This document shows, piece after piece, positions 1 through 64,000 of a DNA stretch of 64,000 nt; within the stretch, counting starts at the first letter, position 1; each line of letters begins with the position of its first letter. The position numbers and the translations under genes are program-made. The notes beneath the pieces were generated by a model. The model did not search any database. It worked only from the letters and a program-made list of their open reading frames with translations, and had not been told where the DNA came from. This DNA is from Vitrella brassicaformis CCMP3155. Its lineage: Eukaryota; Protista; Chromerida. The stretch is from the NCBI GenBank assembly GCA_001179505.1, contig CDMY01000299.1, positions 1 to 64,000 on the forward strand. Direction: 5' to 3'.

Positions 1-191
1 ACCCGAGGTGGGCGTTCGTAACCAGTTGGAGTATCAGCAGTAGCTCGGGGTAGCGAGTAGGAATGTGACGAAGCCGAAAGAAGCATTCAGTGACGACGGA
101 GGTCTCATGGACACGCAAGCTTGGGTCCACATCCATCGCAATTCATGTCTCGTAGACCTCGCCCGTTTAACTCGGTCTCCGCTCTAACTCC

Positions 192-199
192 AGCTCGCA
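192..199 (-). promoter_or_regulatory. TGCGAGCT candidate promoter element
   Basis: agctcgca on the + strand, 64 nt before the ATG13 ATG. Confidence 0.55.
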
Positions 200-263
200 C
201 TTTTCCTCAGGCTGCCGCTGCTTCGCGAAGGGCAAGAAGGGCACTGCCAGCAGCTATTCCATC

Positions 264-3200
264 ATGTCTGTGCCTCGGAAGCAGGTCGAGGGGTGGCTTG
301 CCGAGTTTCTGATCAAGGCGTCGGAGGTCATCCTGCAAGCGCGTGTCATCCCGCTCAAAACATCATCGCACCCGAGGCACATGTCGACGGTGAGCGAGAG
401 AACACGCGAAGCACAAAGATCCAGACTCGCGTTGCCTCTTCCTGCAATTGTTTGCTTGTTGCTTCTCCTTCTCTCCCACAGTTGTTTCAGCTGCGGTTGG
501 CCGAGTGGTTTGACGTGCGTCAGGAGGTGGCGAGGGGCATCCGCGGCTACCACTTCGACCGACCATTCACATTCAGCGTTGAGATATACCTCAACAAAAC
601 TGGTGGGTAGGGACAAGACAGACAGACAGACAGACGGACGGACAGACAAGCAGGTCACTGACTTGCTGCTCCTTCGTGCTCAGATGCGGATGGTCGTCCG
701 GGCGACCAGCTGCTGGTGGAGAGGTGGACGTTCAAATTCCACCCAAAGTAGACCAAACAACTCATCCATCTGCCCTTCCACATCGGATGACATCTGTCTG
801 CCCTGTGTGGGTGCATGGCTGTGTGTCAGCACACTGGCGGAGAAGTACAGCGACCGTCTTTACAACAAGCTGTGCCTCGGCCTGCGGACGCTCCTCTGCT
901 TCACGCGGCTCCTGCCGGCTTACCACTGCTATGTCGACGCACAGAGGGGTGCACATGCCACCAGTCGCGCACCAGGTGGATGACGAGAAGACGCTTTCAG
1001 AATGAGCGTGTTCCCTTTGAATGTGTGGATTGCTTGCTTGGCTGTCTGTCTGTCTGTGGCTGCAGGGAGGAAGGACGGCATGGCGACAGCTCGGCTGAGC
1101 CACCGTGTGCACTTCAGAGACATCAATGCACTCGCCAACTACAACTGTAAGCCGACTTGACCATAAACACACATGTGCACAAACCACAGATGTCCGATCC
1201 TTGATCGTGCCATCCATCGCTCAGGCAAGGAGGTGACGTCGTCTGACTTTCTGAACCTTCCCTGCTCGTTCGGCGTCCTTTCCGTCGGCGTCAGCCACCG
1301 GCTGGAGCTGCCCTTCCCTCAGAAGCCGCTCACCGAGGACGCGGCGGCCTCTGCGTTCGGCTACGTCGACAACTATGAGGTGGAGGAGGGCTACGTCACA
1401 TGCAACCCGCCCACGCACCAGCCACGAGGTAGGCTCAGCATGAACACCACACACCGTTATACTGTGCTTGTGTGTGTGTGTTGTTTGCGTCAGGCCAGTC
1501 GCCGTCCATTTCTCTCTCTCCTCGCCCAGCTTTGGGCGCATCTTCACACCACCACCACCAACACCACCATCAGCATCGGTCCTGGGGCCACCATCACCAC
1601 CAGCAGGCGGAGAGAGGCTGGACGATGAACGTCTTGACAGGAGAGGGCAGGCGCCACAAGTCGGGCTCCGATGACGGCGACGTCCCGCCACTCCGTAAGT
1701 TGGGGGAGAAAGGAGCATACAATACATGTGTGCGTCATCTACATGTCGCCTGTGTGCGTGTCGGTCAGCTTCTGGGCCGTCCGACTCGTCGACGGGAAAC
1801 ATGATGGCGGCCGGCACTCCGCCCTTCGCACAGCCACGGTATGCCTGCCAACAGACAAATAGAATACACAGCCATCAAGCAACCTCCTCATGTGTGTCCT
1901 TTGCCCTGCCGTGTGTGTCAGTCATTTGCATCATCGTCCGACCGGCATCTCCCCCAGCAGCGGTCCTGGCGTGGCGCCCATGAGCATATCGCCCAGAGAT
2001 CACGGGCTGTTGGGCAGGGGAAACACGCCACCCAATGTCACGGTAGGTGCAGGGGACAGCCATCTCTCCACCAATCCATTACCCTTTCCGTCTCATGTTG
2101 ACGTCTCAGCTGCCCCCCCCGCTGCTGCGTGACACTTCCCAGACGCCCACGCCGACCCCCTCATCGGCACACACGCCCTGGGGCACCACACAACACATGA
2201 GAACCTCACCCAGGTACACAACGACACTGTACACACACAACACAACAAAAGAAACAACACTGCACGGATCATCCATGTCCGGACTGTGTCCATCGACATC
2301 AGGGTGGGCACCAAGGCGAGCGACTATTCTCCCGGTCGTGGCGAAGGGCTGCCGCCCAGGCCACACACTCCACACTCGAGAGGCTCAGCACCACAGACAC
2401 CAACCAGTAGGAAGGCGCCTTGGTACAGACATGGGCACCTGTTTACTTCATTTGGATGTGTGTGCTATGTGTGTGCCAGGTCGGCAGGGCAGCGGCGGGT
2501 ACGGCCAGGGTGTGTTTGGGCCGCTGGGCACACCGCCTCTCGGGTACCAGAGCAGGACGACATCGCGGGACTGCCCAAGCCCCGTGCTGGGCGTCAGCCC
2601 AACATCAGAGATGCTGCCATCTCCCCGGCCAGACGAGGGTAAGCGAAATTGCACACCCACTCTCGGGCATCGAGACCACATGTATGGGTGCGCTGGTGCG
2701 TTTCCCTTTCAGGCTTCGGCGATCTGTGGATGGCCTCACACCCTGCCGTGCGCAAGCAGTCCTCAGCCAGCCTCATGTCTGTGTAAGCGCCGACCACAGC
2801 ACACCGCCCTTTGCATAACTCTCTCACTCTGCCGTGTCAATGAATGTCAGCGGCCGGATGTCGCGCAAGAGCAGCGGGAGTGGCGCGTGCAGTGCGACGG
2901 GTGCCGGCAGTGAGGGTGGGCATCCCGTCATATTCGATGACGGGGAGGAGGAGGGCGAGATATTCATGCTTGACCAGGACAAGGGAGAGGTGACCTGACC
3001 ACATAACACCAACACATCACTAACTGTGTGGATGTGCGTGCCTATTTGTGTGTTGTGCGTGTGTGTGTGCAGGAGGAGGCATTTGAAGATGACGAGGACA
3101 GCCACGTGCTGGCCTCAATGATCGGGCAGCTCGGGGAGGGCGCTGGGGCGTTCGTCATCAAAAAAGGTGAAACGGCACACGCACACACATCCGGCATAGA

Positions 3201-4411
3201 ATCCCTAACCAGTTGTACGCACGCCCATCAGATGACACGTCCGACTGGCCCCCGACAGCGCCCCTCAACCTGCCGTCCCCCGCCCCTGCCTCCCCATCCT
3301 CCTCTCCACCCACACCCTTCTCACCACTCCTCCAGCGACTCGGATTCCGCCCCTCACCATCACCAGCACCCTCACCCACACCCATACCACCATCCACATG
3401 GCCGTGGGGCCGTCTCGTCTCACGTGGGTCCAGCGACCGTCGGTCCATCGACCGCGAGAGGCTGTCGCGGCCGGTGCTGCATCTGCTGGAGGTGCTGTGT
3501 CGTGCGGTGGAGGAGGGCAGCAACAGGGGCGTGCCTGTGGATGGGAGGAAGGTAAGCGACGCGGCGATGCGGGCGGTGCAGTATGGCGGGACCAATGAGG
3601 GAGGAGTGGTGCAGCAAGTCCTCAACCAGAGCGGGTGAGTGGGGGGTGAGAGGTGCATGGAAGGGGCTGTGCATTGTCTCTCTCTGTGTGTGTCATATGT
3701 GCAGCGGTGGTCGGTGGCAGGGCGGTCGCATGCTGGTGACACTTGACCTACCAGGGGCGACGCAGCTGCTGCAAGACCTGGTAGGGAGAAGGCATACACA
3801 CCAACACACAGATGCACACGTGTGGCCCTCTCCTCTGTGTGTGGCAGCGGACATCGTTGTACGGCTATGTGCATCATCAATCTGTGAGCAAGTCGAGCAC
3901 GCCGCCCGCGTCGATGCGGGGCCTGCCCGCCCACCCCCACCCCGGAAGTATGTTCGAGAGCTGCATGGACAGCAGTGGGGACGAAAAGATGATCGACGAA
4001 GACTCTAAGACCAAACGGGACAGATTCCTCGCTTCTGTTGGTCAGCCAGCCAGCCATCTGCACGCGATTCGAGTGTTCATCTCCATGTGGTTTGGTTTGG
4101 TGTAATGTGGTGTGTGTAGGTGATTTGATGCGTCACTGCCAGCAGCCACGGCCCCTGGCCATCGCGCAGCAGACCATTCCTGTGGTACGCACAGACGCTT
4201 CGCGTAAATGAATGACTGATAACGGTTTGCTCTGGCCTCTCTCTCTCTCTCCCCCGTGTCTGCATGCAGCGTGAGCTGTTTAGGCGGCTGGAGCATTTCG
4301 AGGTCAGTATTGCGCCGCAACACCAGAAATTCTTACATTGGTACGTTGTCTGTGTTGATTGATCAGAAGCTGGGCGAGAAGATACGGAGCCGGCCTCGGG
4401 ACACATTCTGA
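264..4411 (+). CDS. ATG13: Autophagy protein ATG13-like: N-terminal HORMA domain plus long Ser/Pro-rich disordered tail; multi-exon
   Basis: Spliced exons give EFLIKASEVILQARV / LFQLRL / FSVEIYL / LLVERWTFKF / LYNKLCLGLRTLLCFTRLLPAYH / FGVLSVGVSHR, following the Atg13 HORMA motif order. Last exons read DLMRHCQQPRPL..RELFRRLEHFE KLGEKIRSRPRDTF*. Internal exon boundaries are approximate. Confidence 0.82.
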
Positions 4412-4609
4412 TGATGTGGGAGAGGGATGGACGAGTGTTTTTTTCATCATGACAGCCGCTAGAACCTTGCTCGGCTGTATATCGCACGCCATGGATGTAG
4501 TTACGTGGACTGAATGAATGAATGGACAGACTTATCGACGTAACAAACAACTTTCTGCTCAGGTCTATCTTTCTGTCTATGTACCAAATGTACCAAGGTA
4601 GTCGGTCGT

Positions 4610-5325
4610 TCACTCGTGCATCTCCACACAGCGGCACTTTTTTCTGGACCGTTTGCAGAAATAAACATCGCCGCACGGAAACTCGCCGTCGCAGTCATCG
4701 TCTTCCAGCGACTCACAGTCGCGCGAGCACACACACAACTGCAATGTAGAGTTCCACGCCCGAAACCCACTGCACAATAGAGAGAGAGAGAGAGAGGGGA
4801 GACGCTCGTGCAAACCCTAGAGAGTTTAGTCAGTCAGTCATACTCACGGTGGGTAGCAGCCCCCCGAGCGAAGTGTGCATTCTTCTCTGGGAAGGTCCTC
4901 GACGTCCCTCACGCTGCACTTGCATTTGTTGTCTTCATCGTTCCTGATGATTGAGTGCGTGGCAAGGCACACACCATAGAGGCACCACATGGCACACAGG
5001 GATGGAACTGAACCTACTCACCACTCGCAGAGGCCCGTGCCGTCCAAACCGCACCCCTCCCGCTCAGCTTTCATGAACCCAGTGCACTTGTCCTTGGTCT
5101 CCAGCTCTTGGCACCGGCCCGAATAAGCTCCATGGTCATGTTCGAGGGACGTGCCATTACTGCGGCGAATGCCTGAAATGCCACATAGAGAGAGACACCA
5201 CACGTGACTGTCTCACTCTGTCTGATGGTCGATGGGCGCTTACTCTTCAGCCGATTGTTGCAGGCGGCGTGCACACGAGCCCCGAGATGAATTGCGATGA
5301 CCAGCAGGCACGGGAAGGGCCTCAT
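4610..5325 (-). CDS. Small secreted Cys-rich protein (4 exons, ~170 aa)
   Basis: Signal peptide MRPFPCLLVIAIHLGARVHA. Phase-compatible GT-AG introns join ..GLCEW-NDEDNKCKC..GGCYPP-GFRAWNSTLQLCVC..KKCRCVEMHE*. About 17 Cys in the mature part. Confidence 0.72.
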
Positions 5326-5482
5326 CACCTCTGAGCCCCACTGCAGTTTGCTCGTGCTGAGATGATATCAATTCTATGTATGGTTTGAGGCACAGGAAAC
5401 GGCTCAAAACTGAATGAGTGGAATAGAATAGGGATGAACGGGATACGCCGCAACGGGGTGAAATCAGCGACGAGCTCGATAT

Positions 5483-5490
5483 TGCGAGCT
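5483..5490 (+). promoter_or_regulatory. TGCGAGCT candidate promoter element
   Basis: 39 nt before cyanase Met 5530. Confidence 0.6.
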
Positions 5491-5529
5491 TAGATGGGCA
5501 GATCTCAGACGATGAACGTGGCCAATGGC

Positions 5530-6552
5530 ATGAAGGCGGCCATCCCGCTCATCAGGCAGAGTCGTGCACTGCTGCCCGGGGCCTTTCAGAAGCACTCATG
5601 GCGGTGCTCTCTTTTGGCGTCGAGATGCTTTGGCAGTGGTGTGAGGGAGCCATCCTTTCTACAGGACCGAAACGAGAAGGACGACATTATCACGACGCTC
5701 ATGGATGCCAAGAAGCGGCAGGGCCTGACATTCGATAGCATCGCTCACGAGCTGGGGTGAGTGACGAGCAGGCACAAGCAGCAAACTCAGATGCAGGCAG
5801 GCCCTGCTGATGTGTGTATCCTGTAGGTATACGAATGCGTTTACGGCTCAGCTGTTCCTTCTGCAGGCGCCCCTTCCCGCCAGTGCAGCGCCCAAGCTGC
5901 AGGAGATCCTGCCCTCTTTGCCACCGTCGGTGATTGAGGAGATGCAGAAGACGCCCAACAGACGATTCGACGTGGACATTGTGCAGGAGCCGTCCGTCTA
6001 TCGCCTCATGGAAGCAGGTGGATGGACTGTGAGAGCAAGGCTGTTAGTGTGCGGGTGCACCTACCTTATGTGTGTTGGTCTCTCAGTGCAGCACTACGGC
6101 GAGGGCTTCAAGATCTTGCTCAACGAGAAGTTCGGCGACGGTATGCCAATCCAGCCACACACGTACACGGTGGTGGATGCGAGTGTATGGCCATGGTGTG
6201 GTGTGTGTTTCAGGCATTATGGTGGGCACGCTGCACGCATTACGACGGGTGGTGACCTGACATGGGTGCGGGTGGGCGCCATCTGTGTGTTGCTTGCTGT
6301 CAGTCTGCCATCGACTTCTACATGACCGTCCACAAAATCAAGGGCAAGGCAGGCGAGGTGAGTTCCACCACACACACACACCTCGCCTGCCTTGCCCTTT
6401 TGTGTGTGTGTGTGCGCGCGCGTATGTGTGTGGCTTCTTCACAGGACCGTGTGGTGGTGGTGTTGAACGGCAAGTGGCTGCCGTATACTGAGCAAATTGC
6501 GGCTAACAACACCGCCAACATAGACACCATCACCCGCACGATTAGCAAATGA
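5530..6552 (+). CDS. CYN: Cyanate hydratase (cyanase), plant/algal type, with N-terminal presequence-like extension; alternative Mets at 5494 and 5512
   Basis: Spliced product [64 protein letters not shown] matches the cyanase C-terminal catalytic signature. It requires an 8-nt micro-exon at 6214-6221. Confidence 0.95.
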
Positions 6553-6779
6553 CCTGCCCCATGCTATTAAGTCCTTTTTCGGTGTCACGTGTTCCGATAC
6601 AGTGTCGAAGCAACAAACCAAGGACATTGACCTGTGACATGGTACGTGTTGCATGTCTATGTACTGCGTGGAAATAAAGGAATGCGACAATAGTAGACAG
6701 ACAGACAGCACGAGAACAGACACAGAACAGCACACACCCCTGGCCGGGCATATTCATGCAGCTGGCTAACGTATGTATC

Positions 6780-8717
6780 TCATGATGCAGCCTGCTGCTG
6801 AATGAGTATATCCACCGCTCGATTCACATGACCTGAGCCAACACAAACGAACGAACAGAGGAAAGGTGAATGAAACCTTTGCCCAGCAAACCTTTCATAC
6901 ACATATGGCACCTTCGCTTTGTTTCAACGCTGCCACTGACGCCTCCACATCGTGGAAACCCATGGCCCTTAGCGCAGTCAGCTGTCCCGCATACTTGACC
7001 TCTGGGGCCATGTGCTGCTGCACCACAAACGGCTCGAAAGCCTCCTGGAAGTTGATGTTGTCACACGGCATGCCATACGCGCCCGGCCTGGGTATCTTCG
7101 GGACGCTCGGCCGCCTCCCCTTAGACGAAACTTTGTCTTGATCCCCCAGCAGACTGCAGACAGAATACACGAGTCATTTGTGTGGCGCCCGTCCCTTCTC
7201 TCTCTCTCTCTCTCTCTCTCACCGTTTGGAGCTCTTCTGCAGTAGGATGAGTGCCTGCAGTGTGGTGGGGTGGTACATGTGCTGCAGCACACGAGGGTCA
7301 GACTGGACTGGCGGGGCAGCACCAGCCTCGGCCGCGTCAGGCCCCTGAGACACACGCAAAGAGACGTCATGTCGGACATGGGGATTTCACATTCGTCACA
7401 CACCTGTGTCTGTCGAAATCTGTCCATTGCCATGGATGCGATTGTCTTCTGCGCCGACAGAGACGACATATGCATGCATGAGTGTCTTCCTTCCTCTCTC
7501 CGTCCCTCCCTTGGCTGGCCTGTCATTGTATATGTCTCGTCTCACCTGCACATGAGGGTCTTGCATCATCATGGCCACGGCGCTGGGGTCGTACTGCATC
7601 GTCCCACGAGGCATAGCCTCATCCTCTCCACCCTCCCCCTGGCCCTCCCTCGCCCCTCTCTGCAGCGACTGCAGCTGGGCAATCGTGTTCAGACCCTGCG
7701 TGCAGTGAGCGCAGGGGAGACACCAGCCAGGCAACGTGGGTGATTGATCGATCTCTGTGCTTTTCATTCATTCTCCTATGTCATGTGCCTGGTTGAGAGT
7801 GCCGTATGGTGCAGGGGTGTTTTTGTTTCTGTCCACCAGCGCCGCGCCCCTCTCTGTCGCACGCAGCAACTCGCGAACAGTGGACGGCTGACGCACCAGA
7901 TCACCGACCTGACCCAGAAACTGAAACACAGAGGGGAATCCTGGGCCGTGGGGGGCTCACATCATTGTGTGTCTATTTCGCGTCTTTATTGTCCATTACC
8001 TGACCTCAATGTCATCGATGAGCTGGGCCAGCTTCGGCTCATGCTGCATCGCCTCACACACTGCAGCATTCGACCGCAGAGCCTGCACACGGACAGAGAA
8101 AGGGAGACAGGCAGGTAGGGAGGCAGTGAACAAACACAAGAGAGACAAGCTGACCTTCTGCAGGATGTCCGGCGATGCAATCAAGCTCTGCATGTTGTCA
8201 CTCCGCAGCATCGACTCCAGAATGTCGGGATTCATGAGCACATGCTTCTGCAACCCCCCAAGCGAGCCAACCGGGCGCCCATCGAACACAAACTGCTCCC
8301 CACTCAGCCTGCCCAGCCCCACCGCCCTCGGCTTGGCATCGGGCGCATGCTTGAGGAGGAAGATGGTGGCGTTGTGATGAATGCCATAGCTGTCGAAATT
8401 CCTCTCGGGGTTCAGGGCCTGGCCCTTGCTGCATGCACAGACGCCAAGAGATCCTTGCGCGGGATCTCTTCTTGCTGTTTGTGTCATTTCTTCTTACAAA
8501 AGGAGGCGTTGTTCCTTCTTTGCAATCTGCGCTCTTGGCTCCAGCTGCATTGCAAATCACACATATAGATGGATGGATGCATTGCAGACAGACAGGAATG
8601 GGTGCGTGTGAGGCTTGTCACCTGTTGGCATAGTGTGTCGATTGGCTTTAAGCTGTCAACATCGAACAGAAAGGTAACGCCGTCCTCCTTTTCCACCTGA
8701 ACGCTCAGAAGCGGCAT
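6780..8717 (-). CDS. Ubiquilin/Dsk2-like protein (UBL - STI1-like - UBA)
   Basis: N-terminal UBL (..QRLLFKGQALNPERNFDSYGIHHNATIFLL), Met/Pro-rich LMNPDILESML and AMMMQDPH segments, and C-terminal UBA PEVKYAGQLTALRAMGFHDVEASVAALKQSEGHVNRAVDIL*. Confidence 0.88.
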
Positions 8718-8748
8718 TTTCCCACGTATTTTCCAAAGCGCGTCACTG

Positions 8749-8756
8749 TGCGAGCT
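8749..8756 (+). promoter_or_regulatory. TGCGAGCT candidate promoter element
   Basis: Between divergent ATGs at 8717 and 8825. Confidence 0.6.
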
Positions 8757-8824
8757 TGATTGCGAGGGGAAGAGGGGCCAGTTGTCACTCTCTTTCAAAG
8801 GAGTGCGCCGGCCCGTTGCGAGAA

Positions 8825-10057
8825 ATGGTACAGACGCGCGCCGCTAGGCGTTCGCATGCCGAGGGCGGCGATGTTGAGATGGTCGATGCCCCCCTCCACT
8901 TCTGCGCAGACATCGACAGGCTCGAGAGGGTGCTCCGCGCTGAGAAGAAGCGGTTTTCGGCCATATTCAACTCGTTTGAGACCATCCTAGCAGGTACGCA
9001 GCGGCAGAAGCGGCTGACAAGACCTTTCCATTGTACTCTTCTATCTCTGTGTGCCAATTGCTGTGTGCAGGGCTAAAGGCGTGTGCTGGCGATGTGGAGG
9101 CGTTGAGTGAGGCGCTGGTGCTGCCGCCGTTGAGTCTCATGCAGAGCTTCAACGAAGTGGAGGTACGCCGGGGTGGGGGCTCTCACTCACACACACGACG
9201 CCCGAGTGGCTGTGTCTGCTGGGGCGTTCAGGGTCGTTTGACCACGGCGCGCAAGGCGCTGAACTATGGCAAGCTGGACATCGACCGCTACGAAGAGGTC
9301 ACCGACGCCCTCAGGGACGTCAACCACTTCATCACCACCATGGGCAAGGTATGTGCCGCTGTCACACACGCACACACACATGCACAATCTCCGTATGTGT
9401 GTGCATGTGTTTGTGTGTGTGTGTGTGTGTGTGTCAGAGCCTCAATGACGGCATGAATCGTTTGGCTGAGGTCCAGCAGCAGGCGAGCAGCAGCAGCGGC
9501 AGTAGCGGGGCGGTGGAACTGCGCACAAAGAGCTCGTGGGGTCAGGAGTCGCGTGTGCTGGCGCCGTCTGGCCCGAGTGGCCGGATGTCCGACGTGTGGG
9601 ACCGAGTGCTTCTACTGTCGGGTGAGCGACGTCCGCCACACCGAATGCGATCGATTCATCTCCGCTGGTGCTGTTTTCTCTACAGGGGGGAAGTCTCCCG
9701 GGAAGAACGTGAGGATACTCATGGATGGCGAAAGGGTGCTTCCGGATCGCCGGCTGGCCGATCTCATGCAAGAGGACGGGACCGTGTTGGTCGACATGGT
9801 GCCCGAGCAGAAGGGCGGCATGTTCCACGCCTCGTCCGGCCGGCATGGCTTCGGCACGTCATCCTTCATGCAGAAGCAGGCTGACGACATGAGGTATGCT
9901 TCCCCACAGCCAGTGAGTCAGTCGGTCACTCAGTGGCTGTGTGGCGTCTGTGTTCAGGTTGGAGATGGAGTCGCTGGAGGAGAGGCTGCGGATGCTCACG
10001 TCGGTGCACAAGGGCGGGCAGGAGTTGCTAGCCAGCACGCACCAGCAGCAGACCTAA
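8825..10057 (+). CDS. Coiled-coil protein with an internal ubiquitin/SUMO-like domain ending EQKGG, followed by an MFHASSGR tail
   Basis: Phase-consistent GT-AG exons. RILMDGERVLPDRRLADLMQEDGTVLVDMVPEQKGG resembles the C-terminal half of SUMO/ubiquitin folds. Confidence 0.72.
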
Positions 10058-10423
10058 CACGCACAGCTGGATGGCCTGGCAGGCCCAGCCCCTTAGAGTC
10101 CGCAGAGCATCGCTCGTGTATAGTACCGATTGATTGATTGACGAATGGATGGATGGATGGATTCATTTTTAAACGTTGGCCCTGGACGTTGACGCTGTAT
10201 GATCCTGAAGTGTAATCGACTCTCCCTCCACTCTCTGCAAACCCGAACGATTACTTCAAGCTCGCGCTGCGAGCCGAGAAAAAGGGGCGAAAGAAGATAC
10301 GCCCGTCGTCATTGCCTTTTGAGTGTATTTCAGCTATCCTGCGTTACACACGGCACGGCACGGCTAGATCTGCTGCCAGCCACATCCGTTTCAACCACTC
10401 TCTCTCCGGCAGACCTCGCCCGG

Positions 10424-10639
10424 ATGGACAGCAACAGCAGCAAGAAGAGCAGCCCCGGCCCTGCCAAGACGGACGCCGCCAAGAAGACCCCTCCCATGAC
10501 CACAACTCAAACGGCGGCGCCGATGCCCTTGGCCGGCACTCCACCGCGGGACCCTTCTGAGGCGACACTCTCAGCCAAGGCCAAAGGACGTGTCGGCGTG
10601 GCTCCGGTGCCGTCTACGTCGCTGCCTTGCCTCGGATGA
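10424..10639 (+). CDS. Possible small Ser/Thr/Pro/Lys-rich protein (71 aa)
   Basis: Single ORF MDSNSSKKSSPGPAKTD..PCLG* with GC-rich codon usage. Two near-copies of the promoter 8-mer lie at 10259-10275. No recognisable domain. Confidence 0.3.
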   Translation: MDSNSSKKSSPGPAKTDAAKKTPPMTTTQTAAPMPLAGTPPRDPSEATLSAKAKGRVGVAPVPSTSLPCLG

Positions 10640-11039
10640 CCGCTGCCTGGTGATGCTGATCACTTAAGCGGAGAGATGTGCACCCGACTATGGCGAGTTG
10701 GTTGCCCCTGGCAGGGGCGGCGTGTTGTAGTGTGTACGGTGTGCGTTCGTACGGATCATGGCTTTCTTGCGTACACACGTCGCTTGCGTAATGCACGCGA
10801 GCCGGTTCGCTTAGAGGAGGGAGGGAGGGAGGGAAGGGAGGGAGGGGCCACAACAGCCGAGCGTTTCTGTAATTAGTAGAGTGACGGAAGTGTGTAGACA
10901 GAGTGGGTGTCAGGCTGCCTGCCTGCCTGCCTGCCTAATTGCCTTGCGCTTTATGTAGTCGGCGAGTCGCCTGCCTGCCTGCCTGCCTGCCTACCCGCCT
11001 TGTTGTCGAGCTCTGCATACGTGCCTGCATCCACACACA

Positions 11040-11400
11040 CACACACACTGGAAGCGAGAAGTTTCCTTTTCTCATGTACACGGGGCGTTGTGTTGCGTGT
11101 AGCCTTGTCGTGTTCTCCCCTGTCGCATCTCTCTGGGTGTGTCATCTTTCTGCTCACTGCTGTCACGAGCAGGTCTTAGTGCGTGCTCCCGTACGGTGAC
11201 CTGCCTATGAAAGCAGAGGGAACAGAACGGTGAACCAAAGAGAGGAGTGAGTGGCGGTCGGATGGCGACTGGGAAGGAGGAAGCACGTAGCGGCAGTCCC
11301 TGTGCATAGCGTATCCTACCTTGGTTTGAGTGATGGTGTTGCCGTTCCGTTGCACCCGTGTCGGTTTCTGGCTGTGTCCGCCCGTCCTTCATGGGGCAAT
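11040..11400 (-). repeat. Dispersed repeat A, copy 1 (inverted relative to 43680-44030)
   Basis: 11124-11143 is the exact reverse complement of 43920-43939 (gacacacccagagagatgcg). Further matching blocks lie at 11356-11372 and 11165-11205. Confidence 0.85.
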
Positions 11401-11532
11401 GCACTCGACTTGGTGCAGTGTCCATGTGAGTCGCGACATGCACCGCAAAAGGCCAACACAATGGCAAGCAGGGGCAGCACAGCGAGGAGATTCTTGCCAG
11501 CTGGGTGGGGTTGTGTCTGCATGCGTGAGTGC

Positions 11533-11701
11533 GTGTGTGGGGTGTCCATCCATGAGCGCTGAGACAATGACATACAGATCCATACTTAGATGTCAACCGC
11601 AATGACGACTCACTCAAGACTAATGAGTACACACACAACAAAGTCCCCCTTGCTCGCATGAGTGAGTGAATGTGTGTGGTATCCATCAAGGAGCGTTGAG
11701 A
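11533..11701 (+). repeat. Dispersed repeat B, copy 1, plus a partial copy at 11671-11701
   Basis: Matches 15203-15313; the core gagcgctgagacaatgacatacagat (26 nt) is identical at 11554-11579 and 15224-15249. Confidence 0.9.
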
Positions 11702-12216
11702 TGAGCGCATACACAAAAGGGCTGGCTCATCTCTGACAAACATGAATACATCAGTGCGCACCGACGTGACGTCTGTGTAAAAACGGCATGGATTCTGCAT
11801 CACGGGCAGCTAGCTGGATGCACACTCTACGCTTGGCCTCCTGGCCATCCTCCATCCGTGCGCCACCGGCCCACCTCGGTCAACCTGGCACACAAGGGAT
11901 CACATCGCCAGACCGCCGCACACAAATGAAGGCACGAAAGAATGTCATGATGATTTTGTTCCTCTCCTCCGCCCCGCTCACCCTCTTTCTCCTGCTGCTG
12001 CTGCTGCTGCTGGCGGTCACCACCGCCATCCCCGCCGATGTCGTCCAACTCATCCTCCGACTCGCCATCCATATCTGCACACACTCCCAAACATACAAAA
12101 GAGCCCAACAGCACATACACATCTCCCCCACCCACCCTCACCGTCATCGTCGTCATCGTCATCATCCTCGTCCTCTGCACACCACCACACACAGCACACA
12201 GCACACAGCACACCGA

Positions 12217-13673
12217 TTATCCGACCTGTCCGGACTGCCAGCTGCATGTACACTGACCCTCATCGTCTCCCTGGTCTTGTTTCTGGTAGATGGCCATATC
12301 TGCGATGGTGTTGCCCAGCAGGCCGCCCACGAGAGGGGCGGTAGTGGGCCGGCGGTCCTTGAAGGCATCCGATGCATCACCCACTGGCGGCTCGGTGGTG
12401 ACGACCCGAACACACACTGCACTCAGCGAAACAGCGCAACGCGTCAAAGGGTGGGTGGCATTATCAATCATACCATCCCTTCCATCCCTTCCTTGCCTGT
12501 GTTGGTTTCGCTGGGGATGATGAGATCGATCCATGCGACGAACGGGCGGTCGAATGGCGTCAGCAGCAGAGTCCGGCACTCTGCAGGGGGAACCATATCG
12601 TCGAACCTGTGCGCCATGACGGCGCTGCAGCCGTTGGGCGGCTGGTGCGGCAAGTGGTTCATGAGGCCGTGCAGCACACCGCCGTGGGCATGTCTGAAGA
12701 GGCCAACACAGAACAGAGGAAGAGGCCGTGATAAATGGATGTGCGTGTCTGCGTCTGAGTGTGGTGTGGTGTGGTGTGGTGTGTCCTGCGTACCTGTCGA
12801 CCAGAACCACAGGAGCATGGCCCCAATTTGCTGGCCACATGATGACCCTCATGATGAAGGCCGACACTGAGGCATCAGTGGTCACCTCAGCACCTGCCGT
12901 CCAGCTGTCCCCCTGTGGGTCGATCGAGGATCTGACGGGCGGGTTGCCGTCGATGATGTGTGGGTGGTATGGGTGAGCAGGGGGGAGGGGGGGATTGATG
13001 TCCAGCTCGAAGCCAGGCGCGTCACGCAGGGCGCGCACACCGCCGCCCGGCTGGTCGAAAAGCTCAAAACGGCCGTAGTTGCCGCCGAACTCGACGTGTC
13101 TGCCGACCATCTTCCACAACGCAACCACACGCACATCGGCCAAATACGCCTGCACGGACACAGACAAACACATGAGTGCCAACTATCCCACCCTGATTAC
13201 GGCCACCTGTTGGCTATCGTGCCTCTGCAGGTCACATGCGACCGGGAGCTGACAGTAGCCGTACTGCGCTGCCAGCTTCAGCGCATCGGCCACCTCTGTC
13301 CACTGCTGTGTGTCCATCAGCCAGATGGCCTTGAGCAGCAGAGGGCGGTCGAGCTGCGCGTCGAATGTGATGATGGTGTGCAATCCCTTGGCCGACAGGC
13401 AGCGATTGAGTCGGTTGCGCAGGACAGACACGTGGGGAGAAGTCGACGGACCAGAGGAAGTGCGCCGTGGCTCTGAGGCTGCCGACCTCCGACAGGCTGC
13501 ACACAGGCAAAGCACAACACACACACACACACAACTGCCTCTCCCCTTCCCTCATCCGTTCGTGTGTCCTGTGCGTACGTGTGCAGGGCATCTCTGTGGG
13601 CTTTGTGGAGGAAATCGAGTGTATGGCCATCGATGACGGCACCATGGCCGTCCGCAGTGTGGTTATTGCCCAT
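12217..13673 (-). pseudogene. Member of an apparently lineage-specific family with a 1-nt frameshift (pseudogene or assembly error); acidic extra exons may extend to ~11980
   Basis: Exons read MGNNHT..LSEVGSLRATAHFLWSVDFS [frame change at ttctccccacgtg, ~13430-13442] HVSVLRNRL..LLKAIWLMD..LPV / FELDINPPLPPAHPY..PPVRSSI / VVTTEPP..FKDRRPTT. The family assignment is from recollection. Confidence 0.55.
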
Positions 13674-13841
13674 CTTGCAGTCTACGAGGACGGATGACCA
13701 GGTCCTTAAGTGCACGTCACCTACCTTCGCGCGACCGCTGGTTGCTCTTGGGAGGGCTTCGATGTCTAAATCATCTTGCGATCGGTCTAAGCTCGCTGAC
13801 TTGCGCTGGCGACACTCACACCAGCGGAGAGACACGCAGTC

Positions 13842-14711
13842 ATGAACACTATGAGCGCCTTCTTTCTCTTTGGCTTCGTTCTCCCTGGTCGGGCAGTTGA
13901 AAGATCACGACTCAAGCGCACTCTGGTTGGATGTTTCCTGTATGCGCGTAGAATCTACAAGATCGGCTCTTCCCTCGAGGATATCGGAAATGACGCCACA
14001 ATCGTTCATCAGATCAACCAAATGATTGAGATCAACGTAAGTCGGGCGGGTCAGCGGAAGGGCGAACACGGATCCATCCATGGCGTTCGCTGTGCTGCAT
14101 GCAGGAGGTGCGCATCCCGTCAGAGTAAGCAGCTGCAGCGAGTGGCATGCGTTCTTGTTTGCTTGGTCTGCCGCTGCTGCAGGTTCCGCTTACCTTTTGT
14201 CCTGTCTCGCGTGATGTGGACCAGGAGATCGTCCAGCCCGTCCTGACCGTATGGCGAACGTTGGGGAAGAACATGACGGATGCGCACCACACCGAGGCAC
14301 AGCCCTGCCGTGGCCTACCATTTCCAGAACCCGGTATCTATATCAGCCGCCAGGACACAAGAGAACGGCCAACACCACACGGAATTGGATGTGTTTTCTC
14401 AGAGGATGTGTTCGCTGCCCGGAAGGGAATTGTGCAGGAGGCCCGCCGGATCGTGGCCGAGGCAGGCTACGAGCTCTCGGCCCAGAACGTCATGACAGTG
14501 ATTGGTAAGCTCCGAAAGCATGCCATGATGTTTTTCTGCCGCCACACACTCGGCATTCTGTGACGCTGACGCTGCAGTACCACGACCTCGTGTGGGAGGT
14601 ACACATACGGCACGCCCGTCTGCTGTCGCCCATGGTATTTTGTCTGTCTTTACCTCTCAGATGGAAGAGGTGGGAGAGGCGCTCGACCGTCTGCAGAAGA
14701 ATGAGTACTAA
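13842..14711 (+). CDS. Hypothetical spliced protein
   Basis: Strong GTAAGT donor after ..QMIEIN joins in phase 0 to VPLTFCP..AGYELSAQNVMTV. The 3' exons are ambiguous in phase. Confidence 0.42.
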
Positions 14712-15102
14712 TCCACGAGGCGCATCGCAGCACGGCTGAAGCTGAAGAGGGGGCAACAGCAGAGTGTGTGGGACAACAGGAGGGCAGGCGCTTGATTGGT
14801 CTGCTGTCGCTGTAGCTAGCTGTGTATATCTCTTGACATACATGTGTTTGTGTGGTGGTGCGGCCGTTGGTTCTGCTATGACGGAGAAGGATTAGCCTCG
14901 TCCCGCCTCCCTGATACATGGCATGCCGACACGTGGATAGCTTTCGCCACTCGCTTTGTAATCGATTGACTGTTGTGTATGGCTGGGTGAGTGTTTAATG
15001 AGCGCCCGGTCGTCTTTGGCGGCAGTGAAAAGGGGGATCTGTGAGTGTCGTGCTGGTCTGTATGTGTATAGCTGTTCCATCTGTAAGTGAGCCAGCCGGT
15101 GG

Positions 15103-15171
15103 ACCGAGTCGGTAACGCTTTCTCTCTGATCGCATTACCGTCACGGTCGGACCGTCACGGACCGACTCGGT
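15103..15171. repeat. Array of four ACCG-N3-CGG(T/A) dyads; the outer two form an 11-bp perfect inverted repeat
   Basis: accgagtcggt (15103), accgtcacggt (15137), accgtcacgga (15151), accgactcggt (15161). Confidence 0.85.
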
Positions 15172-15202
15172 AAGTCTGGTCCGGACTCTGGTCGGTACGC
15201 AT

Positions 15203-15313
15203 GTGTGTGGGGTGTCCATCAAGGAGCGCTGAGACAATGACATACAGATACATACATGTCAACCGCAATGCCGACTCAAAACTATTGAGTCCACACACGA
15301 CAAACTCAAGTCC
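15203..15313 (+). repeat. Dispersed repeat B, copy 2
   Basis: Direct repeat of 11533-11646. Confidence 0.9.
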
Positions 15314-15383
15314 TTCTCACAAAAATAGCGTCTGACTCTAGCGTCGTCCAATCATTGTGCAGACGGCAGCCACACAGACGCCC

Positions 15384-16485
15384 TCACAGCTTGGCGGCGA
15401 TCTTCTGGTCCCTCTCCTTGATCTTCGCCACCAGCCTCTCGCTGTAGGCCTTGAGTGACGCCGGCACCACCGGCTGTGCAAAGGGGCTCCCAGGCAGCCG
15501 GGCAAAGTCGATGCCCAGCTGGGGTGTCACTCGTATCACCAGACCACTCGGCTGACAGTCACATAAGGGCAAGGAAATAAAGCGACACACACTGGTTCGG
15601 GCCCGACTCACCAGCGATTTGTTCTTGACGGCCTCCACAGCCGCTGTGGAGACAACCTCGGGAGGCAGCAGGGCACCTGTGTGGGGGGTGGACACAGATC
15701 AATGCGCCGACAGTGCCATGGTATGACATGCCTGCGGCTAATCGTGCCTCGCTGCCTGCAGGCGCACCGACAGACGGCGTGCCCACCTGACTTCTCGATG
15801 GCATGGATGAATTTCCTGCTTTGGTGCTTGAAGACCTCCTCCATCTGGTGGACAGAACCAACACACACAGATGAATGAATGAAGCACCCCTTCCTCTCCC
15901 TCCCTCCTTCCCTGTGTGTGTATGTGTGTGTACCATTGGTGTGTCGACGTAATTGGGGCAGATGGTGTACACACGAACGTCTGCACACACACGAACAGAG
16001 TCGCCGAGTCCCTGTTGGATTTTCCACTCTCTCCGTCCCCTCACTCACTTGTGCGTTGCATGTACGCCGCGATGGCTCGTGAGAACATCACGACAGCAGC
16101 CTTGAGACCAGAATAGATGGGCTGGAAGGGCAGCGGAATCAGACCAGCTGAACGGATGACGCACACACACACACACACACACACANNNNNNNNNNNNNNN
16201 NNNNNNNNNNNNNNNNNNNNNNNNNNNNNNNNNNNNNNNNNNNNNNNNNNNNNNNNNNNNNNNNNNNNNNNNNNNNNNNNNNNNNNNNNNNNNNNNNNNN
16301 NNNNNNNNNNNNNNNNNNNNNNNNNNNNNNNNNNNNNNNNNNNNNNNNNNNNNNNNNNNNNNNNNNNNNNNNNNNNNNNNNNNNNNNNNNNNNNNNNNNN
16401 NNNNNNNNNNNNNNNNNNNNNNNNNNNNNNNNNNNNNNNNNNNNNNNNNNNNNNNNNNNNNNNNNNNNNNNNNNNNNNNNNNNNN

Positions 16486-16527
<42 letters not shown>

Positions 16528-17218
16528 CATGAAGCGGGTGGATAGGTGAAGGGGTCTGGTGACCCCACCGACCCATGGATGATATGTTGACGATGACCAG
16601 GTCTGTGTCGTCGTCTTCACCGTCGCCCTCGTCTTCTTCACGGCGAGCCGAGAAGCTGTCGACCGCCACCTTGCTGCCCAGTATCACACCAAGCAGACCC
16701 ACTGACACACACACACACACACACAGACCCATGAGTACACGAGCCCACCCTCCTTTGCCCACACTGACCATCGAGTATGCTTCGAATGTCGTCCACCGCT
16801 GCATCGGTCAGTGGCTCCCCATACATGATTTTCTCCTCGTCCCTGCCGCGGAAGGCACAGTTGGCCACGATTGTGACCCTCCTGCGCCGCCGCCAGCTGT
16901 CGCCCACTCGATTGTCAGACAGCTCCTCAGCGTAGTGGAACGCTCCGCGCACCGCGTGGTGGTCACTGACGTCGCACTCACAGTAGGAGAGCGACCCAAG
17001 CTGGCCGCTGCCGGCATTCCTTCTTGTTTGTGCGTCTGGTGGCATGGTCTTGTCTGCAACGAGCACGTCAGCTCCCTCATTCTGCAGTGCCTTCGCGATG
17101 GACAAGCCGATTCCTGAAGCGCCGCCAAACACCTGACGGAAAGCATAAGCGAACCAACGGGATGAAAACCTTGATGAATGGCATTGCCTACCACTGCTAC
17201 GCGTCCAGACAGTGTCAT
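15384..17218 (-). CDS. Classical short-chain dehydrogenase/reductase (15-PGDH-like) with C-terminal PTS1-type AKL
   Basis: VAVVFGGASGIG (GxxxGIG), CDVS, NISSMAG, YSGLK (YxxxK), ICPNYVDTPM; ends ..KIAAKL*. The N-gap falls inside an intron: SSM|AGL joins in phase across it. Confidence 0.92.
16186..16485. other. Assembly gap (300 N) inside a (CA)n intronic microsatellite
   Basis: N run flanked by CA repeats on both sides. Confidence 0.99.
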
Positions 17219-17360
17219 CTTGAGAGATCAACCGACGATGGCGCTTGGGGACGGATTATGGCGAGATGATCCCGCGATTGAAGATCTTGCTCACCACCGA
17301 CGAAGGAAAGGAATGAGGGCGCTGCAGCATCACACGCCAAATGCGACGAGACGAAATAAA

Positions 17361-17368
17361 AGCTCGCA
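17361..17368 (-). promoter_or_regulatory. TGCGAGCT candidate promoter element
   Basis: 142 nt upstream of the SDR ATG, same strand. Confidence 0.55.
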
Positions 17369-18495
17369 CGCGATGAAGGAGCCGCGATTGAATTGATGTT
17401 TTCCTGCACTATATGGCTTCCTGTAGCACGGAGGAAGCCGATGGGCCTCAGTGCGCCTCAAAAAAGCGAGATTTGTCCAGCGAGAATCGCTTTTGCGACA
17501 AACAAGAAGCGATCTTCGGCAGGCGCACCGGCCCAAATCTCCTGACGGTGAGGCAGCGAAACAGATCAACGAAGCACTCACGTGCGTGTGTCTGTGCAGG
17601 TCGCCGAGCTTGTGAAGCGTCGAGTCATTTGGTCATTCGCACACCTACATGAGCAATTGCAAACCAATGATGGATGCACTTTGTGTGTCAAGGAAGTGGT
17701 TTGTGTATGTGTGTATGTGTGGCTGGCTGACTGGCTGGGGTGGGTGGATGGGTAAGGTGCGTGGGTCTGTATCTGTATTCGCTCGCTGTATGCTTGATTT
17801 TATGTATTTCTCCATTCTCGATTGCATGTATATTTGGCTACTCACGTGTCTTGTCCTGGCCCTTCTCACTGCCAATCAGCACGCAAGAATCGCACCGTTT
17901 GTGAATCCGATGCCTGCGTGCTGTGAGGGTTGGCTTCTTGGTATCACCACGTGCGTGTGTAGGTGTCTCTGTGTGCGAGTGGATATGGCATGGTCAGTAG
18001 GATGTTGCATTTAAGTTCGAGTATAGGCAGGCAGCTTGTAGGCAGGCTTGTGTAGAGTGTGTCTTGGCCGTGGCCATGCAGTTGATCGGCCCTGCTGTGT
18101 GCTGCGTGAAGCCTCGCTCTCGCGTCATGATAATAGAGATGGAGAAACGCAATTGCAATCGCAACCATGTACACGTGTGTGTGTGTGTGTGTGTGCGTGT
18201 CGACTCCTGCCCGTGTGTGAATATGTGGCGACACCACGATTCGAATATTTGCCTAGAAGTTATTTCTGTCGTGCATTTGCAAGACAGTTCATGACATTGA
18301 AGGGAAAGCATGTGACCAAACAATCAATCACTGTATCTCGTGGATAAAGGAAGGAGCGACACGGATACATTCAATATGTCAACATCAAACCAGACCTCCA
18401 CACACACGAATGCAAAGTGCAAGGTGCCGCGCGGCACGTCAAAACACCGCCTCCAGTGTGTGTCCACAGACAAGGTGCCGGCATGCCAGCCAGCA

Positions 18496-20329
18496 TCACA
18501 AGGGCAGCTGCATCGGCACACTAGGCCTCTGAGCCATCACATACCTCCCCCCGGCTTCCGCGCTCTCCCTCCTCGACGCGGCTCCGCTGACAACACCACG
18601 GGGGCTTCCCACGCCGCCCAGACTGTTGCGCCCGCTCCCGACGCCGCCCAGGCTGTGTCGCCCGCTGCCCATGCCGCCAAGGCTGTTGCGTGTAGAGCCT
18701 CTCCTCTGGTTGGGCCATACGACCGCCCAGCCCTTCCAACATCCCTCCAATAGACAATCAGGCGTGGACAGAAACCGCTGGGCCTGCAGCGAGGGTCACA
18801 GCAGACAGATGCATATATTCCCCTCGTGTCTCTCTGTGAGTGTGTCTTACTTGCAGTAGGTGGACGTTGATGCGCGGCACATCGTTGGTCTTGAGCAGCA
18901 CCTTCCGAGACACGCCGTAGGCAATGACCACGATGATTGCACCGAGGGCGAAGGTCACGATGGCCAGCGCCGTCCGGTCCACGGACTCGTATCGAGTGCC
19001 GATCTCAACCAAAGTGAAGATGACGAAGTCATAAGTGTCGTGCAGCAACACCGGCAGAGCCAAAATCTGACGACAATCACCAAAACAATCCACCTTTTGT
19101 CACTGGGAGGTCTGGTGTTGCGTGGCTGACTCTGCAGTAGTGTGTCTCCTCGTTTTTGAATTTTCGGATGGCGAGATAGCCGCCGATAATGGCGCCGTAA
19201 AAGAGATGCCCTGGCACAGCCAGAGCCATGCGCAAGGTGGCCGTCATGATCCGCGAAAGGGCGGTATTGCTGCCGAACACATAGATAAAGTTCTCTACCT
19301 GCATTGCATACAGGAATCGATCGAGGCGGAATGGGGCTGCCATGGGTGGGGTGCGTGTCGCATTCGTTGTCTCACATACCAATGCAAAGCCATTGGATGC
19401 AGCTACGGCATAGACAAGAAGTGAAGGCGGATCGGCAACATAATCCTTCCACAGCAGCCGCCTGCAAGCCACCCATCCACACACCGCAGCCTTGCATGCC
19501 GTCTCTGCCATCCTGTCGTTGTCCGACGGACTTGGTGGCAATGTATTTGAGTGTCTCTTCATAGAAACCAGCGATGATGTACGCAGATATGAAGTGGATG
19601 AAGATGGCCATGGCCAAGGTGTCGTCGGCCCTCCTCAACGCAGGCAACACAAACAGCACCAGAGGCAGCAAGATGATTATCAAAGGAATCATGTACAGAA
19701 TCGCCTCCAGGAATGAGAAAAACTCCTGAAGACGCACCGTCATGAGAGCGGTGACATGTTCGGACGGAAAGGGCCCTCGCCTACCTGACTCAGGAAAACA
19801 TGCTCCTTGAAGCGCTGCAGCATCCGAAAACGGAAAGACACGCATGGTGCATTCACTCATGGCTCTCGGACTCACCCACCCAATGGACATATCCCTGAAT
19901 CAGCAAACTTGGCATCACCGTCAATAAAGCAAGGCCAATCGCTCCAAGACCCGCAACAGTAAAGAGGTACGCAGCCACCACCCCAGCCACGCTAGCAATG
20001 ACGTAGAGAAGAAGGAACGCCGCCGTCCTGTTGACGCACTTGCCGGTGAAGAAGTCCACAGATGGCACAGCAGGGATTTGCTGTGTCTGCCTTTCGACAA
20101 GGGGTCCTGGCCCAGGGAGCTGCCCAGGGGGAAGCAGCAGCTGGGGCTGCCCCACAGGGGCGGGTTGGGGCTGGGATTGGGTGGCTGCTGCAGGTGTGGG
20201 AGGTGCTGAGAAGCGAGGGGGGAGTGCCGGTGCTAGGGTAGTGGGAGGGGCTGGGCTGGAGTAGTACAGCCGAGGAGGCGGCCGTATGCGTGTTGGACTC
20301 CATGGTGGGGCATCAGCTGGAGGGCCCAT
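18496..20329 (-). CDS. PrsW-family (M82) intramembrane protease with Pro/Gln-rich N-terminus
   Basis: Multiple TM helices with motifs AGFYEETLKY, ENFIY, AVPGH and PVLLHDTYDF in the PrsW order. Confidence 0.85.
18604..18690 (-). repeat. 3 x 30-nt coding tandem repeat, R(N/H)SLGG(M/V)GS(G/P)
   Basis: Period-30 units start at 18611, 18641 and 18671. Confidence 0.9.
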
Positions 20330-20443
20330 CGCTCAAGGGAACACAAGGGCGTGGAGGAAGTCGAGAAAGGGGCCAAGGTAAATTCTCGGAAAGATTGCGG
20401 CGCTGCGTCCAACAACGGGATTCCGCAGATCTGCCGACCAGCC

Positions 20444-20881
20444 ATGAATCGTCTGCAGCTGGTGCAGACACTCGTCCTGGTGTCAGCATGTTGCGTTTGG
20501 GCCGCTCAGCTGCAGCGCCTTCGTCGGGACACGGCTGCCATCCAATCGCACCGAAATGCCACATCTCTTCTCGGCCAAGGCCTTTGCAATGACAACACCA
20601 CCGTGTGCAACTGCCACTGCCATTGCCCCGAGCACCCTCCGCCTCCCGCGCCAACCGTCGTGCCGTATGCTGTGTCGACCACCCTGCCGCCTTCCGTTCC
20701 GCCCGCTGCACCATCGCTGCCGGATGTCATGGCACAGAAGACCGGAAATGGTGAGGATGATCTGCCTTACGGTGAGTCTGGGGCGTCCCTGGTGGAACGG
20801 AAGAGGCCTGACGTGTGTCCGGATGGTTTGGCATGCCACTGCATGTGTCAGTGTCTCGATGCTCTGGTCCCGCCCGGCTGA
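20444..20881 (+). CDS. Single-exon secreted protein with two CxCxC motifs and a Pro/Thr linker
   Basis: Signal MNRLQLVQTLVLVSACCVWA; VCNCHCHCPEHPPPP and VCPDGLACHCMCQC lie in one ORF. Confidence 0.65.
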   Translation: MNRLQLVQTLVLVSACCVWAAQLQRLRRDTAAIQSHRNATSLLGQGLCNDNTTVCNCHCHCPEHPPPPAPTVVPYAVSTTLPPSVPPAAPSLPDVMAQKTGNGEDDLPYGESGASLVERKRPDVCPDGLACHCMCQCLDALVPPG

Positions 20882-21456
20882 TGGGTAGGGATCTCTAGAT
20901 GGTAGATAGGGAGTGTTCTTTTCAACCCGTTGTGACTCGATTCATGCATGGCAGACACACCAGAGTCGTGCGAGTCACGGTCATCGCATTCAAGTGTTCG
21001 TATGTCATCTATCGTCTGCGGGCGACCAGAAGGCGTACCGCATGATGTCTAGCCTCTCACCAGTTGGGACGGCAGGCTTCATGCGTAGACCCTTCCGGCC
21101 CGACTGCAGACGACAGACGACCAACAGACGCACAATACTGTACACACACGCCGATACCACGACAGAGAATCAGCCTTTTATCTCACTTCTATACAGGCGC
21201 ACACGCCCACAACGCACCTGTTCTTCGATCTGTGTCGTGTTCGATGGAACCTGCCTACCATGTTCTGGCTCTGACTGGGTCAATCAGCACCAGGGAACGT
21301 TCGAGCAGCTGGCTGTCATTGAACACATCCCGCCCGACCGACACGCAACGATAGAGCACGAACATCACACAAATGAGCCAAGACACTCGGAAAAATACAT
21401 ACGAAGACATGTGGACACCACTCAGGCCAGAGAAACCGCCGCCATCTTCTCTCTCC

Positions 21457-22708
21457 TCATGCGGCCCTCGGCATGGTCGGCAGCATCATCATGGCGTGTT
21501 GTACAGTGACCAGCAGCACGAGCCTCCGATACATGCTCAGCGTCACACCCCACTTAAACAGCGTGCCGGGACCGAACTGCAGCACGATGCTGTCCGACCA
21601 GCCGTCGGGCAGGCCCCGCATACGGTACGCAGGCCAGTTCTCGGGCGGCCGGGGCTCCACCCCGGTATGCTCTCCTCTCCTCTCACCAGACAGCCCACCT
21701 GACACAGCACACCACAGACAAGGCGCGAAATCCGCCGTCGCGATGGCGCATGCGTGTGTCGTTGTGATGTCAGTTGTGATGTCAGTCCCACTCTCTCTTA
21801 TCAGTACGGAGCTCACCTCTGATGGCGAGTGTCTGCATGTCGCGCAGCCAGGGTATGCCCTCCTCGCGAGAAGCGAACAGCAGGCCCACCGCACGGATGG
21901 AGGGAGATGGGATCCGGCCGCTGTGGAAGGGGGAGGGCGCAGCGAACAGAGAAGACAGCAGTGAATAACGGGCGTCCTGCCACACGACCTGAAGACGGAC
22001 ACACAAAACATCAAACAACATCAAGAACGAAAAACGATGAGACTTTCTCTCTGCGTTTGCGTACCATAGCCCAGGAGTCATCATCGGGCGGACGCCCCAA
22101 AGGCAGCGGCACAGGGACCGGCGGCCGCTCCCTCCTCCCATCAGCCACCTCCCACCGACACAACTCATTCGCCCAGCCGTCGTACCACACAGACTCATGG
22201 CCAGCCACACTCGCTGATGACGGTGCGTCGGTGGGCGGCTGGGGGAGGGGGTGAGTTGACAGCGGCAGGAGGGGACGTGTCATCGATGAGGGTGCCTCTG
22301 TGGAGGGGGGGGAGGGGGTGTGGGAGGCTGTGGGGGGGTCGATGAATGCGAGCAGCGACGAACGGGTGAGAACAAGGTAACGCGCCTGAGGGAAGGAAAG
22401 ACGGAAACCAAGTGGCACATGTCATGTTTGTCACATCCATCGACTCTCGCTCTTGCTCGTCGTACCTTGGAGCGCACTCGCTGCCCATTCCTCATCCGCC
22501 TGATGTCGGCGGCGATGCCCTCACGCACCTCATACACGTCGTCGCCGTCCTTGGCGCCATACACCGACACCCAGCCCTCCCTCACGACCTGGCTCCCGTC
22601 CAGCGACACTCGGCGCCTTGTTCGAGGCCACAAGCGGCCGACCACCGACCACCAAGCGCCGTGCAGGCAGTCCCACGGCGAGCAAGGGCGCTCAGCTTCA
22701 GTCGTCAT
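21457..22708 (-). CDS. PH-domain-like protein with large loop insertions
   Basis: VVREGWVSVY..ARYLVLTRSSLLAF..LLFASREEGIPWLRDM gives PH beta1, beta2/3 and the terminal Trp helix, across GT-AG introns. Confidence 0.58.
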
Positions 22709-22790
22709 CTTGCAGCATGATGCATGGATCTACACGTCAGTGTATCTTGCTGCTTCCGAGAGCGTCAACGTTTTTTCAGGCTCTAAAGCC

Positions 22791-22798
22791 TGCGAGCT
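22791..22798 (+). promoter_or_regulatory. TGCGAGCT candidate promoter element
   Basis: 32 nt before ATG 22831, in a divergent spacer. Confidence 0.6.
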
Positions 22799-22830
22799 TT
22801 GAGCTCGCGCTCGCCCCAAGATCCCTCGCG

Positions 22831-23781
22831 ATGAGCGACCGAAGATCGGAGATGAGCGACAACACCACCTACGAAGAGCTGGCCAATAATGAGGAGTTCG
22901 AGCCGGCGGCGGACGACGAGCAGGCAATGGAATACGGAATCACACTCTCACGGAAAAGGGCAGCTGACGCAGGGGGATTTTGTGTTGTGTTTGTAGATCG
23001 GGAAGCTCGTCTTCATCAAATTTGGCAAGAGGAGGTACCACGGCGTCATCTGCTGCCGCGAGATGGTGGAGACTGAGCAACATGACGACACCACAGGTGA
23101 GCAAAGCCAGATCATTCAGACAGGTGGGTTGTCTCACGTTGCCTCTCTGCTTCTCTGCTTCCAGGCGGTCCCTTGAAAGAAGCCGAGTACACCGTCATCT
23201 ACACAGACAAGACGACAGACGTCGTGACAGAGCAAATGGTCCGTCGCCACATCGTCGAGCCATCCTCCCTGCTGCCCAAGACACTCGCCACCCTCCAGGG
23301 GTACCTCAAGCACGCAAGGGAGCTGCTGCATCTCCCCCCGCTGCCCGAGCAGCCTGCCCCATCCACTGCCGCAAGCGCTCGGGTCGAGCCACAGCCTGCC
23401 GCCGCCGCCGCTGCTGCTGCTGCTGCTGGTGCCGCTGGTGCTCGGGAGGGTGAGCAGAAAGGCCAAGAGACGATGGACGAGGAGATGGCGCATGAGGATG
23501 AGCCAGGAGCCCACGAGGAAGAAGAGGCGGGTGGTCAGGAGCAGCAGGAGGAGATCCCTCCACCGCCTGCAGTCGAGGGCGACCAGGTGTCGCAGACGGG
23601 CAACATGGAGCAGCAGTCGACCCCCTCATTTTTCAGCCGTATGATGTCGCTCATCCAGCAGCCCTTCTCTTCCCTCTTCGCCGCAGCACCGGCCAGCAGC
23701 GATCGCAAGCGCAAGAGAGACGAGGAGGTGGAGGCTGGCGGGCGGGATGAGCGGCGCGGCGGTCGACGGCGGCTGGAGTGA
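22831..23781 (+). CDS. Acidic protein with a Tudor-like (PTM/DIR17-type) domain
   Basis: IGKLVFIKFGKRRYHGVI..EYTVIYTDKTTDVVTEQMV. Needs a GC-AG first intron (22924-22996). Confidence 0.62.
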
Positions 23782-24232
23782 GTGATGCATGTGATCGATG
23801 CGTGTGTGTGGTGGTCGATGACCACATGGTGTCGCTCTACGTGGTGTGGTTGTTGCTAAGGGGCGGGTGGCTGGGGGATATGTGGAGTGGGAAGGAAGCA
23901 ACGCCTTAAGATTGCTAGGCCGTGGCCGTTTCAAGGCATGGTACGGGCCTCTCATTTTTTCAGCTCTCATCAGGCAGGCTGCTTGGTCGCTGTGGTGTTG
24001 GGATTATTAAGTCGAATTTTCTCGTCTTACTTTGCCCTTACATGCGCCTGTGCCTTGGAGGGCCTGGTGGGGCTGATGTGCTGATGCGGTGTTGGTGTGT
24101 GTTTTTGTTGATTTGTGTGCTGTGTGCTTGGACAGCTGACTCAAAGGCGATGAATCAGATTGATAACCCATTGCAACAGAGTTGATTGGGAAACTTAAGC
24201 AAGAAGAGACAAAAAAACCATTAATCGCCACC

Positions 24233-24240
24233 TGCGAGCT
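24233..24240 (+). promoter_or_regulatory. TGCGAGCT candidate promoter element
   Basis: 31 nt before ATG 24272. Confidence 0.6.
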
Positions 24241-24271
24241 GGCGAAGTGAAAGGAGGTGTCTTCTGGGGTG

Positions 24272-27200
24272 ATGGCAGAGGAGCCTTCGTCGTTGATCTG
24301 GGCAGGCGCTGCTGTTTTCCTTCTGACGGCCGTCTCCATCAACCTCCTGCCTCACCTCTCACAGCAAGACGGTAAGGATCTCACCAACCAGAGGTGCAAG
24401 CAGGTCGACCGGGTGCTGATCTATGTTTCTGTGCAACAGGCGGCTCCCCCGACACCCATCCTCCCTCGAACGACACACGGCCTTCCCATCGCAGAACGGA
24501 TCTGGGCGTGGATCTGACAGGTCAGAGAAGACGGGAGCACACACACGCACACAGAGCACAGCACTTGGATGGCCAGGCAGCACGAGAGAGATGGCTGTCC
24601 ATCTTCCAATTCTGTTCATTGCGTGTTTGCAATATTAATTGGCGTCGTCTCCTGGCTGTTGGTGTCTGTGTGTGCTGCCGTCAGGTCTTCTGCGAGACTC
24701 AGTGCCGCGATGCAAGGTGTATCATGTGTTCGAGCCAGGCAGCAGCAGATGGATTGCCACGGCTGCCAACAGGGCTAGCGGCTGCTCCATGATGTGCCCA
24801 CTCCACTACCACTGCAATGTCAGTGACTTTGCTGGCCCGTTTGCGGATGGAAACGAGTGGCCCTACTATGCTGTGGATGACTGTCACTTCGCCGCTTCGC
24901 TGACATCTCTCCGATGCGGCGCATTCAGCCTCTTCCGGCCTCGATTCAGGTGAAAGGCCCGTCGATTGTGAGGGGCGTCTCGCCCATTGGTGGTGTTCTC
25001 TTGTGTTGGTCCGTGTCTGCCTGTCAGCCCTGATTGGAAGCAGCCGACCTACTGGAGTGCGGGCTCGTCCAGCTGGACCCCAAGGACAGATGTCGTCCCT
25101 GAGGTGTTTGCTGGCCATGCCTTGCTGCCAATCGACCCACAGCTGATCGACGTGGGTACTCTTTCTGGCTTGGTTGACACCTACGGCCGTCTTCTGGAGC
25201 TCATCCGAGACCACTCGGGCTCCTCTCGAGGCTTCCTCATCGGTGTCCCCTCTGCTTTTGTCGGGCTCTTCAACACCAACTCGGCTCTGCACCCTCTACA
25301 GACGGGCTTCAAGGCGACGTTCGCCCGCTTGTGGCAACAGGCGTACGGCGAGCCGCCTCCGAGGCAAGTAGATGATGTCCTGAAACGGCTGACCAAGGAG
25401 TGGCTTGCAGTGGCAAAAGACCTCTTCTTGTTGTACACCAAGGGCGGCATGAGCGACGTCAACAAAGCCCTCGTCCCAGCTGCCAAGCTGTCCTGGTGGA
25501 AGCAGCAGGCGTCCCAGCGGCACCGTCAGATCGCCCTGCTCTTCCGTCTGTTCTTTCGGTCGGACCTCACTCAGCTTGACCCGGTGCTCCCTCCCTGGCC
25601 AAAGCGCGTCGGCACCGCTCATCGCATCACGACCGCCTCGCGGGCTCTGATCGAGACCGCCTACCGGAAGGGCATGGCCGTCTCCTGGCCGGCATTCGCC
25701 TCCACCTCACTTTGCGAAGATGTTACGAGGGAATTTGATGGCGGCTTCGAAGAAGAGGAGACGACGGTCGGTTTCGAAGTCTTTCACGGGGTGGATTTCG
25801 AGTCAGGAGAGGGCGGCTTCACGTTCAACGTGCCGTGGGGGCTGGTGCACAAGAACGTCTTCTTCTCCATCCTCCTCCTCCGGTGTCACGAGCCGGAGAG
25901 TGCGTATACGTACGTGCCGCGACTGGTGCAGGGCGTCTCAACCTACGGAGAGGAGGAAGAGGTCCTCCTGCCGCCCCTCTTCCCCTTGACTGTCGTGCGT
26001 ATTGGGAAGGCGCCAGGTGATGCCGCCTGGTCCGTGTCTTTCTTTTGTTGACATTGATGGTTTGTGGCTGCAGGTGGAAAGTCAGGTTACACGTACGACA
26101 TCGGCCTGGGGACCAACTGCAGCGCAGCAACAAGCAGTGAGCAGAGAAGAGACGGATGAGATGGCAGTGGTTACCGATTTTTACTCTACTTTGTTTGTAT
26201 CCGTGTTTGTAGGTGTCTCTAAGCGTGTTGAGGTCAGACAAGCCCGTCAACGTGACCCATGCATCCCTCAGCGTCGAGCTGGCCGGCGGCGAGCTGCTGA
26301 GAATGATCGACCGCTTCGCTGCCGTCCCCGTACGCAACTCCACCGTGCTCACGACGGCAAGAGACCACCAGTCATCAGTCACAATACAGGTACGTCTGTC
26401 TGGTTGGCCGATGCATTGGTATCGGTGTGTTTCGTGTCTGTGTGTGTATCAGGTGTATGAGGGCGAGTATTCTAAGGGCAGCAACAACACGCTGGCTGGC
26501 GTGCTCGTGCTCTCAGACATCGAGCCGCAGCCGGCGGGGAGGCCGCAAATCACTGTAAGCGGGAAGGAGCGAAGAACTTACACCGGGAGAAGCGACCGCC
26601 ACACATGGTGTGACTGCATGTGCCCGTAGGTGTCGCTTGGCATCGACAGTGGTGGCACGCTGACGGTGTCTGCTGAAGAGATGGGCACGGTCAACCGGAG
26701 GGACATCATGATCGCCAGAGAGGATCACCCGATGGTCGTCAAGGTCGACACAAACGGCAAGAAGGCGCCTGTCGGCATCAGGAGCTGGCAGAGCTTCGGC
26801 AACATATTGGACACCTACCACACCAAAATGGGCCTCTCCCCAAGAACATACACGTGGGCACAATGAGGGAGGGATGGGTGACGTACCGACAGTCAGAGAG
26901 AGAGAGCCGAGGTCGCGTATCTATTCGTCCCGCCCTTCCTTCTGTGCTTGTTGTCAGATTCATGTTCAACGGCCGCCGCATTCGGAGACGCGACACTCCT
27001 TACCTGCTGGGTGTGAGGGACGGCGACATCATTGAAGCACGGCCATTCCAGGACACGCTGATCGGCCCAAGAAATCGCCTCTCATTGGCGACGACAACCG
27101 ACATCGGCCTGCGGTTGATAGGCGAGAAGGTGACGGTCGTTCCCAGAGGCACTTCCCTTCCAGCGACCAAGACCTACTTGACCATAACCTCAAGAGACGG

Positions 27201-28121
27201 CCAGACAGCAAGCCGTTTTGACGTGAGAGAGGTTTCCTGTGCGGGGCTCTTTGTTCGTATTCCTGTAAAGTGCGTGTGTTTTGTGCAGCCGTTCGAGGGC
27301 TACTACGATACGTACTACGACCGGCAACGGGAGAGGTTCACTCTCACAGGCCTCACACCGGCACCGAAGGGCACTACTCAAGTCGCGGTAGACAGACAGC
27401 TGCTGGGTCCATGGATGCATCCGTCCATTCACGTGTGTGCGTGGGGTGGCACCTTGTTTGTGCAATGCATGCAGGTGACATTCCAAATCGATCACAATGG
27501 TGCCATCACTGTGTCGGCTGAGGAGAAGGGGACGGATAACCGCGCCAACATCACCATGCCTAAGCTCGCCATGACAAAGCCCGCCCCCTTAAACCTCAAG
27601 GCCAGCGAAAGACACATAAAATGCACCAGTGAGACAGTCCCGTCGAGAGTTCGGATTGCTGCTGTGCAGGTTGTGTGCCAGGACGAGAGCAAGGAGCTCC
27701 ACCACACTGCAGAGTAATCGACATACATTGCGGCGCTCCTGGCACTTGCTGTGAGCCTGTCTGTCCGCAGAAAATGGACCAAGCGCATGAGTTATTTGAT
27801 ATATGCCTGGCAGAGGGAGTTTCGTTCAAATCCAAACACATACAGGTGCCAGTCGGACACACAGCCAGCCATCATCTGCCAGAGTTCCCTGTGTGTGACG
27901 TCTCACAGGTTTTTCTATCGCGGAGAGCCCGTGTATGGTGACGACACGACGGACAGCCTGGGCGTGATGGACGGAGACATCATCGAAGCCGTTCCTGAAG
28001 ACCGACCAATACGTAAGCACGGACAGGCAGACGCAGAGACGTGGATGAATGTTGTATTGATTTTGGTACAGTCCTTGCGGGTCGCTCATCCGCATGGCCG
28101 GCGATTGACAGATTGGGATAG
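24272..28121 (+). CDS. Multidomain protein: signal anchor - Cys-containing region - ADP-ribosyltransferase (R-S-ExE) - HSP70 SBD - SUMO-like - HSP70 SBD - SUMO-like
   Basis: ART: LYTKGG..VNKAL, AHRIT, WPAFASTSL, VSTYGEEEEVLLPP. SBD1: NVTHASLSVELAGG..TTARDHQSSVTIQVYEGE..PAGRPQITVSLGIDSGGTLTVSAEE. SLD1: FMFNGRRIRRRDTPYLLGVRDGDIIEA. SBD2: [30 protein letters not shown]. SLD2: FYRGEPVYGDDTTDSLGVMDGDIIEA. The frame is continuous through introns 25995-26073 and 26137-26212. Confidence 0.8.
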
Positions 28122-28586
28122 GATAGGACTGAACTGTACAGGTCGCAGGTGACAGGTAATAGGTGACATGTGATATCGGCAGCCGATAGGTAGCTAGGGA
28201 TGTGGCTTAGTAAATAGGTCGTGCATGCATTTATGCATTTGTCCTTTGCAGACGGTTTTTGTGTATGTACATACTTGTCTGTCTGTCCGTCTGTCTGTAT
28301 GTACGTATGTACGTATGTATGTAACTGTTGATGGATGGACGGATGAGCTGTGCGAAATGGAAAGAGGAGAACGGCGCGAAATGATCGACAGATGGCCGTG
28401 TGCGAGTCAAGACGCTCTGTTTGGCCGATGGAGACACTCACGAAAAGCAGTCGGGATACAGACAAGACAGACAGACAAGACAGACAAGACAGACAAGACA
28501 GACAAAGAGATTGAAGTCGGAACCCTAGCGGCCGTCTTCCGTTTTCTCTTGCGCAGCCTCGCCTCCCCCGAGAGTACCATGTGTAG

Positions 28587-28848
28587 TGGTCAATGTTGGC
28601 GATCCTAGCCCTGGCCGCACGGGCAACATTCTGGCAGAGACATTCGTGTATGCTGGGATCAGTGTAATTGCTCGAAGCGCTGTTGTGGCCCCTTTCATCA
28701 CTGCGTCCGAGAGGCTTAGAGCAACGCAGACATCTCCGCGGATGGAGACATCTCCGCGACTGGAGACATCTCTAGTACCGCGGGTACGCCTCCGCTCACA
28801 TCCTGCGCTGTACGCAAACCGCGGCTGCCTCTCGGTGTCAGCCACTAG
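28587..28848 (+). pseudogene. Orphan, frameshifted copy of the beta-repeat exon of the downstream fibre-like gene; contains an 18-nt tandem repeat at 28728-28780
   Basis: Phase-1 acceptor then VNVGDPSPGRTGNILAE.., like the exon LSVGDPDP..GRTGDIVAE. The DISADGDISATGDISS repeats are in a different frame. Confidence 0.5.
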
Positions 28849-28908
28849 CGGCCCTGAATTTACGAGGGTCGCTATATTTACGACGCGTTAACGGTCGCGT
28901 ACAGCACT

Positions 28909-29782
28909 TTGCCTGCCGAGCATCCTCTGTCAGCGGTCACTCTCCGCCTTTCGCTCGTCATCGCTGTGTGTTTCGCCCTCTACGCCCTACCCCGGGCTGA
29001 CGGCCAAGAATGCTCCAAAGCAACATGTAGGTGTACGCAGGCCACACACGGCACAGACAATCACCCAGACGACTTATTCGCCCTCGCGTGTGTGTGCTGT
29101 TCGTGCAGGCTTGATAGCTGGCAACCCGATTCAAGGGGTTGGTACAGGTGGGATAGCAGCTGAACGGCTAATCATTGCCGAAGGGGGTCTCTTGTTGGGG
29201 GGTGAGTGGGACCGCGAAGCCGACTTGCTTGTTGGTCATGGCAGGGCGCGGGTCCCCCGTGGGGAAGTTATTGCCAGAAGTAAGCAGCAAGGAGCGGCAG
29301 GTCCTTTTTCGTCACTGTGCTGCTGCCTTCATGCAGGCTTGATTGCTGGCGACACGTCTGGCGACACAGCGGCGAGTGTTGATCCCGGTGACGTGGCAGC
29401 TAGCAACAACGTTATTGTTCTTGGCGACGAAGTGCGGGCCACCCGTGCGGAAGTCAAAGCCAGAAGTAAGCAGCATGTTGCAGCAGGTCCTGTCGCCCGC
29501 TTCACTCTGCGTGTGCGCGTGTGTCGGTTTGTGTGTGTTTCCAGGCATGACCGTCGGTAGCCCTGACCGTAGAATCTTCGGGTCCGTTGCTGGCTTCGAT
29601 GGCAACATCGTGGCACAGAACTCCATAATTGCGAACAGGGTTCAGGCCCAACGGGATTTGCAAGTTGGTAATTCTCTATTTGGTAACTCTGTGTTTATTG
29701 ATGGTGACTCGGTGCGGGCCGAAAGTGCGGAAGTGAGAGCCAGAAGTAAGCAACGAAGAGCGGCAGGTCCTGTCGTCACTGC

Positions 29783-29818
<36 letters not shown>

Positions 29819-30585
29819 TGTGTGCGTGTGTCTTCCAGGCCTGTCTGTCGGCGATCCTGACCCTTTGCGCTTTACTACTGGCCGCACTGGCGACATCGTG
29901 GCAGAGAAAGGCGTGTTCGCCGATTGGATCCAGTCTTCGAATAGTCTTGCAGAGGGAGATATCACTGCATTCCGGACCGTTAGAGGAGTCCAAGGGTGCA
30001 GATGCGGCGGGCTGACCATTCCGGGGGACGTTGTTGAAGTGAGCGAAACCGACGACCAGCCGCCGTCATCCTTCGAAGAGTGGGGCGGGAGGAACCGATC
30101 AGCGGCGTACGAGGCGAGGCCTTCAGGCAGCTGCCTGTCCACACCAACCCACACAACAGGCTGACGCTGGCCGCCCAGGACGTCAGCCGCCTCTTCCCAT
30201 CGGCAGTGGGGACATTCGAAGACAATTATCAGCCGGAGGAGGGCGGCAAGGGGCGGCCGACGAAGCACACGACGATTGACCTGACCCAGCTGATCTTCAC
30301 GCAGATGTCCGTCATCCAAGACCTCCAAGCCCATGCCTCTGACCTCCAGGCCCGTGCGTCTGTCATCCCTGACCTCCAGGCCCGCATCGCCCGTCTGAAG
30401 AATGCGCTTGCCACACTCCCAGGTATCACGGCCATCATGCAGGACGCGCACGATAGCCAAACGAGCTCACGTGTGTGTCTGTCTGTGTCTCTGTGTGGCT
30501 TGTTGGTGTAGGCCAAGGCGGCAAGAGGGGCAAGGGCGCCGGTGGTCCACCCTCAGTTGTCGGCGGGAAGGGCGGCAAGAAGTGA
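28909..30585 (+). CDS. Secreted tail-fibre-like protein: signal peptide, degenerate Gly/Val/Ile beta-repeats, C-terminal peptidase-S74/intramolecular-chaperone-like domain with coiled coil
   Basis: Signal LSLVIAVCFALYALPRADG/QEC. Exons 29109-29279, 29337-29465, 29545-29745, 29839-~30106, 30160-30422, 30511-30585. LAAQDVSRLFPSAV..TIDLTQLIFTQMSVIQDLQA..LQARIARLKN resembles the S74 C-half. No in-frame ATG found, so the start is uncertain. Confidence 0.68.
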
Positions 30586-32032
30586 GATGTCTATCTGTGT
30601 GTGTGAGTGAGTGATGAGTGTCTCGGTGTCTCCTCGAGTACGTATATCTTGCCGTGTGAGCAAGTGCGCACTTGTATGGTATGGATCCTGTGGTGCGACA
30701 GGAACGTTCCTCTGCCCTGACTGACTGGAGAGAGGCGAATTAATGGAGAGGGCGGCCTGGCCTGGCGGGGTGCTCATCGGGAGTCTGTGTCTGTGACTGA
30801 TGCGTGTGCGTCGCCGTTGTTTATTTGTCCGTATGCGTGCGTTATTTGTCCGTCTCCGACACACATGCAAAGGATGCAGCTGTAGTGTGTGCACATGCGG
30901 ACAAAAAATAGCAACACGTTCTCACGTGCATCGGACTTCATTTGTGATTTTATTAGTGTGTTGTATGGTATGGCCTGGACCGTGTGGTGACGCTTTTCTT
31001 CGCTCTCACTTGAGAGAGAGGCGAGTCAGTGGAGGGGGGCCTGGCCTGCTGAGGGGCTCATATTATTTTATTTTGTTTTATTTTCGCCAATCCGATTAGA
31101 CTTTTCGTGTTTGTACAACGAACTGCCCCATCGGTCAACTGGTTGAGTGCGTGCCGTGTGCAAGTGTGACGGTCTCTCGTTCAATCCATCCCCCGTCTCC
31201 CTTGTACAGAATACACACACACACACACACACAGAGACACAGACACAGACACAGACAGAGAGACAGAGAGAGAGACATGTATCCACCTCACGTTGGGTGT
31301 CGCAGCGGCGTGGATGAAGAGGCAGTGGGGCAGCAAAGTGCAAGAGACAGTGGAAGGGTAGGCGTGGGGTCGGGGCTTCATGCTCACATACTGCTGCTGT
31401 CGCTGCTGGCTGTTTCTCTCTCAGCATGTTTGCGTCGTGTTGTGGCGAAGGCATGACACCCACACGAGGAGGGATTGACCTCGTCTCTCCCCTGCTGAGT
31501 GCCATGCTGCCGCCTGACGTATCACAACCGCCGCAAGACACATTGCTTTGCGCTGTGCATCGCTTCTCAACCGTTGGGGCGGGTGTGAGAGTCAGTGTCT
31601 CGATGAACTCGGTCGTTTGGTGATGGCGTCAGGAGGGGGCTGCTTGTGTACAGTGAGAGCCGGGCCAAATTGGTGGGTGTCTCTGTATGTGTCAAGCTGT
31701 TCATCTGTACGTGAGCCAGTCGGACACTCCAGTGACAGGCTTGCTATCTGCACCGAGTTGTGCGATGACGTCCGCCCACCCACACATCCACTCACAGACG
31801 TGGTTGTCCCCACACACAGACATGGTTGTCCATCTGTCGGTGTGGCTGGGAGGGTCTTTCCGGCTCACACTGCCTCAGTCAACGTGTCTGCGGGCTGACT
31901 GGCTGGTCAGCACGAGGAACCATCAACTCATGCAGAATGAAGCGGGAAGACGCCACTCGAAGAAGATCAGTCACAATATGACGTTTGCCACCTCAGTCAG
32001 TGACGGCACTCAACTGAGCCCTCAGCCTCTCA

Positions 32033-34302
32033 CTATTCATGGTAGTGAATGATGTGCCCCACCTTCTGCTGCATCTCCCTGATGTACTCCCCGCCAGTCA
32101 CCACGGCCACAGTGCTCACCACCAGCCACAACACAAACAGCTGGTTCCCCACACCCTTAGTCAACACCCAGTCGCCCCTCAGCACCTTGCGCCACGCCTC
32201 CTGCGCAGCGCCCACGGACCCCTTTGCCCAATCAGACACCCCTGCGGCCCACTCCCTGGTGGTCCTCCTCAGGTCGAGTGTCCTCCTGAGGTCAGGTCGG
32301 CTGTGGACGGACATCTGGCTGATGGCCCGTTTCTGGAACCGCTGTCTGCCGCCGAGGCTGTCGATTGCCTCCTGCAGTGCCGGCAGCCACGGCACCGGGT
32401 GCTCGGTCTCGTTCTCGTCGTCTGGGCCGTCGACGTCGCCGGGTGAGGGCGGCTCTCTCGCAGGCTCGGCTGCACCAACACCACACAGAACCACATGTGA
32501 CACGGCACATGATCAGTTCAAGGTGGTTGTGTGTGTTGGCTGTGTGATGGTCACTGACTGGATGTGAAGCTCCACAGGAAGCCGTTGAAGTGGTTGCAGT
32601 AGTCGGAGAGCCTCTCCAGGTGCCGCCGCAGCTCGTGCATCCGCTCGCCATAGGAGGGGTGCATCAGCGCCTCCCTGTCCTGCTCATGCATGTGGGCTGC
32701 GATGCTAGGCGACCGGTCCTGTCTATCGTGGCCAGACAGGGGGTGCCAGGGGTCGGTGGTCGCCGCGGCTGCCGCACTGAGGGACGGAGAGGGACAACGG
32801 CCGCCGTGGTTGGAAATGCAGACGTGCCTTCATCTGGTGCAGTGCGTGTGTTACCCTGGTGCGTCTCTGGTTGTTGCCTTGTGCGCGGCGAGTATGTTCT
32901 CCCAGGGCACCAGACGGGACGGCAGCGACAGCAGCACACTCGTGTAGGCGTACACCACAACATCCAACGTCAGCGGACTGCTCCCACGCACGCACAAAGG
33001 AAGCGGCATAGCGTCACGTCAATTGGCATCCATATTCACATTGTGGCTTACGCATCTCCGTAGAAGAAGTGTCTGCCTGCAGCTGCAGCAGCGGATGGGC
33101 CCGTTGCCGCAAGTGGCTTTGCCGGGTCGTCGAGGCGGTCCACGAGGGCCTTGCAGACGACGTGCAGCTTGTCCAGCACCTGAAGCAAGCCATGGTGGAC
33201 GCAAAACACATGGTGTGGTGTGGCGTGGTGTGTCGGATGGATGCGTCCAGGTACCTGTCTGAGTGAGAGGTGTCCGTGTTTCTGCTGCACTCGGGCCCGC
33301 TCGTATGCGCAGTAGGTGAGAGCGTTGAGGTAGGCCATCGACGTGAAGTAGATGGGCCGCATGAAGCCGCCGTACAATGGAGGATACAACCACAGCAGGT
33401 ACTCCTGACCACAGGCAGAGAGAGGAAGAGACGATTATTTATTTATTTATTTATTCATTTATTTATTTACGTGTGTGTGTGTGTCTGTGTGTGTGTGCTG
33501 TGTCGTTGGGTCACCAGGATAGCAGTGAATGCTTCAACGACCATTGATGTGTACACCACTGCGTCGCTCTGCAGTTCCCGCAGCTTCGAGTCGTCGTCAC
33601 CCGCCAGCCTCACAAACGCATCCTTGTCGATGTCGTGATGCTGCAAGCGGCAACGAGCGATAGAACGATACATTGCCATCAGTCAACCACCACGTCTGTG
33701 TTTCCGTCAAACCCACCTTTTTGATTCTCTTGAGCAGGTGGATGCCTCCCACCTGCACACAAGCTGATCTGCGCACCCGTAACAAGGCCTTCTCAGCTCA
33801 CCGGCTCATGGTTGATAAATGCGGCCGGGAAGGGTGTGTGGTCGAGGGCACTGCACGAGGGATATCCATACCGCCGCGCCGTGTTGGCGCTGCGAGAGGC
33901 GGTGGGTGCTGCCGGCGAGGTGCCGCTGCTGCACACCCATCGGACACGCAGACGGCCCAGCACGCAGTATGTCTTCAGAGCGATATAATCAGCATTCAGA
34001 AACCTGTTGGCAAACACGAAGCACGGGAGCCGAGTCAGGAAATGCAGCCTTGCTCTTTCTTTCGTGTGTTGTTTGATTGTTGCCTACACTTCTTCTGGTC
34101 CTCCAGTGGCGGTGGCCGGCTCCTCTCTGGCCTCCCTGTCGCCCCTCTGCCGCCTCATCCATGAGTCCAGCCAGTGCCCCACCCATCCCCAGGCGGCACC
34201 CATCCACGGCACTCGGTATGTCTGGAAGTAGTGGATGGCCAGCGGCCGGTGGGAGATGGACCACACCTCACCGCTGTCGAACAGAGGAGGGCTGTGAGCC
34301 AT
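32033..34302 (-). CDS. Metaxin-like (GST-fold SAM-complex) protein with C-terminal TM anchor
   Basis: FLNADYIALKTY, EYLLWLYPPLYGGFMRPIY, FFYGDAPLTLDVVVYAY (metaxin YFFGDxPTSLDA pattern) and C-terminal QLFVLWLVVSTVAVV. The last exon may instead end at 31993. Confidence 0.78.
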
Positions 34303-34424
34303 CTTCACTGCTGAGGTGTGTTTTAGCTGAGATCACTTGGACTGTATCAGCATGCCCTTCTCGTCCACACGAAGCTGAAAACAGTCAAAGATATCCATTC
34401 GCAACGGGGGGATCTGCAAGTGTG

Positions 34425-34432
34425 AGCTCGCA
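34425..34432 (-). promoter_or_regulatory. TGCGAGCT candidate promoter element
   Basis: 122 nt upstream of the metaxin-like ATG, same strand. Confidence 0.55.
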
Positions 34433-34668
34433 TCTCGAAGCAGGAGGAAGCAAAGTCGGGAAAGCGGCGGGAAGGGAGTGGAGGCCACACGGCACCATGC
34501 ACCAGCAGTGCCATCATCACTCGCTGTCTGGTGTTGGAGATCTCCGCAGCAGCGTCCCTCACCTCTCCTTCTCCTCTCCCCTGCGGTCACCCACAGTCAC
34601 AATGACTATCGGCCGCTCGACAGCCTGAGGACAAATCGACACCGACACCTTTGGGAGCTTCATAACAC

Positions 34669-35664
34669 ATGGCGGATACCGACCTTCCCGCTGATCAGAG
34701 TCCGAGCGGTCCTCCCGCTGATCTCATGGTGACGGTGACGTACCAGAAGGAGTCCTTTCGCGTGCCTGTTGACCCCAATGGTGCGTGCGACCAGCTGTTC
34801 CAAATCATGGCAATGGCCCAATGGTGCGTGGTGGGTGTGCTTCATGAGAAGCAGCATGCGGATTTCACCCTCCATGGCATTAAGCCCGCACCCAAGGGCG
34901 TCGCTAACGTCACGGTATCCACCATAAATCCACGTTTCAGGGGGTGTCAGCGGCGTTCGTGTGTGTGTTTGTGTGTGGCTGTGTGTGTGTAGGTGACGTT
35001 CTCAATCGACGGGAGCGCCATCGTCACCGTCTCGGCCGAGGACAGGGGCACGGGCAACCGCGAGAGCGTCAGAATGCCATCTCCCGTCGGCACAGAACCC
35101 GCCGTCCATGTCACAGTCAGCCGAACACACACAGAGATCTGCACACACGGATGGGCATACAAGCAACAAACGAATGGCTCACTGGCTGGCTGTGCGTGCA
35201 GGTGATATGGCAGGCTGAAAAGAAGCAGATCTCTTGGCACATAGCATCACGGTGGGAGAGGGAGGCCCGACACGCACGTCTTAAAATGGCATGGAGGACG
35301 TTTCTCGCGTGTGTGTGTGCGTCTGTGTGTGGCGCTGCGTATGCAGGAGTGAGTGGCTGACGCGAGCATGGCACAAGGATTTTGGCGCGGAGCCAAACAC
35401 ATACAGGTATGAAAGTGACAGGCCACCATGCACTCAGAGACCATTGGCCGTTGACAGGTTCTACTACCGTGGTGAGCCCGTGTATGACGACGACACGGCG
35501 AGCAGCCTCGGCATAGAGGATGGCGACGTCATCGAGGCCACACGGGAAGACCGACCCACAGGTGCGCATGGACAGAAAGATAAACAGATGGATGCATTGC
35601 TCGGACTGCTCTTTTCTCCTCTCGTCTGTTCTTTTTGTTTTTGCCTGCAGTGCATCGCCCTTAG
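34669..35664 (+). CDS. Stand-alone paralog of the HSP70-SBD(C-half) + SUMO-like module, with a UBL-like N-terminal fragment
   Basis: HADFTLHGIKPAPKGVANVT|VTFSIDGSAIVTVSAEDRGTGNRE and PNTYR|FYYRGEPVYDDDTASSLGIEDGDVIEA. Intron positions are the same as in the 24-28 kb gene. Confidence 0.72.
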
Positions 35665-36420
35665 AACTAGTATTGGCGACAAGAAGTGCTGTCCACACAG
35701 ACAGCCAGCCATCGAGCTTTCCAATCGTAGACAGCCGCAGGAGCCTTCCGGCTGGTTGCGCGACACAATCAAGGGGCCCGCAGCCGTTTGTTTATGAGTC
35801 TACTTAGCTGTACAGCCGTTTGTGTCTGCGTGTGTGAGCGTTTTTCTGTCATTTATCGATGAATAGATATTTATCGAGTAGAGTAGTGGCTCGCTGACTT
35901 GACTGTGAAAAGGCAGGCGTCCGGGTGCAGATCATATCTAGGGCGTGTGTGTGTGTGTGTATGTGGTGTATTTGTCGTCTGTCTGTCTGTCTGTCTATTG
36001 CGCACATGTGTGCAGGCGATGGACAGACAGACACGGCCAGTCTGTCCAGAGAGAGAGATTGTTTGTATCCATATATCTGTCACGGTCTTGCACTACACTC
36101 GTGCGCACACTCACGCGCGCACGCACACACACACACACACATACATACGGCATACACCCGACGCTGTTCTTCAAATGCACGACAAACGAACGAGTGGCAG
36201 ACAGACAGCCAGAGAGAGAAGAGCATGTACAACGGTCAGACAAGCACGACACCCGGCCATCGCCTGGCTACTTGAGCGTTGAAAGAATTAGCACTCGCGC
36301 ACTCTGACCCACGCTGACTGACTGATTGACATGCATCCGAACAATTCAACAGCAGCGCCGGTCCAACCAGCGAGATAATTGCATGCATCGGCGGTCGGCG
36401 AGGTTGAAACCCTCGAGATC

Positions 36421-36428
36421 TGCGAGCT
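36421..36428 (+). promoter_or_regulatory. TGCGAGCT candidate promoter element
   Basis: 29 nt before ATG 36458. Confidence 0.6.
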
Positions 36429-36457
36429 TGCAGATCTCAACACCAACTCTCTGCAAT

Positions 36458-37515
36458 ATGGCGCAGAACGGGCTGCATGGCCAGCCAAATGCGTCGCGGC
36501 CCTTCGGCAAGATGCCGACCATCTGCTTCGTCGACATGCCTGGTCTGGTGACGATGGTGGAGCTCTTCCACGGCAAGGACAAGAAGATCTTTCCCTTCTC
36601 ATTCCCCGGCCTGCAAATACTCCAGACCAAAGGCAACATCTGGTGCGAAACGCCAAACACACACAACGGAGTACATTGCTTGGCTCATGTCCGTGTTTGT
36701 TGTGTGTGTTGTGCAGCATGCCTGTGTTGAAGGGCACCACTGGGGCTGCTGATGAGCGTCGCGTGCAGCTGTGCCTCGTGTCATGCGTCAGAGAGGTCAG
36801 CTGATTAAAGATACACAGTTTGTTGTCAGGAGGGAGGTATGCGCTGTGTGCTGCCTCCTGCAGGATTTGGACCAGCTGGTCCGCGAGAAGCCCATGATGC
36901 GAACCAAACTGGAGGAATTCGATGTAACGCACACACACCACACACAACCACCCTCACACCCACCCTTCTCGTGTGTGTCAGTGTGCGACTTTGCCCAAGG
37001 CCGTGGAGAGCTCCCGTATGTTTCAGATGGAGACCATATCTGTGCGGCACAGGCGGCCGGAGGAGGTCCAGCCCGACCTCGTCACACTCACTAAGGACGA
37101 ATTCGACCTGGTGAGTAAACAGAGAGGTCGACGCATGACACACAGGGAGGAGGGCGAGGCCAGGTGTTTGAGTGTGCGGCTTCGATGTGTTTGTGTGTGT
37201 GTGTGTATCATCAGACTCAGAGTGACGCGTATCGGCTGCCGCTGGGCACTGTCACGCTCGTCGATTTCGTCATGCTCCTGTACGTAGCTAACAGAAGACA
37301 TACACGCGAGCATAATCATGATGGGCGTTTGGTGTGTTCGCCTTTTGTGTGTGTGCAGGCTCCAGCGTTATCAGCAGCAGGCCAGCCTGTCGATCACATC
37401 ACACGACTGGTTCGACACACGGGGCAGCGAAAGCCTCTTCTGCCTCCTGCTCACAGGTCACTGCACCCACACACCATCCACAGCTGCTTTCCCGGCCTTA
37501 TTCTCGTGATGCATT

Positions 37516-37553
<38 letters not shown>

Positions 37554-38739
37554 AGGGAGCAGCAAGTTGGCCAGCTTCATGAGCACTCTGTCGCAGAGCC
37601 GCCCGGCAGTGAGGGCCATTGGCTGTCTGTCTGTCGACCGCTTCAACGAGAAGCTCAACAAGATGCATGCTGGCTACCAGGAGGCCATACTCAAATCAGC
37701 AGACAACACACAGGTGGGTGAGCGTCTGCCTGCATCTTCTTGCGATCGCTCGCCATCTCCCTGTGTGTGTGTGTTTGTGTCAGGCGGCCGGTTCGTCCCC
37801 GCCGCTGCTGGACGGGCCTCTCATCAAGACGATTGCGCACGAGGCGCTGGCGTTGCAGAGGAGCCTGGCGTCATCCACCTTAGATGCCCTGGCGTCGCTG
37901 GACTTCCGGCCCTTCGGCACCGACGCACTCCTGAAATTCACCGAGCCAAGGTCAGCCAGCGGCCACACTGCACTAAGACCAGTCATTCAGTGCATTCTTC
38001 TGTGTGTCCCCTCTCTTCCAGCCCCCCCGCAGCGGCAGCAGCCGCCGCTTCAGAGGCGCAGCCAGCCGACCAGCCCTCACCAACGAGCGGTGGGGATGCG
38101 ATGATGCTGAAGACCATCAAGTACCAACTGAGGGGAGGGGAGGCCCACCACACACACGGGCCGTCACCCCCGCAGCAGCCCGAGGAGCCGCCCCCGGCTG
38201 TGCCCCCTGGGTTTGAGGCGTCGGACCGTCCGAGTGGGAAAGAGGCTGAGGCTGAGACTGGGGGTGAGAGTCATAGTGAGGTGGAGAGGGTCGTGGAGGC
38301 CGTCATGGACAAGGGGGGCGGCGAGGCGGCCATCAGGGAGCTTGCCACACACACGTCAGTAAGGATGGGTCGAGAGGGAGCGGGACACCATCACGTGGAT
38401 CGTTCGATCTGTGCGGTGTGGAAGGAAGTATGCACGTGTTCGTGTGCTGATATGGTGAATGCAGGGTGTCTGTGCGTCGGCTGTGGCAGGAGGGGCAGAC
38501 CCGACTGAGTGACGCACGCAAGGCTGTCAACGATGCTGTAGCCAAACTGGTGAGTGGTGCCCGACTGCATACCACGGCGACACACCGTTATCTGTGTGAG
38601 TGTGTTCATGTGGATGCAGAGCGCGTGTGCGACATCCCCTGACCCCAGTACCAGTTCAGTCATTGCAGAAGTGCAGTCCCTGCTAGAGGGCGCCAGCTCG
38701 TCCCTCGCCCTGCCTGAGCTGCCCGAGCCGCCATACTGA
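36458..38739 (+). CDS. Hypothetical protein (~11 exons), no recognised domain
   Basis: Chain of phase-compatible GT-AG exons from MAQNGLHGQ to ..LPELPEPPY*. TGCGAGCT lies 29 nt upstream. Confidence 0.7.
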
Positions 38740-39154
38740 CTGGGGCATTGCTAGGCGCCTGTGTCCTTCGGGTGGGTCGAGAGATGTGGTGGCAGTCTAT
38801 CTGTACAGTCAACCCACAAGATATGTAACAACGAACCACTGATCGGTATTCCTTTTCGTTTTTGCCGCAGTTGTGCCATCCTCGCCTTCTGCCGTGTGCC
38901 GCCACACGTCAGAAGGAGGGCCAGGCCAGCAGCGCTGGCGGAAACGAAAAGGGACATGTGCACTCATATGGGTGCAGAATTACACTGATTGATTGGTTGA
39001 GTCGGGACACGACACGTTCATACTCGAAGCCACCCACGTCTCTTCAAGCCTGTCCATGCATACCCTCCCACATCAAACCATCACCATCACCACACCATCC
39101 ATCCATCCGTCCATCTATCGACACACAACACACACACTGCCCCGTCCCGTCCCA

Positions 39155-41130
39155 TCACGTCTGTTTCCTGGTGCCGGTGATGAGCACCCACTCGTCCTCA
39201 TCTCGCTCCACACGCACATTGTCAAAGTAACGCCGGTACGCATCCACCACCATCGACGCCTGCATGGCATACGGCCACGCAAAACCACATTCTTCCGTCC
39301 ATCATGCCTCTCCTTCCCTCTCTCTGTGTGCCTACTCTGGGCGTGGTGACACCTGAGAGGGCCAGACGTGCGCCGGGAGCCGACATAGCCGCCAACACAC
39401 TGCACAAACACACACAGCAATTAGGTTCTGGGTCGAATACGTCTTTCGCAGGTCCGCTGACCTGGCCAGCCGCACCAGCGGCCTCGCCTGAATGTTGGCC
39501 ACCACAACATGAAACCTCCCTCCACCGATCGCACCCCCTTCCTCTCCTGCCGTCCCTCCCTCTCCCCCTTGCACAAACTGCGCCCGCCACTGCGCCGCCA
39601 TCCGTTCTGTCTCCTCTTCGCTGGCACTGTCATCTTCGCCGCTGCTGGCATCGTCGTCCAGACGGAGGGTGGGATCGAACGGGGGCGGGGGTGAGAATGA
39701 GGTGACGTGTGTGAGGTTGTTAATGTCTGCGTTGCGCCGGGACGACGTGAGGGACGCTGGGTCGATCTCGATCCCGACTGCGTGGGATGCGCCGAAAAGG
39801 ACTGCGGCGAGAGTGAGGACGCCACTGCCACTGAGAGATGAGAGGAGAATGGTTCACAGGAGACGGCATGTGTGTGTGGTCGGTCGCCTGCTCACCTTCC
39901 GTAGTCGAGGACGTTTATTGGCTCTGATGGGGCATCCTCCTTCATCTCACGCAACACCTGACAGCCACTGGAATTCACCCTAAGGGCCAGCAACACTTGT
40001 ATGTGTTCACCCACCTACCTTCTGCATCCACAGGCAGCACAGCCGCGTTGTGGGATGGTCCCCTGTGCCGAATGCAGGACCTCCCTCCAGCACAAGGGTC
40101 TTCACGCCGTCCCCCTCTCCCCGATCTGTGTCACTTTCGTGCCATGGGAACCGTATGGTGAGGTTGCCGATGTGTATGGGGGGCCACTGCACCAAGCACC
40201 ACACACATGAATCCCCATCCACCCCCCCCAGACATGAACGATTCCAGCTGGACTTCGTGTATCGGTCGACTCACCTCCTGCTGGATCTTGCTCATCCAGT
40301 CGATCGAGGCCGAGATGCTCCCCACCTGTAGAATAGCCAACAGAAATCACGCTGCATACACACGTGTGGCGTTGTCTGTATTCCTTGACCTGGTAGGTCG
40401 GTGTCCTCTCCAGCTCGAGAGTGTCTTGGAGGAACTCCATCACCGCCCTGTCGACACACACACACGCACAGGCAGACAGAGCGACACACATGCGAAAGGC
40501 ATGCAGGCAGGTAGGCAGGCATGCAAGCAAGCAGACGGCCGATGGCTCACTTGACGTTGCAGTCTTTGGGAAACATGGCGACCACATCAGACGACTTCCA
40601 ATACCGACCTCGCATCTTCTCCGCGTCAATGTGCCCCCTTTCTTCGTATTCGACGTCAATCGATGAGTCCCCCTCCGGCAGCTGGCCTGCGCCTGGTGGC
40701 TGACTTCCACCTCTCTGCACAGTTACCGAGAGCGCCCCGCTGTCCATGAGAAGCTCCTGAAGCACGAACACACACGCACAGGATATCAGCATCTCATTGC
40801 TCATCCCTCTGTATGGCTGGCTCACCGACATGATGCTTGGGTCCAGCGCAGTGCCCTCCTCACAAAGCAGCCGCACCGTCACCAAATCCCCACCACCTTC
40901 GCCTGAACTCGTCATCAAGTAGGGCCTCGCCACGACACCTGCAGACACATGGGCCGTCCACAAAAGATAGATCACATGCAGCAGACGAATCCATTCTGTG
41001 TTGGCTTACCACGGTGTTTGTGTGTCGAGACTGAGGATGATGGATGTCTGAGCATGAAGGCGTCACATTTGAGCCACGCGGGCTGAAAGAGAGCCCAGAG
41101 GACGACGGGAAGCGCTCCAGAGATCTGCAT
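39155..41130 (-). CDS. prmA: Ribosomal protein L11 methyltransferase with bipartite (signal + Phe-initiated transit) leader
   Basis: ELLMDSGALSVTV, DWMSKIQQEWPPIHIG, AFGTGDHPTTRLC, VLDYGSGSGVL, GIEIDP, FHVVVANI, LALSG. Leader MQISGALPVVLWALFQPAWLKCDA/FML. Confidence 0.92.
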
Positions 41131-41257
41131 CACGCTGCCGAAGTGACTCAAGAAACAAGCGTCGATTCCACAGTCTGACTCATGGATCTAGAAAGATGTA
41201 GCGTCCTGAAGCCTCTGGGTGCCCTTGAAAGCGGTGAGAGGCCCCTCGCCGATCCTT

Positions 41258-41265
41258 TGCGAGCT
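41258..41265 (+). promoter_or_regulatory. TGCGAGCT candidate promoter element
   Basis: 39 nt before ATG 41305. Confidence 0.6.
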
Positions 41266-41304
41266 AAGCAGAAAAAAGAAAGGAAGAGAAGAGAAGCAAA
41301 AGAG

Positions 41305-43012
41305 ATGTCCTTTGCATCAGTGGAGGCAGCAAGATGCGTGCGATTGATCAAACGAGTGATCTCGGTCGTCACGGTGACACTGCTGCTCATTGCGTCGAGA
41401 GCTGCTGCCGGCGACGCTGCGAGGACGGGCGCATTCATCGGAGCACCACGCGCACGGGTGAGGACGCACCAGCAAGATGCAGACATTACCTCTCATGAAT
41501 GTTGCTTGCTGCATCTGCAGATCTTCTTCCCTCTGCTCCACGGGCAACGCCAGCTCCCCGTCACCGGCCATTCAGCCCTCGTGCAGCCCAAGCCTCCTGC
41601 CATTGTCCCCTCCCACCCCAAGACCGAATCGCGCCCTGCAAACGCCACCGTTGCAGCTCCCTTACGGAGAGCTGGCATCAGCACTCATGGCGAGAACCAT
41701 GTTATTCACATCAGCTCCCGCACCCTGCACAAGCATGAGGAGCAGCTGGTCAACCGGCGGCTGCTCAACTGTCGACTGCGCCTCTCGGAGGCGCCCACAG
41801 AGGCCGTCAGGAGGAAGTGGCGGCGGATCAACCGCGGGATCACTTTTTTTGTGCGCCACGGGCGGCACGGCAGCTTCAGGGGCGCCAATGGGGTGCGGAT
41901 TGTCTATCGGGCTTTCCCGCATTACGACAGTGAAGGCGCGTTGCTGCCTGGTGTGGTTGTGGCGACGGGGTGGTCTGAGTGCCATGTCAAGTATGGGGAG
42001 CTCATTCGCGACTTGTATCGGGCTGGCTTCTCGGTCTTCACCTTCGACCATCGGTGCCAGGGGCTGTCAGGCCACGAGCTGGGAGAAGGGCGGCCGTGGA
42101 TCACTCACGTGGAGCGGTTCCACCACTACACCGACGACCTGACCACATTTGTGAATGAGGTCGTCAAGGCTACCCCGACCCACAGGTCCCCTGCAATCGC
42201 CCGCACTCGCCCTGCCCCTCCCCTCTTCTATGTCGCCCACAGCATGGGGGCCTTCATCGGACTGGTGGCTCAGCACAACTCCAAGCAAAGCGATCCCCCC
42301 TCCCCACTCTTTTGTCGCATGGCGCTGTCCGCCCCCATGTTGGCCATGAAGACGCCTGCCGGCCCGAATCGATTCGCCATATGGCTGGCGCGCATTGCCA
42401 TTCTGGCAGGGAGAAAGATACGCTCGCCCCTGGGCGACCATCCAGTGGAGAATCCTGAGTTGGGTGCTCGCATTACTCATGACGATGACAGGAAGAGTGC
42501 GTGGGAGCGGATGAGGGGCATGCTGCCGCGAACCATGATCAGGGGGCCGTCGTTCAACTGGATCAAGGAGGGCATGAAGGCGGGATTCAGATTCAAGAAA
42601 CAGGTGAGAATGCAAAAGGGGCTGTGGATCCTACGGCGTCTGTGTGTGTATGGTCCGCAATTGCTGCAGTGGCGTCGCTTCGACACTCCGACGGTTGTCT
42701 TTCTCGCGGGAATTGATGACTTCGTCTGGAAATCGCCAATGGTACGCACACGCGCCCTCATCTCGCCCCTCTGCATATGTGAGTGTGTGTGTGTGTTGGC
42801 ATGTCTGTCAGCGCAAGTTCTGCTACCGAGCGCACCACACGCAGCTGGTGGAGTTCCCCCACGCCTACCACAACCTGCTCTCAGAGACCGACTCGGTCCG
42901 CACCCCACTGCTGCTCCACGCCGTCAATTTCTTCAGGCAGGCTATCCGACACACCAGCGATGGACATGGACATGGACATGGGCGTGGTCGCCGGACGAAG
43001 ACACGTCAGTGA
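41305..43012 (+). CDS. Alpha/beta hydrolase, lysophospholipase L2 (PldB)/Hydrolase_4-like, with signal plus transit-like leader
   Basis: VVATGWSECHVKY, FTFDHRCQGLSG, AHSMG nucleophile elbow, LSAPML, GIDDFV, EFPHAYHNLLSE. Confidence 0.88.
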
Positions 43013-43679
43013 GGCTGAGTGTGTGTACAAGGTGAGGAGTCCATATGCTTTTTTGCGTCAGTGAGTGTGTTGCGAGCGTGTAGAGGAGCGGTTCGGCGCT
43101 GTGCTGATTGCAGACTGATTTCGGTGGTGTTTATGTGCGTGGTGTAAAGTGTGCACCAAACGACATATGGCTGGGTTGTGTGTGTCTTCCTTGGTTGTCA
43201 TATTACCAAGAGACCGTTTGTTTGTACTGCAAACATGCGACAATGTCTGTTGGTCTGTACATCCCCCCCCCCATGCACACCGACCCATCTAGGTAGATGC
43301 ATCCGATTATAGACACAGCCAAACATGGACACGTGTGCTGACTGGTGAGTGAGGTCTTCCCGTCTGGCCAGCTGCACCCGACGACTTCCCCTGCTGACGG
43401 AGCTGTCAGCAGGAGTGGACGTCAGGCGCATCTGCATGAACGGAAAGCACCCATCCAACACAGCACGTGTGTCGACACCACCACCACCCCCCACCACCCC
43501 AGTCATTATGTACACACAGGTAGATAGATACATCCAAGCCGTTGCGCAGGCAGACCCCCCGCCCGAGAACAATCCTATCTCACACGGACCACCACGACGG
43601 CAAAACGACCGTACACGCCTGCATTCCCTCAGCCAAAGCTGATGGATGAACACCCATGCTCACTTGCTGTCTGACCCGC

Positions 43680-44030
43680 CCGCCATGACACCGTCGGGCC
43701 AGAAACCAACACGGCGACGAGACGGCAACACCACCACCACATCAAGGTACGCACCACTCACTGGATGCACCGTGCAATCACAACTTCCTCTCTCTCCTGT
43801 CCTCGCTCACTCCTCTGGTTGGCTCGTCGTCTCATTGTCCGCAGTGCGGCACGGGTAGGTCATCGTACGGAAGCCCGCACGAAGACCTAGCGTCACCGCA
43901 TGGAATCAAACGAAACGACGACACACCCAGAGAGATGCGGCAAGAGTGAATGTGACAAGCGATGGCATGCAGCGAAGACAACACCCCGTGCAAACGATGA
44001 AAGAAAACTCTCGCTTTGCCGTAGGCTATC
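43680..44030 (+). repeat. Dispersed repeat A, copy 2
   Basis: See 11040-11400. Contains a GT-AG segment at 43747-43844. Confidence 0.85.
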
Positions 44031-44221
44031 TACGAACACACGCATGTGGCACTCACTGTACAACAAAGACAAAGCATATGGGTCAGTCAGGTGAGGTGTA
44101 GTGGGTGCACTGTAAAAGAGGAGATGCACACATACAGACAGACCATTGATGCACTGCCAGCCAGACGACATCCAAGTATGCAGTGGATGGATGGATGGAT
44201 AGATAGATGGGTGTGGCTCGC

Positions 44222-44701
44222 TTATTGGCCACTCCTGGGGTAGGCGAGATCTCGCTGTCCCTCCTTCCACAGGTCCTTCCAGAATACCTTGACGGCCTCT
44301 ATGGTCTCGGCCAAGCTCACGGGAGTGTCGGCATAGCTGCAGGGGATGCGCTGGGCGTGCTCGTACAGGCCATCGACCAGCGCACCCACACGTGTGACGA
44401 CCGCGGCGCTTTCCAAACTGAAACAAGTGCAAGATGGAGGGGTTGTGGTGCATGTGCTGGCAGGCGAGCGTGTCACCGACTTCATGATGACAGTCTTGGT
44501 CTCCTGCAGGAAACTGGCACTGAGCTTCGACGTGCCCTTCAGGTTGTCAATGCGCCTGTGAACATGCAGACACGCACACACCGACACACAGCTCCTGTGG
44601 CTCGCCCTCTGCAGATTCCTTTCCCATCCCTCCTCTTACTCGTACAGCCGCTCCTTGTCGGCCTGAGTCGCCTGCACAGGTGCAGAGCCTGACGCCTGCA
44701 T
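44222..44701 (-). CDS. Small protein with one copy of an unrecognised ~100-aa helical domain (ADKExLY..FWKDLW)
   Basis: MQASGSAPVQATQADKERLY..RIDNLKGTSKLSASFLQETKTVIM..VFWKDLWKEGQRDLAYPRSGQ*; paralogous to 48592-49592. Confidence 0.68.
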
Positions 44702-44793
44702 GGTTGGCGAACTCTTGAACGCCTGATGAGTCGGACCCTGGAATCCGTGAAACAGAAGCTCTCATCTGTAAAACACGGAACCGCCATGCTTCC

Positions 44794-47700
44794 ATGATGT
44801 GGCGGATCCTGCCTGTGACCTTTCTTCTCTTTGCGGCGCTGTGCTGCTGCACCTCTGGCACGTTCTCCCAAGGTCGGCCAGGATCACCCGGACACTATCC
44901 GAACGATGGAACGATGGTGTTTTTCTACCTGTTGGCAGGTCTTGTCAATCCAGCCAATGCCAGTCTCTCGACTCCCCTCGTAAAGGCCGCTTTCCAGGTA
45001 CGACTTGCCCGTCTGTTCCAGCCCGCGCACTTCGAATTCCGTTCTCTCATTCCTGTCCTTCCTCCTCGCTCCTTCTGCAGGGTGAGGTGTGGCCGTTTCT
45101 CTTCCGATTGGCTTCCTTCAGCACCAATCTCAGCGATACCCAGCTGCAAGCCGCCCTCTTTGCTGCCATTCATGGCCAAGATCCCATGTCGACAGTGCCC
45201 CTGCTGCTGCCACACGTGGCCAACCTCGATGCGCGTGATGAGGAGGGCAATTCCGTGCTCCACCATGCCGTCAACGCCAGCAATCCTAGGCTGACCGAGC
45301 TGCTGCTGCAAGCAACCCCCGCCAGGAAGGGCGGCAAGCGAGTCGACATCAACGGCCGTAACCACATGAATGCCAACGCGCTGCACATGGCGTTGTCGGG
45401 CTGCAATGATGCCATTGGCAGTTCCTGTCTGGATAAGATCCAAACGCTCATCGACCACGGTTGGCCACTGCAAAGCCCCTCCAGGACGACACAGGTGTGG
45501 CATCTATCTTTGCCTTGTGCTTGTGTGTGTCAGGAATCGATATTGAGGCCACAGGCCCCGACTTTGGGATGCAGATGCTTCATCCACCACTTCCTTTCGG
45601 AACTCGCTTCAGACATTCCGTCATTGACGGCCGCCTTCGTGTGTCCAATGTCACTGCGCTCTCACAGGCCGCCATGCCGGTGGTGAGACAGATGAAGAGT
45701 CCGACGGTATAAGAGACACTTGCATGTTGTCCTGATGGTCAGCCTTGTGTCCCTTGTTTCGAGCGGCTGCTGCACAACGGAGCGGATGTTCATTCGCGCT
45801 CCAGCCTCGGCACCCCAGTTGTGCTGGCGGCCACCTTCGACTGCCGGGCAGCCAAGCCATTCTGGCCTTGCCGTAACTGCACACGGGGGCAGGCAGAGAT
45901 TGTTAAGATGGCCTTACGACGGGGGGCCGACGTCAATGCTGCTGGCGAATACGGTACAGCCCTCCACTGGGCGGCATACAAGTGAGTGATGACGAAAGAG
46001 ATCAAGGCACACACAAAGACTGGCGGTCATTTACTCTGTCAGCGGTTGTGTCCGGGTGGCAAAGACGCTTCTCACGAATGGCGCAAATCCCACTCTTCCA
46101 ATTTCTGGCTCCGACAACACCAAGCCGCTCGACATTGCCATTGAAGCCGTGAGAGCGCCGCACCCACTGCACGCAGATCGATGGCACCCTCACGTGAGTG
46201 GTGTGTGGACGGACAGGGTCACAAGAAGCTGGAGGCGCTGCTGACGGCAGCGGAGACAGCACACATCGACACAATGAAAAGCCAAGTCTATGACCTTCTG
46301 CTCTCGCTGGCGGTCGCGGTGTTCTGTGCGGTCGGCGTGTGGCAGTGGATTCTCAGAGACACCCGATTGTTTCACCAATGCCGTCGTCGAGCCTCAGCAC
46401 TCCTTGGACTCATCCTGCGGCTGCTTTGCCAGGGGCTCGGTGTTGTCATCGGAGCCATCTGGAGCGCATTCTTTCTGGCCGGCACAGCCATCACGTCGCT
46501 GTGTCTCTGGGCTGGCTCCGTCATATCGTCACTGACCACACGGGCAGCGCAGCCTCGCCATGTCGATACCGACCTCGCCCAACAGCAACAAGGTCAGCAA
46601 GAGGGCAGGAGCAATGCAGTAGCCCATGCGCTTCGTTCTCTGTCAGATTCTGCCAGTGCCCACGGCAAACGTGCCAAGAAGAGACACCATCGAAGGTCGG
46701 TATCAACGAGGGCGGCGGGTGGCGGTGAAGGTGTCGCACATGGACAAGGGGCAGAGGGGCACGACAATCCAGTGTAAGCAGCACACGGGCATGCAGGCAG
46801 CCAGACGATGGATGGATGGATGGATCCTTCAGATCTGTGTGTATGGGTGGTGGCGATGGGGGAGTCGGCGTGGCTACCACAGGAGACGACGGCATCTCTG
46901 AGCACGAGTGAGTGATTGAGTGAGCAGAGACATGAACGAAGCAGCAGCGAGTGCCTTGTGCGTGCAGGTACGTCAACTTGCTACAGCAGTACCAGGCCAT
47001 GGCGGCTGAGCGAGAGGCGGCCCTCCAGGACGCCCTCAACAAGGAGCGACAGAGGTACCCATGTCCCATCCATGCCGCCATTGCTGTGTCTGCATTTGCC
47101 GGGTCAGTGCCGAGACGAAAGGCAGGAAGATGGGCGCCGCTCTCGAGCGGCTCAAGGCGGAAAATGAGAACCTAAAGCACATGTAGGGACACACAATCAA
47201 CGACACGCGCGTGAGCTGTCTGTCCATGTGTGTGTGTCTCCCACATGTGTGTGTGCAGGTTGTTGAGTGAGCAGACGACCATCGCAGCACTGAAGGAGAC
47301 GAAGAACAAGTCAGTCAGAGTGGGAGGGAGACACGTTTCCATCCATATCCATGTGATCTGCCTGTCAGCCTCGAAATCGACAAGGAGCGTGCCGCGATGA
47401 CCGTTGAGGACCTAACGGAGAAACTAAGCAAGTCAGAACAGTCATTCATCATGCTACAGCAACAAACGTGCCGCAGGTCATATTGTGGCTTGTCTTGTCG
47501 CATCAGGTGTGAGGACAGCCTGGCCAATCTGCAGCACGAGAAGCACGAGACCACCAAAAGAATGCAACGGTCGTGAGCTACACGTACAGCGGAGAAGCTA
47601 GAGCCACTGTCGGGTCGGATAAGCCGTATCTTTTTGCGCAGGTTGGAGAAGGAACAGAACGGCACTAACACCGGGTTCGTCAATGCGTCGGCCATCAGGT

Positions 47701-48097
47701 CAGCCGCTTCCAGCACTGACACACCACACACCTCACACCTTTCCCGCATGTGTCTGTGGCTGTGTGCAGCTCTTACGATGATCGCCTCCGCACGGCAGTG
47801 GACGAGCAGGCCGTCCGCCGTCTGCAGGCCGACATCAACTCATCCCTGCAGGACGTCGTGGCCGCCCTCGACCACCTGCACACCACCGGCCGTCGGTGCC
47901 AGGCGAGGCTGGTGGACCTGGAGGATCAGAGGAAGTGTGTGGTGTGCACCGAGAGGAGCCCATGTGTCGTGTTCCACCCCTGCAGCCACATGTGCATGTG
48001 TGCGGGCTGCTGGTCGCGGAGCAGACAGAGACACCGCCAGCCGACCTGCCCCATGTGCCGCGCTGATGTCGTGTCGCACACACAGATCAACGCATGA
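44794..48097 (+). CDS. Signal peptide - ankyrin repeats - TM segments - coiled coil - C3HC4 RING (probable membrane E3 ligase)
   Basis: MWRILPVTFLLFAALCC signal; GNSVLHHAV, NALHMAL and SLHWA ankyrin motifs; hydrophobic segments at 46290-46520; CVVC..PCSHMCMCAGC..CPMCR RING. Confidence 0.85.
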
Positions 48098-48591
48098 AAG
48101 GCCGGCCGGCAGAGAGACCGACAGACAGACAGACACCTGTGTCCATCCATCCGTCCATCGGTTCTGTGCTGTACAGTTTGTGTTTTGGGATGCTCCATGG
48201 ATGGATGGATGGATGGATGGATTGTTCGGCGACGTTCATTCAGCCCACGCGGGACGTAACGCCTCTGTGATCGATGCATGTGTGTTGAATCCGACATCCA
48301 TGCACCGCACCATGAAAGGTCTCAGTCGTTCAGCCCATGGTGCACATGAAGCCCGCCCCCGCCCCTCGCGCATCCGTGTGTTTCGCTCACACACCCACAC
48401 CCACACAGACAAAGAGTCAGGTTGTTCCCGACCCTCCCCCTGAGATCTCCCATCTGTGTGCAGCCTCATCTCGCCCACCAGACGCACACCACTCGACACA
48501 CGCTGTCTGTCTCTATCTTACTCAATGGCCAGCAGAGAGCGTGAGCAGCCAGTGTGGCAGCCCATGGTGAACTGGTCCGCCACCAGCCCTC

Positions 48592-48957
48592 TTATTGGCC
48601 GCTCCTGTGGGCGGCGTCGTCTCGCTGTCCCTCCCTCCACAGGTCCTTCCAGAACCCGTGGACGAAGACGTGTGTCTCGTTCAAGCTATAGGGGGCCTCG
48701 GCAAAGCCGCTGGGCGTGTGTTGCATGTGGCCCTTGATGCTCTGCGTGTGCTTCTCGAGGTTCTCAATCAGTGTACACACACGTTTGACGGCCGCGGCGC
48801 CCTTCAAACTAGGCGTACAACAGAGAGAAGCGTGTGGAAGTCTGCGGTGCATGTGTGTGCAGGCAGGTGTGTCTGACGCACTTGATGATGACGCTCTTGG
48901 TATGCGCCAGGAAATTCACGCTGAGCTTCAACGTGGGCCTCAACTTGACAATACGCC

Positions 48958-48993
<36 letters not shown>

Positions 48994-49592
48994 CACACAC
49001 ACACAAAGACATGCCTGGTTGTCGGGCACCCTTCCCCATGTCTATGTCTATGGCCGCTTACTGGTGTAGCTGCTCCTTCTCGGCCTGAGTGGCCAGCACG
49101 AACGTGCGACGGCCGTGCACCTCTGTCCAGAGTGCCTGCCGGAATTCCACGACGGCCTGCCTGGTCTCGTCAGTGGTGGAGAGTTCATCGGCAGAGCTGG
49201 CAGGGGTCTCTCTGATGCTCCGCACGTGGTCCTCGAGCTTCTCAATCAGGTCGCTCACACGCGTGACGCCTACGACGGTACGCAAACTGATGGGTGGACA
49301 ACACCACACACACCCAACACACATGGATGGATGGTGTTTTGCAATGGGTGGGTGGTTGAGCAGCCATGTGGCGTACTGTACCCCATGATGAAGGCCTTGG
49401 TCTGCTCCATGAAGCTGTCGTCCACTCTCAAGGTGCTCTTCATGTCGATGATACGCCTGCACGGGCCACAGCCATTCAGCTGGTGGTTCGAATCGGCCAT
49501 CTGCATTCCCCTCTCCATTCCCGTCCTTACTTGTACAGCTGCTCCTTGTCGGCCGGGGCGGCCGGTAAGGGCGCAGCCTCCTGTGCCTGCAT
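48592..49592 (-). CDS. Protein with two tandem copies of the same ~100-aa helical domain
   Basis: ADKEQLY..RIIDMKSTL..FRQALWTE, then AEKEQLHQRIVKLRPTL..FWKDLWREGQRDDAAHRSGQ*. Its 3' end has DNA similarity to 44221-44290. Confidence 0.72.
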
Positions 49593-49703
49593 CCTGAACG
49601 GACAAAAGCAATTGGACAAAAGAAAGAGAACCAGCCGTGCTGACCTTGACGGGCGAGAAAGGCCGCCCGTCCCCCTTCTCGCGCCTGCTGCGAGCAAAAT
49701 TGT

Positions 49704-49711
49704 TGCGAGCT
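49704..49711 (+). promoter_or_regulatory. TGCGAGCT candidate promoter element
   Basis: 38 nt before ATG 49750; near-copy tgcgagca at 49689. Confidence 0.6.
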
Positions 49712-49749
49712 CACGTTGCCAAAGAGTTGTTGGGTAAAGGAGGGCTGCA

Positions 49750-52700
49750 ATGGCGGAGGAGAGGGAGGCAGACACGGCATCGACAGGCCCGACCGATGCA
49801 TCGCTAGATCTCGATAAGTGGCTCAAGACGCTCGGCGTCAAGGAGCTCACCTACCAGAAGACCATAGAGGCCCATGAGGAGGAGAGAAGGACCTCGGGGA
49901 AGGAGCCTGTGCACAACGTAGAGGTGAGAATTGCCATTCCGCTGCAACTGAATGGCGGATGTCTTGTCTGCCTTTTTGCCGTCGCTTTTTGCAGTTGATT
50001 GCGGAGGACGTCAAGCGCACTCGGCAGCACTATGCCCTCTTCCAAGCACAGGAGACCAAAGTAGGAGTCGGCCGCGACCTGACTGACGTGTCCATGGCAA
50101 ACGACCAGCTGATGCTCGTGGCCGTGTTTGTGTTCGTGTGTGTGGCAGGATGAGCTGCAGGCGGTGTTGGCCCACTACTGTGCGCTGCGGCGGAAGGACA
50201 TACACTACTACAAGCAGGGTACACACCACCCCTCCAGCACACACGCGCCGGGGAGCCTGCCTTTTGTGTGTGTTGTGTTTTGTTGTGTTGGCCGTGCAGG
50301 TCTGCACGAGGTGTGTGCGCCTTTCCTGTTCCTGGCTCCCCGGCCCAGCCGCCCGCAGCTGCTGGGGTGCCTTGACATGATCATCCGCAATATGGGCGCC
50401 AGGATCTTCCACGAGGCCGAGATGAGCCTATCGTCAAGAGGGCCCGTGCTGCCTCTCCAACTCATGTGTCAAGTCACCAGGTACTGTATAGGTGGACGGA
50501 GGGAGGGAGGGGAGGAGAGGTCTTTGTCATGGTTGTGTGGTGTGGTGTGTGTGTGGGCAGGCTGTTGCTTCAGTTTCACGATCCCGAGTTGAGCAAGGCG
50601 CTGGACAACCAGGAGATCATGCCGGACCTCTACCTAGTCAAGTGAGCCACACACTCACACGGCAGCCAGCCACCCAGCCAGCCACCCACCTGGCCGGCCG
50701 CTCACGGACGGACCGACCTCCTGTGTTGTCTGTGTTGTCTGTGTTGTCTGTGTTGTGTGTGTTGTGTGCAGGTGGTATACATCCTTGTACACATCATGCT
50801 TCCGTGACGTGCATCTGCTGCTCGCACTCTGGCGGGAGTGCCTCAAGCACCAAGTATGCCACCATAACAGACCGAAAACAACACACACACGTCCTCCCAT
50901 GTCTGTCTGTCTGTCTGTCTGTGTGGTTCCGTGTCAGCCGTCGTACACGATGGTCTACTTCATCGCATTGGGGTGGCTGACGATGCACCGGGAGCGGCTG
51001 CTGAGCCACCGGGGCAGCAGCGACAACCTCCACCACTTCCTCCTCAGGAGCTTCGACGCCGACTGTAGCCCACCCGCGGCACACGAGGAGGGCGGCAACG
51101 GACACGACGCGCAGACCAACGGACACGGTGACTGACGCAAGAAAAAAACGGCGCACTCGGTTGGATGGTTATGCATATCTGTCGTGTGTGTGTGCATCAG
51201 AGTACCGTCCCTTCCCTTTGACTGCGCTTGTGAAGGAGGCCCTCAAGCTACGCGACGCCACGCCACTGACTTTTCTGACACTCCTGAGGGACGTGTCAGG
51301 ACGGTGCGCGCACACACACTCACACACACACGAGAGAGAGAGAATCGCACACACGTCGCTAGTTCTTTTCTTTTCTCCCATTCCCTCAGGCCCGATTTGC
51401 TGTCAATTAGCAAGCCGTCTTCCCCGGCATCCCCCGACCCCCATCCGGCCTTCCCCGTCCCCTCCCCCAGCAGCTCCGCCAGATCGGACACCACTCGGTC
51501 CGACGACCTGACCACCAGCAGCAACAGCAGCAAGACCAACCCATGGGCGCTCCTCAACTCATTCAACCCATTCAAGAACGCCCTCGACATGGCCAACGGC
51601 ACAGAGGGGATGCCGCGAGTGCTCATCGAGGAGTCGCCTCTGTTCTGTCTGCACATTGAGGCGCAGGACATCATGGCGAGCGTGGAGCCGTGCAGTAGTA
51701 GAAAGGGCGGCGAGGGTGGTGGGGGTGGTGCTGGTGGCGGTGGGGGTGGCGGTGGGGGTGCCCTATTCGGCGGCAAGAAGGGCGGCGGGGCCGCCAAGAA
51801 GGCCGCAGCAGGCGGCGGCGGCGGTGCTGGTGCGGGCGGGGAAGCAGACGAGGCCGACGGCGGACTGAGGTGGAAGACGGCGATAGTGGACACGCGGCCG
51901 CAGAGTGTGCGGCGGATGGATGGCAAGATCCGGAAATGGCCCGCAAACATGATAGTGTACGTCGTCGACCCAGATAACAGACACGTGAGTATCGGCCAGC
52001 ACAACCCCCACTCCATTGCCGTCTGGTCATTCTTTCCTCTCTCTCTCTCTGTCTGTCTATCTGTCTGTGTGCCTCATCAAGCAGTCCGTGAGTCAGCTGA
52101 TCGCGGTCTGCCTGGGTCAGCAGCGCGCGCTCGGTCCCACCGACCGCCCCCTTTTCGTGATAGCCAACCAGGACGGCAGAGTCATCGACGAGTCCCACAC
52201 AGACACAGACAACCATGACACCTCCACGCCCCTCTCATCACCCTCTCCACCACACGAGCACCCCGGACCCACACAGAGAGAGAGGGAGGGTGGCAGCCCA
52301 CAGCCGCCGCACGGCAGAGGCCAGCAGCGTCGTGCGAAGCGGAGGCAGCTGCATGTGGCCAACCCTCTGATGGCGCTGGACATGTCCAAGGAGCCGTTGA
52401 AGCGTCTGGTGGCCATGATGGTCATACACGGGGTCAAAGGTGAGTGAGACCACGACAGAGGAGAGGCTCGGTCGATACAGAGCGACCCATGTACCCGTGT
52501 GTATGCCTGGCTGGCTGATCCTTCCTGTCTTCAGGCGTAGCATTGCTCAAGGGCGGCAAGGCGGCATTCGACAAGCTGCTGATCGACTGCCGCTTCCGCC
52601 CACCTCCACCTCCACAGCCACCGGTGCCGCCACCAGTGCCGCCACCGAGGTCCACCATGCCAATCGCACCGCCACGAGGGCCCATGCCGCTTCCCGCACA

Positions 52701-54812
52701 CCAGATGGTCCAGCACATGACCCGCAACGAGGCGACGCGCAAGGGCGGCGCGGGCTTGATGGAGCCTGCGCCCATTGTGCCCCCTCTGGCAGCTGCTAGG
52801 AGGGAGGGCAGCCCGGCGTCGTGGCTGGTGGAGAACATGCAGAGGGGCGTCCAGAGCTTCGCTTGGAGTGGGTGCAAAAGGCACAGAGAGAGAGGGAGAG
52901 AGGCCTTGTGAAGCTAGCTGTGTGTGCTGATGCCTTCTGTAGCTAACTGTGTGTGTTGGCTGTCGTGTGTTCAGATGAGACCTTCAAGCGGAGGCCCCTG
53001 GACCTTGCCAACCTCCCGAAGCCGCCTCTCGACCCCACCCAGGCATCCACACCCACCACCACTGCCCCTCCACCGCATGTCGCCGGCGCCCCCGCTTCAC
53101 CCTCGCCGCCACTCGTGAACGGGTCTCTCGTCTTCACACCCAACGGCTTCGTCGACATCCGCCACTCTGCGGACGGATCGCCATCCTCACGGCCATCCCA
53201 CCACGACTCGCCCGTGTCGTCACCATCATCTGGTCGGTCCGGCCATCAGCAACATCAGCAGCAACAGCAGCAGCAGTACCAACACCACCACCACCACCAC
53301 CAGCATCAGCAGCAGCAGCAGGGGTCGCCACAGATGATGCCGGGGCAGGGAGGTCCTGGAGCCGCAGACACCCTCAGGGTGCCCGTCCGGGCGTATGGAC
53401 AGCAGCCATTCGGGCACTCGGCTTCCCCGCCACTCGTACATCGCCATCACTATCCGCCCCCTAGACCGGTCCACGCGGCTGCAGATGTCCGCTCGTTCGG
53501 ATCGCCTCTCTCAGCGCCCTCCAGCTTCGCGGAAGCTCCAGGCGACAATCGCGTGCATTTGCGTGTGCCGAGAGGGGTGCAGGGCGGTGGAGCGGTGAAC
53601 GGGTGGCTGGGCCAGGCTGAGGGTCTCGGGCTGAGTCCCCGGAAGGTGCGGACGGGCGGGGGCGAGGTGCGGCTGGACCCACTCCTCCAGGCCGGCGGAC
53701 TCAGTCCTCGCAAGGTAGAGAGAGTGAAGACATAATGCACTCACGAGGACACGAATGCACTCGCAACCTGCCATCTGTCTCCATCTGTCTGTCTATTTTG
53801 CTCATCAGGCCAAGCCCCTGGCCCGCCCTCCCGTGTTGATGCAGTTCCCCATCCCTCCCCCCCAGCCCCCATCGACCTACTGCCCCACAGCCGGCTCACC
53901 CACACACCGACCGCTGCACTTGACGCGGCCCGTGCCGGTGCGTCAGGGGGCCCCCTTTGCTGCGGCGGCCTTCAGGCCTCTGCCCAACAGCGGATGGGAC
54001 GCCATGCGGCCCCAGGAGCCGCGCTATCGCGAGGTGCGTGAGTTGCCCCCGCCACTGCCCCCGCCACCCATGAATATCCACGCGAGGAGGCAGGAGGTGA
54101 GAGAGAGAAGGGCGGGACGGAGGGAGGGAGGCGTGGATGGCGGCGTGTGCAACTGCTTGGGTGAGTGTGTGTGTGTATCAGGTTGTGTATGAGAATTCGC
54201 CGCGACCCGCGCCGGTTGCCGCTTCTGCTGCCTTTGCTGGTGTTGCTGGTGTTGCTGCTGGTGCGGTGGCACCACAGCGGGCGAATGGGGCGAGCAAGGA
54301 GGATGACATTTTCTACCGACCTGCCAACGGAACAGCGGATCATGAACAGCAGCACCACAACCACCACCAGGACCACCACCACCAGAACCACCAGCAGCTG
54401 CAGCAAGAGGACGAAGCACCAGAGATCGCCAGGTCAGAACAGGCAAATCAAACGGTGAACAACAGCCTTCGACCATCCTCCGTCTGTCTGTGTATCCCTT
54501 GCACACAGGGAGCCTTTACCCGTACCTGGCGAGGAGTCCATCGCCACCGAGGCACCGCAGCCGCACCCACCGGCCTTCACGGACCCGCCTAATCCACAGC
54601 ACCCATCACGCGTGGCTGTCGACGAGCCATCCAGTGGCGAACAGGCAGCCAGCTGCAACGGCCATCAGGATGACGCTGAGGACGCTGCCGCTGCTGGTGG
54701 TGTTGACGGTGTCGCAGAGGAGGATGGAGGTGAAGATGAGTACTACGAGTACGATGACGACCTGGTGCTGCCCGATAGCCCGACGGGGAACCCGTTCGCC
54801 GCTGACGAGTGA
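49750..54812 (+). CDS. TBC (Rab-GAP) + rhodanese-like protein with a long Pro/Gln/His-rich tail ending ..GNPFAADE*
   Basis: IAEDVKRTRQ (Arg finger), YKQGLHEVCAPFLFL (Gln finger), FHDPELSKALD..PDLYLVKW; FCLHI..AIVDTRP..LLKGGKAAF rhodanese-like. Confidence 0.85.
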
Positions 54813-55444
54813 CGTGATAGACGGATGGATGGATGGCAGTATGGGTGCATGTGGGTGCAATTGGTTGAATGATAGTGTGGCGGGAGGAGGAGGTGGGAGG
54901 AGTTGGATTGTTGTCAAGCAAACAGCAAATTCGTGGTTACTTTGTGAATAGAATGGATGGATGGCCTGTCTGCCTGCCTGTCTGTCTGTCTGTCTTGCCT
55001 GTATCGGTGGCCCCTGGCGGACATATATGGATGAATGCCTCTCTGTCTACATTTAAACATACACACACATGTGCACCTGCGTATTCCCCCGGCTGTCCCA
55101 CACACTCACCCCCACACATTCAACCCAGCATACACATCCTACCAAGCAGCTCTGGGAGGGCCAGCCAGCGTCTATACCGGCGGCCAAATGGGATGTCCTC
55201 TCTGAGAGGCTGCCCGCCGCCGCTGTCCCACGCGCACACACGTACCGGAATCATTCATTATAGAAGACACTAACAACTACTGCACAGCCATTTCTTCTCT
55301 TTTCAATAAGTAGCGGCGGCCGTAAGAATGGCCCTCTCTTTCAGGCAGCCCGCCAGCATTTTTCTCCTCAGTAACTCCTTCCTGTGCTCATCGATCTAAC
55401 AGCTACCAGACAGAATATATATATATATATATATATCTCTGCTC

Positions 55445-55922
55445 TTAGTAGAGGCCTCTGCGGGTGTCCTGGATCACCTGCTCTGCCATGAGGTCCAATG
55501 TGACCCATCGCTCCATCGCCTTCATGTCCGGCTTGAACCCCTGCGAACCCCACACACAGACAATTGCCCAAAGTGAGAAGGGCTGAGAAACGGGGCTCGT
55601 TCCTGTTTGTTTGTGTACCACGAAGGCCTTGAGCTCTGCCGGCGGGGTCTTCGGGGTGCCGGGGGCGTCAGTGAATGAGAGCTGCGCCTCGTATAAGGGC
55701 CTCATCTTCGAGCGGTAGTACGCATCCTGACAGAACTCCTGGTCACTGAGGAAAGGAGAAAACCATGGACAGATATGGCGCATGCGCATGCCTTGCTTAC
55801 TTGTCGAGCGCCCACTGGAAGGTCTTGCCCTTGCGCGGACCGTCGGTGAAGACGGTGTCCTTGGCATCATCCTTGGCAGGATCTGATGGAGCCGAGGAAC
55901 TGGACGCCGACCCTCCCTTCAT
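55445..55922 (-). CDS. Small hypothetical protein (3 exons) with a KGKTF..W..D..FC motif
   Basis: MKGGSASS..TVFTDGPRKGKTFQWALDN|DQEFCQDAYY..ELKAFV|GFKPDMK..RRGLY*, with phase-compatible introns. Confidence 0.5.
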
Positions 55923-56120
55923 ACAACAGCGGCTGCGGTCTACGTTCCTCCAATACCGTGCAGTCGAGGCCTCTCTCCTCCAGGCAAGCTGCAGATCTCG
56001 TAATCAGCAAATGGTGGTGGCCCTCCACCACTGCAAAGATAATGCAGTACGAACACAGAGGAAGAGTATGATGTGCACGACCATCAACGGGCGGCCGCAA
56101 ATGAGAAAGATCCCGCCACG

Positions 56121-56128
56121 TGCGAGCT
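56121..56128 (+). promoter_or_regulatory. TGCGAGCT candidate promoter element
   Basis: In the divergent spacer between ATGs at 55922 and 56399. Confidence 0.5.
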
Positions 56129-56398
56129 TGGCCAACATGAAGCGAGCTTTCTGGGTTGGCACAAACGACGCAGCCGAGGCAGATCCCGCCTACTGCCGCA
56201 GCAGATCTACCTCTGCACCCCCTCTGGTCGCCGCACCCACCCATCTGACGAACGAAGCGACGACGCACACAATAGCTGCCATCTGTCGTCGGTCTAGGTG
56301 CCTCGCCTGACCGGACGCACAGCACGCGACCTCCCGGCTGCAGCCGACCGACACATCCCTCTCCCTCTCGCCAGCCGAGATCAGCCAGATCCGCCAAT

Positions 56399-59300
56399 AT
56401 GCAGCTGAGCATCAAGACGGAAACGCTGCTGTGCGTCGCGGCGGTGCTGCTGGCGGCCTCATGCATGCTGCTGGGCACCATGGCGGGCGACTCGCTGTGG
56501 ATGTACGCCCTGGAGGCGGCGGGCGCCCTGGGCATCCTGGTCTTCTGGCACGTGTCTCCGTCGCTCATCGCGTGGGTGGCCCGATGGTGGTCCAAGGCGT
56601 CATTCCCCCTGTCCATCCACCCGTCCAAGGACGCCCACCACCCCGGCAGCGGCAAGACCGTCGAGAGCGATGGCGACTCCACTCTCTCGAACGCCTCTGT
56701 TGACGAAACGCCCCGTAGCGAGCGTGTGGTGCCCCTCGTCGACTCACCCGCGCTCATCGAGACATCCCCCGGTGCCAGCCACGGACAGAACCAAAGCCAG
56801 CCCGCCGGTGCTCCCCGTGACAGGGGCGAGGTGGCTCGGGAGATGGCGCAGACGATCGTGCACCTGTGCAAGACGCGCAACGGGCGTGCCTATGGCGTGT
56901 ATCGGCGGTTTGTGAGTGAGGGGTATGACGCCGATGTGGGGTACGACGAGGGCATGTATGTGAGTCTGGTGGCGTTTGCGGCTCACGGAGGCCACAAGGA
57001 CTTCCACGAGGAGGTCATACAGACCATGAAGGTCAGTCCGCCTGTGTGTGGGGGGAGAGGAACACGTGTGGGGTGTGTGTGTGTGGTGGGTCGATCTCCA
57101 TCTTTATGTGTGTGATGGTGTGTTGTGTGTTGTGTGTGGTGTGTGGTGTGGTTAGGCGCACGGTGTGTCGTGTCCGTTTGGGTTCTTCCAAGCGTTGATG
57201 AAGATCTTCTCGTCCAAGCAGATGTACGACAAGGCGCTCGGCCTCTACGACCTCATGAAGCAGCAGAACGTCGAACCCGACGCACCCATGCTCAGGTACG
57301 CAACATCCCACCCCTCTCTCGTGTGTGCGGACGCCATTCCACCCCTTTGTGTGTGTGGTGTGTGGTTTGTGTGTGTGGATGTTATGTGTGTCAGGTGTTT
57401 GATCAACTTTGCGTTCGAGTGCAACGACCCGGTCAAGGTGGAGGTGTTCTTCGCCGCCCTCAAGAAGCACGAGCTCCCCTCCATGAAGTCCTACACCACA
57501 CTCATACGCGCATACTCCAAGAAAAACGACGCATGGGTCAGTCGGTACACACCACCCCACCACCCCACCACACACCCCAACACAAATCCGTTGTTGTGCT
57601 TTGTGCTGTGTGTGTGGTGTGATCGTCACACATCAGGCCGCGTTGAAGGTGTTGCGTGAGATGCTGGATTGCGGCGTGGAGACCGACAGCCTCGTCCTCA
57701 ACAGTGTCCTCAGCACGTGTGTCGGCGCCGGCCAGCTGCAGATCGCCGAAACACTCGTCAACGAATCCGTCCAGGTGCGCACGCCCTCCTAACACACACA
57801 CGGACGGATGCACACCTCTGTGTGTGTGTGTTGGTGGATGGATGGATGTCTGTAGATGTGTGAGGAGGGTCAGACCCTGTTGGCGGACATCGTGAGCTTC
57901 AACATCCTCAGCAAGGGGTACGCGCAGAAGGGCGACTTCGACGGCGCACTCAAGACACTCCGCGCATCCGAACGCGCCGGTCAGCAACCGCCCCGCCCCC
58001 TCCCCCCTCCCACCCAGACACACCGAACCGGCGCGCGCCAAATACGCATTTCTTCTGTGTTGGCCACCTTCCTCCTTTGTCACCTTCCTCCTTTGTCAGG
58101 TCTGCAGCCCAACGACATTTCCTACAACACGGTGATCGACGCTGCGGTGCGTTCGAAGCGTCTGGACGAGGCGTGGGGTCTGGTGCTGGAGATGGGGGAG
58201 AAGGGCATCGAGGCGGACAAGTACACCTGCTCCATCCTCATCAAGGGGCTGCACAACATCGGCCAGGGACCGGCGCGGGAGGCCCACCTCAACACCGCAC
58301 TCGAGTACCTCAAACGGCTGGGCGTGAGCGAGTCGTCGAGACTGCATGAGGTGAGCATGAGGTGGAATGGGTAGATCTTCCCCCCTCCCTCCCCGCCTGT
58401 GGATGCCTGGTGGGGTGTGGCGTGTTGTTTAGGTCGTGTCATTCTGTTTGATGGAGTCTTGTCTGCACATGAAGGACCTCTCGCGCACACTCGAAGTCTT
58501 CCGACACATACAGCAACAAAAAGTACGGTCACACCAACGCACACACACACATTCTCTCTCCAGCAATCACATGTGTGTGTGTGTGTGTGTGTGTGTATGC
58601 AGGTGAAGGTGTCAGTGGTGACGTACGGCAACGTGATGAAGGCGCTGGGCCAGGCGGGGCGGCTGCGCGAGTGCTTCGAGCTCTGGGAGGGGCTCAAGCA
58701 CACCGACCTGGAGCCCACGGCCATCCTCTACGGCATCCTACTCGACGCCTGCATCAACAACGGAGACCTCCCCAGAGCCATGCAGGTACTGCTACTTCCG
58801 CACACCCCTCCGCCCATCCATCCATATCCATCTGTGGGTGCAATCAGGTGTTTGAAGAGGCCAAGAGCAGCGACGCGGTCAACACGGTCATGTACACCAC
58901 CATCCTCAAGGGATTCGCCCGCACCAAGCAGGTGGACGAGGCCATGCGCTTCTACCACCAGATGCTCACCGACGCCAAACAGGGCAAGGACGTCGCGCCC
59001 GACCTCATCGCCTTCTCGGTCCTCATCCAGGCTCACGTAGAAGGTCCGTGTGTGTGTGTGTGTGTGAGGTGGTGGGTGGGTGCAGACAGAGGGTGCATAT
59101 CTGTTGGCTGGCTGGGGGCATGTTGTGCGTGTCAGCTGGCGACATGAGTGGAGCGTTCAAGGTAGTGGAGGACATGAAGGGCCACCACTTCAAGCCCGAC
59201 GACATCGTATTCAACACGCTCCTCAACGGGTGCTTCAAACAGGTAGGTGCGTCGGTGGGCCCAGCCCCCCTCCCTCACACACACACACACAAGGTGCATT

Positions 59301-60407
59301 GAGTGTGCTGTGTTCGGTGTGGATGTGCAGTCGAATGTGGAGTTGGGTGAGCGATTGTTTGCGGAGATGTTGAGTGTGAGCGTCAAGCCGACGGCCGTGA
59401 CCTTCTCCATCCTGGTCAAGCTGTACGGCAAGGCCCGCATGCTGGACAAGGCATTCCAGGTATACACATACCATACACCGCCGCATACACACAATGATGG
59501 GAGTCTGCATGTGTGTGTGTGTGTGTGTGTGCAGATGATTGACGACATGGAGATGAAGTTCCACCTGCGCCCGTCGGTGCTCGTCTACACATCGCTCATA
59601 CAAGCGTGCATCCGCAACAGACAGGTGGGGTACCTCCCTCCCCTCCCCTCCCTAACCATGACCCATCCATCCATCCATCCATGTGTGTGTGCCTGTCAGG
59701 TCAAGCGTGCGCTGGAGGTGTTCGACACGATGAACCGCAAGGGCGAGCGCGGCGACGGCGTCACGTTCGGCACCCTCATCAACGGGTGCGTGTACGCCCT
59801 GCACTTCGACGCCGCCATCGACCTCATTCAACAGGCCGCTAACCAGGGCATCAAGGTGCGTTGATACCGCCACCACCACCCCCCACACACACGTGAGCAT
59901 CTCTGTGTTTGTGCGTGTGTTGGGTGAATCCATTGGCAGGTGCCGACGGAGGTGGCGAACAACCTGCTGGGGGCTGTGTTGCGGAAGGGCCAGGAGCACA
60001 AGTACGGCCCCACGCTGCTGTCGCTGATGCACCAGCTGCACATCCCCGTCCAGCCCAAGCTGCGCGAGCAGTGCGGGCCCAACATGATGCCGCCCCCACA
60101 TGCCAACACGCAATACCCCATCCAGCCCCACACGCCCAACAACCACAGCAACAACCGCCACAACCACAGCAACAACAACCAGGCCTTCATGCGCTTCCCG
60201 CCCCCGCCGCCGCCCAGCCGCTCCAACCGGCCCTTCCGCCACCACAACGAGGGCGGGTACGGCGGGGGGTTTGGCAACCACAACAGCAGCAACTACAACA
60301 GCAGCAACTACAACAGCAGCAACTACAACAGCAGCAGCGGCAGCAGCAGCAGGGGCATGGGTGCGCGTTCGGACAACTGGCGGTGGCGCGAGCCCAACGA
60401 CATGTAG
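56399..60407 (+). CDS. P-type pentatricopeptide repeat protein with hydrophobic N-terminus and Asn/Ser-rich C-tail
   Basis: More than 12 35-aa repeats, e.g. PNDISYNTVIDAAVRSKRLDEAWGLVLEM, PDDIVFNTLLNGC, PTAVTFSILVKLYGKARMLDKAF. Confidence 0.95.
60276..60335 (+). repeat. 4 x 15-nt coding repeat, N(H/Y)NSS
   Basis: aaccacaacagcagc followed by aactacaacagcagc x3. Confidence 0.95.
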
Positions 60408-63400
60408 ATCTAGACAGACAGCCATGTAGATCTAGACAGATGTGTAGAGAGGGAGGGAGGGAGGGAGGGAGGGAGAGACTGGGTGGGTGACGGGAGGGGA
60501 CGGATTACTGTGTGTAGAGGGTTTTTTGAGTCCTGTCGTGTGAGTGAGTCCTTGTAGAGTGAGGGAATGGAGCGCGGGGCATCTGTGCAGAGGGATGGGG
60601 GTCACTTGCTCCCACTGCTGACCTTAGAGAGATACCCTGCGAGGGTGATTGATTGATTCACTGGCTGAGGTGCCTGATGGCGTCCGTCGTGTGTATATTG
60701 TGTGTGCTGCTCGCTACTTACTTTCGAAGAAAGGCAGATAGGCGACCGGCAAAGATGGCGAGAGGGAGGGCTCGGCGGGCGAGTGGGAGGGCGCAGCCCA
60801 GCCGTGTAGCTACCGACCAATGAAATGAAGTTAGAGAGGAGAGGAGAGACAAAGGAGGGGTGGGTGCAAACACCGACTGATGTGGAGCTTCTCTCGCCAC
60901 CCAGCCAAGCGGCGAACGACAGCTTAGACAGTAGCTGTGTCGGTCGGTCGGTCGGTCGGTCAACGTAGAGAGGAGGGGAGGGGTGTGACAGAGGGTGGAC
61001 TACGCTATGCAGCGATGGCCGTCCGTCTGCTGCGGCGGCGGCCGTCGTGTCTTTTTCCGCGCGCCGAAGGCTCGTGCCACTGGCTGCGTGCGTGTGTCTC
61101 CCTCTTTGTGGTCTATAGAGTCAAGGCTTTCAAGTAGCGAGCGACAGACACCACACACGCACCGACCCGCAGAGAGAGCCGATGACCCGAGGTGGCGAGT
61201 GATGTGTTTTGCGTGCCTGTTGTGTGTGTGCCCCAACGTTCGGTCGATTCCATCCAGAGGCAGGGCGATGACACACACACACGAGTGCGGATGTGCTGGT
61301 AGAGATGGCTGCGGGTGGCACGGTATGGCTGGAGTGTGTCTGCGTATGCAATGCTGCCACTCGCCGTTTTCTATCCTATGCTGCCAGGGGAGGGGCTGTC
61401 CTGTACGGCAATCTATCTCGGCCTTAGCGTGTGCCTTTTCGGTGTCGACATGGACGGAGGATGGCATAATCGACACACTCCTCAATCCACTGGTGCCCGC
61501 CGCCGTCATGGTCAGCACTGAGGCAGACACCGGAGAGAACGGATGGATGGATATGGATGAGGGAGAGAGGGAGGAGGGGTGGAGGGGGGGCCTTCGATGG
61601 AAATGACAGGTGTGCGTGCCGTGCCGTCCATATGATTGTTCTCACCCTTGTGGCTGTATTCGAGCGACCCTCGTGGGGGTGGAGGCTGTTCCCAATCACG
61701 TGTGAGCACGCTGACGTGGGCGGGAATTGCTTCCACCATGCGAACGTCGTTCGAATGCAGCCGTGAGGGACGAATAAGTGGATGGTCGACAGGGATGGCT
61801 GCGTACACACAGACAGACAGACAGCATCGCTGGTTTAGGCAGACATATGCGCATTCGCGCGACCGAGTGAGTTGGTGAGTGAGTGGACCTGTACAGACAA
61901 ATGCCGCTCACGTGGCAACGGGCCGCTTCCCCACGCGAGCGAGCCCCACTGGTAGCCGTAGACACAGGCAGGCAGGCAGGCAGGCACGCCCCTGCATCTC
62001 TCTCTTGTAACTCTCTCGAACGTCCCTGAGACAGCATGTGCATAGCGGGGCGGGCGGGAGGGTGTCACCGTTTCTATGATTGCCGCGCGATTTTGGTTTT
62101 AGTGTCTGTCTGTCTGTTGTGTTTGCGCCAAGGCGCTACGTTTGCTTTTCGAGCGCTTTTCGACGAGGTAGGCAGGCAGGCATGTCGCATTAGCCGGCTG
62201 CAGGCAAAAAGGGACTCCCATCCATCCATCCACCCACCACAGACGGTGGTTTTGGTAGATAGCGTGTACAGAAAGACAGAGTGGCGTCGCCGACCTGCCA
62301 TGGGTGGTGGCCGGCTGCTTTTTACCCATCGCTGTGTTGACCTAAAAGCATCGCACACATCCTGGCAGAATGCGTGGCGGCTTACATGATGGTGTGCATC
62401 TTGTATTGTGTACGTCGGTGGGGTGGATGGGACAATGAACTATAGCGCATACATCCACGAAGCACCTAGTGATGAACGTATCGACATGTAAGAATGCAGC
62501 ATCAGTGCCACCGGCCGCCACCATTGGCCCACGCGCATTACAGACACCCCACACAAGGTCAGCTTCCCACGATAGGCAATCTGCACAAATCCCCTTACCG
62601 CCAGCTAATGACCAGGCCGCAGGCCACCTGACCACACCCATCGACTATGTCTCCATTCGGCCAAACAGTGTGTCTTGACGTGTAGCTGTAGCCGTCTGGT
62701 GTCTTTCCATTTCGCAATGTCTTCGTTGACAGCTCCTCAATCTGACGTGTCGCCGACCAGTCAGCTCGGCGACACGTCAACCGATCAAGGGAGAGACCCT
62801 CCCGGATAGCACTGAGTGGCCAGTGGGTGTGTGTGTGTGTACGGTTTCATCAGACTTGAGTGGATGTTAAGGTGGGTGGAGGTCATCGCATAACTCAATA
62901 CATAGCACCGAGTCCCACCGCAAGTACGAGTACAAAGTCATTCGACGCATGTGTGTCCTGTCAGACAGAGAGACTGCGATCAGAGAGAAATCGCCACCGA
63001 CTCCGTCCACCGGCTGGCCCACGTGCAGACAGACCAACAGCTATACACCCACAGACCAGCACGACACTCACTTATCCATCTGATTTAGTCTTGTTCGTCA
63101 CTCTCTGTACACGAGCAGCCCCCTCCTCACTTCATCACCAAAACGACTGTGTCCACCGACCCTCTCACTCTCTCACCCGCCCCAATGTTGGAGAAGCGAT
63201 GCACAGCGCAAAACAATGTGTCTTGAGGTGGTCGTGATTCGTCAGGCGGCAGCAGGTCACGCAAGAGGGGAGAGACGACCTCGATCCCTCCCCATTCGCG
63301 TCACCCACGCCTACTACACGAATCAACGGCCACAACACGACACAAACATCTTCAGAGAGAAAGAACCAGCAGCGACAGCAGCAGTAAGTGAGAACAGGCT

Positions 63401-64000
63401 CCTGCCCCACGCCTGACTGCCCTTCCACTGTCTCAGACACTCTGCTAATCCCCCACTTCAGCTTCAGCCGTGCTGCGATGCGCCCCGTGTGTTGGATACA
63501 TCTCTGTCTCTCTCACTCTAGGTGTGTGTGCGTGTCTGTGTGTGCGCGTGTCTGTGTGATTGCATTCAGCAAATTTAAACACGTGCACACGTGAGGCATT
63601 GAGACAGTGGACAGGACCATTTGCACGCACATCGCGGCATTTGGTGCACTCGTACTTCTGAATGAACACACAGTCACCGCACGACGTCTGCACACTGACT
63701 GCAGCAGCCATACACACACCCAGGTCGACGGCAGCAGGCAGGTCCTATAGTTCCCCACGCCACACACACAGGCAAAGAGCAAAACAAATCGATCAAATAA
63801 CAGAGAGGGAGAGAGAGGCCATACACACAAATGACTGCTGTCTGTCTATGGACACTCACACAAAACTACAATCCGACCCAACCAGCAACCGATGCGCGAA
63901 CAAGGTGTCCAATGGCGCCAAAATTGCCACGCCCGAAGGCCGACATGGCACCGACCTCTCCCTCGCCCCGTGCCTCCCTCCTCAGCCAAGACGGAGGAGA

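Follow-up and report, generated by a model that had tools for sequence, protein, structure and literature searches.

The stretch of DNA analyzed here (the window) comprises positions 1 to 64,000 of contig CDMY01000299.1 from Vitrella brassicaformis CCMP3155, 64,000 nucleotides in all. On its forward strand, positions 24272-28121 hold a gene of 15 transcript-defined exons in which a region resembling ADP-ribosyltransferases (ARTs) is followed by two copies of the beta part of the Hsp70 substrate-binding domain (SBD-beta), each with a SUMO-like domain (SLD) behind it, and in which one frame discrepancy separates the ART from the SBD/SLD part. The bounds, already proposed in an initial annotation made from the letters alone, are those of the public gene CEM00783.1 (A0A0G4ERA1), a 901-aa model named "Rad60/SUMO-like domain-containing protein"; its annotation is automatic, carries no ART call and has not been the subject of study. 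The exons occupy positions 24272-24371, 24440-24520, 24685-24949, 25028-26016 and 26074-26136 (exons 1-5), 26213-26389, 26453-26554, 26630-26853, 26958-27222 and 27289-27387 (exons 6-10), and 27475-27600, 27670-27713, 27771-27845, 27909-28012 and 28072-28121 (exons 11-15). They are followed by a 3' UTR that extends at least over 28122-28501, the reach of the JGI transcript contig L003, and contains a (AGACAGACA)n microsatellite at 28460-28505.

The mature mRNA, represented by MMETSP Transcript_5075, carries two ORFs. The first (P0001, 24272-26460, with its stop codon at 26458-26460) encodes 560 aa. From the N-terminus, these form a hydrophobic segment, a region rich in Cys, a helical stretch and the ART-like core; the last 59 aa are a tail in which the first SBD exon is translated out of frame. 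The second (P0005) belongs to an SBD/SLD ORF of at least 391 aa and starts at the first Met of that frame, at 26303. Junctions 26016|26074 and 26136|26213 are used both by the MMETSP ORFs and by L003, which carries overlapping genes in different frames at contig positions 3-929 and 877-1785, although these two assemblies may share the same reads and may show dominant isoforms only. Under the observed junctions the two ORFs do not share a frame, that of the SBD being shifted by +1 against that of the ART. The former is already open upstream of exon 26213-26389, in which its first Met lies; the part 5' of this Met resembles a paralogue, and the frame continues fully open over 10 exons (approximately 1.3 kb of coding sequence) with no further defects. 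An intact SBD/SLD frame is also what would be expected from continued translation, an observation that counts against decoupling.

The initial annotation had described the ART and SBD/SLD parts as one open spliced frame joined through two phase 0 introns, and this does not hold under the junctions of the two transcript assemblies. Its first intron, 25995-26073, is unused, the transcripts splicing 26016|26074 instead, and the donor at 25995 was rejected accordingly. The second, 26137-26212, is indeed used, but is not phase 0 in the ART frame. The in-frame link is thus unsupported, because the donor had been picked to bridge the frame difference and both assemblies skip it. Transcripts ending between the ART and the SBD had been named there as a refutation of the link; this applies in a modified form, since the transcript continues and it is the ART ORF that ends, at 26458-26460. 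The frame of the 63-nt mini-exon 26074-26136, downstream of intron 26017-26073, was assigned from the transcript junctions and from the transcript-supported ORF of the paralogue P0002. A codon-substitution test across the three paralogous loci, over only 46 aligned nt, did not tell the mini-exon frames apart, and the argument that paralogues keep one mini-exon frame at the codon level was dropped after it.

The public model (P0004, identical to CEM00783.1) bridges the two frames by a different route, through an acceptor absent from both transcript assemblies. If the first SBD exon has an alternative, downstream 3' splice site of this kind that preserves the frame, the 901-aa fused protein would be real, or would be one real product, and splice choice could switch between an ART-only and an ART-SBD-SLD form. 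The introns of P0004 are all GT-AG and of normal length (57-164 nt), the splice motifs of this gene vary too much for the acceptor to be ruled out, and the intact SBD/SLD frame together with its paralogue-like 5' extension speaks for such a product. The acceptor is nevertheless unused in the available transcripts, none of the transcript contigs codes for the 901-aa protein, and gene predictors prefer frame-preserving introns in any case. Moreover, P0004 and the transcripts also disagree over the first intron, indicating that the model was not closely RNA-guided. A single fused ART-SBD-SLD protein is therefore unproven, and we consider this explanation possible but on the whole unlikely. Far less probable still is an assembly artefact, or a programmed +1 ribosomal recoding that would carry translation past the discrepancy. 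The +1 relationship of the frames and the open second ORF would fit recoding, but if the ribosome shifted at the stop of ORF1, half of the first SBD would still be misread. Assembly error was rejected as the source of the discrepancy, since the genome sequence of the exon concerned recurs unchanged in both transcript assemblies (L003 matches the genome at 100% across it).

The N-terminal part of the predicted protein begins with a hydrophobic segment (24293-24349), where the 19-residue Kyte-Doolittle mean reaches its maximum for the protein (2.1). The segment is kept in the paralogue P0003 and may be a signal anchor or a signal peptide. The following exon 24685-24949 encodes a Cys-rich region with no Pfam match, whose cysteines are conserved in P0003. 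Together with six N-x-S/T sequons, the conserved hydrophobic segment and the Cys-rich region suggest that the protein is located in the secretory pathway or membrane. Recruitment of SUMO-pathway partners, which the initial annotation had raised, appears doubtful for a protein with these features.

The ART-like core (25560-26136) has its last part in the mini-exon. An ORF at 24987-26051 on the forward strand contains AHRIT (25617-25631), FASTSL (25695-25712) and YGEEEEVLLPP (25944-25976), corresponding to the R, S-T-S and E-x-E elements of R-S-E transferases. At the level of motifs, the Arg-strand residue (R348 in P0001 numbering) does not vary among the three paralogues and falls on the Arg strand of the Vis toxin in the alignment. 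F-A-S-T-S/T, which includes S374/T375 and aligns with the Vis STS, varies among the paralogues in its last residue only, and the ExE is retained by the gene in the window, by P0002 and by the DNA of L001; it lies in the stretch to which PF01129 and PF03496 align. PF01129 matches the window at E = 0.019-0.08, P0002 at 0.065 and the L001 ORF at 0.0025, always over profile positions 177-208 of 222, with best scores of 14.7 bits (window) and 17.6 bits (L001 ORF) that do not reach the curated cut-off of 22.3. With exons taken singly, PF01129 matched at 0.081. PF03496 matches the same stretch at E = 0.2 (11.4 bits against a cut-off of 23.4). Among PDB entries, Vis (4xzj) aligned in two collinear stretches, R plus STS and then ExE, at E = 0.13; ART matches in the PDB ranged from E = 0.13 to 0.9. 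Neither these nor the Pfam ART matches are far beyond chance.

The motifs named in the initial annotation are thus present and invariant among the paralogues, but every profile match lies under its threshold, and the region might instead be a lineage-specific domain in which the order of R, S-T-S and E-x-E is fortuitous. Consistent with that explanation, a PDB profile search with the ART paralogues and a PDB search with P0002 alone returned no ART match, nor did NCBIfam, PHROGs or PADLOC, and the spacing between STS and ExE is approximately 40 residues longer than in Vis. Two AlphaFold2 runs, on P0001 with two paralogues (pLDDT 33.2) and on the cropped ART region 25341-26015 (pLDDT 36.6), were built on 3-4-sequence alignments and were uninformative. 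Against it, an ART family is the top match among all 24,736 Pfam models in each of the three paralogues and at one and the same profile stretch, a second ART family matches that identical stretch, a separate region aligns with the Vis R and STS in the correct order, and the three motif positions are invariant at approximately 50% overall identity. We consider a non-ART domain unlikely, a little more so than a genuine fused product. The region is probably an ADP-ribosyltransferase domain, and probably represents a new, very divergent ART clade missed by Pfam.

Identification of the downstream domains is more straightforward. Exons were searched singly, while public ORFs and models were searched whole, by identifier. 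The first SBD-beta copy (26213-26728) spans three exons and the second (27091-27567) has diverged more; both were recognized in Pfam and in the PDB. The Pfam HSP70 profile matched single exonic stretches at 5.3e-10 (26213-26626) and 1.5e-5 (26854-27714), P0005 at 7.6e-33 in two stretches restricted to profile positions of about 389-500, that is, SBD-beta only, and P0004 at 6e-36. Both copies match the PDB SBDs of BiP, Ssa1, mitochondrial Hsp70 and DnaK (1e-16 to 1e-12). No exon, nor P0004, matched profile positions 1-388 (of 599), which correspond to the Hsp70 ATPase (NBD), so that the two ATPase-less SBD-beta copies of the initial annotation were borne out. The alpha-helical lid and C-terminal tail are likewise missing: alignments stop at profile position 500, and a SUMO-like domain follows a few residues on.

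The first SUMO-like (Rad60-SLD) domain lies at 26738-27042 and the second, encoded by four exons, at 27595-28094, shortly before the ..RLG end of the protein at 28118. Taken singly, exons gave Rad60-SLD matches under threshold (5.4e-4 and 0.062), whereas PF11976 matched the spliced P0005 in two stretches with 49.9 bits (2.8e-13; cut-off 23.8) and the ubiquitin profile scored lower, at 27.6 bits. The only GG in P0005 is inside the first SBD and neither SUMO-like domain ends in di-Gly, confirming the earlier description of an SLD without di-Gly after each SBD. The domains are, to judge from their sequence, not conjugatable, because they are internal and lack di-Gly. The SBD-beta and SUMO-like domain matches are far beyond chance.

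The gene belongs to a family of three paralogues found so far only in V. brassicaformis. P0002 is an ART-only protein supported by transcripts (it is identical to an MMETSP ORF). P0003, on CDMY01000395.1, has three SBD-beta copies, as against two here. Its fusion is in frame only because the gene model leaves out the ExE stretch, which the DNA still encodes. ART and ubiquitin-like domains co-occur in three of three Vitrella loci. A related small neighbour gene (34669-35600, forward strand) combines an N-terminal ubiquitin-like stretch with the C-terminal half of an SBD-beta and a SUMO-like domain. An exhaustive phmmer search of 1.84 billion protein representatives found no relatives of the ART part outside Vitrella; a profile search and a search with the SLD-SBD-SLD region returned Vitrella proteins only, and P0005 otherwise retrieved only ordinary Hsp70s. 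A 32-nt pattern scan of metagenomes for the L001 paralogue transcript gave 0 matches, and no paper was found on Vitrella and ARTs or on an Hsp70 SBD with a SUMO-like domain. The architecture is unusual and lineage-specific, with no described or database counterpart found outside Vitrella; the initial annotation was right in that respect, though the combination was already public as CEM00783.1.

Comparison with known systems places each part of the gene in a different context. The motif order and identity are those of the R-S-E (cholera-toxin-like, ARTC) transferases, which include PF01129 ecto-ARTs, PF03496 exoenzymes and Vis, and the Vitrella region shares with them an E-x-E followed by a hydrophobic strand and a beta-rich core preceded by a helical region. 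It differs in lacking a significant sequence match, in the roughly 40 residues inserted between its STS and ExE, in its hydrophobic N-terminus and Cys-rich N-terminal region, and in the adjoining SBD/SLD modules. With Hsp70s (BiP/GRP78, Ssa1, mitochondrial Hsp70 and DnaK), the whole SBD-beta sandwich aligns in both copies, but the Vitrella gene encodes no NBD, interdomain linker or helical lid and has a SUMO-like domain close after the last SBD-beta strand. As in the Rad60/Esc2/NIP45 family (PF11976), the SUMO-like domains are internal and without di-Gly; unlike in that family, they alternate with Hsp70 SBDs and form no C-terminal tandem SLD pair, no other part of the Vitrella protein is alike, and a nuclear location seems improbable. 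Ubiquilins and BAG6 are quality-control factors that pair a UBL with a holdase, that is, a ubiquitin fold with a binder of exposed hydrophobic segments, and the SidE family comprises ARTs that act on ubiquitin. None of these is related in sequence to the Vitrella gene, and the former use Sti1-like or BAG domains rather than an Hsp70 SBD. In mammals, ARTC1 acts on GRP78/BiP in the ER (Fabrizio et al., 2015, reviewed in PMC8003356). There an R-S-E-type ART is functionally paired with an Hsp70 member; in Vitrella the two are neighbours in one gene. The mammalian enzyme and full-length chaperone, however, are separate proteins, whereas the Vitrella gene has SBD-beta only.

On balance, and with moderate confidence, we favor the view that the locus is a Vitrella family copy in which ART and SBD/SLD have been decoupled by frame and whose main predicted product is the 560-aa ART-like protein. 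That product is predicted because the assembled mRNA has the two parts in different frames; with its short out-of-frame tail it would resemble the ART-only P0002. The ancestral plan may have consisted of a hydrophobic anchor, a Cys-rich and a helical region, an R-S-ExE mono-ART-like domain, and repeats of a lid-less SBD-beta with a SUMO-like domain. The SBD/SLD frame is open over 10 exons, so the decoupling would be recent, or would be bypassed in a minor isoform, and a minor in-frame isoform may exist. The transferase would be an Arg-specific mono-ART acting in the membrane or secretory pathway. In a fused form, the tandem SBD-beta units might hold extended hydrophobic peptide segments of clients, with the SUMO-like domain placed where the Hsp70 helical lid normally begins; clients would then be delivered to the transferase, or the SBDs themselves might be targets in cis, much as BiP is for ARTC1. 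It is conceivable, if rather improbable, that the lid-less SBD-beta and SUMO-like unit is a new client-binding module in which a ubiquitin fold replaces the lid. Coupling to the ART would then proceed via regulated 3' splice choice or recoding, yielding either a free ART or an ART on a chaperone-like client trap, and the ART-Ubl neighbourhood would reflect ADP-ribosylation of clients or of the Ubl/SBD.

CEM00783.1 (A0A0G4ERA1) provides an example of a public gene model whose fused product is contradicted by the available transcript assemblies. Chromerids are photosynthetic relatives of apicomplexans, and what the finding describes, as it stands, is a lineage-specific architecture in one of them. 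Should both the ART call and the fused isoform prove true, no earlier case would exist of an Hsp70 SBD that targets a protein-modifying enzyme or serves it as an adaptor, nor of a ubiquitin-fold domain standing where Hsp70 has its lid, and the gene would offer a natural cis version of the debated relationship between ARTs and BiP.

The gene at 24272-28121 on the forward strand shares its bounds with a public gene model, CEM00783.1 (UniProt A0A0G4ERA1; CDMY01000299.1:24272-28121), a fused product of 901 aa named 'Rad60/SUMO-like domain-containing protein'. Vitrella is a chromerid alga (Alveolata, Colpodellida), free-living or coral-associated, and no feature of the gene points to a toxin against people, animals, or crops. 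When 1.84 billion representative proteins were scored, the window ORF containing the ADP-ribosyltransferase (ART)-like part gave three matches, all from Vitrella brassicaformis CCMP3155, and with a profile search added no relative of this part was found beyond Vitrella. The SLD-SBD-SLD region likewise had no relatives beyond Vitrella in the search, and P0005, the 391-aa ORF covering the Hsp70 substrate-binding beta-domains (SBD-beta) and SUMO-like domains (SLDs), matched ordinary Hsp70s only (coverage 23-31%, among the 8000 candidates sharing most words). The architecture is a new arrangement of known domains, already public as an automatic annotation that nobody has studied.

In single exons, the Pfam HSP70 profile matched at 26213-26626 (E = 5.3e-10) and 26854-27714 (1.5e-5), and Rad60-SLD matched at 5.4e-4 and 0.062. 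On the public spliced ORFs, HSP70 was recovered in two stretches each (7.6e-33 in P0005, 6e-36 in the 901-aa model), both limited to profile positions of about 389-500, that is, to SBD-beta, and Rad60-SLD in two stretches at ~3e-13, exceeding its gathering score and outscoring ubiquitin. A PDB search matched both SBD copies to the SBDs of BiP, Ssa1, mitochondrial Hsp70, and DnaK (1e-16 to 1e-12). In both units a few residues separate the last SBD-beta strand from the SUMO-like domain, which sits at the usual onset of the Hsp70 lid; Pfam analysis of the spliced ORFs and reading of the sequence found no ATPase domain, lid, or terminal di-Gly. The initial annotation's two ATPase-less SBD-beta copies, each followed by a SUMO-like domain without di-Gly, were thus confirmed by Pfam and PDB matches. 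In contrast to Hsp70 proper, the gene lacks the ATPase domain and lid and so does not belong with it; nor is it a Rad60-type protein.

Three ART-like motifs were read from the sequence on the forward strand, R at 25617-25631, S-T-S at 25695-25712, and ExE at 25944-25976, and R, S-T, and ExE are unchanged across three paralogues that are only ~50% identical to one another. PF01129 was the top Pfam match, with E = 0.019-0.08 in the window (0.081 for the exon alone), 0.065 in the paralogue P0002, and 0.0025 in the ORF of a second paralogous locus, L001, falling on one profile stretch in all three; PF03496 also touches this stretch. Vis (4xzj) was the sole ART matched in the PDB (E = 0.13 for the core), through two collinear stretches pairing R plus STS and ExE. 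No ART match reached threshold in any profile or PDB comparison, and none was found in a PDB profile search or three further HMM libraries (NCBIfam, PHROGs, PADLOC). Two AlphaFold models (pLDDT 33 and 37) had an ART-compatible order of strands and helices but were too poor to count as evidence. The proposed R-S-ExE motifs stand, invariant among paralogues, but the family match stays below threshold throughout; judged from sequence, homology of the 25560-26136 region to ARTs is quite probable, as distinct from demonstrated family membership.

The ART-like and SBD parts had been proposed to form a single open frame across introns 25995-26073 and 26137-26212. Exact mapping of public ORFs to the window gave the exon structure, and a single MMETSP transcript, Transcript_5075, yields two ORFs in different frames: P0001 (560 aa), the ART part, which enters the first SBD exon in a frame other than the SBD one and stops at 26458-26460 by the transcript junctions, and P0005, which from its first Met encodes SBD-SLD-SBD-SLD. 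A JGI transcript contig (L003, 2447 nt) matches the window piecewise at 99-100% identity and also carries two overlapping genes (3-929 and 877-1785) in different frames. Both transcript assemblies, which may share raw data, use intron 26137-26212 and splice 26016|26074 and 26136|26213, leaving 25995-26073 unused; the donor of the latter happens to compensate for the frame difference. L003 retains the 57-nt intron 27714-27770 that is spliced out in Transcript_5075, cutting the SBD/SLD ORF short (P0006, 302 aa), and therefore represents a distinct isoform or assembly. Both assemblies also back a GC-AG intron at 27601-27669 (donor GCCAGC), and a paralogue model holds two more GC donors.

The 901-aa model keeps frame through a downstream acceptor (intron 26137-26237) used by neither assembly, and no transcript contig encoding its product was found. 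Its first intron is 24394-24494, as against 24372-24439 in the transcript, so the two proteins diverge around residues 34-60. Between the ART and SBD/SLD parts one frameshift-type discrepancy was counted and no further defect; the length difference between the first SBD exon here and that of L001 is not a multiple of three. An assembly error was rejected as the source of the discrepancy, since both transcript assemblies agree exactly with the genome at this exon.

The paralogue at L001, P0003 (CEM09671, contig CDMY01000395), is known as a gene model only and orders an ART-like part, SBD, SLD, SBD, SLD, and SBD. An internal donor in this model drops the ExE strand, which the L001 DNA still encodes in an open frame; spliced at window-homologous sites, L001 would carry a full ART ORF out of frame with the mini-exon. 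A stretch of the second SUMO-like domain (SLD2), 27758-28007, is 97% identical in DNA to L001 9538-9786 on its different contig, as against 77% in the adjoining matched stretch, which suggests recent gene conversion. P0002 (CEM00811), encoded further along the window's contig at locus L002, has an exact match in an MMETSP ORF. It consists of the ART part alone, its stop lying a few bases past the counterpart of the mini-exon, and no SBD was found downstream at that locus. It begins midway through a Cys-rich region whose first half lies, with a ubiquitin-like domain, in an annotated 224-aa gene directly upstream (L002 6940-8050), and the two annotations may therefore belong to a single Ubl-Cys-rich-ART gene, intact or decayed. 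About 1 kb at 36461-37431 is 83% identical to L002 11655-12630 on the same contig, marking a segmental duplication alongside the ART paralogues.

A small related gene at 34669-35600 (forward strand) has an N-terminal ubiquitin-like stretch that nearly matches the beginning of the 224-aa gene; next come the C-terminal half of an Hsp70 SBD-beta and a SUMO-like domain sharing 48% identity with SLD2 (weak Pfam matches: HSP70 0.08-0.14, Rad60-SLD 0.003). The annotated gene that follows the studied one, at 28742-30200 on the forward strand (417 aa), shows internal repeat units in ORF translations, with recurrent '..RSKQ..AAGP..' stretches; its product, truncated where the locus ends, had no entry on record. 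Microsatellites occur at 28460-28505 ((AGACAGACA)n, within the studied gene's 3' UTR), 29787-29831 ((TG)22), 31213-31277 ((ACACAG)n), and 37516-37553 ((TC)19).

The protein may reside in a membrane or in the secretory pathway, as its conserved hydrophobic N-terminus (24293-24349), conserved cysteines, and six sequons suggest, and this would make the SUMO-pathway recruitment envisaged initially unlikely. The nearest functional precedent is ARTC1, which acts on BiP in the ER (PMC8003356). An Arg-type mono-ART activity is predicted, and the main product of the window copy would be the ART alone. At none of the three loci does a transcript show an intact R-S-ExE domain that shares its reading frame with an SBD. 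ART-like and ubiquitin-fold domains nevertheless adjoin at all three, and two share the order ART to SBD/SLD on one transcription unit, which argues for an ancestral functional link. In an ancestral or minor fused form, the SBD-beta/SLD tail may capture extended hydrophobic segments of clients or, alternatively, may itself be the cis target of the ART.

What the first reader, a model, noticed from the sequence alone, without database searches (positions are those of the whole stretch)
28909..30585. Secreted phage-tail-fibre-like protein with a C-terminal S74/intramolecular-chaperone-like domain in a eukaryote
Seen: signal peptide, then short beta-strand repeats (GNIVAQNSIIANRVQA, GDIVAEKGVFAD, GDITAFRTV, GDVAASNNV), then LAAQDVSRLFPSAV..TIDLTQLIFTQMSVIQDLQA and a heptad coiled coil. 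Established: phage tail fibres/endosialidases and MYRF use a C-terminal S74 chaperone (GxIAQEV..FPEAV..VDY..L..AIQEL) to trimerise a triple beta-helix and then self-cleave at an S-D-x-R-x-K motif. The canonical SDxRLK is not evident (VSETDDQ), so this may be a non-cleaving variant. Inference: an intron-containing, domesticated trimeric fibre or adhesin.
Basis: partly seen in the sequence, partly recalled or inferred. Interest (0 to 1): 0.75.

Follow-up and report, generated by a model that had tools for sequence, protein, structure and literature searches.

The report
Broken copy of algal fibre gene
This is a transcribed but disabled copy (start codon lost, 5-base frameshift) of a gene family in the coral-associated alga Vitrella brassicaformis. 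The family joins a secreted beta-strand stalk to a distant, probably non-cutting relative of the phage tail-fibre "chaperone" cap, and the scan has already met it on other DNA.

Summary
The window is Vitrella brassicaformis CCMP3155 contig CDMY01000299.1, positions 1-64000.

**Cap homology.** The C-terminal part is a divergent Peptidase_S74/ICA domain.
- The window's own piece hits the C-terminal end of a phage tail-fibre profile at E 2e-4.
- The family profile reaches Vitrella proteins that pass Pfam PF13884.
- hhalign gives 96.4% probability.
- Fold searches put the MyRF and phage chaperone domains on top.
- The catalytic Ser is kept (SETDDQ), but the Lys at i+5 is Gln.

Three transcript assemblies run unbroken through 29839-30422, so there is no intron at 30040-30160.

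**This copy carries two lesions.**
- A tandem 5-nt duplication (CGAGG x2, 30110-30119) is absent from both close paralogues. It puts the cap out of frame, and the stalk frame stops at TAG 30162-30164.
- The paralogues' ATG is CTG here (28927-28929). Exon 1 has no in-frame ATG.

**The deposited model does not rescue it.** CEM00784.1 bridges both lesions with two introns that have no RNA support.

**Best reading:** a young, still transcribed pseudogene, or at most a capless remnant. The scan has reported intact members of this family on other DNA several times, including the neighbour 544 bases past the window's end.

The parts
28873..28879 (+). TATA-like element (TATATTT), about 30 nt upstream of the transcript 5' ends
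   Evidence: Read from the sequence. Three transcript assemblies begin at 28909-28915. Promoter role is inferred.
28909..29026 (+). Exon 1: signal-peptide-like hydrophobic segment, with no in-frame ATG. CTG at 28927-28929 stands where the paralogues have their start ATG.
   Evidence: RNA contigs X8 and X12 and the JGI transcript L004 start here. Alignment A2 with L001. ATG scan. Paralogue N-termini.
29027..29108 (+). Intron 1 (82 nt, GT..AG)
   Evidence: Joint 29026/29109 in X8 and X12 and in L004.
29109..29279 (+). Exon 2: repeat exon, phase 1-1, 171 nt, starts LIAGNP
29337..29465 (+). Exon 3: repeat exon, phase 1-1, 129 nt, starts LIAGD. It looks like a duplicate of the exon-2 unit. Intron 2 is 29280-29336.
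   Evidence: Joint 29279/29337 in X8. Repeat families D1 and D3.
29545..29745 (+). Exon 4: repeat exon, phase 1-1, 201 nt. Intron 3 is 29466-29544.
   Evidence: Joint 29465/29545 in X8 and X12..
29839..30023 (+). Exon 5, first part: last stalk repeats, ending in the CxCG motif. Intron 4 is 29746-29838.
   Evidence: X8 record 23 and X12 record 11 join 29745/29839. Alignment A6.
30042..30059 (+). SETDDQ (frame 0): the positional equivalent of the S74 cleavage motif S-D-x-R-x-K. Ser is kept and Lys is replaced by Gln.
   Evidence: Alignments A3, A5 and A6. P0010 reads SDSRNQ and P0022 reads SDEKFK. Dyad definition from PMC8326128.
30110..30119 (+). Tandem 5-nt duplication CGAGG-CGAGG. One copy is extra relative to both close paralogues and shifts the cap into frame 2.
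   Evidence: Alignments. Present, with no gaps, in DNA-like contigs X1 and X3, in RNA contig X8 record 23, and in the JGI transcript L004.
30162..30164 (+). Premature stop (TAG) of the stalk reading frame
   Evidence: The transcript-derived proteins P0001 and P0028 end here.
30116..30422 (+). S74/ICA-like cap core plus heptad helix, readable only in frame 2 and out of frame with the stalk
   Evidence: phrog_1980 tail fibre, C-terminal end, E 2e-4. 92% DNA identity to paralogue L001. Family profile and fold evidence.
30423..30511 (+). Intron 5 (89 nt, GT..AG)
   Evidence: Joint 30420/30510 with cut +2 in X8 and X12. L004.
30512..30585 (+). Exon 6 coding part: Gly/Lys-rich basic tail and TGA. 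The 3' UTR runs on to at least 31245.
   Evidence: Same tail in P0002 and P0003.
28784..28920 (+). Intron found only in the deposited model CEM00784.1. It brings in ATG 28742 and has no RNA support.
   Evidence: P0026. X8 and X12 have zero depth upstream of 28909, and their contigs include 28909-28920. L004 starts at 28909. It has a GAG acceptor.
30039..30091 (+). 53-nt intron found only in model CEM00784.1. It would bridge the frameshift and has no RNA support.
   Evidence: P0026. X8 record 23 and L004 are unbroken here. P0001 and P0028 read straight through. GAG acceptor, with 5 pyrimidines in the last 20 nt against 10-12 in the real introns.

Best explanation
The locus is a young pseudogene that is still transcribed and spliced. 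At most it yields a capless remnant. It belongs to a family found so far almost only in Vitrella brassicaformis.

Intact members have this order of parts:
- a signal peptide;
- a Cys-containing IAGNP motif;
- a stalk of short GD(I/V)VA-type beta-strand repeats, built from duplicated phase 1-1 exon units;
- a CxCG motif;
- a divergent Peptidase_S74/ICA cap with a C-terminal helix and a basic Gly/Lys tail.

By analogy with phage tail fibres and MyRF, the cap in intact members should bring three chains together. With Gln in place of the catalytic Lys it probably stays attached. Both points are inferred.

In this copy the initiator ATG has become CTG. A tandem 5-nt duplication upstream of the cap core shifts the frame, so ribosomes in the stalk frame stop at 30162-30164 and the cap is not translated as part of the protein. 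The cap shows no extra decay, so the lesions are recent or the region is refreshed by gene conversion.
For: Identity and family:
- The window is CDMY01000299.1 at the same coordinates.
- The paralogues P0002 and P0003 have one continuous ORF from stalk to cap.

Frameshift:
- The 5-nt CGAGG duplication is present only in the window copy.
- It is seen without gaps in DNA-like contigs of two runs and in an RNA contig, and in a JGI transcript contig.
- The transcript-derived proteins P0001 (A0A7S1KCS5) and P0028 stop at TAG 30164. The JGI contig carries the cap tail as a second ORF, P0027.

Start codon:
- CTG replaces ATG.
- Exon 1 has no in-frame ATG, and the first ATG opens a short out-of-frame ORF.
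- All three transcript assemblies begin at 28909-28915.

Splicing:
- Five introns are confirmed.
- The two extra introns of model CEM00784.1 are unsupported and have atypical GAG acceptors.

Cap homology:
- PHROG tail-fibre C-termini: E 2e-4 for the window's own piece, 1e-5 for P0009, 2e-14 for P0022.
- The cap profile finds P0021 and P0022, and both pass PF13884.
- hhalign gives 96.4% probability, E 1e-9.
- In the ESM Atlas, all 30 feature hits are PF13884 clusters.
- Foldseek on PDB ranks MyRF ICA, 3gud, 4uw8 and 3gw6 on top. VIA Z is 5.6-4.0 over 89-109 residues.
- BFVD gives 8 hits at E<=1e-3, and all the named ones are ICA or tail-fibre proteins.

Lys to Gln. K592A abolishes MyRF cleavage (PMC8326128).
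Against: - The locus is transcribed and correctly spliced, at contig depth similar to its paralogues.
- The out-of-frame cap has fewer lineage-specific codon changes than the two intact paralogues (2, against 10 and 9, after the shift). A long-dead gene would not look like this.
- CUG initiation exists in eukaryotes.
- Logan contigs drop rare variants, so a minor intact allele or a minor spliced isoform cannot be excluded.
- All the runs probably come from one culture strain.
Confidence: 0.7

Rival explanations
1. The stalk frame is still translated from the CTG or TTG codon. This would give a 300-odd-residue capless beta-solenoid protein that folds and works without the S74-like cap.
For: - The stalk ORF of 314 codons is open through five correctly spliced exons.
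- The AF2 monomer model gives a single-chain beta-solenoid with pLDDT 70-85 over about 100 residues.
- The RNA is present.
Against: - Exon 1 has no AUG. The CTG has a poor context (C at -3, T at +4), and the leader would be under 20 nt.
- An out-of-frame AUG at 29010 lies downstream and would capture scanning ribosomes.
- In known S74 systems the cap is needed for folding of the upstream part (established knowledge for endosialidase).
- The stop lies about 260 nt upstream of the last exon junction, the usual trigger for nonsense-mediated decay.
Confidence: 0.1
2. The deposited model CEM00784.1 (417 aa) is right. Two further introns (28784-28920 and 30039-30091) supply an ATG and bridge the frameshift, giving a functional protein with a shortened cap.
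For: - Both introns have GT..AG ends and restore one ORF.
- Contigs cannot exclude rare isoforms.
Against: - No joint appears at either place in four runs.
- RNA contigs and the JGI transcript run through both sites. There is no RNA depth over the proposed first exon.
- Both introns use GAG acceptors, and the 53-nt one has a purine-rich tail, unlike the five real introns.
- The product would lose the Ser motif and about 17 conserved residues, and would read about 8 residues out of register with all paralogues.
Confidence: 0.07
3. The lesions are an assembly artefact or a polymorphism of the culture, and an intact allele is the functional gene.
For: - The cap shows no decay.
- Contigs hide minor alleles.
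Against: - The 5-nt duplication is seen in independent contig sets of three studies, both DNA-like and RNA, and in a JGI transcript assembly. No alternative form is listed.
- The transcriptome-derived UniProt entry stops at the same TAG.
Confidence: 0.06
4. One reading: an intact, intron-containing, secreted, non-cleaving trimeric fibre is encoded here, with 30160-30422 as a separate exon.
For: - All the sequence modules are present in the DNA.
- The intact paralogues have this architecture.
Against: - No intron lies between 29839 and 30422 in any transcript assembly.
- The proposed splice is not in frame.
- There is no ATG.
Confidence: 0.03
5. Programmed -1 ribosomal frameshifting, or another recoding event, joins the stalk and the cap.
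For: A -1 shift anywhere in 30038-30161 would fuse the two frames, and the cap is undecayed.
Against: - The overlap holds no X XXY YYZ slippery heptamer, even a relaxed one.
- The paralogues need no shift.
- The RNA is identical to the DNA, so there is no editing.
Confidence: 0.02

Closest known systems
Vitrella brassicaformis paralogues CEM00796.1 (P0003; same contig, 64540-65819, minus strand) and P0002 (CDMY01000316.1), named 'Peptidase S74 domain-containing protein' by UniRef
   Same: - Same order of parts: signal peptide, IAGNP motif, GD(I/V)VA repeats, CxCG, S-x-T-D-x-Q, AEWGGRNRS..YEAFRQL, LAAQDVSRLFPSAV, TIDLTQLIFTQMSVIQDL, heptads, and a Gly/Lys tail.
- Cap DNA is 91-92% identical.
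- Intron positions are shared.
   Different: - The window copy has CTG for ATG, an extra CGAGG that breaks the frame, and an extra LIAG-type exon unit.
- The stalk exons are only 49-68% identical in DNA, less than introns 1, 3 and 5.
Intramolecular chaperone / auto-processing domain (Pfam PF13884 Peptidase_S74; endosialidase endoNF 3gw6, GA-1 3gud, T5 pb1 4uw8, MyRF ICA 7dc3)
   Same: - It sits at the C-terminal end of a beta-rich stalk.
- It has the G-x-I-A-Q-E-V..FP-x-A-V-like core, the '..ID...L......V.QEL' helix and a following helix.
- The fold search ranks these structures first.
- The Ser of the cleavage motif is kept.
   Different: - It scores below Pfam's threshold directly.
- The catalytic Lys at i+5 is Gln, and Asp/Arg are not kept in this copy.
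- An acidic or Gly-rich insert lies between the FPSAV strand and the TIDLTQL helix.
- It is a spliced nuclear gene of a eukaryote.
- In this copy it is out of frame.
Canonical S74 proteins of Vitrella itself (CEM34855.1 = P0022, CEL94072.1 = P0021)
   Same: - Same organism.
- Both are found by the cap profile (E 8e-4 and 5.5e-5 over 1.84 billion proteins).
- hhalign probability 96.4%.
   Different: - They pass PF13884 (57.5 and 38.4 bits).
- P0022 keeps S-D-E-K-F-K with the Lys.
- They have no GD(I/V)VA stalk of this type.

Membership tests
Peptidase_S74 / ICA domain (PF13884, PROSITE ICA) | Direct match to the Pfam model above its gathering score | tested here: not met
   No PF13884 hit at E<=10 for the window's exon translations, for P0001, or for the cap of paralogue P0002.
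Peptidase_S74 / ICA domain (PF13884, PROSITE ICA) | Significant remote homology to bona fide members (profile or transitive) | tested here: met
   - The window piece 30116-30421 hits phrog_1980 (tail fibre, profile positions 372-444 of 449) at E 2e-4.
- The cap profile finds P0021 and P0022, and both pass PF13884.
- hhalign A4 against P0022 gives 96.4% probability, E 1.1e-9.
- The best PDB sequence hit is MyRF 7dc3, aligned on the core motif but not significant, E 0.31.
Peptidase_S74 / ICA domain (PF13884, PROSITE ICA) | ICA fold | tested here: met
   - The model is the cap of paralogue P0002 (about 92% identical), pLDDT 69.
- Foldseek on PDB ranks 1-4 are 7dc3 and 3gud, followed by 4uw8 and 3gw6. 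Probability is 0.96 and E 0.013, which is weak.
- VIA Z is 5.6, 4.6, 4.4 and 4.0 over 89-109 residues.
- BFVD gives 8 hits at E<=1e-3, and all named ones are ICA or tail-fibre proteins.
- Atlas structure rows are PF13884 clusters, including MYRF, with TM 0.62-0.67.
- Support is moderate. A monomer model cannot show the interlaced trimer.
Peptidase_S74 / ICA domain (PF13884, PROSITE ICA) | Ser-Lys catalytic dyad, Ser(i) and Lys(i+5), in S-D-x-R-x-K | tested here: not met
   The window reads S-E-T-D-D-Q (30042-30059). The paralogues read SATDNQ, SDTDNQ and SDSRNQ. Only the canonical P0022 has SDEKFK. The dyad and the K592A result come from PMC8326128.
Peptidase_S74 / ICA domain (PF13884, PROSITE ICA) | Domain translated in one chain with the upstream fibre or stalk | tested here: not met
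   A 5-nt duplication at 30110-30119 puts the core in another frame, and the stalk frame stops at 30162-30164. This holds in both DNA and RNA.
Peptidase_S74 / ICA domain (PF13884, PROSITE ICA) | Homotrimerisation and self-cleavage | not testable with these tools
   No multimer prediction or biochemistry was available. These properties are inferred only from homology.
Vitrella 'beta-repeat stalk + Lys-less S74 cap' family | Shared module order and conserved motifs (IAGNP, GD(I/V)VA repeats, CxCG, AEW..RSAAYEAFRQL, FPSAV, TIDLTQL) | tested here: met
   - Alignments A3, A5 and A6.
- There are 21 representatives at E<=1e-3 in 1.84 billion proteins.
- Every named one is from V. brassicaformis.
Vitrella 'beta-repeat stalk + Lys-less S74 cap' family | Intact ORF with initiator Met and signal peptide | tested here: not met
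   CTG stands at the paralogues' ATG position, and exon 1 has no in-frame ATG. The signal-peptide character was judged by eye only, as no predictor was on hand.

The most novel reading that the evidence does not exclude
The family is a eukaryotic domestication of the phage or giant-virus tail-fibre chaperone cap. It serves as a permanent, non-cleaving three-chain clamp on secreted beta-solenoid stalks that evolve faster than their own introns.

This locus would catch the family's birth-and-death turnover in the act:
- duplication of exon units;
- loss of the start codon;
- a fresh frameshift;
- homogenisation of the cap between copies.

Such turnover is expected of a surface or recognition gene family under conflict.
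Probability: 0.3. Interest if true: 0.55.

Novelty: new variant of a known kind. Interest (0 to 1): 0.3.

Why it matters
- For this locus the result is mainly corrective.
- For the family, the locus adds evidence that Vitrella keeps a small expansion of secreted stalk proteins capped by a Lys-less S74 domain, and that this expansion is private to the lineage so far. Copies are gained, homogenised and lost.
- No paper in the searched library treats these proteins.
- An intact paralogue (P0002 or P0003), not this copy, is the right object for experiments on whether a phage-type cap can act as a permanent trimer clamp in a eukaryote.

Tried and rejected
- **Pfam on single exons and on paralogue caps:** no S74 hit.
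- **phmmer and small-profile searches of PDB:** nothing significant. MyRF came top at E 0.31 with the larger profile.
- **My first idea of a 44-nt intron (29996-30039) restoring the frame:** rejected, because RNA contigs run unbroken there.
rejected for the same reason, and because of its phase.
- **-1 frameshifting:** no slippery heptamer.
- **Other copies in the window:** tblastn found none.
- **Stalk fold:** only weak, generic beta-helix matches (LpxA, tapirin; E>=0.1). The stalk therefore cannot be assigned to any beta-helix family, and I could not tell a single-chain solenoid from a triple beta-helix. The stalk has no PHROG hit.
- **P0017 in the big search:** a PKD-repeat protein and a spurious hit.
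- Exons and ORF pieces were searched by reference, and full-length sequences were taken only from database proteins (P0001, P0026, P0002...). The query was an uninterrupted genomic ORF that includes in-frame intron letters.

Full report
**Where the window comes from.** A word search with an uninterrupted genomic ORF (29343-30161) found two Vitrella brassicaformis proteins. Exact look-ups place the deposited gene model of this locus, CEM00784.1 (P0026), at 28742-30585 of contig CDMY01000299.1 of assembly GCA_001179505.1. Those coordinates equal the window's. Earlier notes of this scan had already named the organism and reported about 11-15 family members on other DNA. I treated these notes as leads and tested the points below myself.

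**Gene structure from RNA.**
- Two of the four runs laid on 28700-30800 are spliced (RNA-like: X8 and X12). The other two are unspliced (DNA-like: X1 and X3).
- The runs confirm five GT..AG introns: 29027-29108, 29280-29336, 29466-29544, 29746-29838 and 30423-30511.
- A JGI transcript contig (L004, 2481 nt) shows the same five joints. It starts exactly at 28909 and runs to 31245.
- The three repeat exons are 171, 129 and 201 nt long and are all phase 1-1.
- An 81-nt unit that spans exon end, donor and the first intron bases occurs three times at 72-75% identity. The exon starts are repeated too. The stalk therefore grew by tandem duplication of exon-intron units.

- X8 record 23 joins 29745 to 29839 and then runs to 30206 with no gap and no mismatch.
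- L004 covers 29839-30423 in one piece.
- There is no intron at 30040-30160, and that splice would not be in phase anyway.

**First lesion: the frameshift.**
- In paralogues P0002 (locus L001) and P0003 (locus L003, on the same contig 544 nt beyond the window) the stalk runs into the cap in one frame...EWGGRNRSSAYEAFRQLPVH....
- Against both paralogues the window has one extra CGAGG, forming a tandem pair at 30110-30119.
- The stalk frame therefore reads ...AAYEARPSGS... and stops at TAG 30162-30164. The cap core is readable only in frame 2, which is open from 30038.
- The duplication is present in the DNA-like contigs of two studies, in the RNA contig of a third, and in the JGI transcript.
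- The transcriptome-derived UniProt entry A0A7S1KCS5 (P0001) and JGI's P0028 both end at that TAG. JGI calls the cap tail as a second ORF, P0027.

**Second lesion: the start codon.**
- The paralogue's ATG aligns with CTG at 28927-28929. P0003 and P0013 also have Met at this position.
- Exon 1 has no in-frame ATG. Its only ATG (29010) is out of frame.
- All three transcript assemblies begin at 28909-28915, about 30 nt after a TATATTT.

**The deposited model hides both lesions.**
- The 417-residue model CEM00784.1 bridges both lesions with two extra introns: 28784-28920, which brings in an upstream ATG, and 30039-30091.
- Neither intron has a joint in any run.
- There is no RNA depth over the proposed first exon.
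- Both use GAG acceptors, and the 53-nt intron has a purine-rich tail. The five real introns use CAG or TAG acceptors.

**Is the cap an S74/ICA domain?** Direct Pfam scans say nothing, and PDB sequence searches are not significant. Other evidence supports distant homology:
- The window's own frame-2 piece hits the C-terminal end of the tail-fibre family phrog_1980 at E 2e-4. Four further tail-fibre PHROGs also match, each at their C-terminal ends.
- A profile of five caps, run over 1.84 billion proteins, finds only 21 representatives. All the named ones are from Vitrella.
- Two of these, P0021 and P0022, pass PF13884 at 38 and 57 bits against a cut-off of 22.
- hhalign of the cap profile against P0022 gives 96.4% probability, E 1e-9.
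- In the ESM Atlas, all 30 feature neighbours are PF13884 clusters, and the structure rows include MYRF.
- An AF2 model of the P0002 cap (pLDDT 69) ranks MyRF ICA 7dc3, GA-1 3gud, T5 4uw8 and endoNF 3gw6 first in PDB. E is 0.013 at best, and VIA Z is 5.6 to 4.0 over 89-109 residues.
- The same model has eight BFVD hits at E<=1e-3, and all the named ones are ICA or tail-fibre proteins.

Homology is well supported, but the relationship is distant.

**The cleavage motif.**
- The motif aligns as SETDDQ (window), SATDNQ, SDTDNQ and SDSRNQ (paralogues), and SDEKFK (canonical P0022).
- Ser is kept and Lys(i+5) is Gln.
- In MyRF the dyad is S587/K592, equivalent to endoNF S911/K916, and K592A abolishes cleavage (PMC8326128).
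- It is therefore inferred that family members do not cut themselves.

**The stalk.**
- AF2 gives an all-beta solenoid with pLDDT 70-85 over about 100 residues.
- Its PDB matches are only weak and generic beta-helix folds.
- Whether the stalk is a single-chain solenoid or a triple helix is open.

**Age of the lesions.**
- After the shift, the window's cap has 2 lineage-specific codon changes, against 10 and 9 in the intact paralogues.
- Cap DNA is 91-92% identical between copies and intron 5 is 78-86% identical. The stalk exons are only 49-68% identical, less than introns 1 and 3.
- This pattern fits a very recent inactivation, or gene conversion of the 3' half, together with fast change in the stalk. 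The counts are small.

**Verdict.** This is a real member of a Vitrella family that carries a Lys-less S74 cap, but this copy is disabled. It is ordinary as a locus and mainly useful as a correction of the public model. The family itself has already been reported by this scan from other DNA. No paper on it was found.

Noticed in passing
window 28742-30585 (CEM00784.1): The deposited gene model bridges a lost start codon and a frameshift with two introns (28784-28920 and 30039-30091). These have no RNA support and use atypical GAG acceptors, so the public protein of 417 aa is probably not made.
   Followed up: yes
window 29109-30023 against L001 and L003: The stalk exons are less conserved between paralogues (49-68% DNA identity) than introns 1, 3 and 5 (about 70-86%). 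The cap, intron 5, the last exon and the 3' UTR are 74-92% identical. This suggests fast or diversifying change of the stalk and/or gene conversion of the 3' half.
   Followed up: partly
P0004/P0029, P0007, P0008, P0009, P0011, P0012, P0018, P0019 (family members elsewhere): Many family members end in the same C-terminal pentapeptide GLMAP, often preceded by GPIEALQK. The window's subfamily ends instead in a basic Gly/Lys tail (..GKGGKK). The meaning of either tail is unknown.
   Followed up: no
window 30341-30361 against L001: One 21-nt heptad unit (HASDLQA) is present in the window and in the MMETSP transcript of P0003 (P0030). It is absent from L001 and from the deposited CEM00796.1, so the number of heptads after the cap varies between copies or models.
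   Followed up: partly
L004 620-1204 (JGI transcript contig) against window 29839-30423: The contig has six mismatches. Its second ORF (P0027) reads VETFEDDD as in P0003 and then continues like the window copy. This is probably an assembly collapse between paralogous transcripts. L004 positions 1938-2481 do not match the window.
   Followed up: partly
loose ends and joints at 30404-30511: Contigs of X8 and X12 carry letters of paralogues P0002 (GCGGACACCAG) and P0003 (..CGTCAGCCCACACATCCG) at the last exon junction. Both intact paralogues are therefore expressed in those runs.
   Followed up: partly
P0013 (CEM25440.1, another contig): This family member ends inside the cap, just after FPSAVRTY. 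It may be another broken or mis-modelled copy.
   Followed up: no
window 47754-48128 and 63606-64000 (minus strand) against L001 4802-5890: Sequences flanking the paralogue on CDMY01000316.1, including an ankyrin-repeat gene, have 69-83% identical counterparts in the window 17-34 kb away. These may be dispersed repeats or remnants of a segmental duplication.
   Followed up: no
run X10 and X14-X16: Marine sediment metagenomes from 2025 hold 13-56% of the sampled words of this locus. Vitrella-like DNA with near-identical sequence therefore occurs in environmental samples.
   Followed up: no
window 29788-29829 and 28230-28520: A (GT)n microsatellite lies in intron 4. GACA/GACAGACA-type simple repeats lie upstream of the gene.
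   Followed up: no
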